Source of the DNA: a virus
DNA length: 64,000 bases
Direction: 5' to 3' (one strand)
Virus record (IMG/VR): IMGVR_UViG_3300037755_000476
Shown: piece after piece, positions 1-64,000 of the stretch
Position numbering within the stretch: position 1 is the first letter of the stretch
How the letters are laid out: each line of letters opens with the position of its first letter
Program-made: the position numbers and the translations under genes
Notes under the pieces: generated by a model
Databases searched by the model: none
The model's input: only the letters and a program-made list of their open reading frames with translations
What the model was told of the DNA's origin: nothing

Positions 1-299
1 AAGGGCTTTGCCCCCTTCCCTGCGGAATTACAGGATAATTAAAGGTTTTAACGCCTTCCATACCTATAGAGTTTATAACGCTTGTTTGCGCTAGGTAAGA
101 TTGCAGTATTTCAATGAACTTGTATTGATTCGTCCAACACTTGCGATTTTGCTCGGTGTTATGCAGACCCTAGCGGTTACTTGTACATGACCTACTTTAT
201 TCGGGTTGCACTTTCACGTTATGCTAGCTATACACATACGCCTGTTTTATAATATCGCTTGTAAAGAACGTGTTGTACAGCGATTCGCCAACAACACCC

Positions 300-307
300 C
301 AAACATA
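300..307 (-). promoter_or_regulatory. Bacteroidota -7 promoter box (TATGTTTG), pointing out of the window
   Basis: Reverse complement of caaacata matches TAnnTTTG. Confidence 0.5.
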
Positions 308-984
308 CGGCAACTTTCCCGAAAAACAATAAAAAAATCGATGAAATGCAGGAAAATCCGATGAAATGTAGTCAAAGGGCGACTTAAGGATGCATGATGC
401 GGGAGCGGGCGGGCGTGGTAATATACTCCCGTGTACAGGCTGGGATACTACTTACGTGCGTATGCGGGAATATAGCCACGATAGGGGCAGGTCATGGCGT
501 TGGTAGATTGTGCCGGGGTGGGTCAAGGCCATCATAGACAGAATCTATAGCAGCAATAACTGCCCATAGACAAAACACATAGAAGGGCAATTTCCTACCC
601 TAATAAAGTTAGTTAAATACCTGTTTAACACACTTTACTTATACATAAACAAGCTATAAAAAACTGGCACAAGGATACACAAGGTATTCGTATAAGCTAT
701 TGGAACACAGATAGTTAGGCCATAGAAAAGCTAAAACTTTTGACAGAAAAATATCAGAACGTACCCCCGCCCCCTCGCAGAAATTCGATTTCCTTTTCGG
801 CCGCGAGCCCTTAAAATATACTATGACTTAAAGCGGTTTAAGCGAAATATCTCTGTGAATTTTTGAAAAATCATGCAAGTTTTAACATTCTTTAACAATG
901 ACGGATTTTATACCGAATTTTTGACCTAAAAATAGACCCAAAAACAGTTCTATTTTAATCTTTTTAAAAATAATTTGATATGAG

Positions 985-1020
985 TTTGGTTTGTATTATA
1001 ATTTTACTTATATTTGTACC
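985..1020 (+). promoter_or_regulatory. Bacteroidota sigmaA promoter for tRNA block 1 (36-bp element identical to 5001-5036)
   Basis: TTTG 985-988, 20-nt spacer, TATATTTG 1009-1016; exact copy at 5001-5036. Confidence 0.85.
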
Positions 1021-1046
1021 TGAACGATTAAAAAGAAACATTTTCA

Positions 1047-1127
1047 ATGTACTCAACAGTCATCATAGCGACAGTAATCAGAACCGGAGGTAAGGATAAA
1101 CCCTCGGGGAGGATTTTTATGCTGTAA
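1047..1127 (+). CDS. Leader peptide 1 (MYSTVIIATVIRTGGKDKPSGRIFML), putative attenuator
   Basis: 26-aa ORF between promoter and terminator; codons ACA, GTA, ATC, ATA, AGA, GGA, GAT, ATG match block 1 tRNAs. Confidence 0.8.
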   Translation: MYSTVIIATVIRTGGKDKPSGRIFML

Positions 1128-1153
1128 TGTCGATAGTACATTAAATTACACAT

Positions 1154-1186
1154 AAACCTTCTCCCTAAAAAGAGAGGGTTTTTTAT
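1154..1186 (+). terminator. Intrinsic terminator/attenuator 1
   Basis: Stem aaaccttctc/gagagggttt followed by a T run. Confidence 0.85.
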
Positions 1187-1276
1187 TGGCCTGTTAGTCT
1201 AGCTGACGAAAACTTGCCTAATAATAAGCCTTCCAACTAATAATCGCTATTATAAGCAGATTTAAGAGTACAATAT

Positions 1277-1450
1277 ATGAGCAGAACGTACAGAAAAAGT
1301 AGAAACGGCTTAAAATTTAGAGAAGGAAGGTATGTCGAAGGAGTTTTTTATAAGTGCCGGTGTGAATATTGTACTGGAATAGATAAGAAGATTCTTGAGG
1401 ATAAAATCCTTGACAAGGAAATGAAACAGGAGTGTAGCTTAATTGGTTAA
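1277..1450 (+). CDS. Small basic protein with CxCxxC (MSRTYRK..., 57 aa)
   Basis: Manually translated ORF; 3' end overlaps tRNA-Ile. Confidence 0.5.
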   Translation: MSRTYRKSRNGLKFREGRYVEGVFYKCRCEYCTGIDKKILEDKILDKEMKQECSLIG

Positions 1451-1501
1451 AGTACTCAGCTGATACCTGAGTGAGTGCAAGTTCGAATCTTGCCACTCCT
1501 A
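1428..1501 (+). tRNA. tRNA-Ile(GAU)
   Basis: Cloverleaf; anticodon arm ctcag-ctGATac-ctgag; TTCGAAT T-loop. Confidence 0.92.
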
Positions 1502-1507
1502 CATAAT

Positions 1508-1586
1508 GCAGAATTCGCATAGTCCGGTCGATTGCGCCTACCTTCCGAGCAGGATATCATCGTGGGTTCAAATCCCACATTCTGCT
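1508..1586 (+). tRNA. tRNA-Gly(UCC)
   Basis: Acceptor gcagaat/attctgc; loop ctTCCga; U73. Confidence 0.88.
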
Positions 1587-1599
1587 CTAATTAAAACAC

Positions 1600-1673
1600 T
1601 GCGGGGTGGACTGGAGAGGCTCCAGCTCAGTCTCATAAGCTGAATGACGTGGGTTCGATTCCCACTCCCGCAA
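1600..1673 (+). tRNA. tRNA with CAU anticodon (elongator Met or Ile2)
   Basis: tcagt-ctCATaa-gctga; lacks the three G-C pairs typical of initiator tRNA. Confidence 0.85.
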
Positions 1674-1690
1674 CTAACAAAACATTAAAT

Positions 1691-2053
1691 ATGAGTGAAA
1701 TAGAAGAAGAGTTAAGAGAATGTAAAACACACGGCCTTGTTTTATATAAAAAATATAGCGAAAGCGAAAATAAAAACGAGTATTCTTTCCGTTGTATGAA
1801 ATGTAGGTCTGAGTATTTAAAGAAAAAATATCAAGAGAGAAAGAAAAGAGCAATTGACTATAAAGGAGGAAAATGTTGTAAATGCGGATATAATAAATGC
1901 GACGCCGCTTTAGAGTTTCATCACTTAGACCCCTTTTCTAAAGACATAACGCCCTCAAAAACTTTAAATAGAAGTTGGGACAACTGTAAAAAAGAGTTAG
2001 ATAAATGTATATTAGTTTGCTCTAATTGTCACAGGGAAATACATAATAGATAG
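1691..2053 (+). CDS. HNH endonuclease with Zn fingers inside tRNA block 1
   Basis: CxxC pairs, LEFHH, CxNCHxEIH; ATG at 1691 (the longer ORF call overlaps a tRNA). Confidence 0.88.
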   Translation: MSEIEEELRECKTHGLVLYKKYSESENKNEYSFRCMKCRSEYLKKKYQERKKRAIDYKGGKCCKCGYNKCDAALEFHHLDPFSKDITPSKTLNRSWDNCKKELDKCILVCSNCHREIHNR

Positions 2054-2118
2054 TGTAGCTTAAAGGTAAAGTGCTTGTCTGTCACACAAGAGAACGGGGG
2101 TCAGTACCCCTACTAGCT
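2049..2118 (+). tRNA. tRNA-Asp(GUC), degenerate
   Basis: cttgt-ctGTCac-acaag; aberrant T-loop (gtcagta), acceptor mismatch; overlaps the HNH stop codon. Confidence 0.65.
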
Positions 2119-2163
2119 GCGAGTTTTTTGGAAGTGCTCTGAACTATATCAAAACTTCCGCAT

Positions 2164-2237
2164 GCTTCTCTGGCTGAATAGGAAATGGCACCTCACTTGT
2201 AATGAGGAGGATACGGGTTCGATTCCTGTGGGGAGCT
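2164..2237 (+). tRNA. tRNA-Thr(UGU)
   Basis: cctca-ctTGTaa-tgagg; TTCGATT T-loop. Confidence 0.92.
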
Positions 2238-2238
2238 C

Positions 2239-2343
2239 AACAGTACCTGAGGCACCTCTCTTTAAGAAGTGTCCCAGCTCAGGTCTTTTGTTTTAACAGT
2301 ACCCGAGCCACCTCTAGTCAGTATCTAAGTGCCCGGGTCTTTT
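2239..2343 (+). ncRNA. Two tandem copies of an unknown hairpin RNA motif (2239-2289, 2295-2343)
   Basis: Shared AACAGTACCYGAGSCACCTCT..AAGTG..GGTCTTTT with compensatory stem changes. Confidence 0.55.
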
Positions 2344-2399
2344 CCAAGGGAGTCAACTACGTGCGTTTTAAAACACAAGCTTAAAGGGCTCCCTTTTTT

Positions 2400-2472
2400 G
2401 CCCCTTTCGTCTAGCGGCTAAGGCTCTTGTTTTACATGCAAGCAATCGTAGGTTCGAGTCCTACAGGGGGTA
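2400..2472 (+). tRNA. tRNA-Val(UAC), irregular anticodon loop
   Basis: gcccctt/agggggt acceptor; cttg-ttTACatg-caag (8-nt loop); TTCGAGT T-loop. Confidence 0.75.
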
Positions 2473-2481
2473 CTAAAATAT

Positions 2482-2561
2482 GCAGGGGTAGCCACAGCAA
2501 TCTTCTAAATTGCTAAGTGTAATCGGAGCTGAAAATGTGGGTTCGAATCCCCCTCCCTGTT
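2482..2561 (+). tRNA. D-armless tRNA-Arg(UCU)-like RNA with long variable region
   Basis: gcagggg/tccctgt acceptor; only 7 nt before a 6-bp stem agcaat-ctTCTaa-attgct; 22-nt variable region; TTCGAAT T-loop. Confidence 0.65.
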
Positions 2562-2566
2562 CAAAT

Positions 2567-2636
2567 TGGGGTAAGCCTAGGTAGGTTAGCGGACCTTATA
2601 TGTCCGTGGGGACGGGTTCGATTCCCTCTACCCCAA
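2567..2636 (+). tRNA. tRNA-Ile(UAU)-like RNA with minimal D-arm
   Basis: tggggta/tacccca acceptor; cggac-ctTATat-gtccg; bulged T-stem. Confidence 0.6.
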
Positions 2637-2640
2637 CAAA

Positions 2641-2672
2641 TTTGGTAGTTACAAAAGAATTTCGTATCTTTG
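2641..2672 (+). promoter_or_regulatory. Bacteroidota promoter
   Basis: TTTG...TATCTTTG, 3 nt before ATG 2676. Confidence 0.75.
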
Positions 2673-2675
2673 ACC

Positions 2676-2960
2676 ATGACGGATTTTATACCTAAAAAGA
2701 CCCAACAGGAGATACACGAAATCAACTTCCAGAACGCCGAGGAGCTGTTACTGTACCACAAGTACCTGTACTACGAGCTCTCCAAGCCGATGGTAACCGA
2801 CCAACACTTCGACCAGCTCGACCAATATGCAAGAAGACTTTCCCAGTACGTATGCCCCAAGCGCTTTCCACCGGAGGAATACGTACACGAGACAATGGTC
2901 GGCTTTGATAAAAATCACCGGTTGTGGCCGAAAGTGAAAGAGAGATTTGGAATAAAATAA
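2676..2960 (+). CDS. Stand-alone NAD-dependent DNA ligase domain Ia-like protein
   Basis: HKYLYYELSKPMVTDQHFDQL resembles the LigA Ia motif (H-YY...P-ISD-EYD-L); no ligase core follows. Confidence 0.65.
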   Translation: MTDFIPKKTQQEIHEINFQNAEELLLYHKYLYYELSKPMVTDQHFDQLDQYARRLSQYVCPKRFPPEEYVHETMVGFDKNHRLWPKVKERFGIK

Positions 2961-2976
2961 AAAAATTGTATAAAAG

Positions 2977-3007
2977 TTTGTAGGTATCAAAAAAAGTTGT
3001 ATATTAG
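2977..3007 (+). promoter_or_regulatory. Promoter for tRNA block 2
   Basis: TTTG 2977-2980, 19-nt spacer, TATATTAG (variant -7 box). Confidence 0.7.
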
Positions 3008-3011
3008 CAGC

Positions 3012-3101
3012 ATGAAAACATTAAGCACATATAATTCCTTTTGGTATTCGAATTGCTCCGGCAATGTTGAAGGGGATTCCTATGTCTACAAACTCATATA
3101 A
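3012..3101 (+). CDS. Leader peptide 2 (MKTLSTYNSFWYSNCSGNVEGDSYVYKLI), putative attenuator
   Basis: 29-aa ORF; core NSFWYSNCS matches block 2 tRNAs (Ser x2, Asn, Trp, Phe, Cys). Confidence 0.82.
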   Translation: MKTLSTYNSFWYSNCSGNVEGDSYVYKLI

Positions 3102-3131
3102 CTATTTTCGTTTTTTGATTTTGATTCATTT

Positions 3132-3161
3132 AACCCTTCGTCTCCAAACGAGGGGTTTTTT
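3132..3161 (+). terminator. Intrinsic terminator/attenuator 2
   Basis: Stem aacccttcg/cgaggggtt plus T run. Confidence 0.88.
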
Positions 3162-3171
3162 GTTTTTATAC

Positions 3172-3255
3172 TGCAACGTAAAGCCAGTGGTTCTGGCAGA
3201 CTGTCTCTAAAACAGTTATTGTAAAAGGGGAGTGGTTCGATTCCGCACGGTGCAA
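3172..3255 (+). tRNA. Amber suppressor tRNA (anticodon CUA), type II-like
   Basis: actgt-ctCTAaa-acagt (anticodon 3207-3209); D-stem gccag/ctggc; long variable region; A73. Confidence 0.8.
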
Positions 3256-3259
3256 CAAT

Positions 3260-3344
3260 TAGTGGGTAGCGCAAAGGTTGCGAACGGGATTTGAACCCCC
3301 GGCTATCGGGTGACTGGTAAGGGTTCGATTCCTTTACCCACTAC
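3260..3344 (+). tRNA. tRNA-Ser(UGA)
   Basis: Loop ttTGAac; paired long variable arm; acceptor+T helix can be 13 bp. Confidence 0.75.
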
Positions 3345-3348
3345 AAAC

Positions 3349-3435
3349 AGAGGGGTGGCAGAGAGGCTTATTGCAGCAGGTTGCTAACTTGCCGAGGTAT
3401 AAACACTTCCGAGGGTTCAAATCCCTTCCCCTCTT
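3349..3435 (+). tRNA. tRNA-Ser(GCU)
   Basis: gcagg-ttGCTaa-cttgc; long variable arm. Confidence 0.92.
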
Positions 3436-3441
3436 CTAAAC

Positions 3442-3527
3442 GACTAGGTTGCCGTAGTGGCCGAACGGTCTGGGCTGTTAACCCAGTGGATAATATCCCA
3501 TCGTAGGTTCGAATCCTACCCTAGTCG
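3442..3527 (+). tRNA. tRNA-Asn(GUU) with long variable arm
   Basis: ctggg-ctGTTaa-cccag; variable arm tggataatatccca; G73. Confidence 0.88.
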
Positions 3528-3535
3528 CTTAAAAT

Positions 3536-3608
3536 GCTTCTCAGCACAATGGTGTGCAGCCGGTCTCCAAAACCGTGCAAGGGCAAGGTTCGATTCCTTG
3601 GGGTCGCG
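3536..3608 (+). tRNA. tRNA-Trp(CCA), mismatched acceptor stem
   Basis: cggt-ctCCAaa-accg; D-stem gcac/gtgc; T-arm intact. Confidence 0.75.
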
Positions 3609-3611
3609 CAG

Positions 3612-3719
3612 ATAAAAACAAGCTTATGCCGTGAAACGGTGTGATGGTCGCTGGATGAAAGCAACGCACTTAATGACCGTGCCCAAAATTGATAAAATTT
3701 CCAGATGCTTGTTTTTTAT
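3612..3719 (+). ncRNA. Unknown structured (possibly pseudoknotted) RNA between tRNA-Trp and tRNA-Phe
   Basis: Closing stem aaaaacaagc/gcttgttttt, GAAA-capped hairpin, ggtc/gacc, gcac/gtgc and ctgga/tccag pairings. Confidence 0.5.
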
Positions 3720-3793
3720 GGGGTTGTAGCTGAGGTGGTAATTAGCGCTGGGCTGAAAACTCAGAGACGGGGGTTCGAATCCCCCCTCCCCCA
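3720..3793 (+). tRNA. tRNA-Phe(GAA)
   Basis: ctggg-ctGAAaa-ctcag; two acceptor mismatches. Confidence 0.82.
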
Positions 3794-3847
3794 CTAAGAG
3801 TTGAAGGGGTATAAAAACAGTTCAACTCTTTTTCGTATATTTGTTAT

Positions 3848-4273
3848 ATGAAAATATGCACAACTTGTAATCAAAGTAAAACACTAGATAATTTTGATTT
3901 TAGAAATAAGGCTAAAAATAAAAGACGAGGCTCTTGTAAAAAGTGTCTTAAAGAGTATTACAGACTAAGGTATAAGAAAGTAGGTAAAGTAAAAGAACAA
4001 ATAAATGCGAGGGGTAAAAGGTGGAGAGAGTATTTATACAAGTTTGTAAATAGATATAAAAGATTGGTTGGGTGCTCTAAGTGTAAAGATAAGAGAGATT
4101 ATGTATTAGAATTTCATCACGTCAGGGATAAGAAAACAGAAATCTGTAGAGCTATATCTAGAGATTTCTCTATGTCTAACCTTAAAGAGGAGATGAGAAA
4201 GTGTGTAGTACTCTGCGCAAATTGCCACAAAGAGCTTCATTATCTAGAACGTTGCGGTACTCAAGAGGATTAG
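3848..4273 (+). CDS. HNH endonuclease with Zn fingers inside tRNA block 2
   Basis: CTTC/CKKC, LEFHH, LCANCHKELH; own TATATTTG promoter at 3836-3843. Confidence 0.88.
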   Translation: MKICTTCNQSKTLDNFDFRNKAKNKRRGSCKKCLKEYYRLRYKKVGKVKEQINARGKRWREYLYKFVNRYKRLVGCSKCKDKRDYVLEFHHVRDKKTEICRAISRDFSMSNLKEEMRKCVVLCANCHKELHYLERCGTQED

Positions 4274-4324
4274 GGGAACTGGCTACAAACTTGTTATTCG
4301 GAGGTTAAAGTCCTGTACGAAATT
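4251..4324 (+). pseudogene. Degenerate tRNA-Cys-like gene (loop ctACAaa)
   Basis: tactcaagagg D-region typical of Cys/Tyr tRNAs; weak acceptor and T stems; overlaps the HNH 3' end. Confidence 0.5.
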
Positions 4325-4395
4325 CTATAGCTTATGCCCCAATTCCATTTAAATTCTTTTTTGTACCTTTACAACTTAACATTAAAAATGTAACA

Positions 4396-4725
4396 ATGGC
4401 AAGAAGAACAACAAAAAACGGGCCGGGGGACAAGGACAAGAAAAAAAAATCCACCTCCAAAGCTAACGACACGATAAGCCCGTACTACGCAGCGGTAAAA
4501 TATGGAAGCTCTCTCGAAAAGAATGCGGCCAAGAAGTCCATGGCAGGATACTTCTCCGGCTCCCCTGCCAACAAAAGAGGAGAGTCCGAGAGCCAGCACA
4601 TGTCCAGAATGGCCAAAAAAGATACTATCCCCAGTGCCAGAAAAGCGAGGGGGGTATATCAGGCAGGTAACTTTGGTCCCAGCATCGGCAAAAAAGCATC
4701 CTCAACCGTAAAAAAGAAAAAGTAA
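4396..4725 (+). CDS. Lys-rich basic protein, unknown function
   Basis: 109-aa ORF with AT-rich upstream region. Confidence 0.65.
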   Translation: MARRTTKNGPGDKDKKKKSTSKANDTISPYYAAVKYGSSLEKNAAKKSMAGYFSGSPANKRGESESQHMSRMAKKDTIPSARKARGVYQAGNFGPSIGKKASSTVKKKK

Positions 4726-4726
4726 T

Positions 4727-4999
4727 ATGAAAAATCTATTCTTAGGACTTGCACTATTGATTTCGTCTATAGTGTTCTCACAGGAGCCCGTTCTGGACAG
4801 CATACAAGTTTTTAAACCTATGCCGGAGCCTGTACTGATAGCCACTATATACGAATACGAAACGTTCTTCGAGAAACTTACAGAAGTGTCCGACAGGACA
4901 GGTGCCAATGAGGTTATCTGCGTATTTTTCTACAAAGAGGATAAAGACTCTCCCCAAAAAACTCTGGTAAAAACTTTTATTAGAAAAAAACAACGATAA
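4727..4999 (+). CDS. Hypothetical exported protein
   Basis: N-terminal signal peptide MKNLFLGLALLISSIVFSQ. Confidence 0.65.
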   Translation: MKNLFLGLALLISSIVFSQEPVLDSIQVFKPMPEPVLIATIYEYETFFEKLTEVSDRTGANEVICVFFYKEDKDSPQKTLVKTFIRKKQR

Positions 5000-5000
5000 A

Positions 5001-5036
5001 TTTGGTTTGTATTATAATTTTACTTATATTTGTACC
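5001..5036 (+). promoter_or_regulatory. Promoter for tRNA block 3 (identical to 985-1020)
   Basis: TTTG...TATATTTG 5025-5032; exact 36-bp repeat. Confidence 0.85.
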
Positions 5037-5039
5037 ATC

Positions 5040-5117
5040 ATGAAAACAACACGATTTGTTGCGGTACGCAACTTACATACACAGCTACTAGAGCAACCGG
5101 AAATAATCGTCTGGTAG
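5040..5117 (+). CDS. Leader peptide 3 (MKTTRFVAVRNLHTQLLEQPEIIVW), putative attenuator
   Basis: 25-aa ORF; core RNLHTQLLEQPE matches block 3 tRNAs (Pro, Glu, Gln, His, Leu-UAG, Arg-ACG). Confidence 0.85.
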   Translation: MKTTRFVAVRNLHTQLLEQPEIIVW

Positions 5118-5159
5118 GGATAGGTATGGTGTGATGTAAGAAACTTATATTATCGTATT

Positions 5160-5194
5160 AAGCCTCCCCGGAAACGTGGGGGCTTTTTTATTTT
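5160..5194 (+). terminator. Intrinsic terminator/attenuator 3
   Basis: aagcctcc..gaaa..gggggctt plus T run, directly before tRNA-Pro. Confidence 0.88.
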
Positions 5195-5268
5195 AGGGGA
5201 GTGACAAAATTGGTGACGTGCCGGCCTTGGAAGCCGGAGATATGTAGGTTCGAGGCCTACCTCCCCTA
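5195..5268 (+). tRNA. tRNA-Pro(UGG)
   Basis: ccggc-ctTGGaa-gccgg. Confidence 0.9.
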
Positions 5269-5316
5269 CAAAGAGACGTTTGGCCGTTTAACTCTTTAAA
5301 AAACAATGGCCCTAAT

Positions 5317-5389
5317 GCTACCATCGTCTAAATGGTCAGGACACAAGACTTTCAATCTTGAAATCGGGTTTCGATTACCCGTGGTAGTA
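5317..5389 (+). tRNA. tRNA-Glu(UUC)
   Basis: caaga-ctTTCaa-tcttg. Confidence 0.92.
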
Positions 5390-5399
5390 CGAATATAAT

Positions 5400-5470
5400 T
5401 GGAGTATGATGTAGTGGTAACATGGTTGGTTTTGAGCCAACTCTCGGAGGTTCGACCCCTTCTGCTCCAA
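5400..5470 (+). tRNA. tRNA-Gln(UUG)
   Basis: gttgg-ttTTGag-ccaac; U1-A72 acceptor. Confidence 0.9.
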
Positions 5471-5477
5471 CTAACAT

Positions 5478-5551
5478 GGTGTCATTGTTGTAAACGGTGA
5501 GCATAGTAGGTTGTGACCTTGCAGGTCTCGGTTCGAATCCGAGGTGACACA
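5478..5551 (+). tRNA. tRNA-His(GUG)
   Basis: gtagg-ttGTGac-cttgc; G-1 encoded. Confidence 0.9.
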
Positions 5552-5558
5552 CATATTT

Positions 5559-5640
5559 ACCGGAGTGACGTAAAAGCGAATGGCAGAGTATCTTGGCTTA
5601 GACCCAAGGGTTTTTGTGGGTTCGAGTCCCACCTCCGGTA
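5559..5640 (+). tRNA. tRNA-Leu(UAG), expanded D-region and short variable loop
   Basis: cttgg-ctTAGac-ccaag; accggag/ctccggt acceptor. Confidence 0.82.
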
Positions 5641-5645
5641 CAAAT

Positions 5646-5716
5646 ACGCCCGTAGTTCAGCGGAAGAATACCAAGCTACGAACTTGGAGACGGGGTTTCG
5701 AATACTCCCGGGCGTT
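5646..5716 (+). tRNA. tRNA-Arg(ACG)
   Basis: ccaag-ctACGaa-cttgg. Confidence 0.92.
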
Positions 5717-5854
5717 CTATACCAATTTCGTACTATTGGGCGTCTTGAAAGAGAGGGCGTCCTTTATCTTTGAATCCTTCCTTCTGTACAGCCTCGCTAC
5801 CTTTTTATTGGGGTCGGAGGCCTTTTCCGATATTTTATGTTTTCTGTAGTTCAT
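5717..5854 (-). CDS. Small basic protein (MNYRKHKIS...KIKDALSFKTPNSTKLV, 45 aa), convergent on tRNA block 3
   Basis: Manual translation; stop codon abuts the tRNA-Arg 3' end. Confidence 0.5.
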   Translation of the reverse strand: MNYRKHKISEKASDPNKKVARLYRRKDSKIKDALSFKTPNSTKLV

Positions 5855-5891
5855 AGTTGCAAGGTAATGATTTTTTTGTTATATTGTATTC

Positions 5892-6386
5892 ATGATAAAA
5901 GGATTTATATTACTCGCCCTTACACTGACCGTCTTCGGTTTCACCTTCGACCACGGCCCCATTAACTACGTCCAAGAACAAAAGATGGGAAGGCCCCACG
6001 TAGAGGCTCGACTACTGAAATACTTTAATGAGCTGGACTCTATCTACGTCTCCAAAGGCATCGTAATAGGCTACTCCAAGGTATCCAGCATACAGAGTAT
6101 GGACTCACTCCCGTACGACCCGGTGTTGCAAGGAAAGTCTTTGGAAGGCCTGTATAATAAGCACACAAATCAAGTGTACATAAACACCTATCAATTGGAT
6201 GCCTTTTTTAAGGGCAAGTACAAAGAGAAGATTTTGCTTATAATGGCACATGAGGTAGGCCACTCACAAGGTATGGGCCACTCTAATGACACCACTTCCA
6301 TAATGCACTACAGTAGTAAGTACGTTTTGGCCCTGCTGGATAACAATAAAATTGAGGACCTTGTGAGCGAGATGTATTTAAATTGA
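5892..6386 (+). CDS. Secreted matrixin/metzincin-type zinc metalloprotease
   Basis: HEVGHSQGMGH (HExxHxxGxxH), Met-turn SIMH, signal peptide. Confidence 0.85.
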   Translation: MIKGFILLALTLTVFGFTFDHGPINYVQEQKMGRPHVEARLLKYFNELDSIYVSKGIVIGYSKVSSIQSMDSLPYDPVLQGKSLEGLYNKHTNQVYINTYQLDAFFKGKYKEKILLIMAHEVGHSQGMGHSNDTTSIMHYSSKYVLALLDNNKIEDLVSEMYLN

Positions 6387-6492
6387 CATTTTTAGCCTTT
6401 GATATCTTCGGCCCAAATTATTTATACTATTCCTTCTCTTCAAAGTTCTACCCCTCTTCGGGGGGGAGGTTCTATAAGTATTACTTATGTAG

Positions 6493-6552
6493 TAAGTAAC
6501 TACTATATAAGTACCTATTAAATATTTACTACTTTATTAAGTAACTACTATA
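6493..6552. repeat. 15-bp direct repeat TAAGTAACTACTATA x2 in an AT-rich non-coding tract
   Basis: Copies at 6493-6507 and 6538-6552. Confidence 0.7.
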
Positions 6553-7084
6553 ATAGTATTGAAACGATATCTAACGGGGAACGCTACGCTTTAAACAAAA
6601 ATAAGGGTTTTCCTTATATTGCTTTGTCGTAACGCTCGTTCATTTGTCTTGAAACTGACTCTGAACGGGTGTGGGTATATCTCCCAAGGGTGTTTAGTCC
6701 TCTACCTCCCTGTTGCTAACACTAACACGACCCCCGCGGGCCCAAAGATGCTTGGCCCCCGTCAACTGGCCCCATGCTACAAGGAATACTTGTTTTAAGA
6801 CGGTCGGATACTTCGGGCAGTCCTACTACCTCTTTCTCCTTGTTCCCCTAGCTTTTTAAGTGGTCTGGGTAAATTGTCACTCCGTAATGTCAATAAGTAC
6901 AAATATACAAAAAATATTCTAATCACCAAACAATACCACCATTATTTTTATAAAAAATTCACAGTCCCTCATAACTCCCTGATTTACTGCACGATAAAAA
7001 ATAATTTAAAAATAATTACCATAAAGTTTGTTGAAACCGATTATTTGTTCTATATTTGCTGTGAACGAAAATAGAAGAGAGGTA

Positions 7085-7222
7085 TGAAACTAATAATAAT
7101 GGCCCCCACAGTAGACCTTTACCTCCGACAGGGCCTTGCCCACGAGCTTAGGGACATGGAGCTCGGGAGCTCGGCAGTGGTTGCCAAACTAACATATTTG
7201 TTAATAGAGTTCAAGAACTAAT
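7085..7222 (+). CDS. Small hypothetical protein (MKLIIMAPT..., 45 aa)
   Basis: ORF downstream of the promoter at 7027-7058. Confidence 0.4.
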
Positions 7223-7242
7223 GATTATAAGTTTTAAAATAA

Positions 7243-7968
7243 ATGAATTTCAATATGTATAAAGATAAAAAATTTATAGGTTATGTACGTGCCAGTACCG
7301 AGTCTCAAAGGGGGGGTATTGGATTGGAGGTCCAAAGGGAGTCCATTAATAAGTTTATAGCTCAGTATGGGGGAACAGTCGTGGCTATAGAGGAAGAAAT
7401 AATCTCCGGAGGAGCGGCAGTTCGGGACGGATTTGACCGTGCCCTGCAACTCTGTAAGTTCCACGGAGCTGTACTTATCGTCCACCGTATCGACAGGCTG
7501 TCCCGCGCCGGCTTCATGACCATAGCGAGGCTGGACGAAGAAGGCATCCCTTTTATTGAAGCCGACTCCCCTCACGATACCACCTTCTCAAAACACATCA
7601 AGTTCCTAGTCGCCAAGGAAGAGAAGGATAAGACAAGGCAGCGTGTAAAGGATGCTTTGGGACAAATTAAGGGAAATATCAATAGGGACGGTTTTCACAT
7701 CACTAAGGAAGGCAAAAGGATAACGTCCTTAGGTAATCCCCAGAACCTCTCGGATGAGGCTAGGGAGCGTTCCAAGAGGACTAGGAGGGCCAAGGCCATA
7801 GCCGACCAGAACAACGTCAGGGCGTACGCTATGGCGTCTAGGATGAGGTCGGAAAACTCTTTGAAGCAGATTGCGGATGCGTTGAACAAAGGGGGCTTTA
7901 AGACTTCAAGGGGAAACAGGTTTTACCCCATTCAGGTGTCCAATCTTATAGACCTGTACGAGAAATGA
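7243..7968 (+). CDS. Serine recombinase (resolvase catalytic domain plus short Recombinase domain)
   Basis: GYVRAST..Q, LIVHRIDRLSR, SLKQIADALN..GFKTSRG. Confidence 0.9.
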   Translation: MNFNMYKDKKFIGYVRASTESQRGGIGLEVQRESINKFIAQYGGTVVAIEEEIISGGAAVRDGFDRALQLCKFHGAVLIVHRIDRLSRAGFMTIARLDEEGIPFIEADSPHDTTFSKHIKFLVAKEEKDKTRQRVKDALGQIKGNINRDGFHITKEGKRITSLGNPQNLSDEARERSKRTRRAKAIADQNNVRAYAMASRMRSENSLKQIADALNKGGFKTSRGNRFYPIQVSNLIDLYEK

Positions 7969-8168
7969 GGGTAGATAGGTACACACTTGACGAATTTTCG
8001 TCCGCGTTCATGGAGGCTCTTGAGGAGGTGACCAGTTTTGAGGACGGGCAGGACTTTATAGATTACTCTTTGGACATAGTGTCAAGGGCCAAGGAAAAGC
8101 TTGCCCGTGGGTCAGCGGACGGTCTTGGCAGAATATGCCGGGGTGGGGCCGGAAAGACGGAAGTATAA
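7965..8168 (+). CDS. Hypothetical protein
   Basis: ATGA overlap with the recombinase stop. Confidence 0.55.
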   Translation: MRVDRYTLDEFSSAFMEALEEVTSFEDGQDFIDYSLDIVSRAKEKLARGSADGLGRICRGGAGKTEV

Positions 8169-8183
8169 CCAAAAAATAAGCAT

Positions 8184-8396
8184 ATGATAACGATTAAATT
8201 ATGCCCTTCTTGTGAAGGCAGTGGTAAAAAGGAAAATTACGGGATTAGGGAGTGGGCAACCTGCACCAAGTGCAACGGCGACGGGAGGGTGATAGAAGTA
8301 AGTGCCCATTCCGTAAGTGTGCCATACAACCAAATGGATTTGGCCAAGGATTTAGAGGATAAGATGATTAAGGTAGTTAGGGGAAAAGGATTATGA
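8184..8396 (+). CDS. DnaJ-type zinc-finger small protein
   Basis: CPSCEGSG and CTKCNGDG repeats. Confidence 0.7.
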   Translation: MITIKLCPSCEGSGKKENYGIREWATCTKCNGDGRVIEVSAHSVSVPYNQMDLAKDLEDKMIKVVRGKGL

Positions 8397-8596
8397 CGAC
8401 CAGCCCAAATTTTACCATTTTTTCAAGGGGAGACGATTTATGGGACGTTATTACAAATTGTGGCGAGCGTCCTGTTCCGCCTTCCGTGTCCTGTGATGTA
8501 ATATGCGGAGGGGCGTACATAGATTTCAGGAAACACCCGATAATAACGATAGAAAAAGATGCCAAATGGATAATAAACTACAGTCAAACCCTATGA
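8393..8596 (+). CDS. Hypothetical protein
   Basis: ATGA overlap with upstream gene. Confidence 0.5.
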   Translation: MTTSPNFTIFSRGDDLWDVITNCGERPVPPSVSCDVICGGAYIDFRKHPIITIEKDAKWIINYSQTL

Positions 8597-8760
8597 GCCT
8601 AGATATATCCAGATTGATAGACAAGAGCCCTAAGCAGCTCTCCCAGATAAAGACGATGCTGTTGTCCAAATGTAATTTTACGGACGCCGAAACGGTAGAG
8701 GGGTACATAAGACACTGTATTACCACGAACAAGGTAGTCAAGGGCATACTTAATTCGTGA
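8593..8760 (+). CDS. Hypothetical protein (MSLDISRLID...)
   Basis: ATG overlapping the previous stop. Confidence 0.45.
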   Translation: MSLDISRLIDKSPKQLSQIKTMLLSKCNFTDAETVEGYIRHCITTNKVVKGILNS

Positions 8761-8826
8761 TAGGGGTCAAAACCTATTAAAATAGATTTGCTATCTTTGT
8801 TGTGTAACAAATAAAAACACATAATA

Positions 8827-9369
8827 ATGGCAAAAGGAATAGCGGCATTGGCCTATCTACCACAAGTGGATTTAGTACTTCCGACAGGTAACGCGGCAGC
8901 GTCCGTAGAGGCGTTCAGGGGGCTGGCCAACAAGATTGCGCAGTTCCAGTCCGAATCAAGGGCTGACGGGACGTACAACGCGGAAGTGGCGGTAGGGAAC
9001 AACCCCTTTGATAAATCCGTATGGAACATAGTAATCTCCGGTTCAGGGGAGACCTATACATGTACGTTCGTATCCGAGGTATCCAGTCAAGACTTGGGAG
9101 TGGGGCTTGCTGCCCTGTCAACAAGACGTGCAGTTGATATCTTAAAGACCAGCACAGTTAATAACTGTACCATGAGGTCTTTCTTGGCAGTGCTCAGTTT
9201 TATCGAGCAAGTAGAGGACAGGGTGGCCAAATCAGGTTCGGGAGCTACCGGTGACGCTACGTATACAGCAGTTCCTGTAAGGGGCTCCACTCCTTTCAAA
9301 ACATACGAATGGACCGTTGTTAAACTAGCGGACCTGTACACACTAACAACAACAGCAAACTCAAACTAA
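8827..9369 (+). CDS. Probable virion structural protein, paralog of 9371-10225
   Basis: Shared ALxYLP..., PF..xWxV and YTLT motifs; promoter at 8792-8799. Confidence 0.6.
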   Translation: MAKGIAALAYLPQVDLVLPTGNAAASVEAFRGLANKIAQFQSESRADGTYNAEVAVGNNPFDKSVWNIVISGSGETYTCTFVSEVSSQDLGVGLAALSTRRAVDILKTSTVNNCTMRSFLAVLSFIEQVEDRVAKSGSGATGDATYTAVPVRGSTPFKTYEWTVVKLADLYTLTTTANSN

Positions 9370-9370
9370 G

Positions 9371-10225
9371 ATGGCACTAAAACAAAATGCACTGACCTAC
9401 TTACCGGCCATAAACATAGAAGCCCCTTCCGGTGATTCCGTGGCGATAGAGAGCCTTAAAGGCGCACTTTATAAAATTGCAGAGATGCAGAAGGATGAGG
9501 TTGCGGACGGGGCCTATACCAATGTAAAAGGGGCTTCCGCAGACCCGTTCAACAGCTCTTTATGGGATGTGACTATAGATACCGGAACCTACACACTGGC
9601 ATTCGTATCCGAGATAATTACACCCAATTCCGGACTATATAAAAATCCGGCCCTATCGGCCAGAAGGCCTTTGGATATTGAAATAGTTGCAAATGCAAAT
9701 GCCCACACCGTCAGGTCGGCCCTAGCTGCACTTAAGTTCGTGGACAAGTTGGAGGACATAGCAGCCGTTTCTGGATTCGCCTCTGGGACAGTTACACTGG
9801 CCACAGCTTTGGCCGACGACACTGTTACCATAAACGGATTGGTCTATACCGCAGTTACTGGGGCTAAGGCAGATAATACGGAATTTTCAATAGACGGTAC
9901 CGATACTGTGGATGCGGCCGATTTAGCCGACTCTATAAACAATGATGATAGAGAGGGTACTCTAGGGGACGTATCGGCAACCTCAGCACTTGGAGTGGTT
10001 ACAATCACTACTACCGTATCTGGCGAGGCCGGCAATGCCGTAACTTTGGCAGAAGATACCGGCGACACTACTATCTCCGTATCCGGGGCTACCCTTACAG
10101 GCGGAGGTGGCGACGCAGTATACACAGACGTAACGTTAAAGGGCTTCACTCCCTTCGAAACATTTGTATGGGACATCGAAAAGGCCGGGGACGTATACAC
10201 ACTGACCCCTACCGCAGATTCCTAA
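9371..10225 (+). CDS. Probable virion structural protein with an inserted T/G/A-rich beta domain
   Basis: Paralog of upstream gene; insert TVTINGLVYT...ATLTGGG resembles phage fibre/sheath-type domains. Confidence 0.6.
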   Translation: MALKQNALTYLPAINIEAPSGDSVAIESLKGALYKIAEMQKDEVADGAYTNVKGASADPFNSSLWDVTIDTGTYTLAFVSEIITPNSGLYKNPALSARRPLDIEIVANANAHTVRSALAALKFVDKLEDIAAVSGFASGTVTLATALADDTVTINGLVYTAVTGAKADNTEFSIDGTDTVDAADLADSINNDDREGTLGDVSATSALGVVTITTTVSGEAGNAVTLAEDTGDTTISVSGATLTGGGGDAVYTDVTLKGFTPFETFVWDIEKAGDVYTLTPTADS

Positions 10226-10256
10226 TCTATTTTTAAACTTACTATTTATTTTTTAC

Positions 10257-10289
10257 AAAGCCTCCGATATAAACGGGGGCTTTTTATTT
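10257..10289 (+). terminator. Intrinsic terminator
   Basis: aaagcctcc/gggggcttt plus T run. Confidence 0.8.
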
Positions 10290-10324
10290 GGAGGTTATAA
10301 ATATTTTTACTATCTTCGCATGAA

Positions 10325-10879
10325 ATGGAACTGGAAGATAGGCTTAATAAAAGAAGGAGGTACGAAGGGTTCATACACGAAAGTGTGGAGAAGGATATTT
10401 TATTTAAAAGGATGCCGTTAAAAAAACAAAAAGCTTACAAGCAAAAGGTAAGGGTCTCTAACATGGAGTACAACTTTTTGCAGTACCTGCCATTAATAAA
10501 GTTTTGGGCTAAAAGGAACTATAGTATTACCTCGAGAAACCTAGACATACTTTTCTACCTGTACCCCCTTCACATATTTACGGCAGGGCAGTTTAATAGG
10601 GCATTGAAGGAGATGGGAGTAAACGAGTACAGTCTTTTAAGGAAGATTAAGGAGGATGGCTGGGTGTCCCTGTGGAACAAAAGCGGGTCGAAGAGCTATT
10701 ACGTACTTAGTCATAAAGGCAACGAGCTTGTGAAGAAGATACACAGGATGTGCATGTTGGAAGAGGAGATACCGATGAGTGATAGGAGGAATGTAATAGT
10801 GAGGAGTAGGAGCAAGAGGGACCAGCAGTTGGTAGATTTGTTTAAAGTGTTTAACGAAAAGGTAAGGAACAGCGGTTAA
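10325..10879 (+). CDS. Hypothetical protein, possible winged-helix
   Basis: YYVLSHKGNELV resembles a wHTH wing motif. Confidence 0.6.
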   Translation: MELEDRLNKRRRYEGFIHESVEKDILFKRMPLKKQKAYKQKVRVSNMEYNFLQYLPLIKFWAKRNYSITSRNLDILFYLYPLHIFTAGQFNRALKEMGVNEYSLLRKIKEDGWVSLWNKSGSKSYYVLSHKGNELVKKIHRMCMLEEEIPMSDRRNVIVRSRSKRDQQLVDLFKVFNEKVRNSG

Positions 10880-10888
10880 ATAATCAAT

Positions 10889-11062
10889 ATGGAAAAAATG
10901 AAAGGATTTGGAAAGCAGTACGTAATGAATTTAGAGGAAGGTAAAGAAGGTCCGGATGGAATAATTCCAATCGATTGGAATGAGCTGGACGACCCCAACC
11001 TTTTTCCAAAAAGCGAAGGGATTATCGGAATTTCTCCGCCCTCGTACACAGCAACGAATTGA
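10889..11062 (+). CDS. Small acidic hypothetical protein (57 aa)
   Basis: Manual translation. Confidence 0.45.
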   Translation: MEKMKGFGKQYVMNLEEGKEGPDGIIPIDWNELDDPNLFPKSEGIIGISPPSYTATN

Positions 11063-11155
11063 CCGAGCCTCAGCGAAGGTCATTGTACGGGTACGAAGTA
11101 ATAATTACCAAAGGGGGTCTTTTAGATTCCCTTTTTTTATTGTATATTTGTAACC

Positions 11156-11704
11156 ATGGAATCAGTATATTACTTATACAGGCACATAAGAAAAGATACA
11201 GGAAAACCTTTTTATATAGGAGTAGGCACTGAGCCCAAAACTAACACGAGATTGTATAGTACTTTATATGCCAGAGCATTCTCTACTAGGCAAAGAGGCC
11301 GACATTGGGAAAATATTTATAAAAAGTGCGGAAGGGATGTAGAGATAATGTACGAAACTTGCTGTAAAGAAGAGATAATAGAAAAAGAAAAAGAATTTAT
11401 AAGCTTGTACGGATTATCTTTCGAAGGAGGATTATTGTGTAACTATGCAAGGGGAGGTCAGGGTATTGGGGGAAGATATATGTCAAAAGAGACTAAGCGG
11501 AAGATAGGAGAAGCTCAAAGAGGGGGTAAAAATCGTGCAGCTATAAAAGTAGTTAATGTAAAGACAGGAGAGTGTTATAACTCTATTATAGAGGCTTTTT
11601 ACACTACAGAGGGATTTAGCTACGCACACTTTAAGAAAATGTTAAAAGGAACAAGAACTAATAAAACAGATTTTATATATGGCCCCCCCAAAAAAGAAAA
11701 TTAA
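11156..11704 (+). CDS. GIY-YIG-like homing endonuclease with NUMOD3/NUMOD1-like tail
   Basis: YYLYRH..KPFYIG..RA; MSKETKRKIGEAQ; own promoter at 11143-11150. Confidence 0.8.
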   Translation: MESVYYLYRHIRKDTGKPFYIGVGTEPKTNTRLYSTLYARAFSTRQRGRHWENIYKKCGRDVEIMYETCCKEEIIEKEKEFISLYGLSFEGGLLCNYARGGQGIGGRYMSKETKRKIGEAQRGGKNRAAIKVVNVKTGECYNSIIEAFYTTEGFSYAHFKKMLKGTRTNKTDFIYGPPKKEN

Positions 11705-11978
11705 AGATTTAAGCGCTTCGGCGAAATATTATAGAGATAATCCGGCAGCAAGGCGTACTAAGGCTGCAACGGATAAAAAGGTCAATGCTAGACCTGAACA
11801 AAAGAAAAAAAGGTCTGAGGCTGGCTCGGCAAGGTATGCAGCTAAAAAAAACGGTAAGAATGTTACGGGGAAAGACGCATCCCATACTAGTAGAGGAATA
11901 GTTTTTAAAGACAGCTCAAAAAATAGAGGGTCTAAATCAGATTCCAATGGGGACAAAAGGGCAAGAGGTAAAAAATAA
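11679..11978 (+). CDS. Basic hypothetical protein
   Basis: 99-aa K/R-rich ORF with a GKDASH motif. Confidence 0.65.
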   Translation: MAPPKKKIKDLSASAKYYRDNPAARRTKAATDKKVNARPEQKKKRSEAGSARYAAKKNGKNVTGKDASHTSRGIVFKDSSKNRGSKSDSNGDKRARGKK

Positions 11979-12000
11979 ACAATAAACACACTAAATAACT

Positions 12001-12387
12001 ATGAACTTCGAAGACCTAAAAGACTATATCATACCCGCAATCACGGCGGTAGTGGCTTGGTTCAGCAAGGGTAAAATATTACATACCCTAAACCTTAAGA
12101 GGGAAGAAAAAGACCAAGAAAGTATTTCATTGGATAATCTCCAAAAGAAAGTTGACATCTATCAAGAGATGCTCACCGATTTGCCCAACAGGTACAAGCA
12201 ACAGATAACCGACTTGGAGCAATCTTTTAAAAATTCCATGATAAGACTGGAGGAGGAGATAGGACATCTTAGGGTAATAAACCAAGAACTAAAGGAGATA
12301 GTACAAGAACAGAAGGCTTTTATAGCAAAACAAAGCTCAAGTCTGGCATACTACGAAAGGAAGTACGGGACTATAGTAAAGAACTAG
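12001..12387 (+). CDS. Holin-like / membrane-anchored coiled-coil protein
   Basis: N-terminal hydrophobic helix; lies before the endolysin. Confidence 0.55.
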   Translation: MNFEDLKDYIIPAITAVVAWFSKGKILHTLNLKREEKDQESISLDNLQKKVDIYQEMLTDLPNRYKQQITDLEQSFKNSMIRLEEEIGHLRVINQELKEIVQEQKAFIAKQSSSLAYYERKYGTIVKN

Positions 12388-12391
12388 AAAG

Positions 12392-13021
12392 ATGAAGGTA
12401 AGGAATATAATACTCGACCCGGGCCATGGCGGGATAGATAGTTCCGGAAGATATACCACCGCTCCGGACAAAATGTTCAAGCACGATAATGGAGAGGTAG
12501 CCTACGAGGGAAAGATAAACAGGGAGATAAGTAAGCACTTGTACGACTTTTTAATAGATTGCAGTACTTGTAGGGTACTTTTTACCGTAAGACCGGAAGA
12601 CCCTAAGGACGTGCCTCTATACAAAAGGGTTTCTTTTTCTAACGACTACAACGAAAACGAGACTATTTACATATCTATACACTGCAACGCCTCCCCTAGC
12701 CACAACGCTACGGGGTTTGAGATATTTACTACAGAAGGAGAAACAGAGAGCGACTTCTTGGCAGAGGACATAGCGGATTCAGTTGAGGGACTATATAAAG
12801 AAATGAGCTTGAAGTTGAGGTACGACCTATCCGACGGGGACAAGGACAAAGAGGCCAGTTTTAAAGTAATAAGGGAAACAAACTGCCCTGCCGTACTTTT
12901 GGAGATATTATTTTTCGATAACTATTCCGACTTTTTAAAATTAAGAGACGTTAGTTTTCAAAAAAAGGTAGCCGAGAAAATAGGTCAGGGAGTAATAAAT
13001 TATATCGATGGAAGAAGTTAA
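12392..13021 (+). CDS. Endolysin, N-acetylmuramoyl-L-alanine amidase (Amidase_3)
   Basis: ILDPGHGG, EG..N, ISIHCNA, PAVLLE motifs. Confidence 0.92.
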   Translation: MKVRNIILDPGHGGIDSSGRYTTAPDKMFKHDNGEVAYEGKINREISKHLYDFLIDCSTCRVLFTVRPEDPKDVPLYKRVSFSNDYNENETIYISIHCNASPSHNATGFEIFTTEGETESDFLAEDIADSVEGLYKEMSLKLRYDLSDGDKDKEASFKVIRETNCPAVLLEILFFDNYSDFLKLRDVSFQKKVAEKIGQGVINYIDGRS

Positions 13022-13616
13022 AAAGTATATTAAATACCTCCCTTGGGCCATAGCTAGCGTTCTGGCGATACTTATGATAAGGGGGTGTGGAAAAGAGCCT
13101 ATTAAGCAATACGTGCCCGTAGAAGTGCGCGTAGAGGTTCCCAGCGTAGAAAAGGTATTCGACACTGTATACGAACCAGTTCCTTACCCAGTAAAGGTAA
13201 AGGAGATAGATTCGGTGTATTACGGAGAGTACAAGAAATTAAGGGACAGTATCCAGAAGGATAGTATGTTCAGGGAGGCCATAAGGATAAACGAATACAA
13301 TCAAAAATTCGAGGATACCCTACAGACGATAAATGTTTACAGTAAGACCCGAGGAAAACTATTGGAACAGTCGGTAAAATATACCACAAAGCCTTACTAT
13401 ATAACAGTAAAGGACAGCGTAGAGATAAAAACACGGACAAAAGTATTTATAGGGGCAGAGGCAGGAGTTCCCACATTGCCCGGGATAAGTACCAGGCCGG
13501 TGCTAAAAGGTAATATAATTATACAGAACAAAAGAGACAACACTATATCCATATCTTACGACACAGAGGGCCGAGCGTGGTTGGGAAAAACTTGGAAAAT
13601 AAGACTTAGAAAATAA
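13008..13616 (+). CDS. Membrane/lipoprotein, possible spanin-like lysis protein
   Basis: Hydrophobic N-terminus ending IRGC; follows the endolysin. Confidence 0.5.
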   Translation: MEEVKKYIKYLPWAIASVLAILMIRGCGKEPIKQYVPVEVRVEVPSVEKVFDTVYEPVPYPVKVKEIDSVYYGEYKKLRDSIQKDSMFREAIRINEYNQKFEDTLQTINVYSKTRGKLLEQSVKYTTKPYYITVKDSVEIKTRTKVFIGAEAGVPTLPGISTRPVLKGNIIIQNKRDNTISISYDTEGRAWLGKTWKIRLRK

Positions 13617-13619
13617 AAG

Positions 13620-14117
13620 ATGGCAAGAATAGAGAATACAGAGAGGTATCCATATGACGAATCGGTCTCTGCGGACGACTACCTTATAGGGACGGACGCG
13701 GAAAATTCTTTAAGGACTAGTAATTATAAGATATCGGATGTCCTTAACTTAGGGGCCCCGGAGTTTGTCGAGAGGACGAGCCTGCCTTTCGGAGTTGATA
13801 TGGACCCAACTTTCTCTGACAGCGCAGTGTCGTACACAAAATACGGACGTGTTGTTACAATATTTTTTAATATAACGATATCCGCAGCACCCACAACCGG
13901 TTCCGGACTATTCGACGCACCTCTTCCGGAAAATTTTAGGCCATATCAACAAGTTAGGGTATCTATAGGAAATGACATATACTCTGGAGAGTCAGACGGA
14001 TTTATATTTGTTACCGTAGACAATTTCGGAAACATTGGAATACAGAACAACGGATTGTACACAGGAAACTTCTTGGGCACACTTACTTATGTAGCGGAAG
14101 AGAATAGCTCTTCATAA
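13620..14117 (+). CDS. Tail fibre-related protein
   Basis: N-terminal module MARI..Y..D...D.YLIGTD shared with 14130 and 16817; fibre-tip-like C-terminus. Confidence 0.65.
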   Translation: MARIENTERYPYDESVSADDYLIGTDAENSLRTSNYKISDVLNLGAPEFVERTSLPFGVDMDPTFSDSAVSYTKYGRVVTIFFNITISAAPTTGSGLFDAPLPENFRPYQQVRVSIGNDIYSGESDGFIFVTVDNFGNIGIQNNGLYTGNFLGTLTYVAEENSSS

Positions 14118-14129
14118 AAATAATCAACC

Positions 14130-16391
14130 ATGGCGCGGATAAAAAATACCAACGTCTATGTTTTTGACACCGTACCAGAGGCATCTTCGTTCTTAGTAGG
14201 GTCCGACCAAGGAGATGGAAGGATAACAAAGTCATATAGGATAGACACGGTCTTCGGTCTATTGCCCAGCTATGGCTACTTCACAGACGCTCCCGCTGAC
14301 GGCCAGCCTTACCTAAGGCAGGATAATGCTTGGGTAATGGTACCCCCATCTGGAGTAGGCAGTGTGTTCAGCGTGTTCGGCAGGACCGGAGCAGTAACTG
14401 GTCAGTTTGGAGACTACTCTTCGTTCTACGCCGCTCTGGTACACACCCACACAGAGTCGGACATAACAGATTTACAAGATTATCTACTACCAGCCGATAT
14501 AGGGTCTACGGTACAGGCTTGGAGCGCCGCTTTGGATGCGGTTACAGGAACGAACACTGGGGACCAAACTTCTATTGTAGGTATTTCTGGGACAAAGGTA
14601 CAGTTTAATAATTCTCTATCCGACGGAGACTTTATGTTCATCGGGGACGCACCTACGGCACATACTCACGTAGAGTCGGATATAACCGATTTACAGGACT
14701 ACCTGTTGCCGGAGGACATAGATACGTTGTCGGAGCTAAACTCTCTTATATCCGATGCAACTCTTATAGATACAGACGACTCCCGTCTATCTGATGCAAG
14801 GACTCCGTTGGCGCATACTCATGTGGAGGCGGATATTACGGACCTACAGGACTACCTACTATCTGTAGACATTTCTGATATAAATGCTGCTGGAACGGCC
14901 AGCTCCTCAACTTGGTTAAGGGGGGACGGGGTGTGGGGAACGATACTTGCGGGAGTGTCCTCCGTATTTGGAAGGACTGCCGAGGTGGTTGCAATGGAGG
15001 AGGATTATGACGACTTCTACTCTTTGTTAGGCCATACTCATACTACATCTGAGATAACCGACTTGGCGTCTTATACAGGTTTTGATGACTACTACACTGA
15101 CACTGAAACAGACACTCTGTTATCAGGGTACCAATTATTGTCAGAGAAAGGCCAAGCAAATGGATATGTGCCACTAAACGGTTCATCACTTATAGACTCT
15201 TCCTATTTACCCTCATATGTAGACGATGTTTTAGAGTTTGACGATTTAGCCTCTTTTCCTGTAACGGGAGAGATTGGGAAGGTTTATATTGCACTGGACA
15301 CCAATAGATTGTACAGGTGGTCAGGGAGTACTTATGTTGGCGTAGGAGGTACGGAATCCATACCTTGGGGGGCTATAACAGGGACTCTTTCTGACCAGAC
15401 TGATTTGCAGAGTGCCCTTAACGGAAAAGAAAATTCATTCTCAAAAAATACCGGTTTCAATAAAAATTTTGGAACTTCGGCAGGTACGGTAAGTGAGGGA
15501 AACCATACTCATGCATTTGCCAGTTTGACATCCAAGCCAACAACCATAGGAGGCTATGGAATTACGGATTTTAATAGTTTGGGGGATGTTAGGTGGTTGA
15601 GAAAAGACACAAACGACACGACAACAGGGACGCTTAGAATGGCCGCTAATAGTGGTATAACGGGAAGTGGGTCAGGGACTGGGAATGTAGCTTTTTTTAG
15701 TTTTTTTGAATCAAACGGAACTACCAGACAAGGTTATGTGGGGATGGCTAGCGGAAGCAATTCAGACGTATTTTTAAGGAACGATGTTGCCAACTCTAAC
15801 TTAAATTTGGTGGCAGGAGGCGGCGTTAACGGTCTTACGTTTACGGATTCTGGGGGTACGGGCACTGTTTGGACAAGTCGAAACGACGGAGAAGGCAGCG
15901 GACTTGATGCCGACTTGTTGGATGGGCAGCAAGGAGCAAACTATATGCGTGTCAATGCGGCCACGACAAACACGAACGGAACGAACTCCACATCAAAGGA
16001 TACAGGGGCATTGATATTGACAGCGGGCGGATTGGGAGTGGAACAGGCAATATTTTCAGGAGGAAACATGAACGCCCCTAACTTTGTCCTTACCTCCGAC
16101 AAAAGAAAAAAGAAGGATATAAAAACCCTTAAAGTCGGTAACTTCCCAGTAAAATGGAAAGAGTTCGAACTTAAAGATTTCCCCGGAGAGAAGAGGTACG
16201 GGGTCATAGCACAGGATGTGCAAAAGTATGCGCCAGAACTCGTCTTCGAAAACGGAAAAGGGGAGCTTAGTGTAAAATACATCGATTTGTTCGTTAAGAA
16301 ACTGGCAGAAAAGGACAATCAGATAAGCTCTCTCGAAGAGGGGTTGGAGCTATTGGAGGAGAAATTTAAACTTTTGGTAAATTCATTATAA
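14130..16391 (+). CDS. Tail fibre with C-terminal intramolecular chaperone (Peptidase S74-like)
   Basis: HTH(T/V)E.DITDLQDYLL repeats, SVFGRT x2, GLDADLLDG, TSDKRKK...YGVIAQDV...LSVKY. Confidence 0.88.
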   Translation: MARIKNTNVYVFDTVPEASSFLVGSDQGDGRITKSYRIDTVFGLLPSYGYFTDAPADGQPYLRQDNAWVMVPPSGVGSVFSVFGRTGAVTGQFGDYSSFYAALVHTHTESDITDLQDYLLPADIGSTVQAWSAALDAVTGTNTGDQTSIVGISGTKVQFNNSLSDGDFMFIGDAPTAHTHVESDITDLQDYLLPEDIDTLSELNSLISDATLIDTDDSRLSDARTPLAHTHVEADITDLQDYLLSVDISDINAAGTASSSTWLRGDGVWGTILAGVSSVFGRTAEVVAMEEDYDDFYSLLGHTHTTSEITDLASYTGFDDYYTDTETDTLLSGYQLLSEKGQANGYVPLNGSSLIDSSYLPSYVDDVLEFDDLASFPVTGEIGKVYIALDTNRLYRWSGSTYVGVGGTESIPWGAITGTLSDQTDLQSALNGKENSFSKNTGFNKNFGTSAGTVSEGNHTHAFASLTSKPTTIGGYGITDFNSLGDVRWLRKDTNDTTTGTLRMAANSGITGSGSGTGNVAFFSFFESNGTTRQGYVGMASGSNSDVFLRNDVANSNLNLVAGGGVNGLTFTDSGGTGTVWTSRNDGEGSGLDADLLDGQQGANYMRVNAATTNTNGTNSTSKDTGALILTAGGLGVEQAIFSGGNMNAPNFVLTSDKRKKKDIKTLKVGNFPVKWKEFELKDFPGEKRYGVIAQDVQKYAPELVFENGKGELSVKYIDLFVKKLAEKDNQISSLEEGLELLEEKFKLLVNSL

Positions 16392-16801
16392 TGGCAGTTC
16401 CGAACACAGCAACCTTCAGCGCGACAGACGTACAAACAAATATAGGCGGCGGGCATACCGGGCTTGTAGCTCTGTTCGCAAATGCAATCGATGATTTTTT
16501 TGACCCCACTTACTCTGGAAGCAAGAACTCTTTACTTAATTTTAGAAACTATGGTAACATAGATACGGACTTAATACCGCTAGGAACGGGCATTGATGGA
16601 AGTGCTGCGTGTTCAGACTTCTCGGCTTCTCCGGAGGACTACTACGTCCCTAACGGAACAAACCTTATAACAGCAGATTCTCTTTATATACTAGTGTCCG
16701 GAAATTATTACTTGGCACCCTCCAATTGGTATTCAGATGGGGCCAGAAGAAGGGAATGGACGGGCACTGAATTTGTAGGCTCTTCAGATTTATGCTCTTA
16801 A
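16391..16801 (+). CDS. Tail fibre accessory protein
   Basis: Position after the fibre; FDPTY..SLLNFRNYG. Confidence 0.55.
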   Translation: MAVPNTATFSATDVQTNIGGGHTGLVALFANAIDDFFDPTYSGSKNSLLNFRNYGNIDTDLIPLGTGIDGSAACSDFSASPEDYYVPNGTNLITADSLYILVSGNYYLAPSNWYSDGARRREWTGTEFVGSSDLCS

Positions 16802-16816
16802 AAATACAAAAACAAA

Positions 16817-17896
16817 ATGGCAAGAATATCCAGAACAGACATATATGACTATGACACCCTACCAACATTTGAAGACTATGTTATAGGAACGGACCCGGAG
16901 GACTTCAAAAGGACGAGGAACTACAGGATAGCGGACATCATAGGCTTGGCCAATGGCACAGCCACAAGGTTCACGACATTATTCGATACCCCCGCCGACT
17001 ATATTGGACAGGCCGGTAAAGTGGTGACCGTCAACGACACAGAGGACGGTCTTGTTTTCGAAGAGGGCGGAGGAGGCTCGTCTGCAAGCGACGTTCAGTA
17101 CGGAGTAAGTTGGGATGCAAATATGGACGCAGCCACCAAGAATGTACTGTACGATAAAATACAGACTCTGGTCACACTTAATACCGTACAGACAATAACA
17201 GCGGGGAAAGTGTTTAACGCTGCAACAGACCATTTAGGAGGTTTGAATATAGGTCAGTTTGGAGTTAGCAATCCGTCATCAAACAGGATTACATTTTCAA
17301 ACATCCTTGTGCCCTCTCAATTACAGGCAGCAGCGTCTCCCTCTATAAGCTTTTCTGACGATAACCTCGTAGTTAATAGGAGCGGGGACAATACTGAGGA
17401 CACGTTTTATATATTTAACGGTAGTGGTATAACATCTCCCAGAACCTACACACTCCCGGACAAATCCGGGACCGTTGCCCTTTTGGACGATATTACACCA
17501 TCCGTAGAAGTAACAAAAGGTAATTTTACACCGGTATTAATAAGCAGTAACGGAAACTACTCCTATTCTATGAGCGAGCAGGTAGGTAAGTATGTTAGGA
17601 TAGACGACGTAGTACATTACGTAATTATTATAACAGTGTCCAGCAGTTCCGGCGCCGGATTCGGAGGCACTTTACAAATAACCGGGGTACCCCTTACGTC
17701 CGAAATAGACCAAGTCAATCAAGTAATGAACTGCCTTTTTAACCAAGAGCAATATGCAGCCACTTTCTCCGGGGACAATATTATACTCCGAGAGTATGGA
17801 GGGTTTATAGCAAATGGGGCGGAGGCGGAGATAATACCCAATAACACCACGTTATATATCACAGGGTCGGTACTATTGAATACGTCGGGGTATTAA
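16817..17896 (+). CDS. Second tail fibre/spike protein
   Basis: Shared N-terminal module; YTLPDKSGTVALLDD and GNFTP fibre motifs. Confidence 0.7.
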   Translation: MARISRTDIYDYDTLPTFEDYVIGTDPEDFKRTRNYRIADIIGLANGTATRFTTLFDTPADYIGQAGKVVTVNDTEDGLVFEEGGGGSSASDVQYGVSWDANMDAATKNVLYDKIQTLVTLNTVQTITAGKVFNAATDHLGGLNIGQFGVSNPSSNRITFSNILVPSQLQAAASPSISFSDDNLVVNRSGDNTEDTFYIFNGSGITSPRTYTLPDKSGTVALLDDITPSVEVTKGNFTPVLISSNGNYSYSMSEQVGKYVRIDDVVHYVIIITVSSSSGAGFGGTLQITGVPLTSEIDQVNQVMNCLFNQEQYAATFSGDNIILREYGGFIANGAEAEIIPNNTTLYITGSVLLNTSGY

Positions 17897-17963
17897 GGGT
17901 GTAAATATTACGCATCGAGATATATGGTATCTTTGTGTGTAAATCAAATTTAACTCACTTAAC

Positions 17964-18206
17964 ATGGCAACAAAAAACTACAGAAAGATAACAGTAGGCG
18001 ACAGTTTCTCAAACTGCATAGCCTACGTCAAGGGCGCAAGCTACCTTGGACGAAGTATTAAAATCACGGATATCATCCCAAGCGAAACCGAAGGCGGTCT
18101 GGATATTTACGTACAGGCCAACGAGAAAGGTTCGGCAAAGGTCCTCTGGAAGACAATCTCCGAAAAGCAGATATTGGAAGCGGAGTACGATTTAAACTTC
18201 GAGTAA
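17964..18206 (+). CDS. Hypothetical protein
   Basis: ORF after the promoter at 17928-17935. Confidence 0.6.
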   Translation: MATKNYRKITVGDSFSNCIAYVKGASYLGRSIKITDIIPSETEGGLDIYVQANEKGSAKVLWKTISEKQILEAEYDLNFE

Positions 18207-18209
18207 TAC

Positions 18210-18794
18210 ATGAAATCCACAATCTATTTTATAGTACAAGTAGAAGACTCTTACAACAATTATATAGAACTAGGTGACGGAACCAAGCTCTCTACCAACA
18301 ATTCCATAGACAGTGTCGAACACATAAACCGTGTTGGAAAGGTTATTGATGCCCCTAAAGGGACCATAGTCGATAGAGGAGATTTTTTACTGTTCCATCA
18401 TAATATCTGTAGGGAGTCTTGGGGAGCAAAAGGAAAAAAAAGGACAAGCGTGTTCGCTATGTCCGATAATACCTTTTTTGTCCCGGTTACCGAGATATTC
18501 ATGTATATGAAAGCAGGTAGTGATAAATGGAACGCTCTTGCCCCATTTGTATTCATAAAGCCTATCCCAGCCGGGTCAGAAGTATTACCCAACGGGTTAG
18601 AGGTAAAGGAAGACGATTATAACGGTAAAAAGCCATTAGTGGGAATAATGTCTTACCCTAACAAGGAATTGATGGACAAGGGGGTAAGGGAGGGAGACAT
18701 TGTGGCTTTCTTAGAGGACTCCGAACATGAGTACGAAATAAAAGGTAATCTTTACTACAAGATGAGAAATAGCGATATCTTGGCAATATTATGA
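18210..18794 (+). CDS. Tandem GroES-like (Cpn10-like) protein
   Basis: Two G.V...V..GD.V.F repeats ending YYKMRNSDILA. Confidence 0.6.
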   Translation: MKSTIYFIVQVEDSYNNYIELGDGTKLSTNNSIDSVEHINRVGKVIDAPKGTIVDRGDFLLFHHNICRESWGAKGKKRTSVFAMSDNTFFVPVTEIFMYMKAGSDKWNALAPFVFIKPIPAGSEVLPNGLEVKEDDYNGKKPLVGIMSYPNKELMDKGVREGDIVAFLEDSEHEYEIKGNLYYKMRNSDILAIL

Positions 18795-21700
18795 GAGGGT
18801 TGTCCGGGGACATACAAGAAGCACTAGAGATAGTTGTTGAAGGTTTAAATTTTAAAATGGACATAGATTTCATAGAGCCTGATAAAATAAAGGCGAGCAT
18901 GGACTCTAAACTTGTCTCTTTTAGAACGGCTAAAGAATTGCTGTCTAAGTGGGTGAACAGCCCCAACGCCCCATCGGAATCGAAATTTAATAACTACGTA
19001 GAAAAGCTAATAACTTCTGGAGAATCCTCCATCAAAACCCTTAGAAAAGCTCTTAGAGCCCCTATAAACTACTCCACACTTGATACCCACAAACACAAAC
19101 TAGCAGCCCAGACAAAACTTTTGGTCCTAAATTCTATAACAGAGCTCGACTCTTCTTTGATAGAACTTCGTCACCAGTTCGAGACCGGTACGGTAATACT
19201 AAAAGACGCAGAGTTTAAAAGGGGCTTCGCGGAAAAATTCGCATACGGGGAGTTCTTTCCACCAGAAAATTACCATAAAAACTGGCACAACAAGGAGCAG
19301 GACTCCATTGTAATAGACCCAAAAGGCTCAAGGGGAGAGATTATAGAGCTGGACGGATTAAAAATACAACTACCTCACCCCCCTAGAGACAGAAGCCAAA
19401 TACTTTTTAGTGATAAGCCTAAAAGGGAGCAGTGCTGGGTAAGGGAGGAGATACCCAAAGGATTGACTCCGGAGAACGTAGAGGTTTACACCGACTACAT
19501 TATGGAGCAATTCAGACGTAGACGAGAGGGTGTATGGTTTATGAACAACGGGACCCCTACGTGGTTGACTGGCAGGCACTGGATGCAGTTACAGTGGGGA
19601 AAAATGTTCGATGATGGGATATACCCCTCCTACAGGCATGCACAATTATTACTGTTCTACCACAAAGAAGCTTGCTACATAGATAAACTGTCCATGGGGC
19701 AGATATTTTTAAAGTCCCGACAGACCGGGTATACCTATGGAATGATGTCAGACTCTATAGAGTTGGTGTCTAGGACCAAGGGCTCAAGAACGGGAATGAC
19801 CTCTATGACGGACGACGATGCCAGAAGAGCTTTCGCCAAACTGTCGTACACGTTTCAAGAGTGGCCATTCTTCTTTCAACCTATTACAAAAGGTAAAGCG
19901 GATTCCCCCACAAATATAAACTTTGGAAAACCGTCAAACTCCACGAAAGAGGAAAAGAAGAAGAACGATACTACTACAGATGGGTACGTAAACAGTACTA
20001 CAGACTTTGAGGCCACTAAGGCAAAAGCTTACGACGGTCAGCATATGAAGTTATATGTGGGTGATGAATGCATTTTTGAAAATGATAAAATATGGACCCT
20101 AAAAGGCCTTCAAAAAATAGTAGACGTAGAAAAAGGCGATTTGGTGCTATGCGCAGATGGGGAGTACAGGCAAGTAATGGATAAGGCTGTACAAGAGGGA
20201 CCTTTGTATAGGGTGACTCAGAGTAGGGGAAAGGATTACATGGTAAATGGTAATCATAAGCTATACCTACAAGAAGCCTACGGAGAAAGGGCTAAAAAAA
20301 GGAGAAACGTATTCATAACTCCCTTAGAGTACTTAGAAAAGCCTAAGTACACAAGAAATAAGTACAGAAGGATTTGTTTCAAAGGTTTTTACAACATTAA
20401 AGAAAAAGACTTTTTTATAGACCCTTATGTATACGGGGCATGGTTAGGGGACGGCTCTTCCAAATCATCTTCGTTTGTAATAAATATAGAAGATGTAGAA
20501 ATAAGGGACAGTATAAATAGGTATGCTGAATCTAAAGGATTTAGACTAAAGGAGGTAGAAAACGGTATGGACAGTTGTTATCAACTATACATGTCAGACC
20601 CCACAGTAAGAGATAACAGGTTTATAAACGAACTTAGGAGACTGGATAATTGGGGAAATAAATACATTAACAAAGAGTATCTTTATTCTAGTAGGTCCCA
20701 AATGTTGGAAGTGTTGGCCGGAATAATAGACACGGACGGCAGTAAGTCCGTCCACGGAAACACCTACAACGTAGAGATGGCCTCTAAAAAATTAATAGAG
20801 GATATTTATGTTTTAGCTAAACACTGCGGACTGTGCACCTCAGAGGTAAGTGTTAGAAAAAGGCACAGAAAAGAAACAGAAACCTTTTCTTACAGGGTAG
20901 GAATATCTGATATAAACAAAGAAATACCCGTAAGAACAGAGAGGAAAAAGCAGTTAAAAGAGGCTACGTGTACCCAATCCAATAAAATGGACGTGGAGTA
21001 CGAAGGAGTTGGTGTGTTTGTAGGACTCACCCTAGACACAAAAAAAGACGAAGAAGCCTTAATAGTTTTGGAAGACTTTACGCTAACAAAGAACTGCGCG
21101 AAGTGGGAGCGGGTAAGCTATATTGAGCATCTGAACACATTATTGCCCACAACCTTTAGAGGAGGTCGGGTAGTTGGTAAAGTGTTTCTGGGCTCCACCA
21201 TGGGAAAACTTGACGCAGGAGGCGAGGATTTCAAGACCCTGTACCAAAATTCTAAGGTCAAGGATAGGCAGCCGTCAGGATTCACTTCCACAAAACTGTA
21301 CTCCTACTTCATGCCGGCCCACACCAACTACGAGGACTGCATAGATATCTACGGTAAGTGTTGGACAGAGACTCCTCCAAAAGGGACATTGAACACTTTC
21401 GGGGAGCCTATCTTAAAAGGCTCTATACAGGCTATAAAAGAACTTTACGCAGATGCTAAGAAACAAGGTGACGTGGCCCTTAACGCTGCCTACAGGGCAT
21501 TCCCAATGACAGAGGCACATGCCATGAGGGACGAGGCCGACGCGTGTGTGTTCAACCTTACAAAGCTTACGGACCAGTGGGACCATAACGAAGAGGTAAC
21601 CATAGAAAAGCCCTTGTACACAAGAGGAAATTTTAGATGGGAAGGTGACGTAAAGTTCTCCAAAGTAGAGTTTGTACCGGACAAGCACGGAAGGTTCAAA

Positions 21701-22471
21701 ATATGGTGGATGCCCAGCGCGTCGGACGATACATTAAAACTAAGGAACAACGTAAAGAAGATTAGGAACCTCTACACCCCAATGAACGACTATGGTTGTA
21801 TAGGGGTCGATTGTTTCGGTTCTTACGTACAGGGGAAGAATAAGGCGTCCAAAGGGGCGGCACATGCTTTTACAGGACCTAACGTAGAAGGCGTACCAGC
21901 TAGGAAGTTTCTTTTTGAATACATAGATAAGCCGGCCACACAGGATATATTCAACGAGGATATACTTATGGCCGCATGGTTTTACGGACTCCCCATTCTT
22001 GCGGAGAACAACAGGAGGGACTTTGTAAGGCACCTTTTCAACGAACAATGTAGGCCGTTCTCCATGAACAGGGTAGATAAGACAAAGTTGGATGGAGACG
22101 ACGCCGTTCTGGGAGGACAGCCTATGCAGAGCAAGGACATTTTAGATGCTCACGAAAATGGTATAAGGAGTTTTATACAGCACCATGTTGGAGTATCCAC
22201 AGCACCTGACGGAATAAAATACAGACCGGAGGGAGAAATCGGGGACATGCCTTTCAACGATACTATACAGGATTGGATGAAGTTCAACCCCAATGCAAGG
22301 ACGGCCCACGATGCCACGGTGTCCAGCGGACTTGCTATTATGGGGTGCAATAAGGAAAAATATGTACCGAGAGCAAAGATAAATGATGCCAAAAAGAATA
22401 GGTCGATAATAAGGACATATGATAATAAAGGAATAACAAGTACCTTCAAAAAACAGAAAGAGTTTAATTAG
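18791..22471 (+). CDS. Terminase large subunit containing an intein
   Basis: LKSRQTG (Walker A-like), LYVGDE^CAKW (Walker B), GKVFLGST, RNase H-like IGVD nuclease domain. Confidence 0.9.
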   Translation: MRGLSGDIQEALEIVVEGLNFKMDIDFIEPDKIKASMDSKLVSFRTAKELLSKWVNSPNAPSESKFNNYVEKLITSGESSIKTLRKALRAPINYSTLDTHKHKLAAQTKLLVLNSITELDSSLIELRHQFETGTVILKDAEFKRGFAEKFAYGEFFPPENYHKNWHNKEQDSIVIDPKGSRGEIIELDGLKIQLPHPPRDRSQILFSDKPKREQCWVREEIPKGLTPENVEVYTDYIMEQFRRRREGVWFMNNGTPTWLTGRHWMQLQWGKMFDDGIYPSYRHAQLLLFYHKEACYIDKLSMGQIFLKSRQTGYTYGMMSDSIELVSRTKGSRTGMTSMTDDDARRAFAKLSYTFQEWPFFFQPITKGKADSPTNINFGKPSNSTKEEKKKNDTTTDGYVNSTTDFEATKAKAYDGQHMKLYVGDECIFENDKIWTLKGLQKIVDVEKGDLVLCADGEYRQVMDKAVQEGPLYRVTQSRGKDYMVNGNHKLYLQEAYGERAKKRRNVFITPLEYLEKPKYTRNKYRRICFKGFYNIKEKDFFIDPYVYGAWLGDGSSKSSSFVINIEDVEIRDSINRYAESKGFRLKEVENGMDSCYQLYMSDPTVRDNRFINELRRLDNWGNKYINKEYLYSSRSQMLEVLAGIIDTDGSKSVHGNTYNVEMASKKLIEDIYVLAKHCGLCTSEVSVRKRHRKETETFSYRVGISDINKEIPVRTERKKQLKEATCTQSNKMDVEYEGVGVFVGLTLDTKKDEEALIVLEDFTLTKNCAKWERVSYIEHLNTLLPTTFRGGRVVGKVFLGSTMGKLDAGGEDFKTLYQNSKVKDRQPSGFTSTKLYSYFMPAHTNYEDCIDIYGKCWTETPPKGTLNTFGEPILKGSIQAIKELYADAKKQGDVALNAAYRAFPMTEAHAMRDEADACVFNLTKLTDQWDHNEEVTIEKPLYTRGNFRWEGDVKFSKVEFVPDKHGRFKIWWMPSASDDTLKLRNNVKKIRNLYTPMNDYGCIGVDCFGSYVQGKNKASKGAAHAFTGPNVEGVPARKFLFEYIDKPATQDIFNEDILMAAWFYGLPILAENNRRDFVRHLFNEQCRPFSMNRVDKTKLDGDDAVLGGQPMQSKDILDAHENGIRSFIQHHVGVSTAPDGIKYRPEGEIGDMPFNDTIQDWMKFNPNARTAHDATVSSGLAIMGCNKEKYVPRAKINDAKKNRSIIRTYDNKGITSTFKKQKEFN
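20069..21094 (+). mobile_element. Intein with LAGLIDADG endonuclease (342 aa)
   Basis: Begins CIFEND, ends TKN with +1 Cys; GAWLGDG and LAGIIDTDG motifs. Confidence 0.92.
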
Positions 22472-22483
22472 TATATTTGTAAT

Positions 22484-22633
22484 ATGATAGTTTATAGGCA
22501 CAATGGTAATTTTGTAAAAGAGTTTAGGCCTATAAACAGTGCAAGAAAAGAATTAAAAATAAACTCTATAGACTTTGTATGCAGGGGATTACAAAACCAC
22601 GCAGGGGGGTATATTTGGAAATATAAAAACTAA
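22484..22633 (+). CDS. Stand-alone NUMOD1-type DNA-binding domain (49 aa)
   Basis: GNFVKEF..INSARKEL...C.G...AGGYIWKY; in frame with the terminase TAG. Confidence 0.7.
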   Translation: MIVYRHNGNFVKEFRPINSARKELKINSIDFVCRGLQNHAGGYIWKYKN

Positions 22634-22634
22634 A

Positions 22635-25121
22635 ATGGCAAGAAACAAAACACACCTAAAAGTAGCAAATCATAGAGTTGCACCAAACCCTTTCGCAACT
22701 TCGGAGGAAAAGGCAAGTGACGAATACGGACTACAGTTCGCGAAATTAATCGAACACGAATGGTTCTATATCTCGGCAGGGAACACTGCTAGCAAGTTTT
22801 ATGACAAGCGCCTTAAAATGGATGAGCAGAGAAAGTATGCTCGTGGGGAACACAGTACAGGTCTTGTAAAAAAACTTATTACAGACGGCGTTGACGGAGA
22901 CTCTTTTTCCAATTTTGACTGGCGCCCAATTCAAATACTCCCTAAGTTTATCAAATTAGTGGTGAGCCAAATGATGGAACGTCTGTACGAAATAGACGCA
23001 CAGGCAGTTGATGGCATCTCCCAAGGACTGAGGGACGAGTATAAGGATATCTTACAGAAGAATATGTATGCAAAGGATATGCTCAACGACGCCAAAAGCT
23101 TGTTTGGGATAGATTTGGTACCCTCTGGATTGGGCGAAATTCCTGATAGTGATGCAGAGATTGAGCTACACATGAAGCTAAAGTACAAACCTGCTATCGA
23201 GATAGCCATAGAGCAGGCCCTAAAATATACCTTAGAGTTAAACGAATACGACGAGACGCAAAAAAGACTTATAAAGGATTTAGTAGAGATAGGCGTTGCG
23301 GCCCTCCACCACAGAACTGACCCTACAAAAGGAATCATAGCGGAGTACAGGGACCCAGCCGATATGTGTTGGGCCTATCCCACCAAGTCTAATTTTGACA
23401 ACGTAAACTATTACGGCGTAGTTAGGAGACTTACAATTAGCGAAGTGCAAAGGCTTTCGGGTAAGAAATTCACGCCGGAGGAATTGGAGAAGTATAAGAA
23501 CGTATCCAACGAGTGGCAAGGGTATAACCGTATATCGAACGAGTTTTGGTACAGGGGGGAAGACTTGCCCAGCACTATGGTAGATGTCTTGGATTTCACT
23601 TTTAAGACGACCAAGACCACCAAGTTCAAAAAGAAATACAAACCAAACGGAGGGTTTTCCATTACAGAAAAGCCGTCCGATTATATTAAGCCCGAACACA
23701 TACTTGCCAAAGAACAGGAACAGGGTTTCAAAGAGTACGATATCCTAGAGGATGTACAAGAAGTGTGGTACGAAGGCTCTATGATACTTGGTAGCGACAT
23801 GCTATACAACTACAGGGAATGCTCAAATATGATTAGGCCGGAAGGTTTTATCAATAACAAAGTATCTTCCAATTATATAGTATATGCCCCAGAATTGTAC
23901 CAAGGAAGGATTCAATCCTTAGTGGACAGGGTAATTCAATACGTGGACCAGTTACAGCAGATACAAATAAAAATACAACAGTTCGTAGCTAAGGCCAAGC
24001 CCAACGGTATTTGGATTGACGTGGACGGATTGCAAGAATTGGACCTAGGGGACGGCAACTCTTTTGACGCATTGGACCTTATCAGGTACTACGACCAGAC
24101 CGGTAACTTACTTGGAACATCTAGGCTGTCAGATGGAGGGTACAGCAATGGGGCCCTTCCCATAAAAGAGTTGAACAACGGGGCAATGGCGGGACTGGAG
24201 CAACTTATGAACGCCCACAACTTCCATTTTCAGATGTTCAGGGATTCGATAGGTATAGGACAGGGTGCCGACGGTACCCTACCAGACCCGAGGACTTCCA
24301 ACGGGGCTTTGGAGTCTCAAGAGGTCAAGTCCAACGTGGCAACTAGGTACATACTGGACTCCCAGTTAAAAATGACACAGTACCTAGCTAATGGCCTCTC
24401 CCTTAGGCTTAAGGACATATTCAAGTATTCTAATTTGAAAAATGCCTATATTAACTCTATAGGAAGGGTCAATGTTGATGTATTAGATTCTATCCAAGAC
24501 CTTCATCTACATGATTTTGGTATAACCATTAAACTTAAGCCGGACGCACAGGACAGGGCCATGTTGGAGCAGAACATACAGGCGGAAATTTCTGCCGGAA
24601 ACCTTGGTACCGAGGATGGCATAGATATAAGAAAGATAGGTAATATTTCTGTGGCAAACGAAATGCTTAAAGTCCGCAAGGAGAAAAGGATTAAGGAGGC
24701 CCACGCTAGGGAGATAGAAAAGATAGAGGCTAACGGTCAGGCTAGCCAACAGGCTGCCCAAGCGGCAGCAGCATCCAAGAAAGAGGAGATAATGTTTGAG
24801 ACAGAGGCTAAGAAGGAGTTGCTTATATTAGAGGCAGAACTTAAAAGGGCCGCTCTTAACGAGGAATTAGAGGCCAAGAGATTATTGATGGCCGACGAGT
24901 ACTATTACCAAACAGGGGTACAGACCAAGATAGCTGAAGTAAAAAGGAGCGACGACGCCTACAAAGAGGACAGGAAGGACAAGCGTACAGCCATTCAAGC
25001 CACTCAGCAAAGTAAAATGAAGGCGGAGCAAAGTAAAGAGGGGGGCGGTAAGCCTATAGACTTCGAATCGGCACACACAAGCATGACCGGAGAGCTCGGC
25101 CTAGACGATTTTAGGGTGTAA
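22635..25121 (+). CDS. Portal protein
   Basis: 828-aa protein after the terminase, W.PI.ILPKF motif, C-terminal coiled coil; start set at MARNK. Confidence 0.8.
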   Translation: MARNKTHLKVANHRVAPNPFATSEEKASDEYGLQFAKLIEHEWFYISAGNTASKFYDKRLKMDEQRKYARGEHSTGLVKKLITDGVDGDSFSNFDWRPIQILPKFIKLVVSQMMERLYEIDAQAVDGISQGLRDEYKDILQKNMYAKDMLNDAKSLFGIDLVPSGLGEIPDSDAEIELHMKLKYKPAIEIAIEQALKYTLELNEYDETQKRLIKDLVEIGVAALHHRTDPTKGIIAEYRDPADMCWAYPTKSNFDNVNYYGVVRRLTISEVQRLSGKKFTPEELEKYKNVSNEWQGYNRISNEFWYRGEDLPSTMVDVLDFTFKTTKTTKFKKKYKPNGGFSITEKPSDYIKPEHILAKEQEQGFKEYDILEDVQEVWYEGSMILGSDMLYNYRECSNMIRPEGFINNKVSSNYIVYAPELYQGRIQSLVDRVIQYVDQLQQIQIKIQQFVAKAKPNGIWIDVDGLQELDLGDGNSFDALDLIRYYDQTGNLLGTSRLSDGGYSNGALPIKELNNGAMAGLEQLMNAHNFHFQMFRDSIGIGQGADGTLPDPRTSNGALESQEVKSNVATRYILDSQLKMTQYLANGLSLRLKDIFKYSNLKNAYINSIGRVNVDVLDSIQDLHLHDFGITIKLKPDAQDRAMLEQNIQAEISAGNLGTEDGIDIRKIGNISVANEMLKVRKEKRIKEAHAREIEKIEANGQASQQAAQAAAASKKEEIMFETEAKKELLILEAELKRAALNEELEAKRLLMADEYYYQTGVQTKIAEVKRSDDAYKEDRKDKRTAIQATQQSKMKAEQSKEGGGKPIDFESAHTSMTGELGLDDFRV

Positions 25122-25186
25122 AAAATAGCATACATTTTTATTCGTAGATTTGTACTATAAGACAATATAACTAAATTTAATCCATA

Positions 25187-26383
25187 ATGGCATTATTTAA
25201 AAAAAAGGGCGACAACCTTAGTAGGGCAGGCGCTATATTGGACGCACTGTCCCCAAAAGAAATAGATGCACAGGCCCCAGAGGCCCAACAACAGAACGAC
25301 ACTCCACTAGCAGCCGCTCCCGTAGTGGACACACTGCCGGTAGTGAACAACGATACACCGCCAGAGGGCGCGCCTAACAGCGACGCCCTTGCGGAAGTGG
25401 TAAACCATGCCGATGTAGTTGCAACTACGGACGTGGACGAACCCACGGTAACCCCGGAACGGACAGTTCCACAAAATGCAGAGGTAACAGAGGAAATACT
25501 GTTGGCCAAGCTCAGCGAGAGGCTGGGCAGAAAGGTTGATAGTTTTGACGATTTGACCCCGAAAGAGGCCAACATCGACCCTGAGCTAAAACAACTGCAA
25601 GAGTGGAAAGAGAAGACCGGACTACCTTTATCCGAATGGTCTAATTACACTAGGGACTTTTCTAAGATGGGGGACATGGATGTGGCAAGAGAGATTCTGG
25701 CCAAAAAATATCCTAACTTCACAAAAGAAGAGCTTAATTATGAGTTGAAGGGCTTTGTTTACGACGAAGCTACCGACGACGAGGGTATGAAGATGAAAAA
25801 GAGCATCGAACTTAAAAAATTCGCTGCCGAGGGTAGGGGACAATTGGAGGCCCAAAGACTGGAACTTAAAAGTTCCGCTCCGCAGGCAGTTCTAACAAAA
25901 GAGCAACAGGACGCCATAGCACTGGCCCAACAAGTACAACAACAGTCTCTGACTACGAAACAGCAGCAAGAGGCCTACAATGCAGGGATAGTGCAAGCAT
26001 CCACAAATCTGGAAGCGATTGATTTGAAATTGTCGGACAATTTGACCATTAAGTACAACATACCAGTTGAGGTCAAAAAAGGTCTTCCCAAGATGGTGGC
26101 AGAGATGCCCCACTGGTACAACGAAGACGGTACGTACAACCATTTAAACGTAGTTAAGGATGTTGCCAAAGTGACTAATTTTGAAGCAATGGTCAAAGCA
26201 GCTTACGAACAAGGTATAGCTGCGGGGACTGAGAGTAGGATTAAGGCCGGAGGTAATATTACCGTGGACGGAGTTCCAAATCAGGCACCGGCTTCGACAA
26301 CAAAAGGAAACGTAACCGACGTTGTAAGTAAGATTACAGGGGCCAAAACAGGCAGTAAGTTACGTTTCAGGACAAAAAAATAA
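25187..26383 (+). CDS. Capsid scaffolding protein (probable)
   Basis: Acidic low-complexity N-terminus and helical C-terminus, between portal and capsid genes. Confidence 0.6.
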   Translation: MALFKKKGDNLSRAGAILDALSPKEIDAQAPEAQQQNDTPLAAAPVVDTLPVVNNDTPPEGAPNSDALAEVVNHADVVATTDVDEPTVTPERTVPQNAEVTEEILLAKLSERLGRKVDSFDDLTPKEANIDPELKQLQEWKEKTGLPLSEWSNYTRDFSKMGDMDVAREILAKKYPNFTKEELNYELKGFVYDEATDDEGMKMKKSIELKKFAAEGRGQLEAQRLELKSSAPQAVLTKEQQDAIALAQQVQQQSLTTKQQQEAYNAGIVQASTNLEAIDLKLSDNLTIKYNIPVEVKKGLPKMVAEMPHWYNEDGTYNHLNVVKDVAKVTNFEAMVKAAYEQGIAAGTESRIKAGGNITVDGVPNQAPASTTKGNVTDVVSKITGAKTGSKLRFRTKK

Positions 26384-26413
26384 GAAACCATAACTATAAA
26401 CAATTATTAAACA

Positions 26414-27754
26414 ATGGCATTAGCAGCAGTACCAACGTACGCAATCAGCCCTAGTTCGGTCAAGGCACCTAGCCAGACCAACTATATCGATATATTCGAT
26501 TACACTTCGCAATATGCACCTGACGCTTACGAACAATTGATTTCTATCTACGGGGACCAATCCCTTATGGGTATGATTTTTGAACTTGGGAGCGAGGAGC
26601 CCATTTCTTCCGACCAGTACATCTGGACAGAGAAAGGACGTCTCCATACTTCCTACGACGCGGTAACACGTTCTGGTAACGTATTCACCCAAGCCGGTCA
26701 CGTATTCCGTATCGGAGAGGTAGTAGCGGTATCCGGTAACTCCAACTTCCAGTTGGGACGTATTACTGCTGTAACAGCAAGTACCTTCACCGCCCTTCCT
26801 TATAAGGCAGCAGGCTGGCTGGTAGGGACAACAGCTATTAAAGCTTTTATCTCCCACTCCGAGTTCTTGAAAGGTTCCGGACCAATGGACGGAAGCCTTG
26901 AAACGGACTTCACAGTATTGAACAACAAGACCATCATCGAAAGGGATAACTACCTTGCGAGTGGTTCCGAAATCACTCAAGATTCTTGGGTACAAACCGA
27001 TAACGGAGGTTTTGTATGGTACCTTCAGTCTGAATTGGACGGAAGACGCAGGTTTGAGGACAGGATTGAGTTGGGTCTTTTACAAGGGGAATCTGCCGAA
27101 GCTGGGTCTGAGGCCGGAGCAGCCGGTTACGACGGTACAGAGGGTCTTTTCGAGTCCATCCGTACAAGAGGTAACGTATTTGACGGTCTTGCCACAACAT
27201 TGGCCGACTGGGATACAATCTTGAAGCGTTTCGATGCACAAGGTAAAATCCGTGAATATATGTTCTACGTTGACAGGGACCAATCTCTAGCAATCGATGA
27301 CCTTTTGGGTACATTGAACGCAGGGTACTCTGACGGTATCTCCTTTGGTATGTTCGACAACAGTGAGGATATGGCCGTTAACCTTGGATTCCAAGGGTTC
27401 CGAAGAGGGACATATGACTTCTACAAATCCGACTGGAAAGTTCTGAACGACCCTACCCTTTTAGGAGCGGTAGCACCAGCGGACGGAAAAGTACGTGGAC
27501 TGTTGGTTCCTTACGGGGATACCGAAGTATATGACGGAACAAGCCCAATGGCCGACCGTATCACCAAGCCTTACCTATCCATCAAGTATAGGGTAAAAGG
27601 TGCGGAGAACAGACGCCACAAGACTTGGATTACAGGCTCAGTCGGAACGAACGCGCCAACAGACGGAAATGACCACATGAGAGTTCATCACCTAGCGGAT
27701 AGGGGAGTTTGTACCATAGGTGCAAATAACTTTATGCTTTTTGAAGGAGCTTAA
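26414..27754 (+). CDS. Major capsid protein
   Basis: 446 aa, synteny, optimised codons, W.E..RL and D.M.V...ADRG motifs. Confidence 0.8.
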   Translation: MALAAVPTYAISPSSVKAPSQTNYIDIFDYTSQYAPDAYEQLISIYGDQSLMGMIFELGSEEPISSDQYIWTEKGRLHTSYDAVTRSGNVFTQAGHVFRIGEVVAVSGNSNFQLGRITAVTASTFTALPYKAAGWLVGTTAIKAFISHSEFLKGSGPMDGSLETDFTVLNNKTIIERDNYLASGSEITQDSWVQTDNGGFVWYLQSELDGRRRFEDRIELGLLQGESAEAGSEAGAAGYDGTEGLFESIRTRGNVFDGLATTLADWDTILKRFDAQGKIREYMFYVDRDQSLAIDDLLGTLNAGYSDGISFGMFDNSEDMAVNLGFQGFRRGTYDFYKSDWKVLNDPTLLGAVAPADGKVRGLLVPYGDTEVYDGTSPMADRITKPYLSIKYRVKGAENRRHKTWITGSVGTNAPTDGNDHMRVHHLADRGVCTIGANNFMLFEGA

Positions 27755-27806
27755 TTTGGAAGTTTGAAATAAATTCCCTATATTTGTAAAAAATACGGGA
27801 AGAAAC

Positions 27807-27895
27807 AAGGCCGACGTCCTCTTAAAAAGCCTTAAAACATTAATACTAACCCTTGATGGTCAGAGAGTGGACGCTCTTTCCATCGAGGGTTTTTT
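27807..27895 (+). promoter_or_regulatory. Structured leader/terminator in front of the endonuclease gene
   Basis: Hairpins aaggc/gcctt and aacccttgatgg/ccatcgagggtt plus T run; loops cgtcc and ggacg are complementary. Confidence 0.55.
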
Positions 27896-27899
27896 AATT

Positions 27900-29363
27900 A
27901 TGGCAAAAAGAAAGACTCAAGAGGAGTTCATAAAAGACTGTAAAAATGTTCATGGGGATTTGTATGACTATTCAATGTCGGTATATAAAAACGGCTCCAC
28001 TAAAATTAATATAATTTGCAATGTTCATGGAGTATTTAGTCAGTTACCTAGTAACCACTTAGTTGGAAACGGTTGCCCGGGTTGTGGCCCAAGTAAAATG
28101 TCCAAAACAAAAAGAAGGACCAAAGAAGAGTTTATAGACTTGGCAGAAAAGGTCCATAAAGGGAAGTATAAGTACGATGACGTAGAGTATATAAACGGTC
28201 AGACAAAAGTAACCATTTCTTGTAGAAAGCACGGAAGCTTCTCTCAAAAACCATATAGCCACCTAGAAGGGGCAGGGTGTTATGAATGTAGGTTGGATAA
28301 CAACAGGTCTTCTAAAAAACAGTTCTCGGACAAGGCTAAAAAAGTCCACGAAGATAGATATCTTTACGATAAAGTAAAGTATGTTACTAATAAGGACAAA
28401 GTTAAGATAACTTGTAAAGAGCACGGAGTTTTTGAACAAAGGCCCGACAAGCACTTGGTAGGAGAGGGTTGCCCGGTGTGCTCGGCACATTTTACAAAGT
28501 CCAAAGCAGAAAAAAGACTGTCTGAATACGTTTCACAATTAGTTCCCGACGAAAAGGTTATAAGCGGTGACAGGGAATTAATATACCCAAATGAACTAGA
28601 CGTATTCATTCCTAATAAGAAGTTAGCTATCGAGTATAATGGACTGCACTGGCACTCAGATTTGAACATAAAAGACAGTTATCATTTAGATAAGACAGAA
28701 AAATGCTTAGATAGGGGGACAAGGCTTGTCCATTTATTTGAAGACGAGTGGGCCGATAAAAAATGTATAGTAAAATCTAGAATAGTAAATTTATTAGGGA
28801 CCACTAAGAATAAGATATACGCCAGAAAGTGCGAAATCAGGGAAGTTTGCACCCCTGCGGCCATGACTTTTTTGGACTCGAATCACCTACAAGGGAGGCT
28901 AGGGGCAACTATTAAACTAGGCCTGTATTATAACAATTCATTAGTATCCTTGATGACTTTCGGTAAACTTAGAAAAAGCCTAGGGCAATCCCATAAAGAA
29001 GGCCATTATGAATTATTAAGATTTTGCAATGTATTAAACACCTCGGTAGTGGGGGGAGCCTCTAAACTGTTGAAATATTTTGAAAATGTTTGGTCTCCAT
29101 GCCGAATAATAAGTTATGCGGACAGGAGGTGGTCAGAAGGAGACCTGTACTACCAACTAGGATTCGAACTAGTTAGAAAAAGTGCCCCTAACTACTTCTA
29201 CACTAAAGGTAAAAAAAGAGAGTCTAGGTTCAAGTACAGAAAGTCTGAGCTTATTAGACTAGGGTGGGGGACAAAAGAGCAGACGGAAAGGGAGATAATG
29301 TCCTCAAAAGGGTATAATAGGATATACGATTGCGGGGCCCTAGTCTTCCATAAAACCTATTAA
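27900..29363 (+). CDS. Free-standing endonuclease: four DUF723-like zinc repeats, PD-(D/E)XK/Vsr-like domain, Hef-like C-terminus
   Basis: VH...YDY..C..HG.F.Q.P..HL.G.GC repeats; ELDVFIP..KLAIEYNG.HWH. Confidence 0.78.
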   Translation: MAKRKTQEEFIKDCKNVHGDLYDYSMSVYKNGSTKINIICNVHGVFSQLPSNHLVGNGCPGCGPSKMSKTKRRTKEEFIDLAEKVHKGKYKYDDVEYINGQTKVTISCRKHGSFSQKPYSHLEGAGCYECRLDNNRSSKKQFSDKAKKVHEDRYLYDKVKYVTNKDKVKITCKEHGVFEQRPDKHLVGEGCPVCSAHFTKSKAEKRLSEYVSQLVPDEKVISGDRELIYPNELDVFIPNKKLAIEYNGLHWHSDLNIKDSYHLDKTEKCLDRGTRLVHLFEDEWADKKCIVKSRIVNLLGTTKNKIYARKCEIREVCTPAAMTFLDSNHLQGRLGATIKLGLYYNNSLVSLMTFGKLRKSLGQSHKEGHYELLRFCNVLNTSVVGGASKLLKYFENVWSPCRIISYADRRWSEGDLYYQLGFELVRKSAPNYFYTKGKKRESRFKYRKSELIRLGWGTKEQTEREIMSSKGYNRIYDCGALVFHKTY

Positions 29364-29430
29364 ATTTGCGCATTAAAATAAGTCTTATATTTGTTTAAAT
29401 AATATTAATCTAATTCTAATTTAAACAAAA

Positions 29431-30219
29431 ATGGCAGTAAAAAAAGCAGCCCCCAAAACCGGGGCACCAAAACTAACGGCTAAGAACTATAGACTCTTAC
29501 GCTACCAACCCCTCACCTTCACCCTAAAGGTAGGACGTAACAACTCCCTTCTGGTATTTGACGAATCCACTGGAATGAACAGGGCCATAAGGCACTGTCC
29601 CGGTGAAAGGTCCATCTTTGTAGACGAACAGTCGGAGAATGCGGTAGTCGTCCCAATCATATTCCTGAAAGGCCTTTTAGAGACAAAAGAGACGGAAGTA
29701 CTTACCCAAATGTTCTTGGACGCACATCCAAAGAAAGGCGGAGTGTTCGAACTTATAGACACAGCTTCCGATGCTACCGACATAGCCGACATGGAAGAAT
29801 TGAAACTTGATGTCAAGCAGGCTATCCGGGACAAGGCAAAAGAGGACTCTGGAATAGAAGAGTTGAGGATTATCACATCCGTACTTATCAGCAATGCTGC
29901 GGAGGCGGCCAAAATGGAACCGTCCCAAATCAAGAATGCCCTGTACGACCTTGTTGACCAGAACGTTAATAGATTCGTGGACGACAGTGGCGAGGTAAGT
30001 ATTTTCGACGACGTAAAAATCAAGAGAGAGGCCATTACCCAGCACGCGTTCAACTCCGGGGTAATCCAAGTGAGTGCCGACGGAAGTAAGGTAATGTGGT
30101 CGGACAACAAAGCCACAATTTGCATGATTCCGGTAGGACAGAGCCACGTAGACTTCTTCTCCAAGTACTTAGGTACAGAGGAAGGGCTACAGGTTGCGGT
30201 AGAGATATCCAGACGATAA
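29431..30219 (+). CDS. Hypothetical (probably structural) protein
   Basis: 262-aa ORF with own promoter at 29386-29393, in the head module. Confidence 0.6.
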   Translation: MAVKKAAPKTGAPKLTAKNYRLLRYQPLTFTLKVGRNNSLLVFDESTGMNRAIRHCPGERSIFVDEQSENAVVVPIIFLKGLLETKETEVLTQMFLDAHPKKGGVFELIDTASDATDIADMEELKLDVKQAIRDKAKEDSGIEELRIITSVLISNAAEAAKMEPSQIKNALYDLVDQNVNRFVDDSGEVSIFDDVKIKREAITQHAFNSGVIQVSADGSKVMWSDNKATICMIPVGQSHVDFFSKYLGTEEGLQVAVEISRR

Positions 30220-30239
30220 TTTTATAAACATTAATAGAG

Positions 30240-30263
30240 AAGCCTCCTTGTCGGGGGCTTTTT
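30240..30263 (+). terminator. Intrinsic terminator
   Basis: aagcctcc/gggggctt plus T run. Confidence 0.75.
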
Positions 30264-30312
30264 CTGTTTATTAATATTTCGTATCTTTAGTGCACTTATA
30301 AAGAGATAAAAG

Positions 30313-31005
30313 ATGATAAACTCCGTTTACGAACTACTAAAGACAATACTCAATAAAGAGCTCAGGGGAAACGTTACCCCCATAGAGTTCAACCTTATAG
30401 CCAAACAGGCCCAAGAGGAAATATTCCGGGGATACTTTGAGGACGAGGCAAGGGATAAGCATAAGGAAAAAAGAGGCCTTTCCAGCAAGGGGTACGCAAA
30501 TCTGGCCCTCATACAAAGACAGAGGATAGACCAATTTTCAAAAAAGGCAACACTTACATACAGCGACCCTAATTTTATACTGCCAGAGGATTTGTATTTC
30601 ATAAAAGATTTTGGAGTAGACTATAACGGTACCGTGGTAGAGGAGATGGAAGGACAGTATGTATCTTTCTTGGGCAAGTCGCTGGCTGCCCCATCCACGG
30701 TATTCCCCACTTACGAGCAAGAGGGCGGCCTTATAACCATAACACCGGATACAATAGTTTCAGGAGTGACCTGTAGGTACGTAAAAAGTCCTGAGGACCC
30801 TAAGTGGACGTATACTATCGTATCCGGCACCGAGATGTACAACCCCGATGCCGACGACTTTCAGGATTTTGAGCTGCACATTTCTGAGTTTACCAATCTT
30901 GTAATAAGGATGTTGTCGTACTTTGGTGTCAATATTAGGGAGCCGGAAGTTTCTCAATATGCGGAAGCTTTGAAAAAAGAAAAAGAAACAAGGGAAGAAT
31001 CCTAA
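30313..31005 (+). CDS. Tail ring/adaptor protein (probable)
   Basis: Synteny before the large tail protein; P..P.W motif. Confidence 0.55.
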   Translation: MINSVYELLKTILNKELRGNVTPIEFNLIAKQAQEEIFRGYFEDEARDKHKEKRGLSSKGYANLALIQRQRIDQFSKKATLTYSDPNFILPEDLYFIKDFGVDYNGTVVEEMEGQYVSFLGKSLAAPSTVFPTYEQEGGLITITPDTIVSGVTCRYVKSPEDPKWTYTIVSGTEMYNPDADDFQDFELHISEFTNLVIRMLSYFGVNIREPEVSQYAEALKKEKETREES

Positions 31006-31015
31006 AAAATAAACA

Positions 31016-31879
31016 ATGGGCCTACCAAATTTTACAAATTTAGATAACTACTATGATGACGTTTCCCAGTTCGGAGACTATCAATATAGCACCCTCGAAG
31101 AAGTAGTAAACAACTTTATGTTCGAGCAGGACGACGATTCTTACGTGGCGCATTCTGACAGGGCTAGGGTGGCCATATTCGGAAAGAAGGGAGTGAGGGA
31201 ACTCTACTACGACGTGGTAAATGAGATTATTTCCATAGAGCTGGATTTAGACCCCTCTCTAATTATACCCTTACCCCACGACTATATACAGTATGTAAGG
31301 ATTTCTTGGGTGGACCAAAGGGGGAAGAAACACCCCTTGGCATATGACAGAAGCTTTAACTTGGCCCAAGCCTACTTACAGGACGATGACTATCAGTTTT
31401 TGTATGACATGAATGGAGATATCCTTAAGGGAAGCCACATCCAGAATACAGTGGAGAGTAACCCTATTATAGCCAACGAGGATGCCGACCTAATTGCCAA
31501 CTTTACGGAGAGGGGGTTCAATGTAGATAGGTCCAAAATATTTAAGAACGGAAGTTTTATTATAGACAAGACCCAAGGGGTCATACAATTTTCTTCCATC
31601 GTCACCGGAAAGACTATTGTTCTGGATTACCTCAGCGACGGCCTGTTCCAGAGGACGGATGACCAGATAAAGATACACAAGTTTGCGGAAGAGGCCTTAT
31701 ATGCCTATATTTATTTCAACCTCATCAAAAGAAAAAGGTCGGTACCGGAGAGGGAAAAGATGAGGGCCGAAGCGGAATGGTTCAACCAAAGAAGGGTGGC
31801 CAAGAAGAGGATTTCTCCGATAACTTACGATAACGTTAGACAGATTTTAAATGGGTCTAGCAAATGGATAAAGAATTAA
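31016..31879 (+). CDS. Tail ring/adaptor protein (probable)
   Basis: LPHDYIQYVRIS motif; synteny. Confidence 0.55.
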   Translation: MGLPNFTNLDNYYDDVSQFGDYQYSTLEEVVNNFMFEQDDDSYVAHSDRARVAIFGKKGVRELYYDVVNEIISIELDLDPSLIIPLPHDYIQYVRISWVDQRGKKHPLAYDRSFNLAQAYLQDDDYQFLYDMNGDILKGSHIQNTVESNPIIANEDADLIANFTERGFNVDRSKIFKNGSFIIDKTQGVIQFSSIVTGKTIVLDYLSDGLFQRTDDQIKIHKFAEEALYAYIYFNLIKRKRSVPEREKMRAEAEWFNQRRVAKKRISPITYDNVRQILNGSSKWIKN

Positions 31880-31882
31880 TAG

Positions 31883-34800
31883 ATGAACGAATTTAAAAAC
31901 GTCTTTCTTCTTGGTAGAATGGAGAAAGACATAGATAGCAGACTCATTCCTGAGGGAGCATACCGAGACGCCCTTAACATCAAGCTGGGAAATTCCTCCG
32001 GCTCGGATGTAGGGGCGTTGGAGAACGTACTGTCCAATGAACAAATGACCTCCTTATCCTTAGGTACTACCGTTAGCACTGTCGGGGCATTCTTTGACAG
32101 CAGCGCAGCTATGGTCTACTGGTTCACGACTTCTGAGCAGGGAGATTACGTGCTTGAGTATGACACCGTCCTTGAAACAGCAGAGATAGTTCTTGCCGAT
32201 ACAAGCGCCGGAGTCCTTAATCTTAGTACCGATTACCTTATCACGGGAGTCGGCGTAATTGTTGATAGTGATAACAATAAAAGAATCCTTGTCTGGACAG
32301 ATGCCCTTAACCATATTAGGTCCATAAACATAGAAACTGCGAAGACATACGCTACCAACGGATTTACTAACGAGCAGATAAACCTGTACAAAAGGCCGCC
32401 ACTCTATCCTCCTACCCTTGTCATGGCAACGACACCGACCGAGGATGAAAACAACTTGGCCGAACGCTTTTTGAGATTTTCTCATAGATACAGGTACGCG
32501 GACGGAGAGGTAAGTGCATTATCGCCTTTTACAGAGACTGCATTCCTTCCCAAAAACTTCAGCTACGATTACGCCATATCTTCCAACGAGTCTATGGTAA
32601 ACCAGTATAACCAAGCTACTATAGGATTCAATACGGGAGTTGCCGAGGTCGTTGCTATAGACATACTTATGAAGGAGTCCAACAGCGAAACTGTATACCT
32701 TATAGAGTCATTCGATAAAGAGGAAGAGTCTTGGGCCGACAGCTCCGACCAATCCTTTGAATTCACGAACAATAAAATATACACCGCCCTTGCAGCCGAC
32801 CAGTTGAAAAGGTTGTACGATGCAGTGCCCCTTAGTGCCAAAGCCTTGGCCTTAATAGGGAACAGGGTAATGTTGGGAAATTTCACGGAAGGGTATAATA
32901 TAGAGGATGCCGGAGGCAATAAGATAAAAATAGACTTCTCCCTCGAGGTATTGTCGGAGGCAGTGTCCTCTGGGACTCCCAGCAGGACCTTAAAGAGTAA
33001 TAGGGACTACGAGATAGGCATAGTATACTTGGATTCAGATGGCCGCATGACAACCGTCCTGACCAGTCCGACCAATACTACATACATTAAAAACGGAGAC
33101 TGTGATAAGTCAAACAGGATACAAGTAACTGTTGTGAACGAGCCTCCTTATTGGGCCACTAAGTACAGATTCTTCCTAAAACAGACTCGAGTGGATTATG
33201 AGACCATAGTCCCCTCTACCTTCTATCAAGATGGTGTGTACGTATGGGTAAAGGTAGAGGCGGATGAAAGGGATAAGTTTAAGGTGGGAGACTTTCTGTA
33301 CGTTAAATCGGACAGTTCCCAGATACTGGCAACAGCCGTACAGACCCGGGTTCTGGACATAGTAGAACAACCGATAAACTTCTTGGACCAAGGGGAGACG
33401 GATGTCGTCAACGAGTCACCGGGGTGGTATTTTAAAATAAAGCCTACCGGATTTAGGCTTAACGAGTCTGACTTTCAGACATATAACTATACAGGGGAGG
33501 CGTTTAGGAGCAGGGCCACCGACAATAATTTTTCAATTGCGTCAGGGGCCTCTGGTACATACTATGAACTGCCAATCTACTACGGAAGTGTGGGAATTGA
33601 TGATATCACTGTTACCGGAACATACACGGGAACTACAGATATACGTTATATAGTGGATATAAACGCTGTAGGCCTGCCAGACTCTTTTAGGTGGAGCAAC
33701 GACGACGGGGCCACTTATAGCGCAGATACCCCTATAACGGGAGCAGCACAGGTATTGGAAAATGGCCTGAGCGTAACTTTTGGCAATACTACCGGCCACG
33801 ACCTTGGAGATAACTGGATAGTCTCTGCCAAGGCTGTCGAGGTAACCGATGCATGGAATAAGAACGGTAGTGATGATGGGGCCCCGGGCAGCCTAAAGAG
33901 GCGCGCAATCGTGGCCTACGCAGGTAAACCTTTGCCGGATGAAAGTATCAAAGCAGGGGCCGCTATTACTATAGAATACGACGACGAGGACTCTGACGGA
34001 GGGGTGTCAAATAAGATATTTTTTGTACAAACATTTAACTCTACTTCGGATTATGCCAACATAGAGGAGTGGTTCCACGGAGATAATATCATAGACACGA
34101 TAGAATACCCAAATGATGAGGAGAGGATAGTATTCCGTAGAGGGGCCCAGTTCTCCAACACTCCCCCACAAAGGGTAGAGATAGACGGAAGGTATACTGG
34201 ACTGGTACCGGATAATCCAATGATTATGATATTCGCCTCTAGCGCCAATTACGGAGGGTCCGATAGGGTCAGGGTAGACACAAGTATGACCATACTTGAA
34301 CTGAACAACAATATTATATTTGAGACCATTCCCCTGAATTTCGACGAAAGTTTTTTCTACGAAATAGGGCGGACCTATGATATAGTAGGAGGTTACCACC
34401 AAGGGTATGACGAAAATGACCAAGACCAGACAGTAAGTCAGGATGCAATATTAATACTTTCGACCTTCAACGCATTCTCGTGGGGAAATGGGTTTGAGAG
34501 TTATAAAATAAAGGACAGGTTCAATGAAAAAGTTATGTTGACGGACACAAGGCCGTCATTGGACGTAGAGAACTATAGGCAGAATAAAAGAATAGCGGAC
34601 CTTACATACAGCAAGTCTTTTGAACAGTCCACAAACTTTAACGGCATAAACGAGTTCAATGTGTCCACCGCTAATTTCCTACCAATGGATGATAGGTACG
34701 GGTCTATACAGAAACTCTTTTCTGCCGATACCAACTTAGAAGTCTACCAAGAGGATAAGGTGCACACAGTGCTGTACGAAAAAGACATCCTGTTCGATGC

Positions 34801-35839
34801 GGACGGAAATGGTACAATAAGGGAGTCGGACAATGTTTTAGGGAAATCCCCTATCCATTGGGCCGGGGAGTACGGTATTTCCACTCACCCGGAGAGTTTT
34901 GCTTTTTACGGGAATATGAGATACTGGTGTGATGTAAGGAGGGGAACCCCGCTAAGACGTTCACAGGACGGAATAACAGAGATAAACAAAGGACTTATTG
35001 ACTTCCTTAGGGACTCTTTTAGGGATAATCCCTCCACTAGAAAATTTGGGGCCTACGACCTGCACGACAAGGAGTACGTCCTTCACGACGAATCCCAGTA
35101 TACGGTAGGGTATGACGAAAACGTAAAAGGGTTTCCCTCTTTCTACTCGTTCCAGCCACAATGGATGGGGTCGTTGAACAATAAGTTTTATAGTTTCAGC
35201 AATGGACAGCTATACAGGCACTACGACGAGAGCAGCTCTGTAAGGAATAATTTTTACGGAGTGGACTACGATTCTACCATCAAGTTGATACTTAATTTCG
35301 GACCATCAGAAATAAAAGTCCTTAAAAACTTTATCCTAGAGGGAAACAAAGCTTGGGGAACAACGGTCAAGTCGTATTTAAACGACGAGACGGCGTCCAT
35401 TACCCAAAGTACTATTCTTGACACGGAGTATGTCCGGAAGGAGGGCAAATTGTACGGGTACGTAAGACGTAACGAATTGAGCGGGGACCTGACTGCAAAG
35501 AACGCTTTTGGTCTAGGGGAAATAGAATCTATAGACTCTTTGGTACTGACTATGAAGAGTCCTATACATACGTCCCTGTCCATAGGTGACGGGGTATGTA
35601 ACTCTTCTGCCGTACTTGTAGGGACAGTTACGGCGGTGAACAGGGCCGCCAAGACCATAGCCCTATCTTCTGTGGGTTCGTTGGTAGCGGATAATTTTAT
35701 ACTGGCCCAGAAAAACGGACGGGTAGAGGGTAGTGAAATTAGAGGGTACAATTTTGAGGTCGATTTGGTAGACGGTTCCAACACTAGGACTGAGCTGTAC
35801 GCACTAGGAAGTAATATGTTCAAAAGCTACCCGTCTTAA
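31883..35839 (+). CDS. Tail stabilisation/muzzle (nozzle) protein
   Basis: N-terminal GRM.KD.D.RL...YRDALN and G.LEN motifs; 1318 aa beta-rich. Confidence 0.72.
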   Translation: MNEFKNVFLLGRMEKDIDSRLIPEGAYRDALNIKLGNSSGSDVGALENVLSNEQMTSLSLGTTVSTVGAFFDSSAAMVYWFTTSEQGDYVLEYDTVLETAEIVLADTSAGVLNLSTDYLITGVGVIVDSDNNKRILVWTDALNHIRSINIETAKTYATNGFTNEQINLYKRPPLYPPTLVMATTPTEDENNLAERFLRFSHRYRYADGEVSALSPFTETAFLPKNFSYDYAISSNESMVNQYNQATIGFNTGVAEVVAIDILMKESNSETVYLIESFDKEEESWADSSDQSFEFTNNKIYTALAADQLKRLYDAVPLSAKALALIGNRVMLGNFTEGYNIEDAGGNKIKIDFSLEVLSEAVSSGTPSRTLKSNRDYEIGIVYLDSDGRMTTVLTSPTNTTYIKNGDCDKSNRIQVTVVNEPPYWATKYRFFLKQTRVDYETIVPSTFYQDGVYVWVKVEADERDKFKVGDFLYVKSDSSQILATAVQTRVLDIVEQPINFLDQGETDVVNESPGWYFKIKPTGFRLNESDFQTYNYTGEAFRSRATDNNFSIASGASGTYYELPIYYGSVGIDDITVTGTYTGTTDIRYIVDINAVGLPDSFRWSNDDGATYSADTPITGAAQVLENGLSVTFGNTTGHDLGDNWIVSAKAVEVTDAWNKNGSDDGAPGSLKRRAIVAYAGKPLPDESIKAGAAITIEYDDEDSDGGVSNKIFFVQTFNSTSDYANIEEWFHGDNIIDTIEYPNDEERIVFRRGAQFSNTPPQRVEIDGRYTGLVPDNPMIMIFASSANYGGSDRVRVDTSMTILELNNNIIFETIPLNFDESFFYEIGRTYDIVGGYHQGYDENDQDQTVSQDAILILSTFNAFSWGNGFESYKIKDRFNEKVMLTDTRPSLDVENYRQNKRIADLTYSKSFEQSTNFNGINEFNVSTANFLPMDDRYGSIQKLFSADTNLEVYQEDKVHTVLYEKDILFDADGNGTIRESDNVLGKSPIHWAGEYGISTHPESFAFYGNMRYWCDVRRGTPLRRSQDGITEINKGLIDFLRDSFRDNPSTRKFGAYDLHDKEYVLHDESQYTVGYDENVKGFPSFYSFQPQWMGSLNNKFYSFSNGQLYRHYDESSSVRNNFYGVDYDSTIKLILNFGPSEIKVLKNFILEGNKAWGTTVKSYLNDETASITQSTILDTEYVRKEGKLYGYVRRNELSGDLTAKNAFGLGEIESIDSLVLTMKSPIHTSLSIGDGVCNSSAVLVGTVTAVNRAAKTIALSSVGSLVADNFILAQKNGRVEGSEIRGYNFEVDLVDGSNTRTELYALGSNMFKSYPS

Positions 35840-35875
35840 TTTGGCGGATTAATATTAAATTCGTATCTTTGTTGC

Positions 35876-36286
35876 ATGATAAAACCTAATGATTTTGAGG
35901 TAACTATAGAGCCTAAGGAGGACTTTTACCCTACGTACGAAAACTGGTGTGCAATGAGAGGATTCCCGTGTATACCCATAAGACAGATAGATACGGTCTT
36001 TGTTTGCTTCAAAGAGAGCATTGCCGTGTATAGCTGTTTCTTCTGGGGCACGAATTCCACTTTTGGGGTAATAGGGTTTCCTTTCAGCAACCCTCATGTG
36101 CCTTACGAGGAGAAAGAGGGAGGAATGAAGGTGCTGTTTGATGAGATGCTAAAGACCTGCAAGAAAGCCGGGTACGAAATAATCTGGACCACTTCGGACA
36201 CCCCTAGAGTGATAGAGAGTCTGGTAGAATCCGGCTTTAAGGTAGCTGATACCAAGGTGGACCAATACTACAACAGACTCTTTTAA
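35876..36286 (+). CDS. GNAT-like protein preceding the ejection genes
   Basis: Pattern L...L...K..GY..I....SL...GF; position. Confidence 0.45.
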   Translation: MIKPNDFEVTIEPKEDFYPTYENWCAMRGFPCIPIRQIDTVFVCFKESIAVYSCFFWGTNSTFGVIGFPFSNPHVPYEEKEGGMKVLFDEMLKTCKKAGYEIIWTTSDTPRVIESLVESGFKVADTKVDQYYNRLF

Positions 36287-36334
36287 CGTAAGTATTTTTT
36301 ATGTATTTTTGTATAAGTAAAACAATAAACTAAT

Positions 36335-37009
36335 ATGGCAATAGCAGCAGCGGCGGTAGCGGTAGTCGGAGGGGTGACCCAAGCGGTAATAGCGGCCAAG
36401 AAGGCCAAGAAGGCCAAAGACGCCATCAAAAACTATAAAAGGCAAGAGCTTACCAACGCTTACGACGATGTAAGGGTCAGCACTCTTGCGTCCGAACTAC
36501 AAAGGGAAGAGTTGGCCCGGTCTACGGCAAGTGGCATTCAAGCCTTAAGGGCAGGGGGTGCACGTACCGTAATAGGAGGAGTGGGCAACTTACAGGCACA
36601 GAACGTGTTTGCAGCAAGGTCAATAGGTGCGGATTTGGACAGGCAACAGAAAGAAATAGACAGGTTAAGGGCTTCTGACGAAGTGCGTATCCAAGGTATG
36701 CAAGAGGATAGGGAGATTGCGGATTTGGCCGGACTTGGTAACGAACTTAACACTCAAAGGCAAAATACTACCAACGGCATAAATACGGCAATTTCGGGAG
36801 TAGGCTCGGCTTTCAGTGCCATGGGGGGGCAATCTTCTCAACAACCTAGACAGGTACAACAACAAGTTCCGACGCAATACCAAGGAGTGGCCCCCGGAAA
36901 TCCTGCCCCCCAAGCATCGTTAATCCCCCCTTCTTACGCAATGAGCGCAGCCGGGTACGCCCCGGTAGGATACAACAGGCCAACAGCACCAATATATCTA
37001 GGACAATAA
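36335..37009 (+). CDS. Internal virion (ejection) protein
   Basis: Ala/Gly-rich N-terminal helix, Gln-rich. Confidence 0.65.
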   Translation: MAIAAAAVAVVGGVTQAVIAAKKAKKAKDAIKNYKRQELTNAYDDVRVSTLASELQREELARSTASGIQALRAGGARTVIGGVGNLQAQNVFAARSIGADLDRQQKEIDRLRASDEVRIQGMQEDREIADLAGLGNELNTQRQNTTNGINTAISGVGSAFSAMGGQSSQQPRQVQQQVPTQYQGVAPGNPAPQASLIPPSYAMSAAGYAPVGYNRPTAPIYLGQ

Positions 37010-37010
37010 G

Positions 37011-38630
37011 ATGGCAATACCACAAGGAAATTACACAGCTTACCAACAGACCACCTCGGATTCGAAACTAGAGTTCGGTCAAATGGCCAAAGATGTTGCA
37101 CAGTCCGAAAAGGATAGAAGGGACAAGGGGACCAAGTTGGCCAAAGAAAGGCAGGAACAGCAGCAGAAAATAGCTTTAAACTTTAATCAGGATTACAGCT
37201 CCCTTGCCGACGTTATAACCGGAACTGAGACTATAGATGAGGCTTTCGCCCGGGGAATTGGCAAGGCTAGGGACATGATGGGAGACATTTACAAACAAAT
37301 ACAGACCAATCCGTCCCTTGCCAACGACGTCAAGACCCAAATGAAGTTGCAGAACCTTAGGAACTATGCCAAGACATTGAAGACGTCCTCCGACAGGATT
37401 ACCGACTTCAATGCCAAGCTTGCCACTGGGATGCAAGATGGCACCCTCTCTAACTGGAACCAACAGCATTTGAACATAGCCGATAGCATCTACAGGAAAT
37501 CAAATCTGGATATAAGTGTAGACTCTATGGGAAGGGCTATAGGGGCCACTGTACAAGTAGATGACGACGGGGAAGTGGTGCTCGACGAAAACGGGGTACC
37601 GGTTGTAGAGCAATTAAGTCTCCCACAAGTAATGCAGGGAGGAGGCCTTCCTACATTGATACCGGAATACAACATGGCCGCAGATGCACAAGCGATAGGG
37701 AAAGACTTAGGCAAGCGGGTCAAAGCCCTTGATTTAGGAGGCTTCGCACAAGGGGAGTACCAAACCTTTGATTTCGTGGAAAGCGACGCCAGAGAGCTTG
37801 TAAAGGGTTACATAGGTAACGCCAGCAGCCCTACCGACATGGCAAAATCCATCTGGGCAGATATTTTAGGTAACGCCCCTAAGAAACTTACAGAGTCGGA
37901 CATGAAGGTCATCGAGGATGCCTATGTCAAGACTATTAAGCCATTCTACGATGAGAGCACTTCCGAGCTTACCGATTTAGGGGCTAGGAACGCAGCTTTA
38001 GAAAGACAAAGAAGAGAGAAGGAAGATGCCAAAAAGGCCCAAGAGACAAAAGCGTCATCACAGTTTACGATAATCACCGACCAAGATGGAAGGGTAGAGG
38101 AAGAAGAGTTTGTAGGGGCCACAGGAGATATACAGGGCAAGGCCGTATCTTTCGCATTGCCGACCGACCCTAAGACCAAGGAATCCAACACTACGGTAAC
38201 AGGCCCCAACGGAAACAAGATGACTGTTACGGAGGTCCACTTACTTGATTCCGGGGAGCTTGCCTACTCAGGATTCGAACTAAGGGGCAAAGTTACTGGT
38301 CAACCATTGGACCCTAACAGCTCTAGCATACGTAATAGGGACACAGGTAAATTGTCCAGCGACGTTGTAAGAAAGAAAGTTGGAGGTGGGATGGATAAGG
38401 ACGATAAGGTCCTTACTTCCGTTGCCAAGGCTTATGGACTGGACAACGAGGCGCAGCTTAAACAAATGCTAGAAGGGAAGAAAGAGTCTTACGCGCCTCC
38501 CGTACGAACAGCTCCCGACAAAAAACAAATAAGTTCCTCACAAGTGTCCGCAGCCGCTAAAAAGGCAGGGTACAGTGAGTCGGAATATAGAAAGCTCTTA
38601 GAGAAAAACGGAGTACAAATAATTAATTAA
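37011..38630 (+). CDS. Internal virion (ejection) protein
   Basis: Helical 539-aa protein in the ejection operon. Confidence 0.6.
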   Translation: MAIPQGNYTAYQQTTSDSKLEFGQMAKDVAQSEKDRRDKGTKLAKERQEQQQKIALNFNQDYSSLADVITGTETIDEAFARGIGKARDMMGDIYKQIQTNPSLANDVKTQMKLQNLRNYAKTLKTSSDRITDFNAKLATGMQDGTLSNWNQQHLNIADSIYRKSNLDISVDSMGRAIGATVQVDDDGEVVLDENGVPVVEQLSLPQVMQGGGLPTLIPEYNMAADAQAIGKDLGKRVKALDLGGFAQGEYQTFDFVESDARELVKGYIGNASSPTDMAKSIWADILGNAPKKLTESDMKVIEDAYVKTIKPFYDESTSELTDLGARNAALERQRREKEDAKKAQETKASSQFTIITDQDGRVEEEEFVGATGDIQGKAVSFALPTDPKTKESNTTVTGPNGNKMTVTEVHLLDSGELAYSGFELRGKVTGQPLDPNSSSIRNRDTGKLSSDVVRKKVGGGMDKDDKVLTSVAKAYGLDNEAQLKQMLEGKKESYAPPVRTAPDKKQISSSQVSAAAKKAGYSESEYRKLLEKNGVQIIN

Positions 38631-38635
38631 GTGTA

Positions 38636-41600
38636 ATGGAAGAAGAATTTGACGAATTTGGAATACCGATAAAAAAAGAACCTGCCACGGTACAACAAGC
38701 TGAGGTGGACGAGTTCGGCATACCCGTAAAAAAAAAAGAAGTTACGGAATCTCCTTTCCTGTCTGGGGAGGCTATTTCTGTATCGGATGGTTCAGACATT
38801 GAGCCGGCACCTTCTCCCGTACCCACTATTTCCGATATACCAGACCAGCCCGTAGACGAGCCTATAGCCGAATTATACGAGAGCTATAAGGGGGCCGGCA
38901 AAATAAAGCCTGCACAGCAACAGATAATAGAAGCAAAAATCAGGGCCCAAGAAAAAGGCGACAGAGGTTTTTGGGAGACCGCTATTGCCTTAACGGAAGG
39001 CTATTTCAAGACGGGCATGGCCATACCTATGTTCCAGTATGATAACAAAGAGGACCTTCTCGCCAAAAGGGAATTAAAGAACAAAGTAGACTTTTTATCG
39101 GAATTGCCCGAGGAAACATTATTGGAGCTCAAATCTTACGCTGGCGAAAAGATAGCCGACTTGGAGAGCTCGAATCTGAACGTGTTGGCCGAGAACAAGA
39201 TAATGGAGGAGAGGAGCAAGCAGCTTGTAAACGAGCTCAAGTACCAGACACAGGCCATCCAACAGCTACGGGAATCCGGGCAGGACGTACCAGAGGAAGG
39301 TATAAAGGCTTACGAGGACAACAGGCTCGAACTCCAATCCCTTGCGGCTACCTATAATAATAACGTAGACTCCTTAGAGAACAACAACGAGGATATAGGG
39401 GACTTCTACGAAGAGGTAAATCTGTTAAAGAAAAATTACGGGGGACTAGACTATTACAAGGACATGGCAAGGCTTACCTCTGCGGGAATGATGGCAGGGG
39501 CGGCAGAGTTTGCCCTATCCACAAGGGATATGGTAAGCGACCACCCCTTGGCGTTCCAACCTTTTGGTGCACCTTTTGAAAAAGAGGATGTTGCCGAGTT
39601 CAGGGCGGAAGTGGACAGTCAACAGGAGTACCTAAGACCTCAAATGTCGGTATCCGATATCGAAGGTATGGGGGATTTCGGTGCGTGGCTCGGAGAGCAG
39701 GTAGCTACACAATTGCCGGTCATTACCGTATTGGCGGCCTCCGGTGGGACCGTGGGCCTAGGTGCACTCGGAGTAAGTGCCGCAGGCCAGAAGATAGGGG
39801 AATTGGAGGACAGGAGAGCTGACGCAAAACAGACCATAGAGAGTATGAACTCGTTATTGTCGTCCGGACAGGAGTTCACGGAAGAGGAGCTTGAAGATAT
39901 AGACGGGGCCATTTCAGAGGCAACCAGACTATCGGACCTATCGGATGATGAGATGTACCTTGCCGGTCTTGGCACAGGTGCTCTGGAAGTACTCACTGAA
40001 AGGGTAACGTTGGGAATATTATCAAAAGGTAAGAGAGCTTTTCTCGCGGCAAAAAATGCCGGGGGAGCGCCTTTTAAGGAGTTCGGTAAAGGTGTGGGCA
40101 GGTCCGTAACAGCAGGTATGAGTGAAGGGGGGGCCGAATTTGTAAACCAAATAGGCCAGAATACGATAGACATACTCTACCTCAACGACCCCGACGTGCA
40201 CATCTTCGACGGTGCCGTAGATGCCCTTGCCTCCGGCTCTGCCCTAGGCTTCGGTATGAGGTTCTCGCCCATGGTTATGGGAATGGGCTCAAAAGCTTTT
40301 ATGCCAAAAGAGTCCACTACAAAGATAAAAGCGGATACGAAAAAGATATCCGACCTTATAGAAGAGGCGGAGTCCAATGAGCAACTTGATGGCGAGACAA
40401 AAAAACAGATAAACAATAAAATAAAGACCCTTAAAGAAGAGGTCTCAAAAGGTATGAAGAAAACGTTTGACGACGTTTCAAAAATTCCTAAAGAGAGTAT
40501 TTCCGAACTTATCGAATTGGATAAAAAAGCCAATAAGATTGCCAAGAGGGTACAGGAGCTTCAAAGCAGCAACGTAAATAAAGAACTTAAGGCCGAGTTT
40601 ATCTTGGACCTTAAGAGGGATATTGATGCCATAGCCGAAAGGAAGCAGGAACTACTGAATAAAAAAGATGGGACTAAACAAGAGATACAAGAAGAATCCG
40701 ACGGAGCACGGTCAGAAACACTCGCCGGAATCTTCGAAGGAAGCACGGGAACAGTTGAAGAAGGACAAGATAGCGGCCAATCTACAGTTACTGATAGACC
40801 TAGGGTAAGGCTTTCAAAGCAATCCAAGGGCATTTACATGGACACTATTAACGACTATACCGTAAACAAAACTGATAGTGGTAAATGGCAGGTACGTACG
40901 GCCCCCGACTCCAAGAACAATAACGAGGGTACGGTCCTTACGGAAGTAGCTACTCTTAAGGAGGCCACGGCCTACCTACAGGAGCAGACGGATAAGAGGA
41001 CGGAACTACTTGCCCAGAGCCAATCGGTCGCCAACGAAGGTAGCCTTTTCGAAAATAATGAAGGCAAGTCGAGTTTTAACTGGAGGAAGCTTACTTCCGG
41101 GGTTCCAGTAGTGTCCTATGTAGATGAGGTCGTATTCTCCAGAATGTCAAAAGCCATAGAGGACAAGATTTCGTACTACGGTAACAAAGCATTCTTGGGA
41201 CAGATGAGAATATCTACGGAGAACAAAGGACTTATAAAAAAGGCCGGTGCCGAGGTAGTCAACTCTGTAGTACTGCAAGCTGCAAATGTGGCCAACAGTC
41301 TGTACAAGGGCGCCGTTCGTACCGACTCGGAGATTGCCTCTTCGAGAAAATTAGAAGGTTACCAAAAAAGGTCCGTTGTCGATGCAAGGGTATTGACGGC
41401 GCAGCTATCCTCGATGATAGATTCTGACGTGGAGGCGGCCAAAAGGGTTCACCAAGCACTTGACCCGGAGCTGTACGACGAGACGGTAAAATACGAGGAC
41501 CTTACGGACAACGAAAAGGCCCTGTACGACTCTTTGCGCGCAATCAACCAAGCTACCCACGAACTGAACTTTAAGAACGGGTTTATCTCAAAGGAAACTT

Positions 41601-43471
41601 TTGATAAGTACGACGGTAAGTATATCGGTAGGGGTTACGAAGTGTACGAAGGGCTTACGGAAGAAGTTGAGAGGGAAGTATTTATCGACAGTAAAATATT
41701 CGGTAAGATTTATAAACAAAGGCAGGAAGTTACCCAGTGGATTATGGACAACACTGTCAACGACCCTATATATCTGACCATGAACAGGATGGTACGTAGC
41801 CAGCGTAATGTAATAGTTAAGGAGTATGCCGATTTCGTATCCAAGAAGTACGGGGTGTCGGAAAAGCCGGCCCATGGGTTTTATACCCAATTGAACGGAA
41901 AATCTTACGGTAAACTTAACGGTAAGTGGATTCCAAGTAATGTGGCAGAGGATTTCAAGGGATACTTCTTTAACAATAAATTATTGGATGCCATCCACCA
42001 AGCTGTTGACATGTACAACCAGACTGCCTATAAGCAGTTTATGAAAAGGTGGCACACAGTGTACTCCCCTCTGGTACAAGTAGGTAACTTCGTATCCAAC
42101 CACGCTTTTGCGTTCGGGTCGGGCGTGAACATGTACCACCTTTACAAAAATCTACCGTCCGCTTATAGGGACCTTAGAGACAAAGAGGGAGACTATGAAT
42201 CGGTAATGCAAGAAGGGCTTATAGGCTCGAACGTACTGGACAAGGATTTACAGCTATCTTCGGATTTTAAGGACAGGCTGTCATCGGCCGGAAAAAAAGG
42301 TTTGGGAAAACTTGACCAACTTGCCAGACGTGCATACTCCGGTTCGGATAACGCTATGAAATTGGCCGCATACAAGGCTTTAAAAGAAACTGGATATAAT
42401 CACGAGGAGTCTGTACAAAGGGTCTACGAGGGGTTCCAGAACTATGCGTCGGTAGGTAAGATATGGGATTTGGCAAGCAAGCTGCCGGTGTGGGGGAGCG
42501 ATTACGTGAAGTTCCAAGGGGATTTGAACCGTATAGTAAAGAATGCCGCGACCAAAAGGCCGCTGACCACTATGACGTTCTTGTACGCACTCAGTGGACT
42601 GGCCGCCCTATTGAGCCGTGCGTCAGATGAAAGCGGGGAGGAAAGGGCAATAAGGGAAGGCAGGCCGTACATACCCAAGATAAATACCTTTATAGGGGAT
42701 TTCCCATTGGTATTCAGGGTAGGCGACAACGAGGTCAATTTGGCCCGCTACATTTCCCCGTTCTATAAGTATGACAAAGGTGCGGAACATTGGGTAGAAA
42801 GGGTAAGCCAGTACGCTCCAATAAACCTTAGTGTTGAACAGGAGACGGGGGAGGTAAGGGTAATACCTTCCGACGTGGCCATTGGGTCCATTTGGGCAGC
42901 TTTTATGGACAACAAAGATTTCCGTAACAAGATTATATCCGACCCTAATTACAGTATCTATACCGGCTCTACGGCCAGTGAGGCCCAAAAGCTTACCAAT
43001 AGGGTAGTTTACGTTCTTAGGAGCCAAGTGCCCTTATTCTCGTTCGGACATGATTTGGTCCTGTCGGGCTCTTTCGGGGAAGACCATTATGGTAGGACCA
43101 AGACCCCGGCTCAAGTACTTGCGTCCAGAATAGTAAAGATACAGACGTGGGACGATGAGAGTACTAGGGACCAGATTGTAAAAAGCCTTAACTCCATTGA
43201 CTACAGGGCCAAGGCATTGAAGACCCAAAGGTCGGCCATTGGCAACAAGTACGATAAACAGGTATACGAACTTGAGGATAAACTAAGGGATGGGAAAATA
43301 ACCCAAGTCAAGTTCGATAACTCGGTCAAAAGTGCCGCGGAAGACTATGAAAAAAGAAGTGCCGCATTGGCGGAGAAGGAAGCATTATTGCAAGAGGAGT
43401 TTAATACCCTTGACGAGAATGTAAAATCGATAGGATTGAATTTTAAGTCCATACTCGACAAAGCGGATTAA
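38636..43471 (+). CDS. Large internal virion (ejection) protein
   Basis: 1611 aa; DEFGIP.KK repeats; G/A-rich hydrophobic segments; last gene of the structural arm. Confidence 0.7.
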   Translation: MEEEFDEFGIPIKKEPATVQQAEVDEFGIPVKKKEVTESPFLSGEAISVSDGSDIEPAPSPVPTISDIPDQPVDEPIAELYESYKGAGKIKPAQQQIIEAKIRAQEKGDRGFWETAIALTEGYFKTGMAIPMFQYDNKEDLLAKRELKNKVDFLSELPEETLLELKSYAGEKIADLESSNLNVLAENKIMEERSKQLVNELKYQTQAIQQLRESGQDVPEEGIKAYEDNRLELQSLAATYNNNVDSLENNNEDIGDFYEEVNLLKKNYGGLDYYKDMARLTSAGMMAGAAEFALSTRDMVSDHPLAFQPFGAPFEKEDVAEFRAEVDSQQEYLRPQMSVSDIEGMGDFGAWLGEQVATQLPVITVLAASGGTVGLGALGVSAAGQKIGELEDRRADAKQTIESMNSLLSSGQEFTEEELEDIDGAISEATRLSDLSDDEMYLAGLGTGALEVLTERVTLGILSKGKRAFLAAKNAGGAPFKEFGKGVGRSVTAGMSEGGAEFVNQIGQNTIDILYLNDPDVHIFDGAVDALASGSALGFGMRFSPMVMGMGSKAFMPKESTTKIKADTKKISDLIEEAESNEQLDGETKKQINNKIKTLKEEVSKGMKKTFDDVSKIPKESISELIELDKKANKIAKRVQELQSSNVNKELKAEFILDLKRDIDAIAERKQELLNKKDGTKQEIQEESDGARSETLAGIFEGSTGTVEEGQDSGQSTVTDRPRVRLSKQSKGIYMDTINDYTVNKTDSGKWQVRTAPDSKNNNEGTVLTEVATLKEATAYLQEQTDKRTELLAQSQSVANEGSLFENNEGKSSFNWRKLTSGVPVVSYVDEVVFSRMSKAIEDKISYYGNKAFLGQMRISTENKGLIKKAGAEVVNSVVLQAANVANSLYKGAVRTDSEIASSRKLEGYQKRSVVDARVLTAQLSSMIDSDVEAAKRVHQALDPELYDETVKYEDLTDNEKALYDSLRAINQATHELNFKNGFISKETFDKYDGKYIGRGYEVYEGLTEEVEREVFIDSKIFGKIYKQRQEVTQWIMDNTVNDPIYLTMNRMVRSQRNVIVKEYADFVSKKYGVSEKPAHGFYTQLNGKSYGKLNGKWIPSNVAEDFKGYFFNNKLLDAIHQAVDMYNQTAYKQFMKRWHTVYSPLVQVGNFVSNHAFAFGSGVNMYHLYKNLPSAYRDLRDKEGDYESVMQEGLIGSNVLDKDLQLSSDFKDRLSSAGKKGLGKLDQLARRAYSGSDNAMKLAAYKALKETGYNHEESVQRVYEGFQNYASVGKIWDLASKLPVWGSDYVKFQGDLNRIVKNAATKRPLTTMTFLYALSGLAALLSRASDESGEERAIREGRPYIPKINTFIGDFPLVFRVGDNEVNLARYISPFYKYDKGAEHWVERVSQYAPINLSVEQETGEVRVIPSDVAIGSIWAAFMDNKDFRNKIISDPNYSIYTGSTASEAQKLTNRVVYVLRSQVPLFSFGHDLVLSGSFGEDHYGRTKTPAQVLASRIVKIQTWDDESTRDQIVKSLNSIDYRAKALKTQRSAIGNKYDKQVYELEDKLRDGKITQVKFDNSVKSAAEDYEKRSAALAEKEALLQEEFNTLDENVKSIGLNFKSILDKAD

Positions 43472-43475
43472 AAAT

Positions 43476-43505
43476 AAGAAAGCCCCATAAAGGGGCTTCT
43501 TTTTT
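43476..43505. terminator. Bidirectional terminator between convergent modules
   Basis: aagaaagcccc-ataa-aggggcttct-ttttt. Confidence 0.85.
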
Positions 43506-43517
43506 ATAGTTCTGTGT

Positions 43518-43895
43518 TTATCGTACCTGTAAATAAGACGTTATTTTTCCAAGTCCTTTTATCCTGTCTTGATACCTCTCTACCTTATACACTCCCGCTG
43601 CCGGGTCGTATATTTTTTTACCTTTATACACTACCCAGTGACTCCTACCATCGTTCCAACACACCTTAAGTATGCAAGGAAAGTCTACCCCCTCGTACTG
43701 CACCCCTATTTTAGTTTTGAACCTAGTCAGCTTTGTGCCTAGGGGGAGTTTTAAGGCAGCGACCAAATCTTTGGTAGAAGTGCATCCGGATTTTTTAATA
43801 AGTTTTATAGATTCCTCCAACGTTATCCCTAAAATCATGGCCACGCAAGATTGCCCACATAAGTTACTGCCCTTAGGTTGTCTTATAAATTCCAT
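43518..43895 (-). CDS. Peptidase C39-like papain-fold protein
   Basis: RQ....CGQSCVAM, HWVV, IYDP. Confidence 0.78.
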   Translation of the reverse strand: MEFIRQPKGSNLCGQSCVAMILGITLEESIKLIKKSGCTSTKDLVAALKLPLGTKLTRFKTKIGVQYEGVDFPCILKVCWNDGRSHWVVYKGKKIYDPAAGVYKVERYQDRIKGLGKITSYLQVR

Positions 43896-43901
43896 ACTTT
43901 T

Positions 43902-44123
43902 CTAATCTTTAAACCCTAGCCCACCTAATATCCTATCCACCTTTTCGTCTATCACATTCTGCATCTCCCTGCAATATCCATACAGTTCGACCTTCTCGAA
44001 GTCTTTTAGATACTTCTTACAGTCGTTGATAATGAATTGGTGCGCCCATTCTTTGAACGAGGCCACGTTAGGGTGTGATTTAATAAAGGTTTCTAAGTCT
44101 TGGATGGGTTCGTAGTCTTTCAT
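43902..44123 (-). CDS. Hypothetical protein
   Basis: 73-aa ORF in an operon. Confidence 0.55.
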   Translation of the reverse strand: MKDYEPIQDLETFIKSHPNVASFKEWAHQFIINDCKKYLKDFEKVELYGYCREMQNVIDEKVDRILGGLGFKD

Positions 44124-44124
44124 T

Positions 44125-44811
44125 TTACACTTTTATAGAATTTAACAAATTAAACACCTTATAGGATGCCGTAATCTCTTTGGCCACCTTAAGTATATTC
44201 CCCCTGACCCTAGTTACCGCCTCCGGACTGACGTCTTGGGGGATTACCTCAACCTTGTTGCCAAGCTTCAAAGGCTCTCCCCTAAAGACGTTTCCGGTAC
44301 GCTCTATAAGCTCTACCCAACCCATGGTCGGCAAATGGCCCGTCTCCTGTTCTATGGCCCCGGCATAAATAGTGACTTGGTCATATGCATCGTCTTCATA
44401 TACGGCAACCTTGTTCATGTCACCTGTTTTATAGTCCACTATTTTAGTGACTACTTCTTTTGCGTCCGGACTTAGTCCGTCGAGCAGGGAGTCGTTGGTA
44501 TCTATGAACCCCTTTACGAAAAAGTCTCCAAAGTCCCAAGCTATTTCCCTTTCGAATTGGTCTAGGCGGGTGATTCTGGATAAGACCTCTACCTCTTGCT
44601 CGGTGAACCCGGAGAAATCGTTGTTCTCTAGGGCCTCCCCTATCATAGAACCAAAATCCATATAAGCATTAGACTCGAAAACGTCATTTAGAAAGTAGCT
44701 CTTTATATACTCTTTCTTATTACTTTTCCACTTACTATACTGGCTATAGGAGATGTAACTTTTTCCGGATTTTTTATCTTTCTTGGGTAAATCTATTGTT
44801 TTGCTAACCAC
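44125..44811 (-). CDS. PD-(D/E)XK exonuclease (Cas4-like superfamily)
   Basis: ISYSQY, KGFID, IVDYKTG, QVTIYA. Confidence 0.82.
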   Translation of the reverse strand: MVSKTIDLPKKDKKSGKSYISYSQYSKWKSNKKEYIKSYFLNDVFESNAYMDFGSMIGEALENNDFSGFTEQEVEVLSRITRLDQFEREIAWDFGDFFVKGFIDTNDSLLDGLSPDAKEVVTKIVDYKTGDMNKVAVYEDDAYDQVTIYAGAIEQETGHLPTMGWVELIERTGNVFRGEPLKLGNKVEVIPQDVSPEAVTRVRGNILKVAKEITASYKVFNLLNSIKV

Positions 44812-45461
44812 TTTTCAAAGTCTTTTTTATTAAATTCTTTTTCTTTTTTTATGTGCCTGTTATAATAAGAGGGAAGTAATTGTAAGTTAGTATAGTGAGT
44901 TAACTTAATCAATTCGTCTTCGTTAGAGGCAGAGTTCAAAGGCGTGATATGGTCTATGTCTGTGATACCGTCTCCGTAGTAAAATCCGTAGGAATTACTA
45001 TTTAAATGTAATAGTAAAGTCTTATAATCACACCCTATGTACTCAGAAGAAGATTCCCTCTTATTCTTAAGTATTTTATGAACAGAGGACCTTATACGAC
45101 AAGAGAGTTTGTATATAGGGTCCGAAGCTTTCCTATCTGCTGCCCTTTCCCTAGTATACTTTCGCAAATACTCTTTATTTTTCTTCTGCCACCTTCGGCT
45201 CTTATCATTACACCTTTGCTTATTCTGATTATAATACCTCCTGCCCAACTCTAACCTCTTATCCTTATTGGCCTCGGCATACCTCTTATTGCCTTGAGAT
45301 ATAAAATCTTTTTTAAGGGAGTACCTTTTTTGAGAGTACGCTTTTGCGCACTCCTTGCAAGAAGATTTTAGTCCGTCCTTAGATTTAGAGCTTTTGTGAA
45401 AACTGTCTTCCTCTTTATACTCCTTACATTTACTACATTTCTTCATGTAGCAAACGTACAA
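44793..45461 (-). CDS. HNH homing endonuclease with N-terminal Zn finger
   Basis: CSKC..CKEC; IDHITPL..HYTNLQLL..N. Confidence 0.82.
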   Translation of the reverse strand: MYVCYMKKCSKCKEYKEEDSFHKSSKSKDGLKSSCKECAKAYSQKRYSLKKDFISQGNKRYAEANKDKRLELGRRYYNQNKQRCNDKSRRWQKKNKEYLRKYTRERAADRKASDPIYKLSCRIRSSVHKILKNKRESSSEYIGCDYKTLLLHLNSNSYGFYYGDGITDIDHITPLNSASNEDELIKLTHYTNLQLLPSYYNRHIKKEKEFNKKDFEKWLAKQ

Positions 45462-45476
45462 AAATATTTAATACAC

Positions 45477-45662
45477 TTATTTTGGCTCCTTTCCCAAAGC
45501 TTTAAAATTACGTCTCTTCTCGTTGTCCGGATAATCCCCCACATCTTGTTCGACCTCGTAATACCTTACCTCGGCCTTCCAGAGTTTGGTCTCCCCGTCC
45601 CACATTTCCACGTAGTACGGGAATTTACCCAGTTTGTCCTTCACTACTTTTACTCTACCCAT
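45477..45662 (-). CDS. Hypothetical protein
   Basis: Overlapping ORF in an operon. Confidence 0.5.
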   Translation of the reverse strand: MGRVKVVKDKLGKFPYYVEMWDGETKLWKAEVRYYEVEQDVGDYPDNEKRRNFKALGKEPK

Positions 45663-46551
45663 TAATCAATTCTTTAATATCTTTTTTAGTAATCGACGTT
45701 TCTTTTCCTTTTGCCTTGCAGGGGAGCACGTTCAGGATTTCAATGGCCTTGGCCTTGTCGGTCTTGGTCATCTTGGAAATTGCCGTCTTTAATTGTTCCG
45801 CGATTTCCGCTGTGTACTCTCCACCAAGGAAGATATACTCTAGGATTCCTAAAGGCTCTTGTTCTACCGGCTCCGAAACTTCTATAGGCTCCTCCCCCCT
45901 TAGTACCCTCACTACGTTCACCACAGCTACGACGTCCCTTTCACAATACTTAACTATATCCTTAATCTTTCCCTCATAATACAGCCTCCCGACATCTGAA
46001 CCGTTGAACTCCTCTTTGGGAGACGGGAGTCCAAGTGCCGTAGTCACTGATACCAATGTAGATACCTTGAATCCGGTACTTTTCCACAGAAGTGCCGTAT
46101 CGAAATAAGGAACTGTCCAAGGCTTTTCGTGGGCCATATCAAATATTTGGTGCATCTCTACCCTATTTATCAAACACCTTTTCATTATAAACGGCGCATC
46201 AAATCCGGTTATAACGTGCCCACAAAGCCAAGTCTTATTGTTGGCGAACTTGGAGACGGCCTGATTAAATTCTTCCAACAGCTCTTTTTCATCCTCGTTG
46301 GAAAATGTTTTCAAAACAATCTTATCGTTCCTTACTGCCCCTATAGTAATACAGGCTATGCGTCCGAACTCTGCGTACAGGGGAGCCTCCGTAAAGTAAC
46401 TCCCTACTACGTCTTCTACGCCGTTCTTAATGCAGTAGTAGCTCCAAGCGTCGTACAAAGGAGTGTCTATAACAAGCTCCGGAACCGCTGGTGCAGTTTC
46501 TATGTCTATGAAAAGAAAGTCCTCTAGGTTATATTTTTTTAATATTCTCAC
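45655..46551 (-). CDS. 3'-5' exonuclease (PolB-like DEDD)
   Basis: FIDIET, GH...FD.PF, YCERDV. Confidence 0.85.
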   Translation of the reverse strand: MRILKKYNLEDFLFIDIETAPAVPELVIDTPLYDAWSYYCIKNGVEDVVGSYFTEAPLYAEFGRIACITIGAVRNDKIVLKTFSNEDEKELLEEFNQAVSKFANNKTWLCGHVITGFDAPFIMKRCLINRVEMHQIFDMAHEKPWTVPYFDTALLWKSTGFKVSTLVSVTTALGLPSPKEEFNGSDVGRLYYEGKIKDIVKYCERDVVAVVNVVRVLRGEEPIEVSEPVEQEPLGILEYIFLGGEYTAEIAEQLKTAISKMTKTDKAKAIEILNVLPCKAKGKETSITKKDIKELING

Positions 46552-46933
46552 CCTTTTTAAGTTTAAAATGTTTGGATATGTTTTCTTTGTGCGATATTAT
46601 CTGTAAGTTATCTTTCCTGTTGTTAGACTTATCCTCGTCTATGTGGTCTATTACTTTTTCTGTAGTCCCGTCAGTCTCGTGACCCATAAAATAATACGCC
46701 ACTAGCTTATGTACATACTTTTTAGACTCTTTTCCGTCTTTGTACAGACTTACTTGGATGTGTCCGTACGTATCGGGAAATCCTTTTAACAACCTCTCCC
46801 TCTTTAGTATCTGGCCGTGAATAGGATTAGGAGCGAATCTTTTGAGGGACTTAACCTCCCCGAAATCGCTTATTTGATACAGACCCTCATAACCAAGTAT
46901 GTCTCTCCAACTTTCTACAAGAAGGGTATTCAA
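46529..46933 (-). CDS. NUMOD4-HNH homing endonuclease
   Basis: WRDILGYEGLYQISDFG; VHKLVA; IDHID..KSNN. Confidence 0.9.
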   Translation of the reverse strand: MNTLLVESWRDILGYEGLYQISDFGEVKSLKRFAPNPIHGQILKRERLLKGFPDTYGHIQVSLYKDGKESKKYVHKLVAYYFMGHETDGTTEKVIDHIDEDKSNNRKDNLQIISHKENISKHFKLKKGENIKKI

Positions 46934-47472
46934 GCTCCCCTAAGTTTAACCCAAGTCTTATAGCAATAGCTCACTTGGTGATAGCAATCTTGTAGTGCAT
47001 TATGTGCCGTCCCTCTAAAAGGCTCGTTCTTTTTTATTTCGGGATAAAAATTACAAAGGGTCCTGACGCACATTTCGTTGCGGAAATGCCAAGGCCTGCT
47101 TATTCCGACGGCGTCGTAGGCATTCCCTAAAATACCTAGGTCAAAAGATGCAGAATTTCCCCAGACCTTATAACTGTTCGTATTTATAAAATCCGTAAAA
47201 TTGATAAGGGCTTGGGGCAGGCTCAACTGGTTATCCTTTTTGAGCATATCGTTTTGCGCCTTTTTATCTTGGCCCAACCACCAGATAACCGTGGCGGGGT
47301 CTATTTTCAGACCGTGGTCTACGGAACTCTTTAGGTCCACATTGACCAAGAACTCCCTACCGGTCTCTCCGGTAGCCATGTCAAACTCTAAGGCCCCTAT
47401 ACTGGTTATGGCCGAAAAGGATTTGGTGCCCATTGTCTCTAGGTCCACCATTAAATTTTCAAATCTTTTCAT
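46930..47472 (-). CDS. 3'-5' exoribonuclease (Rv2179c-like DEDD)
   Basis: MVDLETMG, WGNSASFD, HNALQD. Confidence 0.85.
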   Translation of the reverse strand: MKRFENLMVDLETMGTKSFSAITSIGALEFDMATGETGREFLVNVDLKSSVDHGLKIDPATVIWWLGQDKKAQNDMLKKDNQLSLPQALINFTDFINTNSYKVWGNSASFDLGILGNAYDAVGISRPWHFRNEMCVRTLCNFYPEIKKNEPFRGTAHNALQDCYHQVSYCYKTWVKLRGA

Positions 47473-47494
47473 TTAATTGTTTTAAGTTAAATTC

Positions 47495-47773
47495 CTACAC
47501 TGAACCAAACAGGCTCAACATCTTTACCCTGTCCAAAGCGTTCTCCTCACGTATCAACTGCTCCTGCCCCCTTTTTACCTTATCGGACCCGTGCTCCTTT
47601 ATCCTCCTGACCACTTTTTCCATTACCTCTACCCTTTCTTCGTGCGAAAGATTGCCCCTATCCTTCCAAGAGAAGAATAGGAGGTCCTCTAACATGTTCT
47701 TTTCCTTGGTAACGTCCTGTATATCATTCAGCCTCTTAAAGGCCTTTACTCTGTTGAACACTCCCATAATCAT
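47495..47773 (-). CDS. Hypothetical protein
   Basis: 92-aa ORF. Confidence 0.55.
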   Translation of the reverse strand: MIMGVFNRVKAFKRLNDIQDVTKEKNMLEDLLFFSWKDRGNLSHEERVEVMEKVVRRIKEHGSDKVKRGQEQLIREENALDRVKMLSLFGSV

Positions 47774-48114
47774 CGTTTATTACACTTGTCCAAGAAATCG
47801 TGACATTGTTCCACTACCCATCCCAATAAATAACACTGGGGCTCGTCGTTGACCACGTCCATTTTAATACAGCAGTTTGCCTAGATAAAACCTACACAAT
47901 GTAGCGCTTCGTGGGCCACTACGCTAGGGGGAGAATCTTTGGTCAGGGCTGTATAGTAGTGGTCATATCCTTGTGAATCCTTCGTGGCAGTACAGAACGC
48001 CCCTCCATCAAAATTAGAATCCGGCTCTATCTTCTTTGCCTCCCCATTAAGGTCTTCCGACACTATTATATGAGGGGTCCCGAAATAAATCGGGACCTTT
48101 ATAGTCTTCTTCAT
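47770..48114 (-). CDS. HExxH protein interrupted by an in-frame TAG at 47881-47883 (readthrough candidate or nonsense mutant)
   Basis: VAHEALHCVGFI*ANCCIKMDVVNDEPQCYLLGWVVEQC; readthrough frame ends in an ATGA overlap with the next gene. Confidence 0.7.
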
Positions 48115-48115
48115 A

Positions 48116-49678
48116 CTACCTTTCTACGGTTACTACCGCCTCTGTGGTAAGGAACGTACCCGCCACTGACGCAGCGTTCTCAAGGGCACAACGTGTAACC
48201 TTTTTAGGGTCGATAATTCCCTCTTCAATCATATTCACAAATTCTCCGGTCTTAACGTTGATACCATATCCTTCGGAATTGTATGAGCAATACTCACGCC
48301 CGGCGTTATCACATATCTGCCTTGCAGGGGCAGAGCAGGATTCCAACACTATATGGTAACCTGCCTCAAAGGCGGATAGCTCTACAGGAGATACTGACAT
48401 CAACGAACTTGCAGCATTGTCAAGAGCGACCCCTCCACCGGCAACGATGCCTTCTTCAAGTGCCGACCTAGTGGCATTTATACTGTCCTCTACCCTGTCC
48501 TGCTTCTCCTTCAACTCACTATCAGACTTTGCCCCCACGTAAAGTGTGGCCACCCCGCCCGTGATTCTGGACAGCCTTTCCTGTAGTTCGAGCTTATCGA
48601 ACTGATTTTTAGTGGCCGAAATTTTCTCCTTCAACTCGGATACCAGTCCTATAAGGTTATCGGCATTCCCTACCAACAGTGAATCTTTTTCGGATATCAC
48701 GCACTTGCTGAGCCTTCCCAGAACTTCCGGACGTAGCTTGACGCCCTCCACATCGGACACGACCGTTGCGCCCGTAAGTACGGAGATATCGTTCATAAGG
48801 TCCTTCTCTATCTTGAGTATCTGGGGAGTCTTTACAAGACATATCTTTCCGGCTATGGCCCCCTTCTTGACATTCTCTAAAATAGTGGAGAGTACGAACG
48901 GGTCAACATCGTCGGCGATAATCAGCAAAGTGTTCTTTGGCTGTGAGAATACGGCACTGAAAAGGCTTACTATTGCATCCCCCTTCTCTAGCTTCCCTTT
49001 GTGTAGGAGTACGAAAGGCTGGTCGAGTTCGCATACGTCCTTCACCTTGTTAGTTATGAAATTCTGGTGGTAGAATCCCCTGTCCAACTGCACCCCGTCG
49101 CGAAGTTCGACATAGGTATCACTGGTATCGGATACAGCGGTCACCACTGTCCCGTGCTTGCCTATCTTATTGAAGGCCTTGGCTATAATCTTTCCAAGCT
49201 CCGTGTCCCCGTTTGCCGAAATAGTGGCCACGCTCTCCAAATCGGACTTGGACACTTTCTTGGACACCTTGTCCAAGTAGGCTACAATATCCTTGGTAGC
49301 TTGGTCTATGCCCCTTTTTAGCTCTACGGAAGAGATATTGTCGGAAGAGGACAAGAGGTTTAGACCTTTCTCAAAAATGCTCTGGGCAAGTACCGTTGCG
49401 GTAGTGGTTCCGTCGCCGGCCTGACTGTTGGTCCTACGTGCGGCCTCTTTTACCACCTCTGCCCCAATCCTTTCGTACTCGTCCCTAGGACTTATGGACT
49501 TGGCAATCGATACCCCGTCTTTAGAGATGATGTAGCTGTAACTGGTCCCCACTTGTACCGGAAATATGACGTTACGTCCTTCTGCCCCAAGGGATACCTT
49601 TACGGCATTTGCAACTGCATCGACTCCCCTTTTTAAGGCCTCCCGTGCTTCGTTATTAAATTTAATTGTAGTGTTCAT
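48116..49678 (-). CDS. groEL: Chaperonin GroEL (Cpn60)
   Basis: AVKVSLG..GRNV, AGDGTTTATVLA, EGIVAGGG, GIIDP. Confidence 0.95.
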   Translation of the reverse strand: MNTTIKFNNEAREALKRGVDAVANAVKVSLGAEGRNVIFPVQVGTSYSYIISKDGVSIAKSISPRDEYERIGAEVVKEAARRTNSQAGDGTTTATVLAQSIFEKGLNLLSSSDNISSVELKRGIDQATKDIVAYLDKVSKKVSKSDLESVATISANGDTELGKIIAKAFNKIGKHGTVVTAVSDTSDTYVELRDGVQLDRGFYHQNFITNKVKDVCELDQPFVLLHKGKLEKGDAIVSLFSAVFSQPKNTLLIIADDVDPFVLSTILENVKKGAIAGKICLVKTPQILKIEKDLMNDISVLTGATVVSDVEGVKLRPEVLGRLSKCVISEKDSLLVGNADNLIGLVSELKEKISATKNQFDKLELQERLSRITGGVATLYVGAKSDSELKEKQDRVEDSINATRSALEEGIVAGGGVALDNAASSLMSVSPVELSAFEAGYHIVLESCSAPARQICDNAGREYCSYNSEGYGINVKTGEFVNMIEEGIIDPKKVTRCALENAASVAGTFLTTEAVVTVER

Positions 49679-49695
49679 AGAAATGTTGACTGATT

Positions 49696-49977
49696 TTAGT
49701 TTACTTTCTTCCTCTCTAAGTACTGTAATCTTGTGTCCGACTCTCCCTGCTTTATAAGCTTCTTTTCGAATTTCATAAAAGAATAAGGCCCGACCCGTAC
49801 TATTGCCAATTGGATTCCTTTTTTGTTACTAAAAGGTCTCTTGGAGGTCTTGCCCTCTTTCTCCCTTCTCTCTTTCCTGTTGGGACCGTACCCGCGGTAC
49901 GAGAACAATATAGGGTTTATAAGCTCGCCACTGGCGTCGTACGCCTTGACGTACGGAATGTTTTTTCTGTCTGTCAT
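49696..49977 (-). CDS. Hypothetical protein
   Basis: 93-aa ORF in the chaperonin operon. Confidence 0.55.
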   Translation of the reverse strand: MTDRKNIPYVKAYDASGELINPILFSYRGYGPNRKERREKEGKTSKRPFSNKKGIQLAIVRVGPYSFMKFEKKLIKQGESDTRLQYLERKKVN

Positions 49978-50249
49978 ATTATCGCTACTATGCTTCCGAA
50001 GGGTATTGCAAAATGGTCCTCTTCGTTAAATTTGATTTTTCCTTTTTCTCTTGGTTCTACGTAGTACACGTGGTCGCCGACATCCGGTACGTTGACCTTG
50101 TCCGAGGACATTTTAAGTTCGTCGGAGACTGCTATAACTTCCGCTCTTGGGAGATAGTCGCCATCGACCCTCCACTCCATTCCCGTATCTTTGTCCACGG
50201 TGGATGTAGTGTAACGTTTTATAAGTATTCTGTCGTTAAGGAGTTTCAT
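49974..50249 (-). CDS. groES: Co-chaperonin GroES-like (Cpn10)
   Basis: MKLLNDRILIK, AEVIAV, VGDHVYY, SIVAII. Confidence 0.75.
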   Translation of the reverse strand: MKLLNDRILIKRYTTSTVDKDTGMEWRVDGDYLPRAEVIAVSDELKMSSDKVNVPDVGDHVYYVEPREKGKIKFNEEDHFAIPFGSIVAII

Positions 50250-50524
50250 ATGTTCTTTTTGGTTTTTGGGGCGCACTCTACGTCCATTGGAGTCCTCTCA
50301 TCTTCGGGCAAATTACTGGCCTCGGGGATTCTAGCTTGCAGGTCTTTAGCGGACCCCTCTCTTTTTCTGTAGCCGTCCAACTCTTCCCTAATCTTGGGGA
50401 GCACTTCTAAGTCTCCGTGGACTCCTTTTAAAGCTGACATAATGATGCCAACCTCTTGGAGGTTAAACGAACCCCTTTGCGTGGCCTTGTCTAGGGCCTC
50501 CTGTAAAATCATGTACTCTTTCAT
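50246..50524 (-). CDS. Hypothetical protein
   Basis: ATGA-type overlap. Confidence 0.55.
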   Translation of the reverse strand: MKEYMILQEALDKATQRGSFNLQEVGIIMSALKGVHGDLEVLPKIREELDGYRKREGSAKDLQARIPEASNLPEDERTPMDVECAPKTKKNI

Positions 50525-50539
50525 TTTTACTTGTTTAAA

Positions 50540-51517
50540 TTAAATTGTTTCCGTTGTCCATTTCAGATATTCCCTATTGGATAGTTTGTACTGGGACCCA
50601 TCGACCCCGCATTTCATTAACCTCTGTATGGTCCCTGCCGGTGTTATGGTATCCCCTAGGTAAATTAGTTTTTCCGTTTCCCCGCAAGTAGGGCAACTGT
50701 ATTTATCATTACCGACCGCTACCCCCAAGTGGGCCGCATGCCTCATATAGGGTATCATCTTTACGTAGACCTCTTCCGTAGATATAATATCACCTATATT
50801 GTACACCTCCATCTTTTTCAGGTACTCCTTCTGCTGGGCCGGGGTACCGTACTGTACCATCTCCCACATCAACAGCCCTTCATGTCCCAGCTTCATGGTG
50901 ACGTCGAAAAACTTGCACATGTATTTCAGGGCGTAGGATGGTAGTCTTGCTATCCTCTTCATCTGCTTTTGTAGGTCCAGAGACTTTACGAACATATTGA
51001 CGTGCAGTCCATGCTTCATTGCACGTGCGTTGACCCACCTATTGTCGAAGTTGTTATTGTTTACTCCTACCACTAGGTCGGCCTCGTTGTACTCTTTTAG
51101 AAAAACCTCTACCAGTTCCCTGTCATCGTGGTTCTCGTCCCACGTCTTCGTAAACACTTTGTTCTCTCCGAACCACTTCCACGCTACCGTGATAATTTTA
51201 GGTTCGTCTATAACATCGTTGCCGTTCACGAACTGCTTTCCCGACCACCAGACATTGGCCCTTAACCTAGGTGTCTCTATGTCGTAGATAAGGATTTTGG
51301 ACCCGTTGGAAATATTCTTGGCCATTAGGCCTATCTCCAGCTCTTTTGCCCAGTTCCTTATGGACCTCTCCGTTACACCGAACCTTTCGGCCAACTGTTC
51401 CTGCGCCTCTTTTCGAGAAACGCCCTCCGAGGAGTACAGGTCTATTATGACCCCCTTCTCCTCCTGTGTTAAGTCCTTGAACTGTTTTGACATCCGTTCT
51501 TCACAAGATTTCTCCAT
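50540..51517 (-). CDS. RNase H-like DEDD exonuclease with N-terminal HTH and C-terminal Zn ribbon
   Basis: IYDIET, N..FD, SLDL, YN..D, CPTC. Confidence 0.78.
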   Translation of the reverse strand: MEKSCEERMSKQFKDLTQEEKGVIIDLYSSEGVSRKEAQEQLAERFGVTERSIRNWAKELEIGLMAKNISNGSKILIYDIETPRLRANVWWSGKQFVNGNDVIDEPKIITVAWKWFGENKVFTKTWDENHDDRELVEVFLKEYNEADLVVGVNNNNFDNRWVNARAMKHGLHVNMFVKSLDLQKQMKRIARLPSYALKYMCKFFDVTMKLGHEGLLMWEMVQYGTPAQQKEYLKKMEVYNIGDIISTEEVYVKMIPYMRHAAHLGVAVGNDKYSCPTCGETEKLIYLGDTITPAGTIQRLMKCGVDGSQYKLSNREYLKWTTETI

Positions 51518-51695
51518 TTACAATCTGTTCTTTTAAAATATTAAGTCTGGTTCTTATCGACTCGATAATCTCTATGCACTCCACCCTGTCCCTGTCCACA
51601 AGGGATTCGTTAAGGTTGGAAACGTCCATGTGGATATCTTCCGTCTGATAATTGATTATGCGGATTCTCCGACTGTCTACTGATTCTCTTTTCAC
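51501..51695 (-). CDS. Hypothetical protein
   Basis: Overlapping ORF in an operon. Confidence 0.45.
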   Translation of the reverse strand: MKRESVDSRRIRIINYQTEDIHMDVSNLNESLVDRDRVECIEIIESIRTRLNILKEQIVNGEIL

Positions 51696-52129
51696 AACGT
51701 CTTGATGATTTTAATGGTCTCCTTGCAATCCTGCAAATCCCTCGGAACGAAGCAGACGGGGTTAAGGTCTTTTTTTAATAGCATCTTCTTGAATGCCCTC
51801 CACGTTCTAGAAAAATCCGGAAAGGACCTTCCCTTTATCTCTATGACCCACTTTAGGGGCTCACCTACGGGAGGAAGAAAATCCGGAGTGTATATCGAAC
51901 TATTGTACTTCTTCCCACCCCTGTTCATGAATACGCCCTTTCCGTTCATGAACCTTTCGTAGGAATCGTGGGGGGAAATGAATCCCGAGTCGATTTCAAA
52001 CCTCTGCTCTTCGTAGGAAAAAGGTATTCCTGCCTCTTTCAGTAGTTTATACATGTTCCTTTCCAACATGGACCGAAACTGTATTCCGTCGTACACGACC
52101 TTGCGTGCGTTAGTCTGTCTTTTTGCCAT
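51692..52129 (-). CDS. T7 endonuclease I-like Holliday junction resolvase
   Basis: FRS.LE, YTPDF, IEIKG. Confidence 0.8.
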   Translation of the reverse strand: MAKRQTNARKVVYDGIQFRSMLERNMYKLLKEAGIPFSYEEQRFEIDSGFISPHDSYERFMNGKGVFMNRGGKKYNSSIYTPDFLPPVGEPLKWVIEIKGRSFPDFSRTWRAFKKMLLKKDLNPVCFVPRDLQDCKETIKIIKTL

Positions 52130-52179
52130 AAGTAAAGATAAGAAAATTTACCGTTACTTCCAAAGAATTTCCTATTAAA

Positions 52180-54081
52180 TTAATGTACGTCCGCATACGT
52201 CTGACCAAACTGAACGTCCACCCCTATAACAACGTTCAATTTCAGCAAATCATTTACCTTGACCATAGATTCCTCTATTATCCTCTTAGTTTCCCCCTCC
52301 CTTCCTTCTTCTATCAACGCTACCATTTCATCGTGGTACTGTAGGAAAGGAATTACTCCCTCCGACATCATGTACTTTAGCCATACATCGAACACGAATG
52401 CCCCTGTTCCTTGGTTAAGGGTACTGAAAATATCCCTCTCCGAACGTACCGAATACCACAGCCTGCTCACTGGATTGAGTAACCACATCTGGTCGTTTAT
52501 GGTCTTGACCTCAATGTCGTTTGGAAGTTGTTTTATGGACCAGTTCCTGTCCCAGTAGGATTGTATTAAGGCCTTAGCTTCTCTGGTTTTCATTCCTACC
52601 GTCTTGCCCAACTTCTCCGCCCCTACTTTGTAAATACAACTGTAATTGGCCACTTTATAAATATCCCTGATAGGTTTCAGCCTAGACTTTACCTCCTTGT
52701 CTCCGGCCTTGTACAGCTCCAACTCCTCTTCCGTGATAGCTCCGGCCCTAAGTGCCAAATCCAAATGGGGGTCGAAGCCCTCTTCCATCTGCTCTATTAC
52801 ATACTCCGGGTCATAGTCGTACATGTAGTGCCTCTTGCATTGGTCTTCTAAAGAAGATATATCCGACCCACAAACTACGTACCCCTCCGGAGCCACGATA
52901 CATTCCCTTATTATCTGGCCGTCCCTTAAGTTCTCGGAAACTGCCTCCGCTTTGGTCATCCCCCCCTCGTCCATGTCCTTGTGGATATCTCCAGTAACCC
53001 CCGGTAAATTCACGATAGGTTTTGAGTGCCTTAGCCTCAAGGTGTTCGTAAACCCTACCGCCCCTGCGATACAATATCCGTCGTCGTCAACAGAATCCAA
53101 GAAACCGTTAAGCACTCCAAGCCTATGGTTAATTACCGTAAGCCCATCAAGTTCGTTTATGGAGGGGTCCTTACTGGCCAAATCCGTTACGCTCGAACAC
53201 AGTTCCTTGTCCTTGTTCCTTATCTGTGGCACGGGGCCGTTGGCGCCATCGTTGAATATCTCCGGCTCCCATCCCAATGAAAACAGCCAATCCTTTACTT
53301 GGGACGTAGAGCTCGGGTTCGGCTCTTGGTAAACTACCTCGGTGTTCAGGGGCAAACCGTTCTCCCTTAGATACTCGAACCATTTCTCGCCCAATGCCGA
53401 CACGCTGTTATCCTTTTTATACATCTTCTTCGGCTTGCACTTGTCTATGACGGTCTTGGGCATGGCTTCCTTAAGGGCATCCTCTTTTTCTTTTAACAGT
53501 GGCGTAAGGATGTTTATGTTAGCCTTGACCGTATCCACATCGACAAGAGTCATAATCCTCTGCTGTTCTACCAGACAGTCCATTTTGAACATCAGGTACT
53601 TTATAAGAGAGTTGGCCCTTTCGGAACTACCGTACAGCTCTATTAGCCTATAAATAATATCTTCCCATAGGGCTATGTTTATCCTAACGTCACTTTCGCA
53701 GCGAAAGGCGTACTCGGCATAGCTGAGGTTCTCCCAATCATCTACCTTGGGTTTCTCTATCCCATAATCCTTTCCAAAGGCCTCTAGGCCAAATGTCCCG
53801 CTCCGTCTTTCGGGGAAAATATACCAAGCCAGGGCCAGCGTGTCTACAATCCTTGCTTGTATTTTGAATCCTAGCACCCTCTCCAACTCTACGGCGTCGA
53901 ACATTTTGAAGAAGTGCCCAACTACCGTATTATCGGGGTTGGACATAATATCCCTCATGACGTCGTAGTCAGGGGTGGACTTGACCTGCCACCCTCCGTC
54001 CTTGTCCTTGTATCCAACGGACATGACCCAAATTTTAGTAGATTTAAGACCATTAGTTTCGACATCAATCACGTATAACAT
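52180..54081 (-). CDS. DNA polymerase family A (T7-like) with 3'-5' exonuclease
   Basis: DVETNG; GSDISSLE (motif A); KVANYSCIY (motif B, Tyr at the 762-equivalent); YHDE (motif C). Confidence 0.93.
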   Translation of the reverse strand: MLYVIDVETNGLKSTKIWVMSVGYKDKDGGWQVKSTPDYDVMRDIMSNPDNTVVGHFFKMFDAVELERVLGFKIQARIVDTLALAWYIFPERRSGTFGLEAFGKDYGIEKPKVDDWENLSYAEYAFRCESDVRINIALWEDIIYRLIELYGSSERANSLIKYLMFKMDCLVEQQRIMTLVDVDTVKANINILTPLLKEKEDALKEAMPKTVIDKCKPKKMYKKDNSVSALGEKWFEYLRENGLPLNTEVVYQEPNPSSTSQVKDWLFSLGWEPEIFNDGANGPVPQIRNKDKELCSSVTDLASKDPSINELDGLTVINHRLGVLNGFLDSVDDDGYCIAGAVGFTNTLRLRHSKPIVNLPGVTGDIHKDMDEGGMTKAEAVSENLRDGQIIRECIVAPEGYVVCGSDISSLEDQCKRHYMYDYDPEYVIEQMEEGFDPHLDLALRAGAITEEELELYKAGDKEVKSRLKPIRDIYKVANYSCIYKVGAEKLGKTVGMKTREAKALIQSYWDRNWSIKQLPNDIEVKTINDQMWLLNPVSRLWYSVRSERDIFSTLNQGTGAFVFDVWLKYMMSEGVIPFLQYHDEMVALIEEGREGETKRIIEESMVKVNDLLKLNVVIGVDVQFGQTYADVH

Positions 54082-54164
54082 ACTATTTGTTTTTTAAATA
54101 TCTCCAAATTTATTGCTTATTTGATAAAGCCCTTCGAACCCCTTTACATCCCCCCAAACCTCCG

Positions 54165-54773
54165 TCATAATAGTGTTGATTTAGGTGCCCCGTCATCTTT
54201 TAAAGTCTTCTTAAAACCTATATTCGCCGCTGTGTGGAACACTATGATACCCTCTGGGTCCATAAATCCTTTGGACGCCAAGCTGCCCCTCTCGCCTAAA
54301 ATACTTAAAAACGTATCAATATCCCTTGTATTAAAAGGTCCCCTATATAACTCGGGGACTAGGCCTACACACTCCGGCAATAAATCTTTATATTTCTCTA
54401 TACTCGGGTCCGCTGTAGGTATCCTTTGCGGCTCTGTTCCGTAAAGTGCCCACCTACTGGTATTGAAAAGAGACAATCTTTTATCCCCTTTAGTAAGCCC
54501 GTATCCCCTTTGGATACCACTTCCCCACCATTCCCCGAAATGCCGTCCCGGACCCAACTTAAGAATGTCATCCCTATTGCCCTCCACCCATCTTGCAAAT
54601 CCATAATTGTCGTTATTAGGAGTAATCCATCTGTTACGGCTTCCTACAAATAAGTCTCCATCTTCTGTTATAAATATCTGGGCATTTGTGCCGTCTATCT
54701 TTTCTGTGATTACGACGTCCCTAGATAGCCTTGCCATCTTAGGAAATCCTTGAAATTCTACGTTTGTCTCCAT
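54165..54773 (-). CDS. ATP-dependent RNA ligase (Rnl2-like)
   Basis: TEKIDGTNA, GSRNR, FGEWWG, EGIIV. Confidence 0.85.
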   Translation of the reverse strand: METNVEFQGFPKMARLSRDVVITEKIDGTNAQIFITEDGDLFVGSRNRWITPNNDNYGFARWVEGNRDDILKLGPGRHFGEWWGSGIQRGYGLTKGDKRLSLFNTSRWALYGTEPQRIPTADPSIEKYKDLLPECVGLVPELYRGPFNTRDIDTFLSILGERGSLASKGFMDPEGIIVFHTAANIGFKKTLKDDGAPKSTLL

Positions 54774-55784
54774 TTAAAGTATATCTTTTAAGCATTTGAT
54801 TCTTTTAAACCCTACCGAATACCTCTGGTTGTGAGGAGCATCCATCAGGAACGTACATATGCCCGCTTGGTTCAACGACTTAAAATTGTGCCATCCGTCA
54901 TCGACGAATATATCCAGTCCCTGCTCTTTGGCTATAACCACTTTGGTCCTTTCGCTAGTGGTAGTGAATACCGGTCTGGCGGGAAATCCGTGCTTTGCCA
55001 ACCAAGCCTCGGTTACCGAGGAATCGACCGGACGTGATGTAATATAACAATGGGGTTCGAAGGGTATATCACTAGGGTTGATAAGTGGCTTCAAGTTCAT
55101 GTAAAATTTGTCCAGCTCCCCGGAGGCTTTCATCTCCTCGAACTTCTGCAACAACTCCCTGTCAAAATACCAACTGGAAGGGGTTTCCAGCCCCCTCATG
55201 TCCGTCCAATCCCCTACCCAATCTGCAAGGACCTCGTCTATATCCAGCCCTATCTTCTTCTCGTTCAGGTAAGCATGCGGCCTGTTGTCACCTTCCGGAA
55301 ATATCTTATAGAACTCCAATAGGCTGAAAAGTCCCCAAGCGGCATTGGCCAAATGGTACGTACCTAGTTCACTATCAAAATCCTCTCCGGATTTCCATGC
55401 CTCTATGTGCCTCATGGCGGAATCCATGCACCCCATCCAATCCTGACCTAGCCTCCAATTATTACTGGCATCCTCGATAAGTTCGTACTTACCTACGTCA
55501 GAAAAAGGGAAGTCCTTCCCTTGTATAAGTTTTCCGCTTGGGTCTTTGTACACGGAATACTTATGGGCACCCCTTGTGTAAACGTCGGCCAGAGCCTCTT
55601 TTGCGAAAGGAGGGAGGAGAACGTGTCTGGACTTACCTTTGTTGTACCTTTTGGCGCCTCCTTTTTTGTTGCTGTTGTCCAAGTCTTTCGGAGCCTTTAG
55701 CTGCTTTTTTGATTTCAGTTGGTCCAGTTGAGGGTAGTCTTTATTTAACCTATCCTCGAAATCTTTTAGATTTAGTATACTCAT
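54774..55784 (-). CDS. Fusion: DUF5664-type dATP/dGTP diphosphohydrolase plus HAD 5'(3')-nucleotidase
   Basis: RYNKGK, GAHKY, NW..G, AMRH..AW..GED.D..HLA.AAW; then GLDIDEVLAD and FVDD. Confidence 0.8.
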   Translation of the reverse strand: MSILNLKDFEDRLNKDYPQLDQLKSKKQLKAPKDLDNSNKKGGAKRYNKGKSRHVLLPPFAKEALADVYTRGAHKYSVYKDPSGKLIQGKDFPFSDVGKYELIEDASNNWRLGQDWMGCMDSAMRHIEAWKSGEDFDSELGTYHLANAAWGLFSLLEFYKIFPEGDNRPHAYLNEKKIGLDIDEVLADWVGDWTDMRGLETPSSWYFDRELLQKFEEMKASGELDKFYMNLKPLINPSDIPFEPHCYITSRPVDSSVTEAWLAKHGFPARPVFTTTSERTKVVIAKEQGLDIFVDDGWHNFKSLNQAGICTFLMDAPHNQRYSVGFKRIKCLKDIL

Positions 55785-55808
55785 ACTTACTTAATTTTAA
55801 TTAAACTT

Positions 55809-57671
55809 TTATCCAAATGCATCCGTCGGGTCAACCCTCGGCAAAGGCTTTGACTCTACCTTCCTTACCTTCTTCCTTTGTGAGTTCATTATAGGATTGA
55901 ATCCAGAAGAGTCGAAGTATCCGGTAAACCCATCAACGGTCTTATATGAAAATGCCGTGGACTCATTGGCAGGGGTTATACTGCCACCCGTGCTATAATC
56001 CTTAATTTTCGCCGACCTTATGTCCATTATTCTCTTAAGTTGGGGTACCCTGTGGTTCGTTATCCTGTGGTAGACCAAAAATCCGTCACATCTATTGGCG
56101 AACATGTTCCCTCCTATGGCATCGTAATGTGAAGGGGGTTTTAAGTAGCCCTCTGCGTCCCTTGGCGCCCTTGTAGCCTCCGTTATGGGATGCACCGACA
56201 TAAATATCGCCATTTCGTTCTTTGCATAGATGTTAAGCCTTGACAGAAGGTCGTCGTTGTAGTTGTACACGTTACTGGCAGGCTTTTTGAAATAAGAAAA
56301 CGGGTCGATGAAGACTCCGTCAAGACTATACTTTGATTTCAACCTTTCCGCCCTGTCCAATACATCCTCCACAGTATAGAACGTTTCGTTCTTGAATATG
56401 TAGAAGTGGGCGTACATGAAGTCCTTAAAGAGTTGCAGCTCTTTCCTGTTGTTCTTGTAATCGCTAACGGACTTGCCGGACAACGCTTCTAGGAGGTATC
56501 TTTTTACAGTCGAGACATCGTTCTCACCACAACATATTGCAAACTTCTTTCCGTACAATGTGGCCAAAGATGCCAGCTTGTGGAGAATCATGAAAGTCTT
56601 TCCGACCCCCTCGAAGGCAAGGGCGAAGTTGAGGCTGTTGTCTTTGTAGACGTAGTAAGGGTCAAGCTGAGGCCATCCGAAGGACAGGCCCAATGGTACA
56701 GTACCGTCGATAAACTGCTCCAATTTTTCCTCGTCCTCCCCGGCCCACGAGATATATGAAAAATCGTCAAGATTTTCGTCGTTAAGCCCTTTATCTGAAT
56801 ACCCCTCTCTTTCAGCCCCGTGCCCGCCCTTTCTTAACTCCCTGTACCCCTTCTTATAATCCCCTTCGTGCTCCAAAATGCAATATATTGCGGAATTGCT
56901 ATAGGGCTTTTCCGTCTCAAAGTCCGTTGAGGTAGAGAATACGTAGAGGAAACATCCGTCCAGATTGTAGGTTGCCGAGACTCCCTCCCTTCTTTTGCCG
57001 GGCCTTTTTAAGTATACCCACTGAGAGTCTTCTTTTAATACCTCCCACCCGTGCTCCTCTAAAATGTCCAGACCAGTGTCGGGGTCAGAATTGTACGATG
57101 GAAACGGGTCGTTGTACTCCCCATCGGCATAAAAGGTCTTCTTGGACTTTATCCTTTCGTCGTAAAGTTTGGAGGTTGTAATAAGAACGTTTCGTTCATA
57201 CTGCTCAATAAAATTTACAGCCTCTAAACTTCCGTAGATAACTTCGTACCCCTCAGAAGGGTATGTTTTTATATACCCTCCGTCTGCCCGGGTCTCTATT
57301 ATAACTTCTTTAGTCTCCTTACAAGCAAGTTTTTGGTTACCCTCTAAAACATCGGTTCTGTATAGAACATGGTAGCCCCCGCTCCTAGTCCTCAGTACTA
57401 CTAACTTTCTGAGAATATTCTTAGGCACTTTAGACTTCCACTCCTCCCAGACTTCGTCCGGATTGTCTAACACGTCTAAATCAAAATCAATAGCCTCTAA
57501 TCCTCCGGACACAAGCCCGGTACAAATGCCTATCTCCTCGAAATTATATTGACTAAGGTCTTCTTTAATAGGGTTTGTCCATCCGATTATGTTAGGAACC
57601 TTTTCCCCTTTATTCAAGGGCACTGGGTTTAATCCGGCACTTAGGTACTTATTTGCTATGTCTCTGTACAT
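55809..57671 (-). CDS. Prim-pol (bifunctional primase-polymerase) fused to an SF4-like helicase
   Basis: GICTG..AIDFD, TRSGGYH, ETR..GGY; AFEGVGKT, FIDPF. Confidence 0.82.
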   Translation of the reverse strand: MYRDIANKYLSAGLNPVPLNKGEKVPNIIGWTNPIKEDLSQYNFEEIGICTGLVSGGLEAIDFDLDVLDNPDEVWEEWKSKVPKNILRKLVVLRTRSGGYHVLYRTDVLEGNQKLACKETKEVIIETRADGGYIKTYPSEGYEVIYGSLEAVNFIEQYERNVLITTSKLYDERIKSKKTFYADGEYNDPFPSYNSDPDTGLDILEEHGWEVLKEDSQWVYLKRPGKRREGVSATYNLDGCFLYVFSTSTDFETEKPYSNSAIYCILEHEGDYKKGYRELRKGGHGAEREGYSDKGLNDENLDDFSYISWAGEDEEKLEQFIDGTVPLGLSFGWPQLDPYYVYKDNSLNFALAFEGVGKTFMILHKLASLATLYGKKFAICCGENDVSTVKRYLLEALSGKSVSDYKNNRKELQLFKDFMYAHFYIFKNETFYTVEDVLDRAERLKSKYSLDGVFIDPFSYFKKPASNVYNYNDDLLSRLNIYAKNEMAIFMSVHPITEATRAPRDAEGYLKPPSHYDAIGGNMFANRCDGFLVYHRITNHRVPQLKRIMDIRSAKIKDYSTGGSITPANESTAFSYKTVDGFTGYFDSSGFNPIMNSQRKKVRKVESKPLPRVDPTDAFG

Positions 57672-58185
57672 AATTCTTTTAGTGCTTTTTGATAAGCTTT
57701 GCTCGCCTCTTCTTCGTCATCAAAGTGCCCTAGATGTCTGTGTTTACCTTTTATTTGAATTGCTGATACCCACATTTTTCTAGCCTTGTCCCAGCTCACG
57801 CCTATAAATTTACTAGAGTAAGATTTAATTCTTTTGGAACAATTTTCTCTGTTAGTTACTATTCTCAAGTTAGTGGCCCTATTGTCCGTTTTAATATTAT
57901 TAATATGGTCTACTACTAAAACATTACCGTTAGGTATATGTTCCTTAAAGGCGATAGCAACTAATACATGAATTGTAAACAGAACTCTTTTACTTTTTTT
58001 GTGCAAGTTTACGGATGTGTATCCTTTTTTAGTAAGGGTAGGTTTTAAGACCCTGCCCCTAAACAGCCTACTCCTTTTTTAGACGCGTCCGCAGTAATTC
58101 TATCTAATGACCTAACCCTGCCTAGGTTGCTGACTTCGTATACACCTTCGTACCCATTAACTGCTTTCCAAACTTCTTCTGTATT
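57656..58185 (-). pseudogene. Frameshifted NUMOD4-HNH-AP2 homing endonuclease
   Basis: EVWKAVNGYEGVYEVSNLGRVRSLDR in one frame; RLFRGRVLKP..HNH..AP2 continues in the -1 frame at the A6 run (58075-58080); no start codon. Confidence 0.8.
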
Positions 58186-58888
58186 CCTCTCTCAGTAACT
58201 CTGAATGTAAGTAATTATGGTGCATGGGCAATCCGCTTTTCCAAACCTCGGGAGACACCCTCTCTCCGTTATCTAAGGTAACGTGAAAATATTCATACCC
58301 TTTTGGAGCACCCTCGGCGGCCTCTAACTTGTTCTCCGGTCTGCACCATACACGTTCTAGGGTTTTTTTCCAACTCCTAACCTTGACATTTTTTTTATTG
58401 TGCCAATCTAAATCAGAATAGTAATCCACAAAAGTTTTACCATTTACTACGTACCCTAGACTTAGGGCGTAATTTGTAACTTCTTCTGGGGTCGGTGGCA
58501 CGAATGCCATTGTAGGCTTGAAGTCACTGGAATCGTAGATATCAAGAAGTTCTTTTCTATAGCGAGAGCTCTTGCCCTCATCTACAGCTTTTCGTATGTT
58601 CAGTTTTGATTTTGGTAAAGAAAGGAAGTGCTCTTTTATTATGAAGATGTGGAGCCTGTCCTTGGTAATCCATCTTATGAACCCCTCGTCGTCGAGTATT
58701 TTTCCGTATTCTACCAACTGGTCAAAATCCTTTAGTCCCAAGTCGAGTATAATCCTGTCACTGCTCAACTCCAATACTCCCAACGTACTTATGCTGGAAT
58801 GCGTGACTAAATATAAATACAGTAGTTTAGAATAAGGGGGAAGCGAAGAAAACCTCGCATTCCCCCATAATTTACCTACTTTGACCAT
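58157..58888 (-). CDS. Replisome organiser/replication initiator-like protein
   Basis: KLLYLYL wHTH-like N-terminus; PPTPEEV..Y and F.DYY...W motifs. Confidence 0.6.
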   Translation of the reverse strand: MVKVGKLWGNARFSSLPPYSKLLYLYLVTHSSISTLGVLELSSDRIILDLGLKDFDQLVEYGKILDDEGFIRWITKDRLHIFIIKEHFLSLPKSKLNIRKAVDEGKSSRYRKELLDIYDSSDFKPTMAFVPPTPEEVTNYALSLGYVVNGKTFVDYYSDLDWHNKKNVKVRSWKKTLERVWCRPENKLEAAEGAPKGYEYFHVTLDNGERVSPEVWKSGLPMHHNYLHSELLREEYRRSLESS

Positions 58889-58890
58889 TG

Positions 58891-59634
58891 TCAGAATGGG
58901 AGGTCATTATCCTTCTCCGCTCCGTCCTTAGCCCCAGCTCTAGGCCTTCTAATAGACTTCTGCTCTTTTACAGCAGGCTTTTTCTCCTTCTCCTCTTTCT
59001 CCGGTTCGGCCTCCTTGTCCTTGCTCAGGTCCGGCTTAAAATTCTCCTCCATAAACGAGGTCAATTGCTCATACAGGTAGGCCTCTTGCTCGTCGTAGTT
59101 CCACTCCACCTTACGTCCTTTCTTGGTCTGTACCGGTTCCGGCATGTCTTCGTAGGTAAGGAAGTACTCGACCTTCTCGTCGTTCTGGTACATCTTGACA
59201 CCATTTCTCTTCTTACCGTCGTCCGTCTCCATAGACCACAGGCCAAAGTTGATTTCCTCTCCAAGATTAAGGTTTCCGACCCTTCGGATGAAATCTTTCG
59301 ACGTTCTGCTGAAAACATCTCCTAAGGAGACTATAAACTTCTCGTCTACATCCGTGAACTCTAGTTCCACAAAATCTCCCCAATCAGTTTCGCTGATAGT
59401 GATTCCGGTCAATAGGCCCTCTACGTCGTACACTACAAAGTAGTATACCGTTTGTCCTTCATTCCTTCCCTTGACCTTCTTCCTCTCTTGGATTTTTTCG
59501 GGGTCGTAGCCAAAATACTCCAGCCTCTTTTCGAGGTCCTCACGAATAGTGTGCTCTAGCACTAACTGATTTGAATAGACTCCTAGATAAGTCTTGTTGG
59601 AAGAGCCTCCCCCTCCTCTGGTGTTCATGCCCAT
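58891..59634 (-). CDS. Single-stranded DNA-binding protein (probable)
   Basis: Acidic tail ending DLPF; located in the replication module. Confidence 0.6.
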   Translation of the reverse strand: MGMNTRGGGGSSNKTYLGVYSNQLVLEHTIREDLEKRLEYFGYDPEKIQERKKVKGRNEGQTVYYFVVYDVEGLLTGITISETDWGDFVELEFTDVDEKFIVSLGDVFSRTSKDFIRRVGNLNLGEEINFGLWSMETDDGKKRNGVKMYQNDEKVEYFLTYEDMPEPVQTKKGRKVEWNYDEQEAYLYEQLTSFMEENFKPDLSKDKEAEPEKEEKEKKPAVKEQKSIRRPRAGAKDGAEKDNDLPF

Positions 59635-59663
59635 AGTAATTGAATTTAATTAAATGTTAATTT

Positions 59664-60236
59664 TTAGTAATCTTTAAAGGTTTTAATCCTATTGCTGTAA
59701 AAAACATGGTCTACCTTCACATCATCTTTTTCGCTTTTTAGTACCCTTCTCCTTTTCTCAAAGAGGGCCTTACTCCTTTTGTACTTCCGGTCCAAGGAAA
59801 TCTTCCTCTTTTTCTTCGTCTCCGGGCTAAGCGTCTTGCTCCTGTTTACCTTGGCCATCTCCCCCCTTCTTTCATTGTAGATTTCGGTGGCCATAGTTAC
59901 CCAATACTCGATTTCCTTATCGATATTGATGACCCTTCTCGCCAATTGGACGAGTTTGTCATGGTCATTGTGTATCATTACGAGAGTCAGGGCCTTTACA
60001 AATCCCAATTCTAATACCTTCTCGGTAATAAGGGGGTCCACTTCTTCATAGTAGTCGTCGAACCTGGCGTCCTTCCAAGAATATTCCCCCTTGATTGATT
60101 TGCTTACCCTGAACCCTTTGTGTATGTATACCGACTCCGTTCCGAAGTCGTAAGGGTGGCCTGCCAACTCCGACTCGGCCATCTCGTAAATTTTCTTGTA
60201 TGTCTCCTGCATTAGGTGTCTGTGTGATTTGGACAA
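59664..60236 (-). CDS. Hypothetical protein
   Basis: 190-aa ORF just downstream of a TATATTTG box. Confidence 0.6.
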   Translation of the reverse strand: MSKSHRHLMQETYKKIYEMAESELAGHPYDFGTESVYIHKGFRVSKSIKGEYSWKDARFDDYYEEVDPLITEKVLELGFVKALTLVMIHNDHDKLVQLARRVINIDKEIEYWVTMATEIYNERRGEMAKVNRSKTLSPETKKKRKISLDRKYKRSKALFEKRRRVLKSEKDDVKVDHVFYSNRIKTFKDY

Positions 60237-60269
60237 ATATAGGGAATAAGATTCAGAACACCAAATAAT

Positions 60270-60521
60270 TTAGGAAGTTTTTACGCTAAGACATTTAACT
60301 TTAGACGAAACTTTATAGTCCCTAGAAATATGCCCATAATACGTCAATACACCTATTAACCAGTACATATTGAAGTCCTTTGAGTACATCGTGCTTCCGT
60401 GATTATCAGCTACAACAATTACATCATCTTCAAAAACAACATTGCAGTGATTGTTTGTATAGCTGTTTGTTTCGTTCCGTTCAAATCCGTTCTTTAAAAG
60501 AAATTCTATAGCTTTTTCCAT
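60270..60521 (-). CDS. Hypothetical protein
   Basis: 83-aa ORF. Confidence 0.55.
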   Translation of the reverse strand: MEKAIEFLLKNGFERNETNSYTNNHCNVVFEDDVIVVADNHGSTMYSKDFNMYWLIGVLTYYGHISRDYKVSSKVKCLSVKTS

Positions 60522-60541
60522 AATTAATATATCTTATTTAA

Positions 60542-61330
60542 TCACATCCTACCCCTCTCTCCTGAGTATAGCTCAGATACTAGGTCACTCTGCCAGTACT
60601 CCTTAGTGTCTACATCTAGTACGGTAAGCTTGCCATCCCATCCGCAACCCGTGTCGAGGTTCCAAACGTTCTGGCGGTTTACCGGTATAGTTATACCTTC
60701 CGACTTATCCGTTTGTAGTTCATACTCTCTTAAGTGCCTTTTAAGCTTCATTGCCGTGGTAGTGGTATGTCCTATAAAAAGTTCGTTATGGGCCTCTACT
60801 TTCGCTCCCGAAAGTACTTGTGCCCACATTCTCCTGTCCCATACCCTTAGGTAAGGCAGGGTCCCGGCCACACCTTTCTCCCTGTCACATCCGGCATGTA
60901 CGAATGCGCGGTTTTTGTTATCCACGTAGTACGGATGAAGGTATTTGAAAAAGCTCCTGTGGCTGTCGAGGGATTCGGAGCTCTTTCCGTTTTCTTCCCA
61001 AAAAGATGTGTATGACCTTAGAGTAGTTTTTCCGCCGTTCTCCAACCACCCTTGCGGAATAGTACCGTATATCAGAAACTCCCTTAGCCACTGGTCGTGG
61101 TTGCCCTCTAAACATATTACCGAATCTGGGTGCCTCATCTCAAACTTGGCCTTTTCCTTTAACCCTATTATAAAATCCACTACCTCGGCCGACTGGCTCC
61201 AACCGTCCACATAGTCGCCCAAGAAGATTAGGTTATCTTTTTTGAGGTCATACTCGCTCCTTTGAAGTACTTGGACCAGTGCCTTTAGCGCGCCATGGAT
61301 ATCGGCGATTACTAGAGTTCTTGTCGCCAT
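60542..61330 (-). CDS. Metallophosphoesterase (PPP/ApaH-like)
   Basis: DIHG, GDYVDG, GNHD, GHT, DTG; start set at MATRT. Confidence 0.9.
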   Translation of the reverse strand: MATRTLVIADIHGALKALVQVLQRSEYDLKKDNLIFLGDYVDGWSQSAEVVDFIIGLKEKAKFEMRHPDSVICLEGNHDQWLREFLIYGTIPQGWLENGGKTTLRSYTSFWEENGKSSESLDSHRSFFKYLHPYYVDNKNRAFVHAGCDREKGVAGTLPYLRVWDRRMWAQVLSGAKVEAHNELFIGHTTTTAMKLKRHLREYELQTDKSEGITIPVNRQNVWNLDTGCGWDGKLTVLDVDTKEYWQSDLVSELYSGERGRM

Positions 61331-61332
61331 AG

Positions 61333-61425
61333 TTATGTTGTTGTAAAGACTATTATTACGATAGAAATTATTACTATTAAAATAATACATCCTAAAAACA
61401 CTTCGTGCCTTGTTTCTTCTTCCAT
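61333..61425 (-). CDS. Small single-pass membrane peptide (30 aa)
   Basis: MEEETRHEVFLGCIILIVIISIVIIVFTTT. Confidence 0.45.
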   Translation of the reverse strand: MEEETRHEVFLGCIILIVIISIVIIVFTTT

Positions 61426-61443
61426 AGTTATATTTAGTTTTAA

Positions 61444-61902
61444 TTATAATCCAAACTCTACTCCCATCCCCGTAACCATAGACCACCCTGTCTCGGCGTC
61501 CCTGAAATGCCCCCTTATAACTGGGGTCCACCCCAATACCACTTTTGCCCTGTCCCCCACGCTGACCATTATATCCAGACCGAAGGAGGGGTACAACCCT
61601 CCCGAAATCTGTTTTGCCACCCCGGCATTGGGCCTTAGCGTCAGCCCCTCGGCAATATTTACCTTGTGGTAAACATTAGCGGAGGACTGTTGAAAATTCC
61701 TGCCCCTTAATGCTGCGTAGGTATAATCCACGCCCACTCCCGTATTCCCAAGGATATCTTGGTTCAAACCTATTGTACTGGCTATGCCAAGCCCTAATTT
61801 ATTACTCTGCTCCAATACCCCGGGGCTTAGGTTCAGGGTAGTTTCTTGTGCACTGATAGTGGTGCATAAGGTCATTGCGATAATACTGAATAATTTTTTC
61901 AT
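61444..61902 (-). CDS. Outer-membrane beta-barrel protein
   Basis: Signal peptide, alternating amphipathic strands, C-terminal GVEFGL. Confidence 0.7.
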   Translation of the reverse strand: MKKLFSIIAMTLCTTISAQETTLNLSPGVLEQSNKLGLGIASTIGLNQDILGNTGVGVDYTYAALRGRNFQQSSANVYHKVNIAEGLTLRPNAGVAKQISGGLYPSFGLDIMVSVGDRAKVVLGWTPVIRGHFRDAETGWSMVTGMGVEFGL

Positions 61903-61916
61903 GTTTGTGATTTTAG

Positions 61917-62084
61917 TTAATAATAATCTTGACACTCGGAGATATTATACTCCTTGTCAATCCCGGGATTGGCGCAGCATCCTTGTAAAAAGTGATTATG
62001 TTGGTATTTAAAATTTGGTATTTTAATAGCGTACCTCCCGACTAAAAATACAATCCTAGTTACTCCTTTTAGACTTAATTTCAT
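61917..62084 (-). CDS. Short ORF resembling a truncated kinase-like N-lobe
   Basis: GVTRIVFL..YAIKIP, ends after 55 aa. Confidence 0.35.
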   Translation of the reverse strand: MKLSLKGVTRIVFLVGRYAIKIPNFKYQHNHFLQGCCANPGIDKEYNISECQDYY

Positions 62085-62102
62085 GTCTTTTTTAATTAGG
62101 TT

Positions 62103-62264
62103 TTAAACGTTCAATAGCTTATCGCATACCACCCTTATCATATCCTCGGTGACTTCAAAAGGGTCCTCCCAAGGCTCTGGGTTAAGGATACTAAGGGCCT
62201 CTCCGAACCATTTTGCAGGTTTGTAGCCCAGCTTTATTAAGTCGTTTCCTGTTACTTTCTTCAT
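62103..62264 (-). CDS. Small protein with a VTGNDLIKLGYKP motif
   Basis: Motif resembles the CCA-enzyme C-terminal / Bacteroidota RtcB N-terminal helical module. Confidence 0.45.
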   Translation of the reverse strand: MKKVTGNDLIKLGYKPAKWFGEALSILNPEPWEDPFEVTEDMIRVVCDKLLNV

Positions 62265-62268
62265 GTCC

Positions 62269-62460
62269 TTATTTATTTTTTGACCATCTATGTATTACTA
62301 AATGGCTAAATGAGTAAAGAAGTGTCTCAACTACGTACCATCCCCAAGAGTCTCCATAATACATGTGCTCCATTCCTTTATGCAGTCCAAAAGAGTGGAC
62401 TAAAAATGTCTGCAATACCCCTGTAAGAATGGCTATGATAAATATCATAAATCTATTCAT
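62269..62460 (-). CDS. Hypothetical membrane protein
   Basis: Two hydrophobic segments. Confidence 0.55.
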   Translation of the reverse strand: MNRFMIFIIAILTGVLQTFLVHSFGLHKGMEHMYYGDSWGWYVVETLLYSFSHLVIHRWSKNK

Positions 62461-62614
62461 AGCCTGTGGTATTTAACCACCGGGGGAAGTCCCCAGTGTA
62501 TCGGGTTATTGTTCACCTCTATCCTCAACCATGTCAACCATGCCCAAGAGCCGCACTCCGTTATTACCGGATGCCAAGCGAACCAAGGTTCTGAGTAAGT
62601 CGTTTCGTCAAGTG

Positions 62615-62905
62615 TCATAAGTCTTTGTGTTTTGTTATTAATGCCCTCATCAACCCCCTCTTGTGCTTAATTCCGAATAGTTCCAAGGGGAGGTATGGCG
62701 CATCTCCCCCTACTACCCTCTTATTGGCCAATCCCCCTTTGTCATAGTAGTTCCCGTCTATCTTTGTCACACAGTGGTCGTTGTTGTAATATACCTCTCC
62801 TTGGAACTGTGAGGACAGTAGCAAAGCCACCAGATAGCACTGTGGCTCGGGAAACACTTCGTTTATCTTCAATATCTCGGCCAATACGTCGTATCTACCC
62901 ATCAC
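62615..62905 (-). CDS. Hypothetical protein
   Basis: ATGA overlap with the methyltransferase. Confidence 0.55.
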   Translation of the reverse strand: MMGRYDVLAEILKINEVFPEPQCYLVALLLSSQFQGEVYYNNDHCVTKIDGNYYDKGGLANKRVVGGDAPYLPLELFGIKHKRGLMRALITKHKDL

Positions 62906-63408
62906 ATCCCAAAATATAAATCCTCATCTTCATTAAATGTCTCCCAAAACCTCGGTCTAAATGTGTCCACCCAAAACTCTTTCGGCAGCAATCTTTCGTC
63001 CCCGAAAGACGGTTCCTTGTACCCGTCCAATGGCACATAGTGTACCGAGTCGGGGCAGTTTTCTAGTATCCCTTTGATAGTGGCGTCGTCGAAGTGTTCT
63101 AGGACTCCGTGGGTCACTACTGTCCTGTCGCTTTCGAACCCTTTTATGTCCCGTACCATAAAAAGGCTGTCCGGAACATTTTTACAGGCCAGTGCTACCA
63201 TATCCGGACAAAGGTCGAACCCTACCGTAAATATTCCGCGCTTGTTGAGGTATTTGGATACTGAACCTATTCCGCAGCCAGCGTCGATAACGACTCCCCC
63301 TCCAAAAGCCCTAGTCAATACCGTATCCAGAAAGGGTTGGTACCTCCTCTCGAAGTACTCTTGATAAGAGCTGTTCACCCTTTTCTCATAAAATTTGTGC
63401 CATTCCAT
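62902..63408 (-). CDS. Class I SAM-dependent methyltransferase
   Basis: VIDAGCGIG, GFD, HGVLEHF; start set at MEWHK. Confidence 0.85.
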   Translation of the reverse strand: MEWHKFYEKRVNSSYQEYFERRYQPFLDTVLTRAFGGGVVIDAGCGIGSVSKYLNKRGIFTVGFDLCPDMVALACKNVPDSLFMVRDIKGFESDRTVVTHGVLEHFDDATIKGILENCPDSVHYVPLDGYKEPSFGDERLLPKEFWVDTFRPRFWETFNEDEDLYFGM

Positions 63409-63426
63409 AGCATCCTGTATTTGCTT

Positions 63427-63489
63427 AGAGGGGTATGCCGGATTCGAACCGACCCGTGGCAATATAGCCACGTACCCATTTATACCCTT
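63427..63489 (-). ncRNA. Mini tRNA-like element (acceptor + T-arm + hairpin, no D-arm)
   Basis: gggtat/ataccc, cgtggc-tatatt-gccacg, gtcgg-TTCGAAT-ccggc. Confidence 0.55.
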
Positions 63490-63499
63490 ACCTTATTCA

Positions 63500-63835
63500 C
63501 TAATCACAGTCGCAATCCGGACCGCATATTCCACCAAAAAGGGATGCCAAAGTATTCTGTCTAAGCTCAGTATTCTCTACCACCATTATAATGGCCTGAG
63601 AGGTAATCTGAGATATGAACAGGTCTAAGTCCTTTCCGGTGAACGTGGACATTGCCCTGTCGTACATATCGGCAGAATTTACGCCTTCTTCGGATGTCCT
63701 GAGGTTCTCCAGCTCCCCTTCCATGAAGTCCCTGTACTTTTTCTCGAAGTCTTTTATGGACTCGTCGTCAAAGCCTAGGATTTTTGGAAGACTCTTGGTA
63801 TCCTCTTTCAAATTTTTGTTAACTGCTACTCCCAT
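63500..63835 (-). CDS. Hypothetical acidic protein with C-terminal CxxxCxC
   Basis: 111-aa ORF. Confidence 0.6.
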   Translation of the reverse strand: MGVAVNKNLKEDTKSLPKILGFDDESIKDFEKKYRDFMEGELENLRTSEEGVNSADMYDRAMSTFTGKDLDLFISQITSQAIIMVVENTELRQNTLASLFGGICGPDCDCD

Positions 63836-64000
63836 AATTTAATCTTTGTTTTTTAAGGTTTTAATTCGATTAATTTTTTCCAAAGCTTGTACTTTCTGTA
63901 GTATTCCTCGGTCGCACTGATTAGATGGCCCTGATAGATTCCCCCATTGTGCCACCTTACTATAATCTCGTTACTGGGACGGACACCGTGTCTCTTTACG

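Follow-up and report, generated by a model that had tools for sequence, protein, structure and literature searches.

Positions 5002-5194 of this phage DNA are best read as a transcription attenuator of the leader-peptide type that controls entry into the six block 3 tRNA genes, with the TAG-GGA-TAG at the end of its leader a product of indels and not an evolved target of the phage's tRNA with anticodon CUA. We give this reading a probability of about 0.7. The window (the whole stretch of 64,000 nucleotides that was analysed) is from IMG/VR record IMGVR_UViG_3300037755_000476. An earlier note had proposed an attenuator at this place, built of a sensor of cognate codons, a GGGA-UA-GGU antiterminator strand and a terminator that gates block 3, and had added that amber suppression at the leader's double stop could couple block 3 to block 2. 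Comparison with eight other lineages supports the attenuator and speaks against the coupling.

The window belongs to a flavobacterial (Flavobacteriia) phage that is Pervagoviridae-like and has the Cellulophaga phages phi38:1 and Calle_1 as kin: its structural region shares 68% DNA identity with phi38:1, phi40:1 and Calle_1-3, all Pervagoviridae of the genus Callevirus. Its closest match, the 73.6-kb IMG/VR record G001, is 98% identical across the attenuator 3 region. We compared nine lineages: the window, G001, L129, L130, L132, L137, L138, L139, and the clade of Calle_1, phi38:1 and L131. The L contigs were drawn from homologs of the serine recombinase encoded 1.5 kb downstream, which form a graded series. 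On the seven L129-L132 and L137-L139 contigs, block 3 always lies behind a short ORF and a terminator. No tRNA blocks lay near the recombinase homologs at 58% identity or less (L133-L136) or near that of L140. IMG/VR was queried with three probes: the 94-aa protein encoded between blocks 1 and 2, a structural-protein alignment, and a 14-mer from leader 2. They returned only G001, phi38:1 and Calle_1; all further matches to the 14-mer were random. The parts of the element in the window are as follows.

5002-5038, plus strand: promoter copy, identical to 984-1020 (repeat family D5), which heads block 1
5007-5010 and 5027-5034, plus strand: putative promoter boxes of Bacteroidota type, -33 TTTG and -7 TATATTTG
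5040-5117, plus strand: leader ORF 3, 25 codons, peptide MKTTRFVAVRNLHTQLLEQPEIIVW, stop TAG; homologous leaders in the eight other lineages
5052-5102, plus strand: sensor codons CGA, CGC, (TTA), CAT, CAG, CTA, CTA, GAG, CAA, CCG, GAA, read by block 3 tRNAs
5054-5071, plus strand: 18-nt in-frame insertion (alignment A5 and fold), only in the window/G001 lineage
5096-5101 with 5110-5115, plus strand: local hairpin ACCGGA/UCUGGU, pairing the Pro codon CCG with sequence just 5' of the stop; pair probability 0.92-0.96 in the full leader
5115-5123, plus strand: TAG GGA TAG (TAGs at 5115-5117 and 5121-5123), inside the antiterminator strand; window and G001 only
5117-5169, plus strand: predicted antiterminator, GGG (5117-5119) and AGGU (5122-5125) with the terminator 5' arm (5162-5169); inner hairpin at about 5126-5160
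5162-5194, plus strand: intrinsic terminator, stem-loop 5162-5183 (-12.5 kcal/mol) and U tract 5184-5194, ending one base before tRNA-Pro (5195)
5195-5717, plus strand: tRNA block 3, six tRNA genes

By the consensus of Bacteroidetes promoters, the promoter is taken to be Bacteroidota-type, and relatives carry TAnnTTTG-like boxes 4-7 nt 5' of the leader ATG. Since the ATG of the window lies only 5 nt past the -7 box, the leader mRNA is probably leaderless or nearly so. Promoter, short ORF and terminator abut tRNA-Pro, and space for a further promoter is absent. Blocks 1 and 2 are preceded by the same layout, and that of leader 3 is retained in 9/9 lineages. As a side observation, the start of a 96-aa gene (2670-2960) is duplicated 5' of promoter 1 (889-917 versus 2667-2695, 90% over 29 nt), the copy ending at a stop; it is probably a remnant of the duplication or recombination by which the promoter-leader modules were spread.

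The leader 3 peptides diverge among lineages, while a run of R/L/H/Q/E/P codons persists and the ORF stays open from its ATG in every one of them. The starts of the homologous peptides, with the stop codon of each, are these.

L139: MKTTRLHTQLLEQPRISGG..., stop TAA
L129: MKTTRLHTQLLEQPINSGG..., stop TAA
L130: MKTTRLHTQHLEQPRISGG..., stop TAA
L132: MNTVRLHTLLEQPEKSGG..., stop TAA
L137: MKTMRLHLEQRPEQPIILG..., stop TAA
L138: MTNFIHQQPIEQPTERSGG..., stop TGA
Calle_1, phi38:1 and L131: MNARLLHQEPLEQLRLPS..., stop TAG (single)

The insertion at 5054-5071 yields a second CGN Arg codon and a perfect 6-bp hairpin, GUUGCG-GUA-CGCAAC (5058-5072). This hairpin could be an RNA polymerase pause site, or mere insertion.

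Sensor codons and the downstream tRNA genes

The genes of block 3 in the window are listed here.

5195-5269, plus strand: tRNA-Pro(UGG)
5317-5390, plus strand: tRNA-Glu(UUC)
5400-5471, plus strand: tRNA-Gln(UUG)
5479-5552, plus strand: tRNA-His(GUG)
5559-5645, plus strand: tRNA-Leu(UAG), missed by default ARAGORN; it aligns with the tRNA-Leu(UAG) of relatives, loop TTAGA
5646-5717, plus strand: tRNA-Arg(ACG)

All six have cognate codons in the leader, tRNA-Leu(UAG) included, as had been claimed, and the core of the sensor, from CAG to GAA, consists of seven consecutive cognate codons. How specific is this match? We counted codons under strict wobble rules, with the codon usage of the window as background. 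Of the 24 codons in leader 3, 11 are read by block 3 tRNAs, compared with 19% in the background (p = 3e-3), and the two other frames hold 5 and 3. With relaxed ARAGORN settings, block 1 was found in most lineages to encode Lys, Ile, Gly, Met, Asp, Thr, Val, Arg-UCU and Ile-UAU tRNAs; block 2, Tyr, Ser, Ser, Asn, Trp, Phe and Cys; and block 3, Pro, Glu, Gln, His, Leu-UAG, Leu-UAA and Arg-ACG. The codons of a leader's own block, and not those of the other blocks, were enriched in 16 of 16 leader-by-lineage cases (p = 3e-2 to 7e-7, values that are not independent across lineages because the lineages share descent). Summed over the 16 leaders, own-block codons number 212 in frame and 85 and 66 out of frame, and in 14 of the 16 cases the observed count was reached by at most 4% of composition shuffles. 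In every lineage the enrichment of leader 3 concerns Pro, Glu, Gln, His, Leu and Arg-ACG codons and is confined to the reading frame.

This dependence on frame, on the leader's own block and on more than composition leaves very little room for the view that the ORF is untranslated, the region giving a small terminated RNA or acting as a plain leaky terminator and the codon match arising by coincidence or as a composition effect. It is true that a strong Shine-Dalgarno signal is missing in Bacteroidota, so that no ribosome-binding site could be scored, and that expression is known from assembled contigs only. Nevertheless, an ATG-started frame that is open in all lineages despite their divergence is hard to square with such a view, and we give it hardly any credence.

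The match extends to isoacceptors. Leader 3 uses CGA and CGC, read by tRNA-Arg(ACG), and leader 1 uses AGA and AGG, read by the tRNA-Arg(UCU) of block 1; CGA and CGC are rare, each making up 3% of Arg codons in phage genes. Among the Leu codons, the window, which has tRNA-Leu(UAG) only, carries CTA CTA at codons 16-17 (5085-5090), while relatives that have tRNA-Leu(UAA) as well carry xxx TTA there. This difference weakly favours the proposal, made in the earlier note, that the Leu-CTA tandem serves as a sensor.

The match is imperfect in places. In the window there is one TTA codon and no tRNA-Leu(UAA) to read it, and a Thr codon, ACA, lies within the sensor core. L138 has only tRNA-Pro and tRNA-Glu between leader 3 and a peptidase-like gene (L138:1139-1435), and its leader retains His, Gln and Arg codons for which that contig carries no tRNA, and lacks Leu codons. 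Such a pattern suggests that tRNA genes were lost or moved recently, a change that the leader has only partly tracked. Block 3 is also shorter in G001, because it has no counterpart of window 5539-5696 (the 3' end of tRNA-His, all of tRNA-Leu(UAG) and the start of tRNA-Arg); leader 3 has stayed the same there.

The other two blocks of the window each contain an HNH endonuclease gene, at 1649-2053 (block 1) and 3848-4273 (block 2). The latter lies between tRNA-Phe and a degenerate tRNA that resembles tRNA-Cys (4251-4325, anticodon called as ACA at a low threshold); the tRNA-Phe of G001 is followed directly by tRNA-Cys(GCA).

Terminator, antiterminator and ribosome position

The terminator is present in all nine lineages, at -10.5 to -15.9 kcal/mol, and its stem varies by compensatory pairs. 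We counted these pairs from RNAduplex and RNAfold output, as MAFFT aligned the terminator region poorly. An Rfam covariance-model scan of positions 1-8000 gave only tRNA-type matches and no leader, T-box or riboswitch family. The leader 3 RNA folds more stably than its shuffles (z = -3.0).

The pairing of GGGA-UA-GGU with GCCUCCC in the terminator arm, as the earlier note proposed it, is predicted by RNAfold when the transcript is cut before the terminator 3' arm, and GGG(5117-5119):CCC(5167-5169) together with AGGU(5122-5125):GCCU(5162-5165) amounts to -9.3 kcal/mol. Shuffles of the upstream sequence do as well as the bare duplex (z = -0.1), and the antiterminator of the window depends on the stacked inner hairpin. 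In seven relatives the corresponding duplex reaches -12.4 to -14.6 kcal/mol (z = -1.9 to -3.6). The anti strand in five of these, L129, L130, L132, L138 and L139, is (U)CGGGAGG(C/A) (in L138, CGGAGGUU), directly past the sensor run (z = -2.5 to -3.6), and Calle_1 and phi38:1 have another anti strand at the same position. Both sides of the antiterminator helix have changed at two positions; L130 has A for C in the anti strand, U for G in the 5' arm and A for C in the 3' arm, all three altered in concert.

Upstream of this helix the leader has competing folds. CTACTA (5085-5090) and TGGTAG (5112-5117) lie where the earlier note had placed them, and their RNA can form 6 bp including one G-U, worth -4.1 kcal/mol by itself. 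While the nascent transcript extends no further than 5130, this pairing sits within an 8-bp helix at a probability of about 0.95, but in the full leader its probability falls to about 0.04. In the full leader it gives way to ACCGGA(5096-5101):UCUGGU(5110-5115) and to pairing of CUACU with 5123-5128, which occupies part of the antiterminator strand. A counterpart of the local hairpin, CCGA/UCGG, is retained in relatives (read by eye).

We modelled ribosome position by blocking a 30-nt footprint and folding the transcript up to the terminator loop. With the A site on the sensor codons, the terminator 5' arm was paired upstream in all lineages (P = 0.65-0.98), and from the last codons of the sensor run onward this pairing fell to P = 0.1-0.45. 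In the window it went from 0.64-0.76 to 0.25 at codons 23-26, where the ribosome reaches the TAG. The stop of the window/G001 lineage abuts the anti strand, and that of L139, L129 and L130 lies 10-14 codons further on. For several relatives, a ribosome at the distal stop codon leaves the anti strand exposed again in the equilibrium model; hence kinetics must matter there.

What, then, happened in the window/G001 lineage? Compared with L139, L129 and L130, indels round the anti strand have turned GGGAGG into GGUAGGGAUAGGU, thereby shifting the frame and creating both TAGs. These indels raise the question of whether attenuator 3 of the window and G001 is decaying or has been re-set, its antiterminator weakened, its terminator mostly constitutive and block 3 expressed by leak-through only. 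The duplex of -9.3 kcal/mol (z = -0.1), set against -12.4 to -14.6 in relatives, would fit such decay, as would the 18-nt insertion with the shifted stop and the absence from G001 of the block 3 stretch noted above. Several features of the window point the other way. Five of its block 3 tRNA genes still score 45-61 bits, and the ribosome-position model still switches. Moreover, the sensor run and the anti strand have shifted together, which preserves the geometry, and CTA CTA fits the sole remaining Leu tRNA. We therefore consider decay unlikely and retain the functional attenuator as the preferred reading.

RNA-seq of phi38:1-infected cells was seen as assembled Logan contigs, which break at the repeated promoter. 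Two infection runs have a short contig over leader 3. A third has one contig that leads from leader 3 into tRNA-Pro and skips 34 nt of the terminator hairpin (L008:7329-7362, phi38:1); the hairpin is covered by no assembled contig in the other three runs. The skip resembles a jump, by reverse transcriptase or by the assembler, over a stable stem of a transcript that had read through. The contigs are thus compatible with a structured, partly read-through terminator, which we take as a hint only. Elsewhere in phi38:1, between tRNA-Ile and tRNA-Gly (L008:4922-5042), separate 60-nt contigs may represent a stable small RNA or a processing product; contig depth is unsuited to ranking regions. The phi38:1 transcriptome paper makes no mention of terminators or promoters, and the tRNAs discussed there are host genes.

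The double amber stop and the CUA tRNA

The first gene of block 2 in the window encodes a tRNA whose anticodon matches the amber codon.

3172-3256, plus strand: tRNA with anticodon CUA, ortholog of the Calle_1/phi38:1 tRNA-Tyr(GUA) with G34C; first gene of block 2

It is almost the same as the tRNA in the corresponding place of Calle_1 and phi38:1, from which it differs by a compensated D-stem change and by G34C, and is predicted from its sequence to be a supF-like amber suppressor private to the window phage. The slot is mosaic among lineages, G001 resembling L132 there and the window resembling Calle_1. Leader 2 (3012-3101) retains four Tyr codons (TAT three times, TAC once); with its first block 2 tRNA now CUA, the phage therefore no longer supplies the tRNA-Tyr(GUA) for which its own leader 2 calls.

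The leader does end TGG TAG GGA TAG, and when the TAGs are read through the frame does remain open across the terminator to a TGA (5202-5204) inside tRNA-Pro, as the earlier note had described. From this it had been argued that the CUA tRNA suppresses both TAGs, so that ribosomes cross the antiterminator and terminator to that TGA, block the hairpin and couple block 3 to block 2. In its favour, the tRNA seems intact and has a tRNA-Tyr as its ortholog, the frame is open, and terminators are known to be suppressible by translation through them, as PMC5021804 also states.

The comparison tells a different story. The anticodon at this slot is GTA in all eight other lineages. In G001 the TAG-GGA-TAG is present together with a different tRNA-Tyr(GTA), and its U tract is one T shorter, which shifts the post-TAG frame. 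Leader 3 stops at TAA in five relatives and at TGA in one, all with equal architecture, an outcome that the earlier note had itself named as refuting the coupling. Across the nine lineages, then, stop type is not conserved and does not go together with a suppressor tRNA in relatives, contrary to what suppressor-dependent readthrough would predict. The 26-codon open frame after the second TAG is within chance (open in 14% of shuffles), and the TAGs lie within a strand that is constrained by pairing. Two TAGs in tandem would also cut readthrough to the square of the suppression efficiency rather than raise it.

One gene elsewhere could be taken as favouring the suppressor. A 114-codon HExxH gene on the minus strand (47773-48114) has an in-frame TAG at 47881-47883, where G001, with 97% protein identity, has TGG and an open frame; working suppression would make such a TAG tolerable. 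We found no other genuine amber difference between the window and G001, and this one co-occurs with the private CUA tRNA. Two other translated amber candidates from the same comparison were frame artefacts of gapped alignment, and the remaining ones were judged by position to be antisense or alternative-frame ORFs. Genome-wide reassignment of TAG was ruled out: read in code 11 the long genes are intact, and TAG serves as the stop of several (5 of 42 long ORFs).

Taken at its fullest, the coupling would mean that a private G34C made an attenuator-controlled tRNA-Tyr into an amber suppressor and so built a two-tier cascade of tRNA operons with feed-forward from block 2 to block 3. We regard this scenario as highly improbable, and the suppression of both TAGs across the terminator as equally so. 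Were it true, a stop codon and a suppressor would together build a feed-forward cascade between tRNA operons. To judge from the alignments, TAG-GGA-TAG looks like a lineage-specific by-product of small indels and not a suppressor-driven switch, though incidental readthrough of the double TAG may occur in the window phage. This negative outcome keeps a coincidental feature out of the attenuator model.

Proposed control and related systems

The sequences themselves show the parts of the element, their conservation, a codon match that depends on frame, and helices that covary. Translation of the leader ORF, stalling and switching, as we infer them, would proceed as follows. Host RNA polymerase would start at the promoter, and the 25-codon ORF would be translated almost from the 5' end of the transcript. 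A ribosome that runs freely to the TAG at 5115-5117 would place its footprint over the G-rich strand (5117-5125); with that strand covered, the hairpin at 5162-5183 would form and transcription would stop in the U tract one base before tRNA-Pro. If instead decoding of the Arg-CGN, His, Gln, Leu-CUA, Glu or Pro codons (5052-5102) were slow, the ribosome would stall upstream, the G-rich strand would pair with the terminator 5' arm and polymerase would continue into the tRNA genes. Because stalling on cognate codons would open the operon, the quantity sensed would be the supply of the operon's own tRNA species, and the outcome would be homeostatic control of phage tRNA output. The phage probably makes block 3 tRNAs only when ribosomes run short of them.

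Amino-acid operons are controlled by attenuators such as trpL, hisL, leuL, thrL and pheL, and the ilvGMEDA and thr leaders are multivalent. Attenuator 3 resembles these in its short ORF with many regulatory codons, in its intrinsic terminator, in the alternative helix that takes up the terminator 5' arm and in a decision that would be made by ribosome position. Like the ilv leader it would sense several amino acids at once, and as in the trp leader the window's stop abuts the anti strand. Unlike them, it would regulate tRNA genes and not biosynthetic enzymes, its sensor codons mirror the anticodons of the operon's products to the isoacceptor level (CGN versus AGR), and it is found in a Bacteroidota phage, on an mRNA that is probably leaderless, with no match to an Rfam leader.

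The pheST attenuator (pheM leader) and T-box riboswitches also use termination to report on tRNA or its charging state. However, pheM senses one amino acid and controls a synthetase, and T-box RNAs bind uncharged tRNA directly without translation (positions 1-8000 hold no T-box match); both act on synthetase genes, whereas attenuator 3 would control the tRNA genes themselves. The CUA tRNA has its own parallel in E. coli supF (su3, a tRNA-Tyr changed from GUA to CUA), in that it carries the equivalent G34C relative to its Calle_1/phi38:1 ortholog. Unlike supF, it is phage-encoded and stands first in an attenuator-controlled block, and its suppressor role is a prediction. Our literature search found no description of leader-peptide attenuation of tRNA genes. 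The logic is that of classical attenuation; what appears to be new is that the regulated genes are the very tRNAs for which the sensor codons call.

The tRNA genes of phages are mostly viewed either as constitutive aids to codon usage or as stand-ins for host tRNAs that defence nucleases have destroyed. The attenuator idea is directly testable, because the cultured relatives phi38:1 and Calle_1 carry the element, and compact codon-specific sensors of this kind might find use in synthetic biology. It would bring a new class of genes, and the phages of Bacteroidota, under a regulatory circuit known from bacterial textbooks. A test peptide written in the codons of the downstream tRNAs would be a direct, self-correcting sensor of tRNA supply, and the phage would make its tRNA set only when decoding of the matching codons slows.

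Follow-up and report, generated by a model that had tools for sequence, protein, structure and literature searches.

Results

Layout and Neighborhood of the Interrupted Gene

The 64,000-nucleotide stretch analyzed here (hereafter the window) carries on its minus strand a gene of the phage protein family phrog_1365 that is interrupted by an in-frame amber codon. The 77-aa open reading frame (ORF) at 48114..47881 (–) terminates in ...HEALHCVGFI-TAG, and the frame beyond the TAG stays open as ANCCIKMDVVNDEPQCYLLGWVVEQCHDFLDKCNKR up to a TGA at 47772..47770 (–). The N-terminal piece (47881..48114, –) consists of 77 codons and the TAG and covers a predicted beta-sheet and the HExxH helix with H68, E69, and H72. 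The TAG itself (47883..47881, –) is codon 78 of the full-length frame and stands in the context ATC TAG GCA. The C-terminal piece (47770..47880, –) continues in the same frame for 36 codons, ANCCIKMDVVNDEPQCYLLGW...CNKR, followed by the TGA, and encodes the invariant N89, E91, and W99 and a predicted second long helix. It is accessible only through read-through of the TAG or through reinitiation at M85, and gene callers reduce the whole gene to a 77-aa stub.

At its downstream end, the stop of the full-length, 114-codon frame overlaps the start of the next gene, a 92-aa ORF at 47773..47495 (–), the TGA and the ATG (47773..47771) sharing the letters ATGA at 47770..47773 (–). At its upstream end, the 77-codon ORF starts at 48114 (–), one base past the TAG that terminates the gene of the 520-aa GroEL; the stop and the ATG of the interrupted gene, separated by that single base, occupy 48112-48118 (–). 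The initial annotation of the locus had described an ORF stopping at the TAG at 47881-47883 with an open frame onward, as well as the ATGA overlap at 47770-47773. Both are present in the sequence, stop–start coupling is common in the operon, and all the coordinates given there are correct.

The interrupted gene sits in a replication-type GroEL/exonuclease block on the minus strand and not among lysis or structural genes. Between GroEL and an RNase_H_2-type exonuclease, the window has four extra genes (45462-48114): the phrog_1365 gene, the 92-aa ORF, an Rv2179c-like exonuclease, and an HNH/NUMOD4 endonuclease. The same arrangement is found in the closest genome available, IMG/VR contig 3300037761_000327 (hereafter G001; 73,659 bp, CheckV completeness 100%), which is collinear with the window and ~95% identical to it, the individual blocks ranging from 75 to 99% and mostly from 90 to 98%. 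The corresponding region of Cellulophaga phage phi38:1 (L043:1300-3816) is without all four genes, marking them as a variable accessory insertion. There, GroEL is directly followed by the exonuclease and no phrog_1365 homolog is present; a search did not find the phrog_1365 gene in phages phi40:1 or Calle either. As the gene is absent from phi38:1, it is accessory, its simple loss would be tolerable, and a plain pseudogene is possible.

Family Assignment of the Two Pieces

We compared the two pieces with the PHROGs profiles separately and as a read-through product. The 77-aa head matches phrog_1365 at profile positions 4–83 (E 3.1e-5), and the 36-aa tail by itself matches the same profile at positions 89–121 (E 1.1e-7). 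A tail that matches phrog_1365 alone shows that the continuation is no chance open frame. When the TAG is read as sense, residues 1–113 of the product (P0001) cover positions 4–121 of 127 with an E value of 2.9e-18; the intact relative P0013 gives 2e-20. In tblastn searches, 37 phage records, among them Flavobacterium, Croceibacter, and Tenacibaculum phages and a crAss-like phage, span residues 2–113 in one segment each, and 10 homologs from a large protein collection are single proteins of 107–142 aa. A profile search of 1.84 billion representatives returned 4,704 family members at E ≤ 0.001, and no split homolog was seen in the near-length searches or among the best 150 of the 4,704 members.

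Given the shared family, the adjoining profile positions, and the homologs that are all single ORFs, the head and the tail are by sequence comparison one phrog_1365 gene. The claim of the initial annotation that the two halves form one continuous phage protein family thus holds, and the check that it had proposed, a search for a family common to both halves, returned phrog_1365 for each (head 4–83, tail 89–121). Family members are typically single uninterrupted ORFs of ~105–125 aa, with a median length of 115 aa among 160 aligned representatives. Under translation table 11, the window copy departs from this by its stop at codon 78, and it agrees with the family only when the TAG is read as sense.

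The alignment of the 160 representatives also shows what the stop removes. All 160 representatives have H68, E69, and E91, and 159 have H72; the read-through product keeps these residues together with N89, Y95, and W99. Four of the seven, N89, E91, Y95, and W99, are encoded downstream of the TAG; with E91 present in every representative, read-through would be needed for the full protein. At column 78, where the window has the amber codon, the representatives carry large hydrophobic or aromatic residues only (133 F, 12 L, 9 Y, 3 W, and 3 M).

Predicted Structure of the Protein

An AlphaFold (AF2) model built on the intact relative reached a pLDDT of 89.7. The predicted fold has a four-stranded sheet with one short helix, a helix at residues 63–80 that carries HExxH, a loop, and a helix at residues 91–113 that begins at E91 and packs on the HExxH helix in the model. 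The family of ~115-aa proteins thus combines an invariant HExxH with an invariant Glu 19 residues past the second His, the motif known from zincins and gluzincins, in which a downstream Glu is the third ligand. Judged by this motif alone, the phrog_1365 protein is probably a minimal zinc metallopeptidase.

Searches against known domains and structures gave little to add to the motif. The read-through protein has no Pfam match, and the family is without a Pfam model; one homolog matches Tox-MPTase4 in a Pfam search with a weak E value of 0.0064. Foldseek returned no match at E ≤ 0.001, the best VIA-align scores (Z 5.1) were to unrelated chains, with the predicted zincin 3e11 at Z 3.6, and Atlas gave only a 0.88 lead to Peptidase_M78/DUF2268. 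No solved structure was matched by sequence and no convincing fold match was found for the phrog_1365 protein. On the model, the 77-aa product is without the putative third metal ligand and without one of the two core helices. Lacking Glu91 and the entire C-terminal helix, the fragment is expected to be inactive.

Age of the Amber Codon

The G001 copy of the gene differs from that of the window at 4 of 345 bases, and where the window has TAG, G001 has TGG (Trp), a one-base difference corresponding to a G-to-A transition. More distant homologs have Phe at codon 78. A change from TGG to TAG in the lineage of the window needs fewer events than the reverse; with only one close relative and Phe in the outgroup, this direction is the more parsimonious one and not a proven one. 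As a relative ~95% identical has TGG, the sequence comparison makes the amber codon very recent in the window's lineage.

The initial annotation had asked for the residue at the TAG position, which is Trp in the nearest relative and mostly Phe in the family. It had also raised a recent nonsense mutation as the alternative to suppression, an idea that the sense codon of the ~95% identical relative bears out, except that the precursor is TGG and not TTG, the example given there. Between the two options, the evidence fits a combination: a recent TAG, a single affected gene, and a matching suppressor all stood, while a conserved TAG did not.

Three contigs, assembled by two pipelines (JGI and Logan), have the identical 77-aa product among their gene calls, which makes an assembly slip at the TAG unlikely. 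The one JGI fragment compared ends before the tRNA, and the window is where TAG and CTA are seen together. A search of viral contigs for the allele pattern found G001 only. Five matches to the pattern in metagenome contigs were discarded as unrelated chance matches.

Origin of the tRNA(CUA)

ARAGORN identified 16 tRNAs at 1.4–5.7 kb of the window, one of which, 85 nt in length, has the anticodon CTA (3172..3256, +; anticodon at 3207..3209). A phage-encoded tRNA of the kind that the initial annotation had postulated as suppressor is therefore present. By blastn against GenBank phages, the tRNA matches 86 nt at 91% identity in the Cellulophaga phages phi38:1, phi40:1, and Calle_1-3, which otherwise align with the window over only ~100 nt of GroEL. 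The anticodon loop reads CTGTAAA in phi38:1, phi40:1, and Calle vs. CTCTAAA in the window, and the anticodon differs from that of the ortholog by a single base, G34 to C. The 22-nt anticodon arm recurs in conventional tRNA-Tyr genes of four other viral contigs, in each case with GTA. With the anticodon of the ortholog being GUA, the tRNA(CUA) of the window descends from a tRNA-Tyr and is, on this comparison, a tRNA-Tyr in which G34 has become C. The D-stem has in addition a compensatory C–G to T–A change (GCTA/TAGC vs. GCCA/TGGC). The 91% conservation relative to phages that barely align elsewhere, together with the compensatory stem change, indicates that the tRNA(CUA) has been selected as an RNA.

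In phi38:1, the GUA ortholog lies at KC821614.1 36931-37016. The GenBank records of phi38:1, phi40:1, and Calle_1-3 carry no annotation for it, and ARAGORN misses it. In the ~5-kb tRNA regions of these Cellulophaga phages that we inspected, neither the annotation nor ARAGORN gave another tRNA-Tyr. Exact scans of genome contigs for the anticodon arm, with CTA or GTA, gave no match, and a search with the pattern of the T-arm and acceptor matched only phi38:1 and Calle.

The tRNA(CUA) has A73, U35, and a long variable arm (a 13-nt variable region), all of which are identity elements of bacterial TyrRS; its first pair is U1–A72, the usual one being G1–C72. It also shows several oddities: a 4-nt linker between the acceptor and the D-stem, mismatches at A5/G68 and A49/A65, and a 6-bp anticodon stem. 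Among the Rfam models, it scores best on tRNA-Sec with 30.1 bits, below the gathering score, and lower on the tRNA model. The oddities are common to the phi38:1 ortholog, which makes them conserved features and not signs of decay. The Tyr identity thus draws on the anticodon of the orthologs, on A73, and on the long variable arm, and with a structure this atypical, charging by TyrRS is a step that we infer.

The slot flanked by tRNA-Ile(TAT) and tRNA-Ser(TGA), which holds the tRNA(CUA) in the window, is occupied in G001 by a different gene, a tRNA-Tyr(GTA). On either side of the slot, the window and G001 are ~93% identical (window 3140-3350 vs. G001 69380-69600), and the tRNA gene itself has been replaced. 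The precise exchange of ~85 nt between unrelated-looking tRNA-Tyr-type genes resembles the swap of a single-tRNA cassette. Another unusual tRNA lies close by: the tRNA-Asn(GTT) of the window (3442-3528, +) is 87 nt long and class II-like with a long variable arm, as is its 88-nt counterpart in G001, while the tRNA-Asn genes of phi38:1 and Calle are ordinary in form and 72–73 nt long. The Asn anticodon GUU is one base away from the Tyr anticodon GUA.

TAG Usage across the Window

To see how TAG is used elsewhere, we checked all coding-strand ORFs of G001 with 45 aa or more against the window, one codon at a time. In the parts of the 64 kb that align to G001, the sole sense-to-TAG change in a credible gene is the one at codon 78. 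The remaining sense-to-TAG matches are in short alternative-frame ORFs inside real genes or upstream of real starts. As the only in-frame TAG in a credible gene of the window, codon 78 is the only candidate target of the suppressor there, the final ~10 kb of the genome lying beyond the window.

As a terminator, TAG appears unaffected. At all 14 TAG stops that could be compared, both the window and G001 have TAG, and relative to the suppressor-free G001, no TAG terminator of the window has been replaced. TAG terminates ~11 other credible genes, including GroEL, a 1,226-aa protein, and an exonuclease, and read-through at these stops would add C-terminal extensions of 0–127 residues; with an efficient suppressor, GroEL would become 22 aa longer and the 1,226-aa protein 53 aa longer. 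As no TAG stop has been purged, the suppressor would have to be weak or very young.

Genome-wide recoding is excluded by the ORFs of up to 1,611 aa that table 11 leaves intact and by the ~11 genes ending in TAG. The window, with a GC content of 44%, has neither the many in-frame TAGs nor the depletion of TAG as terminator that characterize recoded phages. We also considered a second suppressor target at 44123..43518 (–), where a 73-aa ORF ends in TAG and a 125-aa ORF follows in the same frame two codons on. No PHROG spans the junction, and the candidate was rejected, because G001, with no suppressor, has the same arrangement at 98% identity, making this TAG an ordinary stop. An active amber suppressor would yield a 201-aa fusion at this locus as a by-product.

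Discussion

An amber codon and an amber-reading anticodon are both present in the window and in none of the relatives examined. Two rare derived states in one genome and in no relative examined, at a column where Tyr is one of the five residue types among the 160 representatives, suggest a functional link between the two. We consider it fairly probable that a recent amber mutation in a gene of this marine Flavobacteriia phage is tolerated or rescued by the phage's own Tyr-derived suppressor. Following the change of TGG to TAG, termination at codon 78 would give the 77-aa fragment. If the host TyrRS still charges the tRNA(CUA), Tyr would be inserted at the amber codon, giving the full 114-aa protein with a Y78 of the aromatic kind that the family tolerates; read-through would also restore the flow of ribosomes to the ATGA-coupled 92-aa gene downstream. 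The amber mutation may have come first, with the anticodon change then selected as a pseudo-reversion, as with the T4 psu+ mutants, or the suppressor may have come first and thereby made the nonsense mutation tolerable. Whichever the order, the amber codon and the matching suppressor are a young pair. That the tRNA is charged with Tyr, that the stop is read through, that the product is active, and which mutation came first are what we infer from the sequences of one codon and one tRNA.

The same stop could be that of a plain pseudogene, in which a dispensable gene has been inactivated, the CUA tRNA is an unrelated or nonfunctional mutant, and no meaningful full-length protein is made. The phrog_1365 gene is not essential to the group, being absent from phi38:1 and, by search, also from phi40:1 and Calle, and with a mutation this recent, the intact sequence downstream of the TAG is uninformative. 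The atypical structure and subthreshold model score of the tRNA point the same way, as do the unpurged TAG stops. We nevertheless find a plain pseudogene rather unlikely: it leaves to coincidence the two rare derived changes, amber codon and amber anticodon, that meet in one genome and in no relative examined, and it does not account for Tyr being within the five residue types allowed at column 78 or for a tRNA that, with its 91% conservation and compensatory stem change, is under selection as an RNA. The codon and the anticodon would also have to be wrong independently and yet match if the TAG or the CTA were a sequencing or assembly artifact; the window is apparently a metagenome assembly, and single-base consensus errors do occur in these, but with the same 77-aa product on three contigs from two assembly pipelines, this is the least probable of the explanations considered.

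Two further possibilities grant the interruption a function. In recoded phages, suppressor-dependent stops have been proposed to time expression (bioRxiv 10.1101/2021.08.26.457843), and the TAG could similarly be a programmed and selected gate, closed until the tRNA block of the phage is expressed; the ATGA coupling of the full-length frame to the next gene would suit such a device. It is improbable given that the relatives do not share the TAG, the ~95% identical one having TGG and the homologs examined all being uninterrupted, and that a single gene, located in the GroEL/exonuclease block, is affected. The protein could also be made in two pieces that reassemble, with termination at the TAG and reinitiation at the ATG of the conserved Met85. 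An in-frame 30-aa ORF with that ATG (47862..47770) begins 18 nt past the stop, the interruption is close to the loop that joins the model's two long helices, and overlapping or adjacent stop–start coupling is frequent in the operon. Such a product would lose residues 78–84, including a conserved hydrophobic position, and with no split homolog in the near-length searches or among the best 150 of the 4,704 family members, we regard a two-piece protein as more improbable still than a programmed gate.

Rescue of a recent amber mutation by the phage's own suppressor remains our preferred reading, and mechanistically the closest cases, by analogy, are the suppressors of classical genetics. The E. 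coli suppressor supF (su+3) is tyrT with G34 changed to C, and the T4 psu+ strains, found as pseudo-revertants of amber mutants, have suppressor mutations in tRNA genes that T4 itself encodes. As in supF, a single change of GUA to CUA in its anticodon appears to have turned an existing tRNA into an amber suppressor; as in T4 psu+, the suppressor tRNA is encoded by the phage, in the same genome as the amber-interrupted gene; and as in both, TAG otherwise remains a stop. Whereas supF and psu+ were selected in the laboratory, the present case comes from an environmental phage genome, with an atypical tRNA that would have to be charged with Tyr. With respect to phrog_1365, the read-through product is a full-length match with all invariant residues in place, and the stop falls at a conserved hydrophobic or aromatic column.

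Models of code change propose an ambiguous intermediate, with a suppressor present and the stop codon still in use, in which in-frame stops become tolerable. We tentatively suggest, as something that may well not hold, that the window shows a phage at the very outset of reassigning a stop codon, with an in-place change of a tRNA-Tyr anticodon and one TAG fixed in the population consensus. If so, it would be the predicted intermediate of the "suppressor first, in-frame stops later" kind, with TAG read as Tyr, a normal GC content, and TAG still serving as terminator. Natural cases in which a single codon is affected, and in which close relatives still show both ancestral states, are rare; here, these states are the TGG of a ~95% identical phage and the GUA that cultured Cellulophaga phages have in their orthologous tRNA. 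As relatives and their hosts are in culture, it would be possible to measure directly what read-through costs at the ~11 natural TAG stops and what it gains at the single internal one.

Among natural phages, the closest cases are the recoded crAss-like, Lak, Agate, and Jade phages, which likewise combine a CUA tRNA with in-frame TAGs. Borges et al. (bioRxiv 10.1101/2021.08.26.457843) proposed that a suppressor is first acquired by a standard-code phage and that in-frame stops accumulate later, and they noted one standard-code phage with a TGA suppressor. The recoded phages have many TAGs in their late genes, whereas one in-frame TAG was found in the window, in the GroEL/exonuclease block and not in a lysis or structural gene. 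Unlike in the recoded phages, TAG is not depleted, terminating ~11 genes, and the GC content, 44%, is not low. The suppressor of the window derives from a tRNA-Tyr and would have arisen in place by a point mutation, whereas the only reassignments that this survey reports for phages are TAG to Gln and TGA to Trp (bioRxiv 10.1101/2021.08.26.457843). With its other genes, and presumably its host too, on the standard code, the phage of the window would fit the suppressor-first route at its earliest stage.
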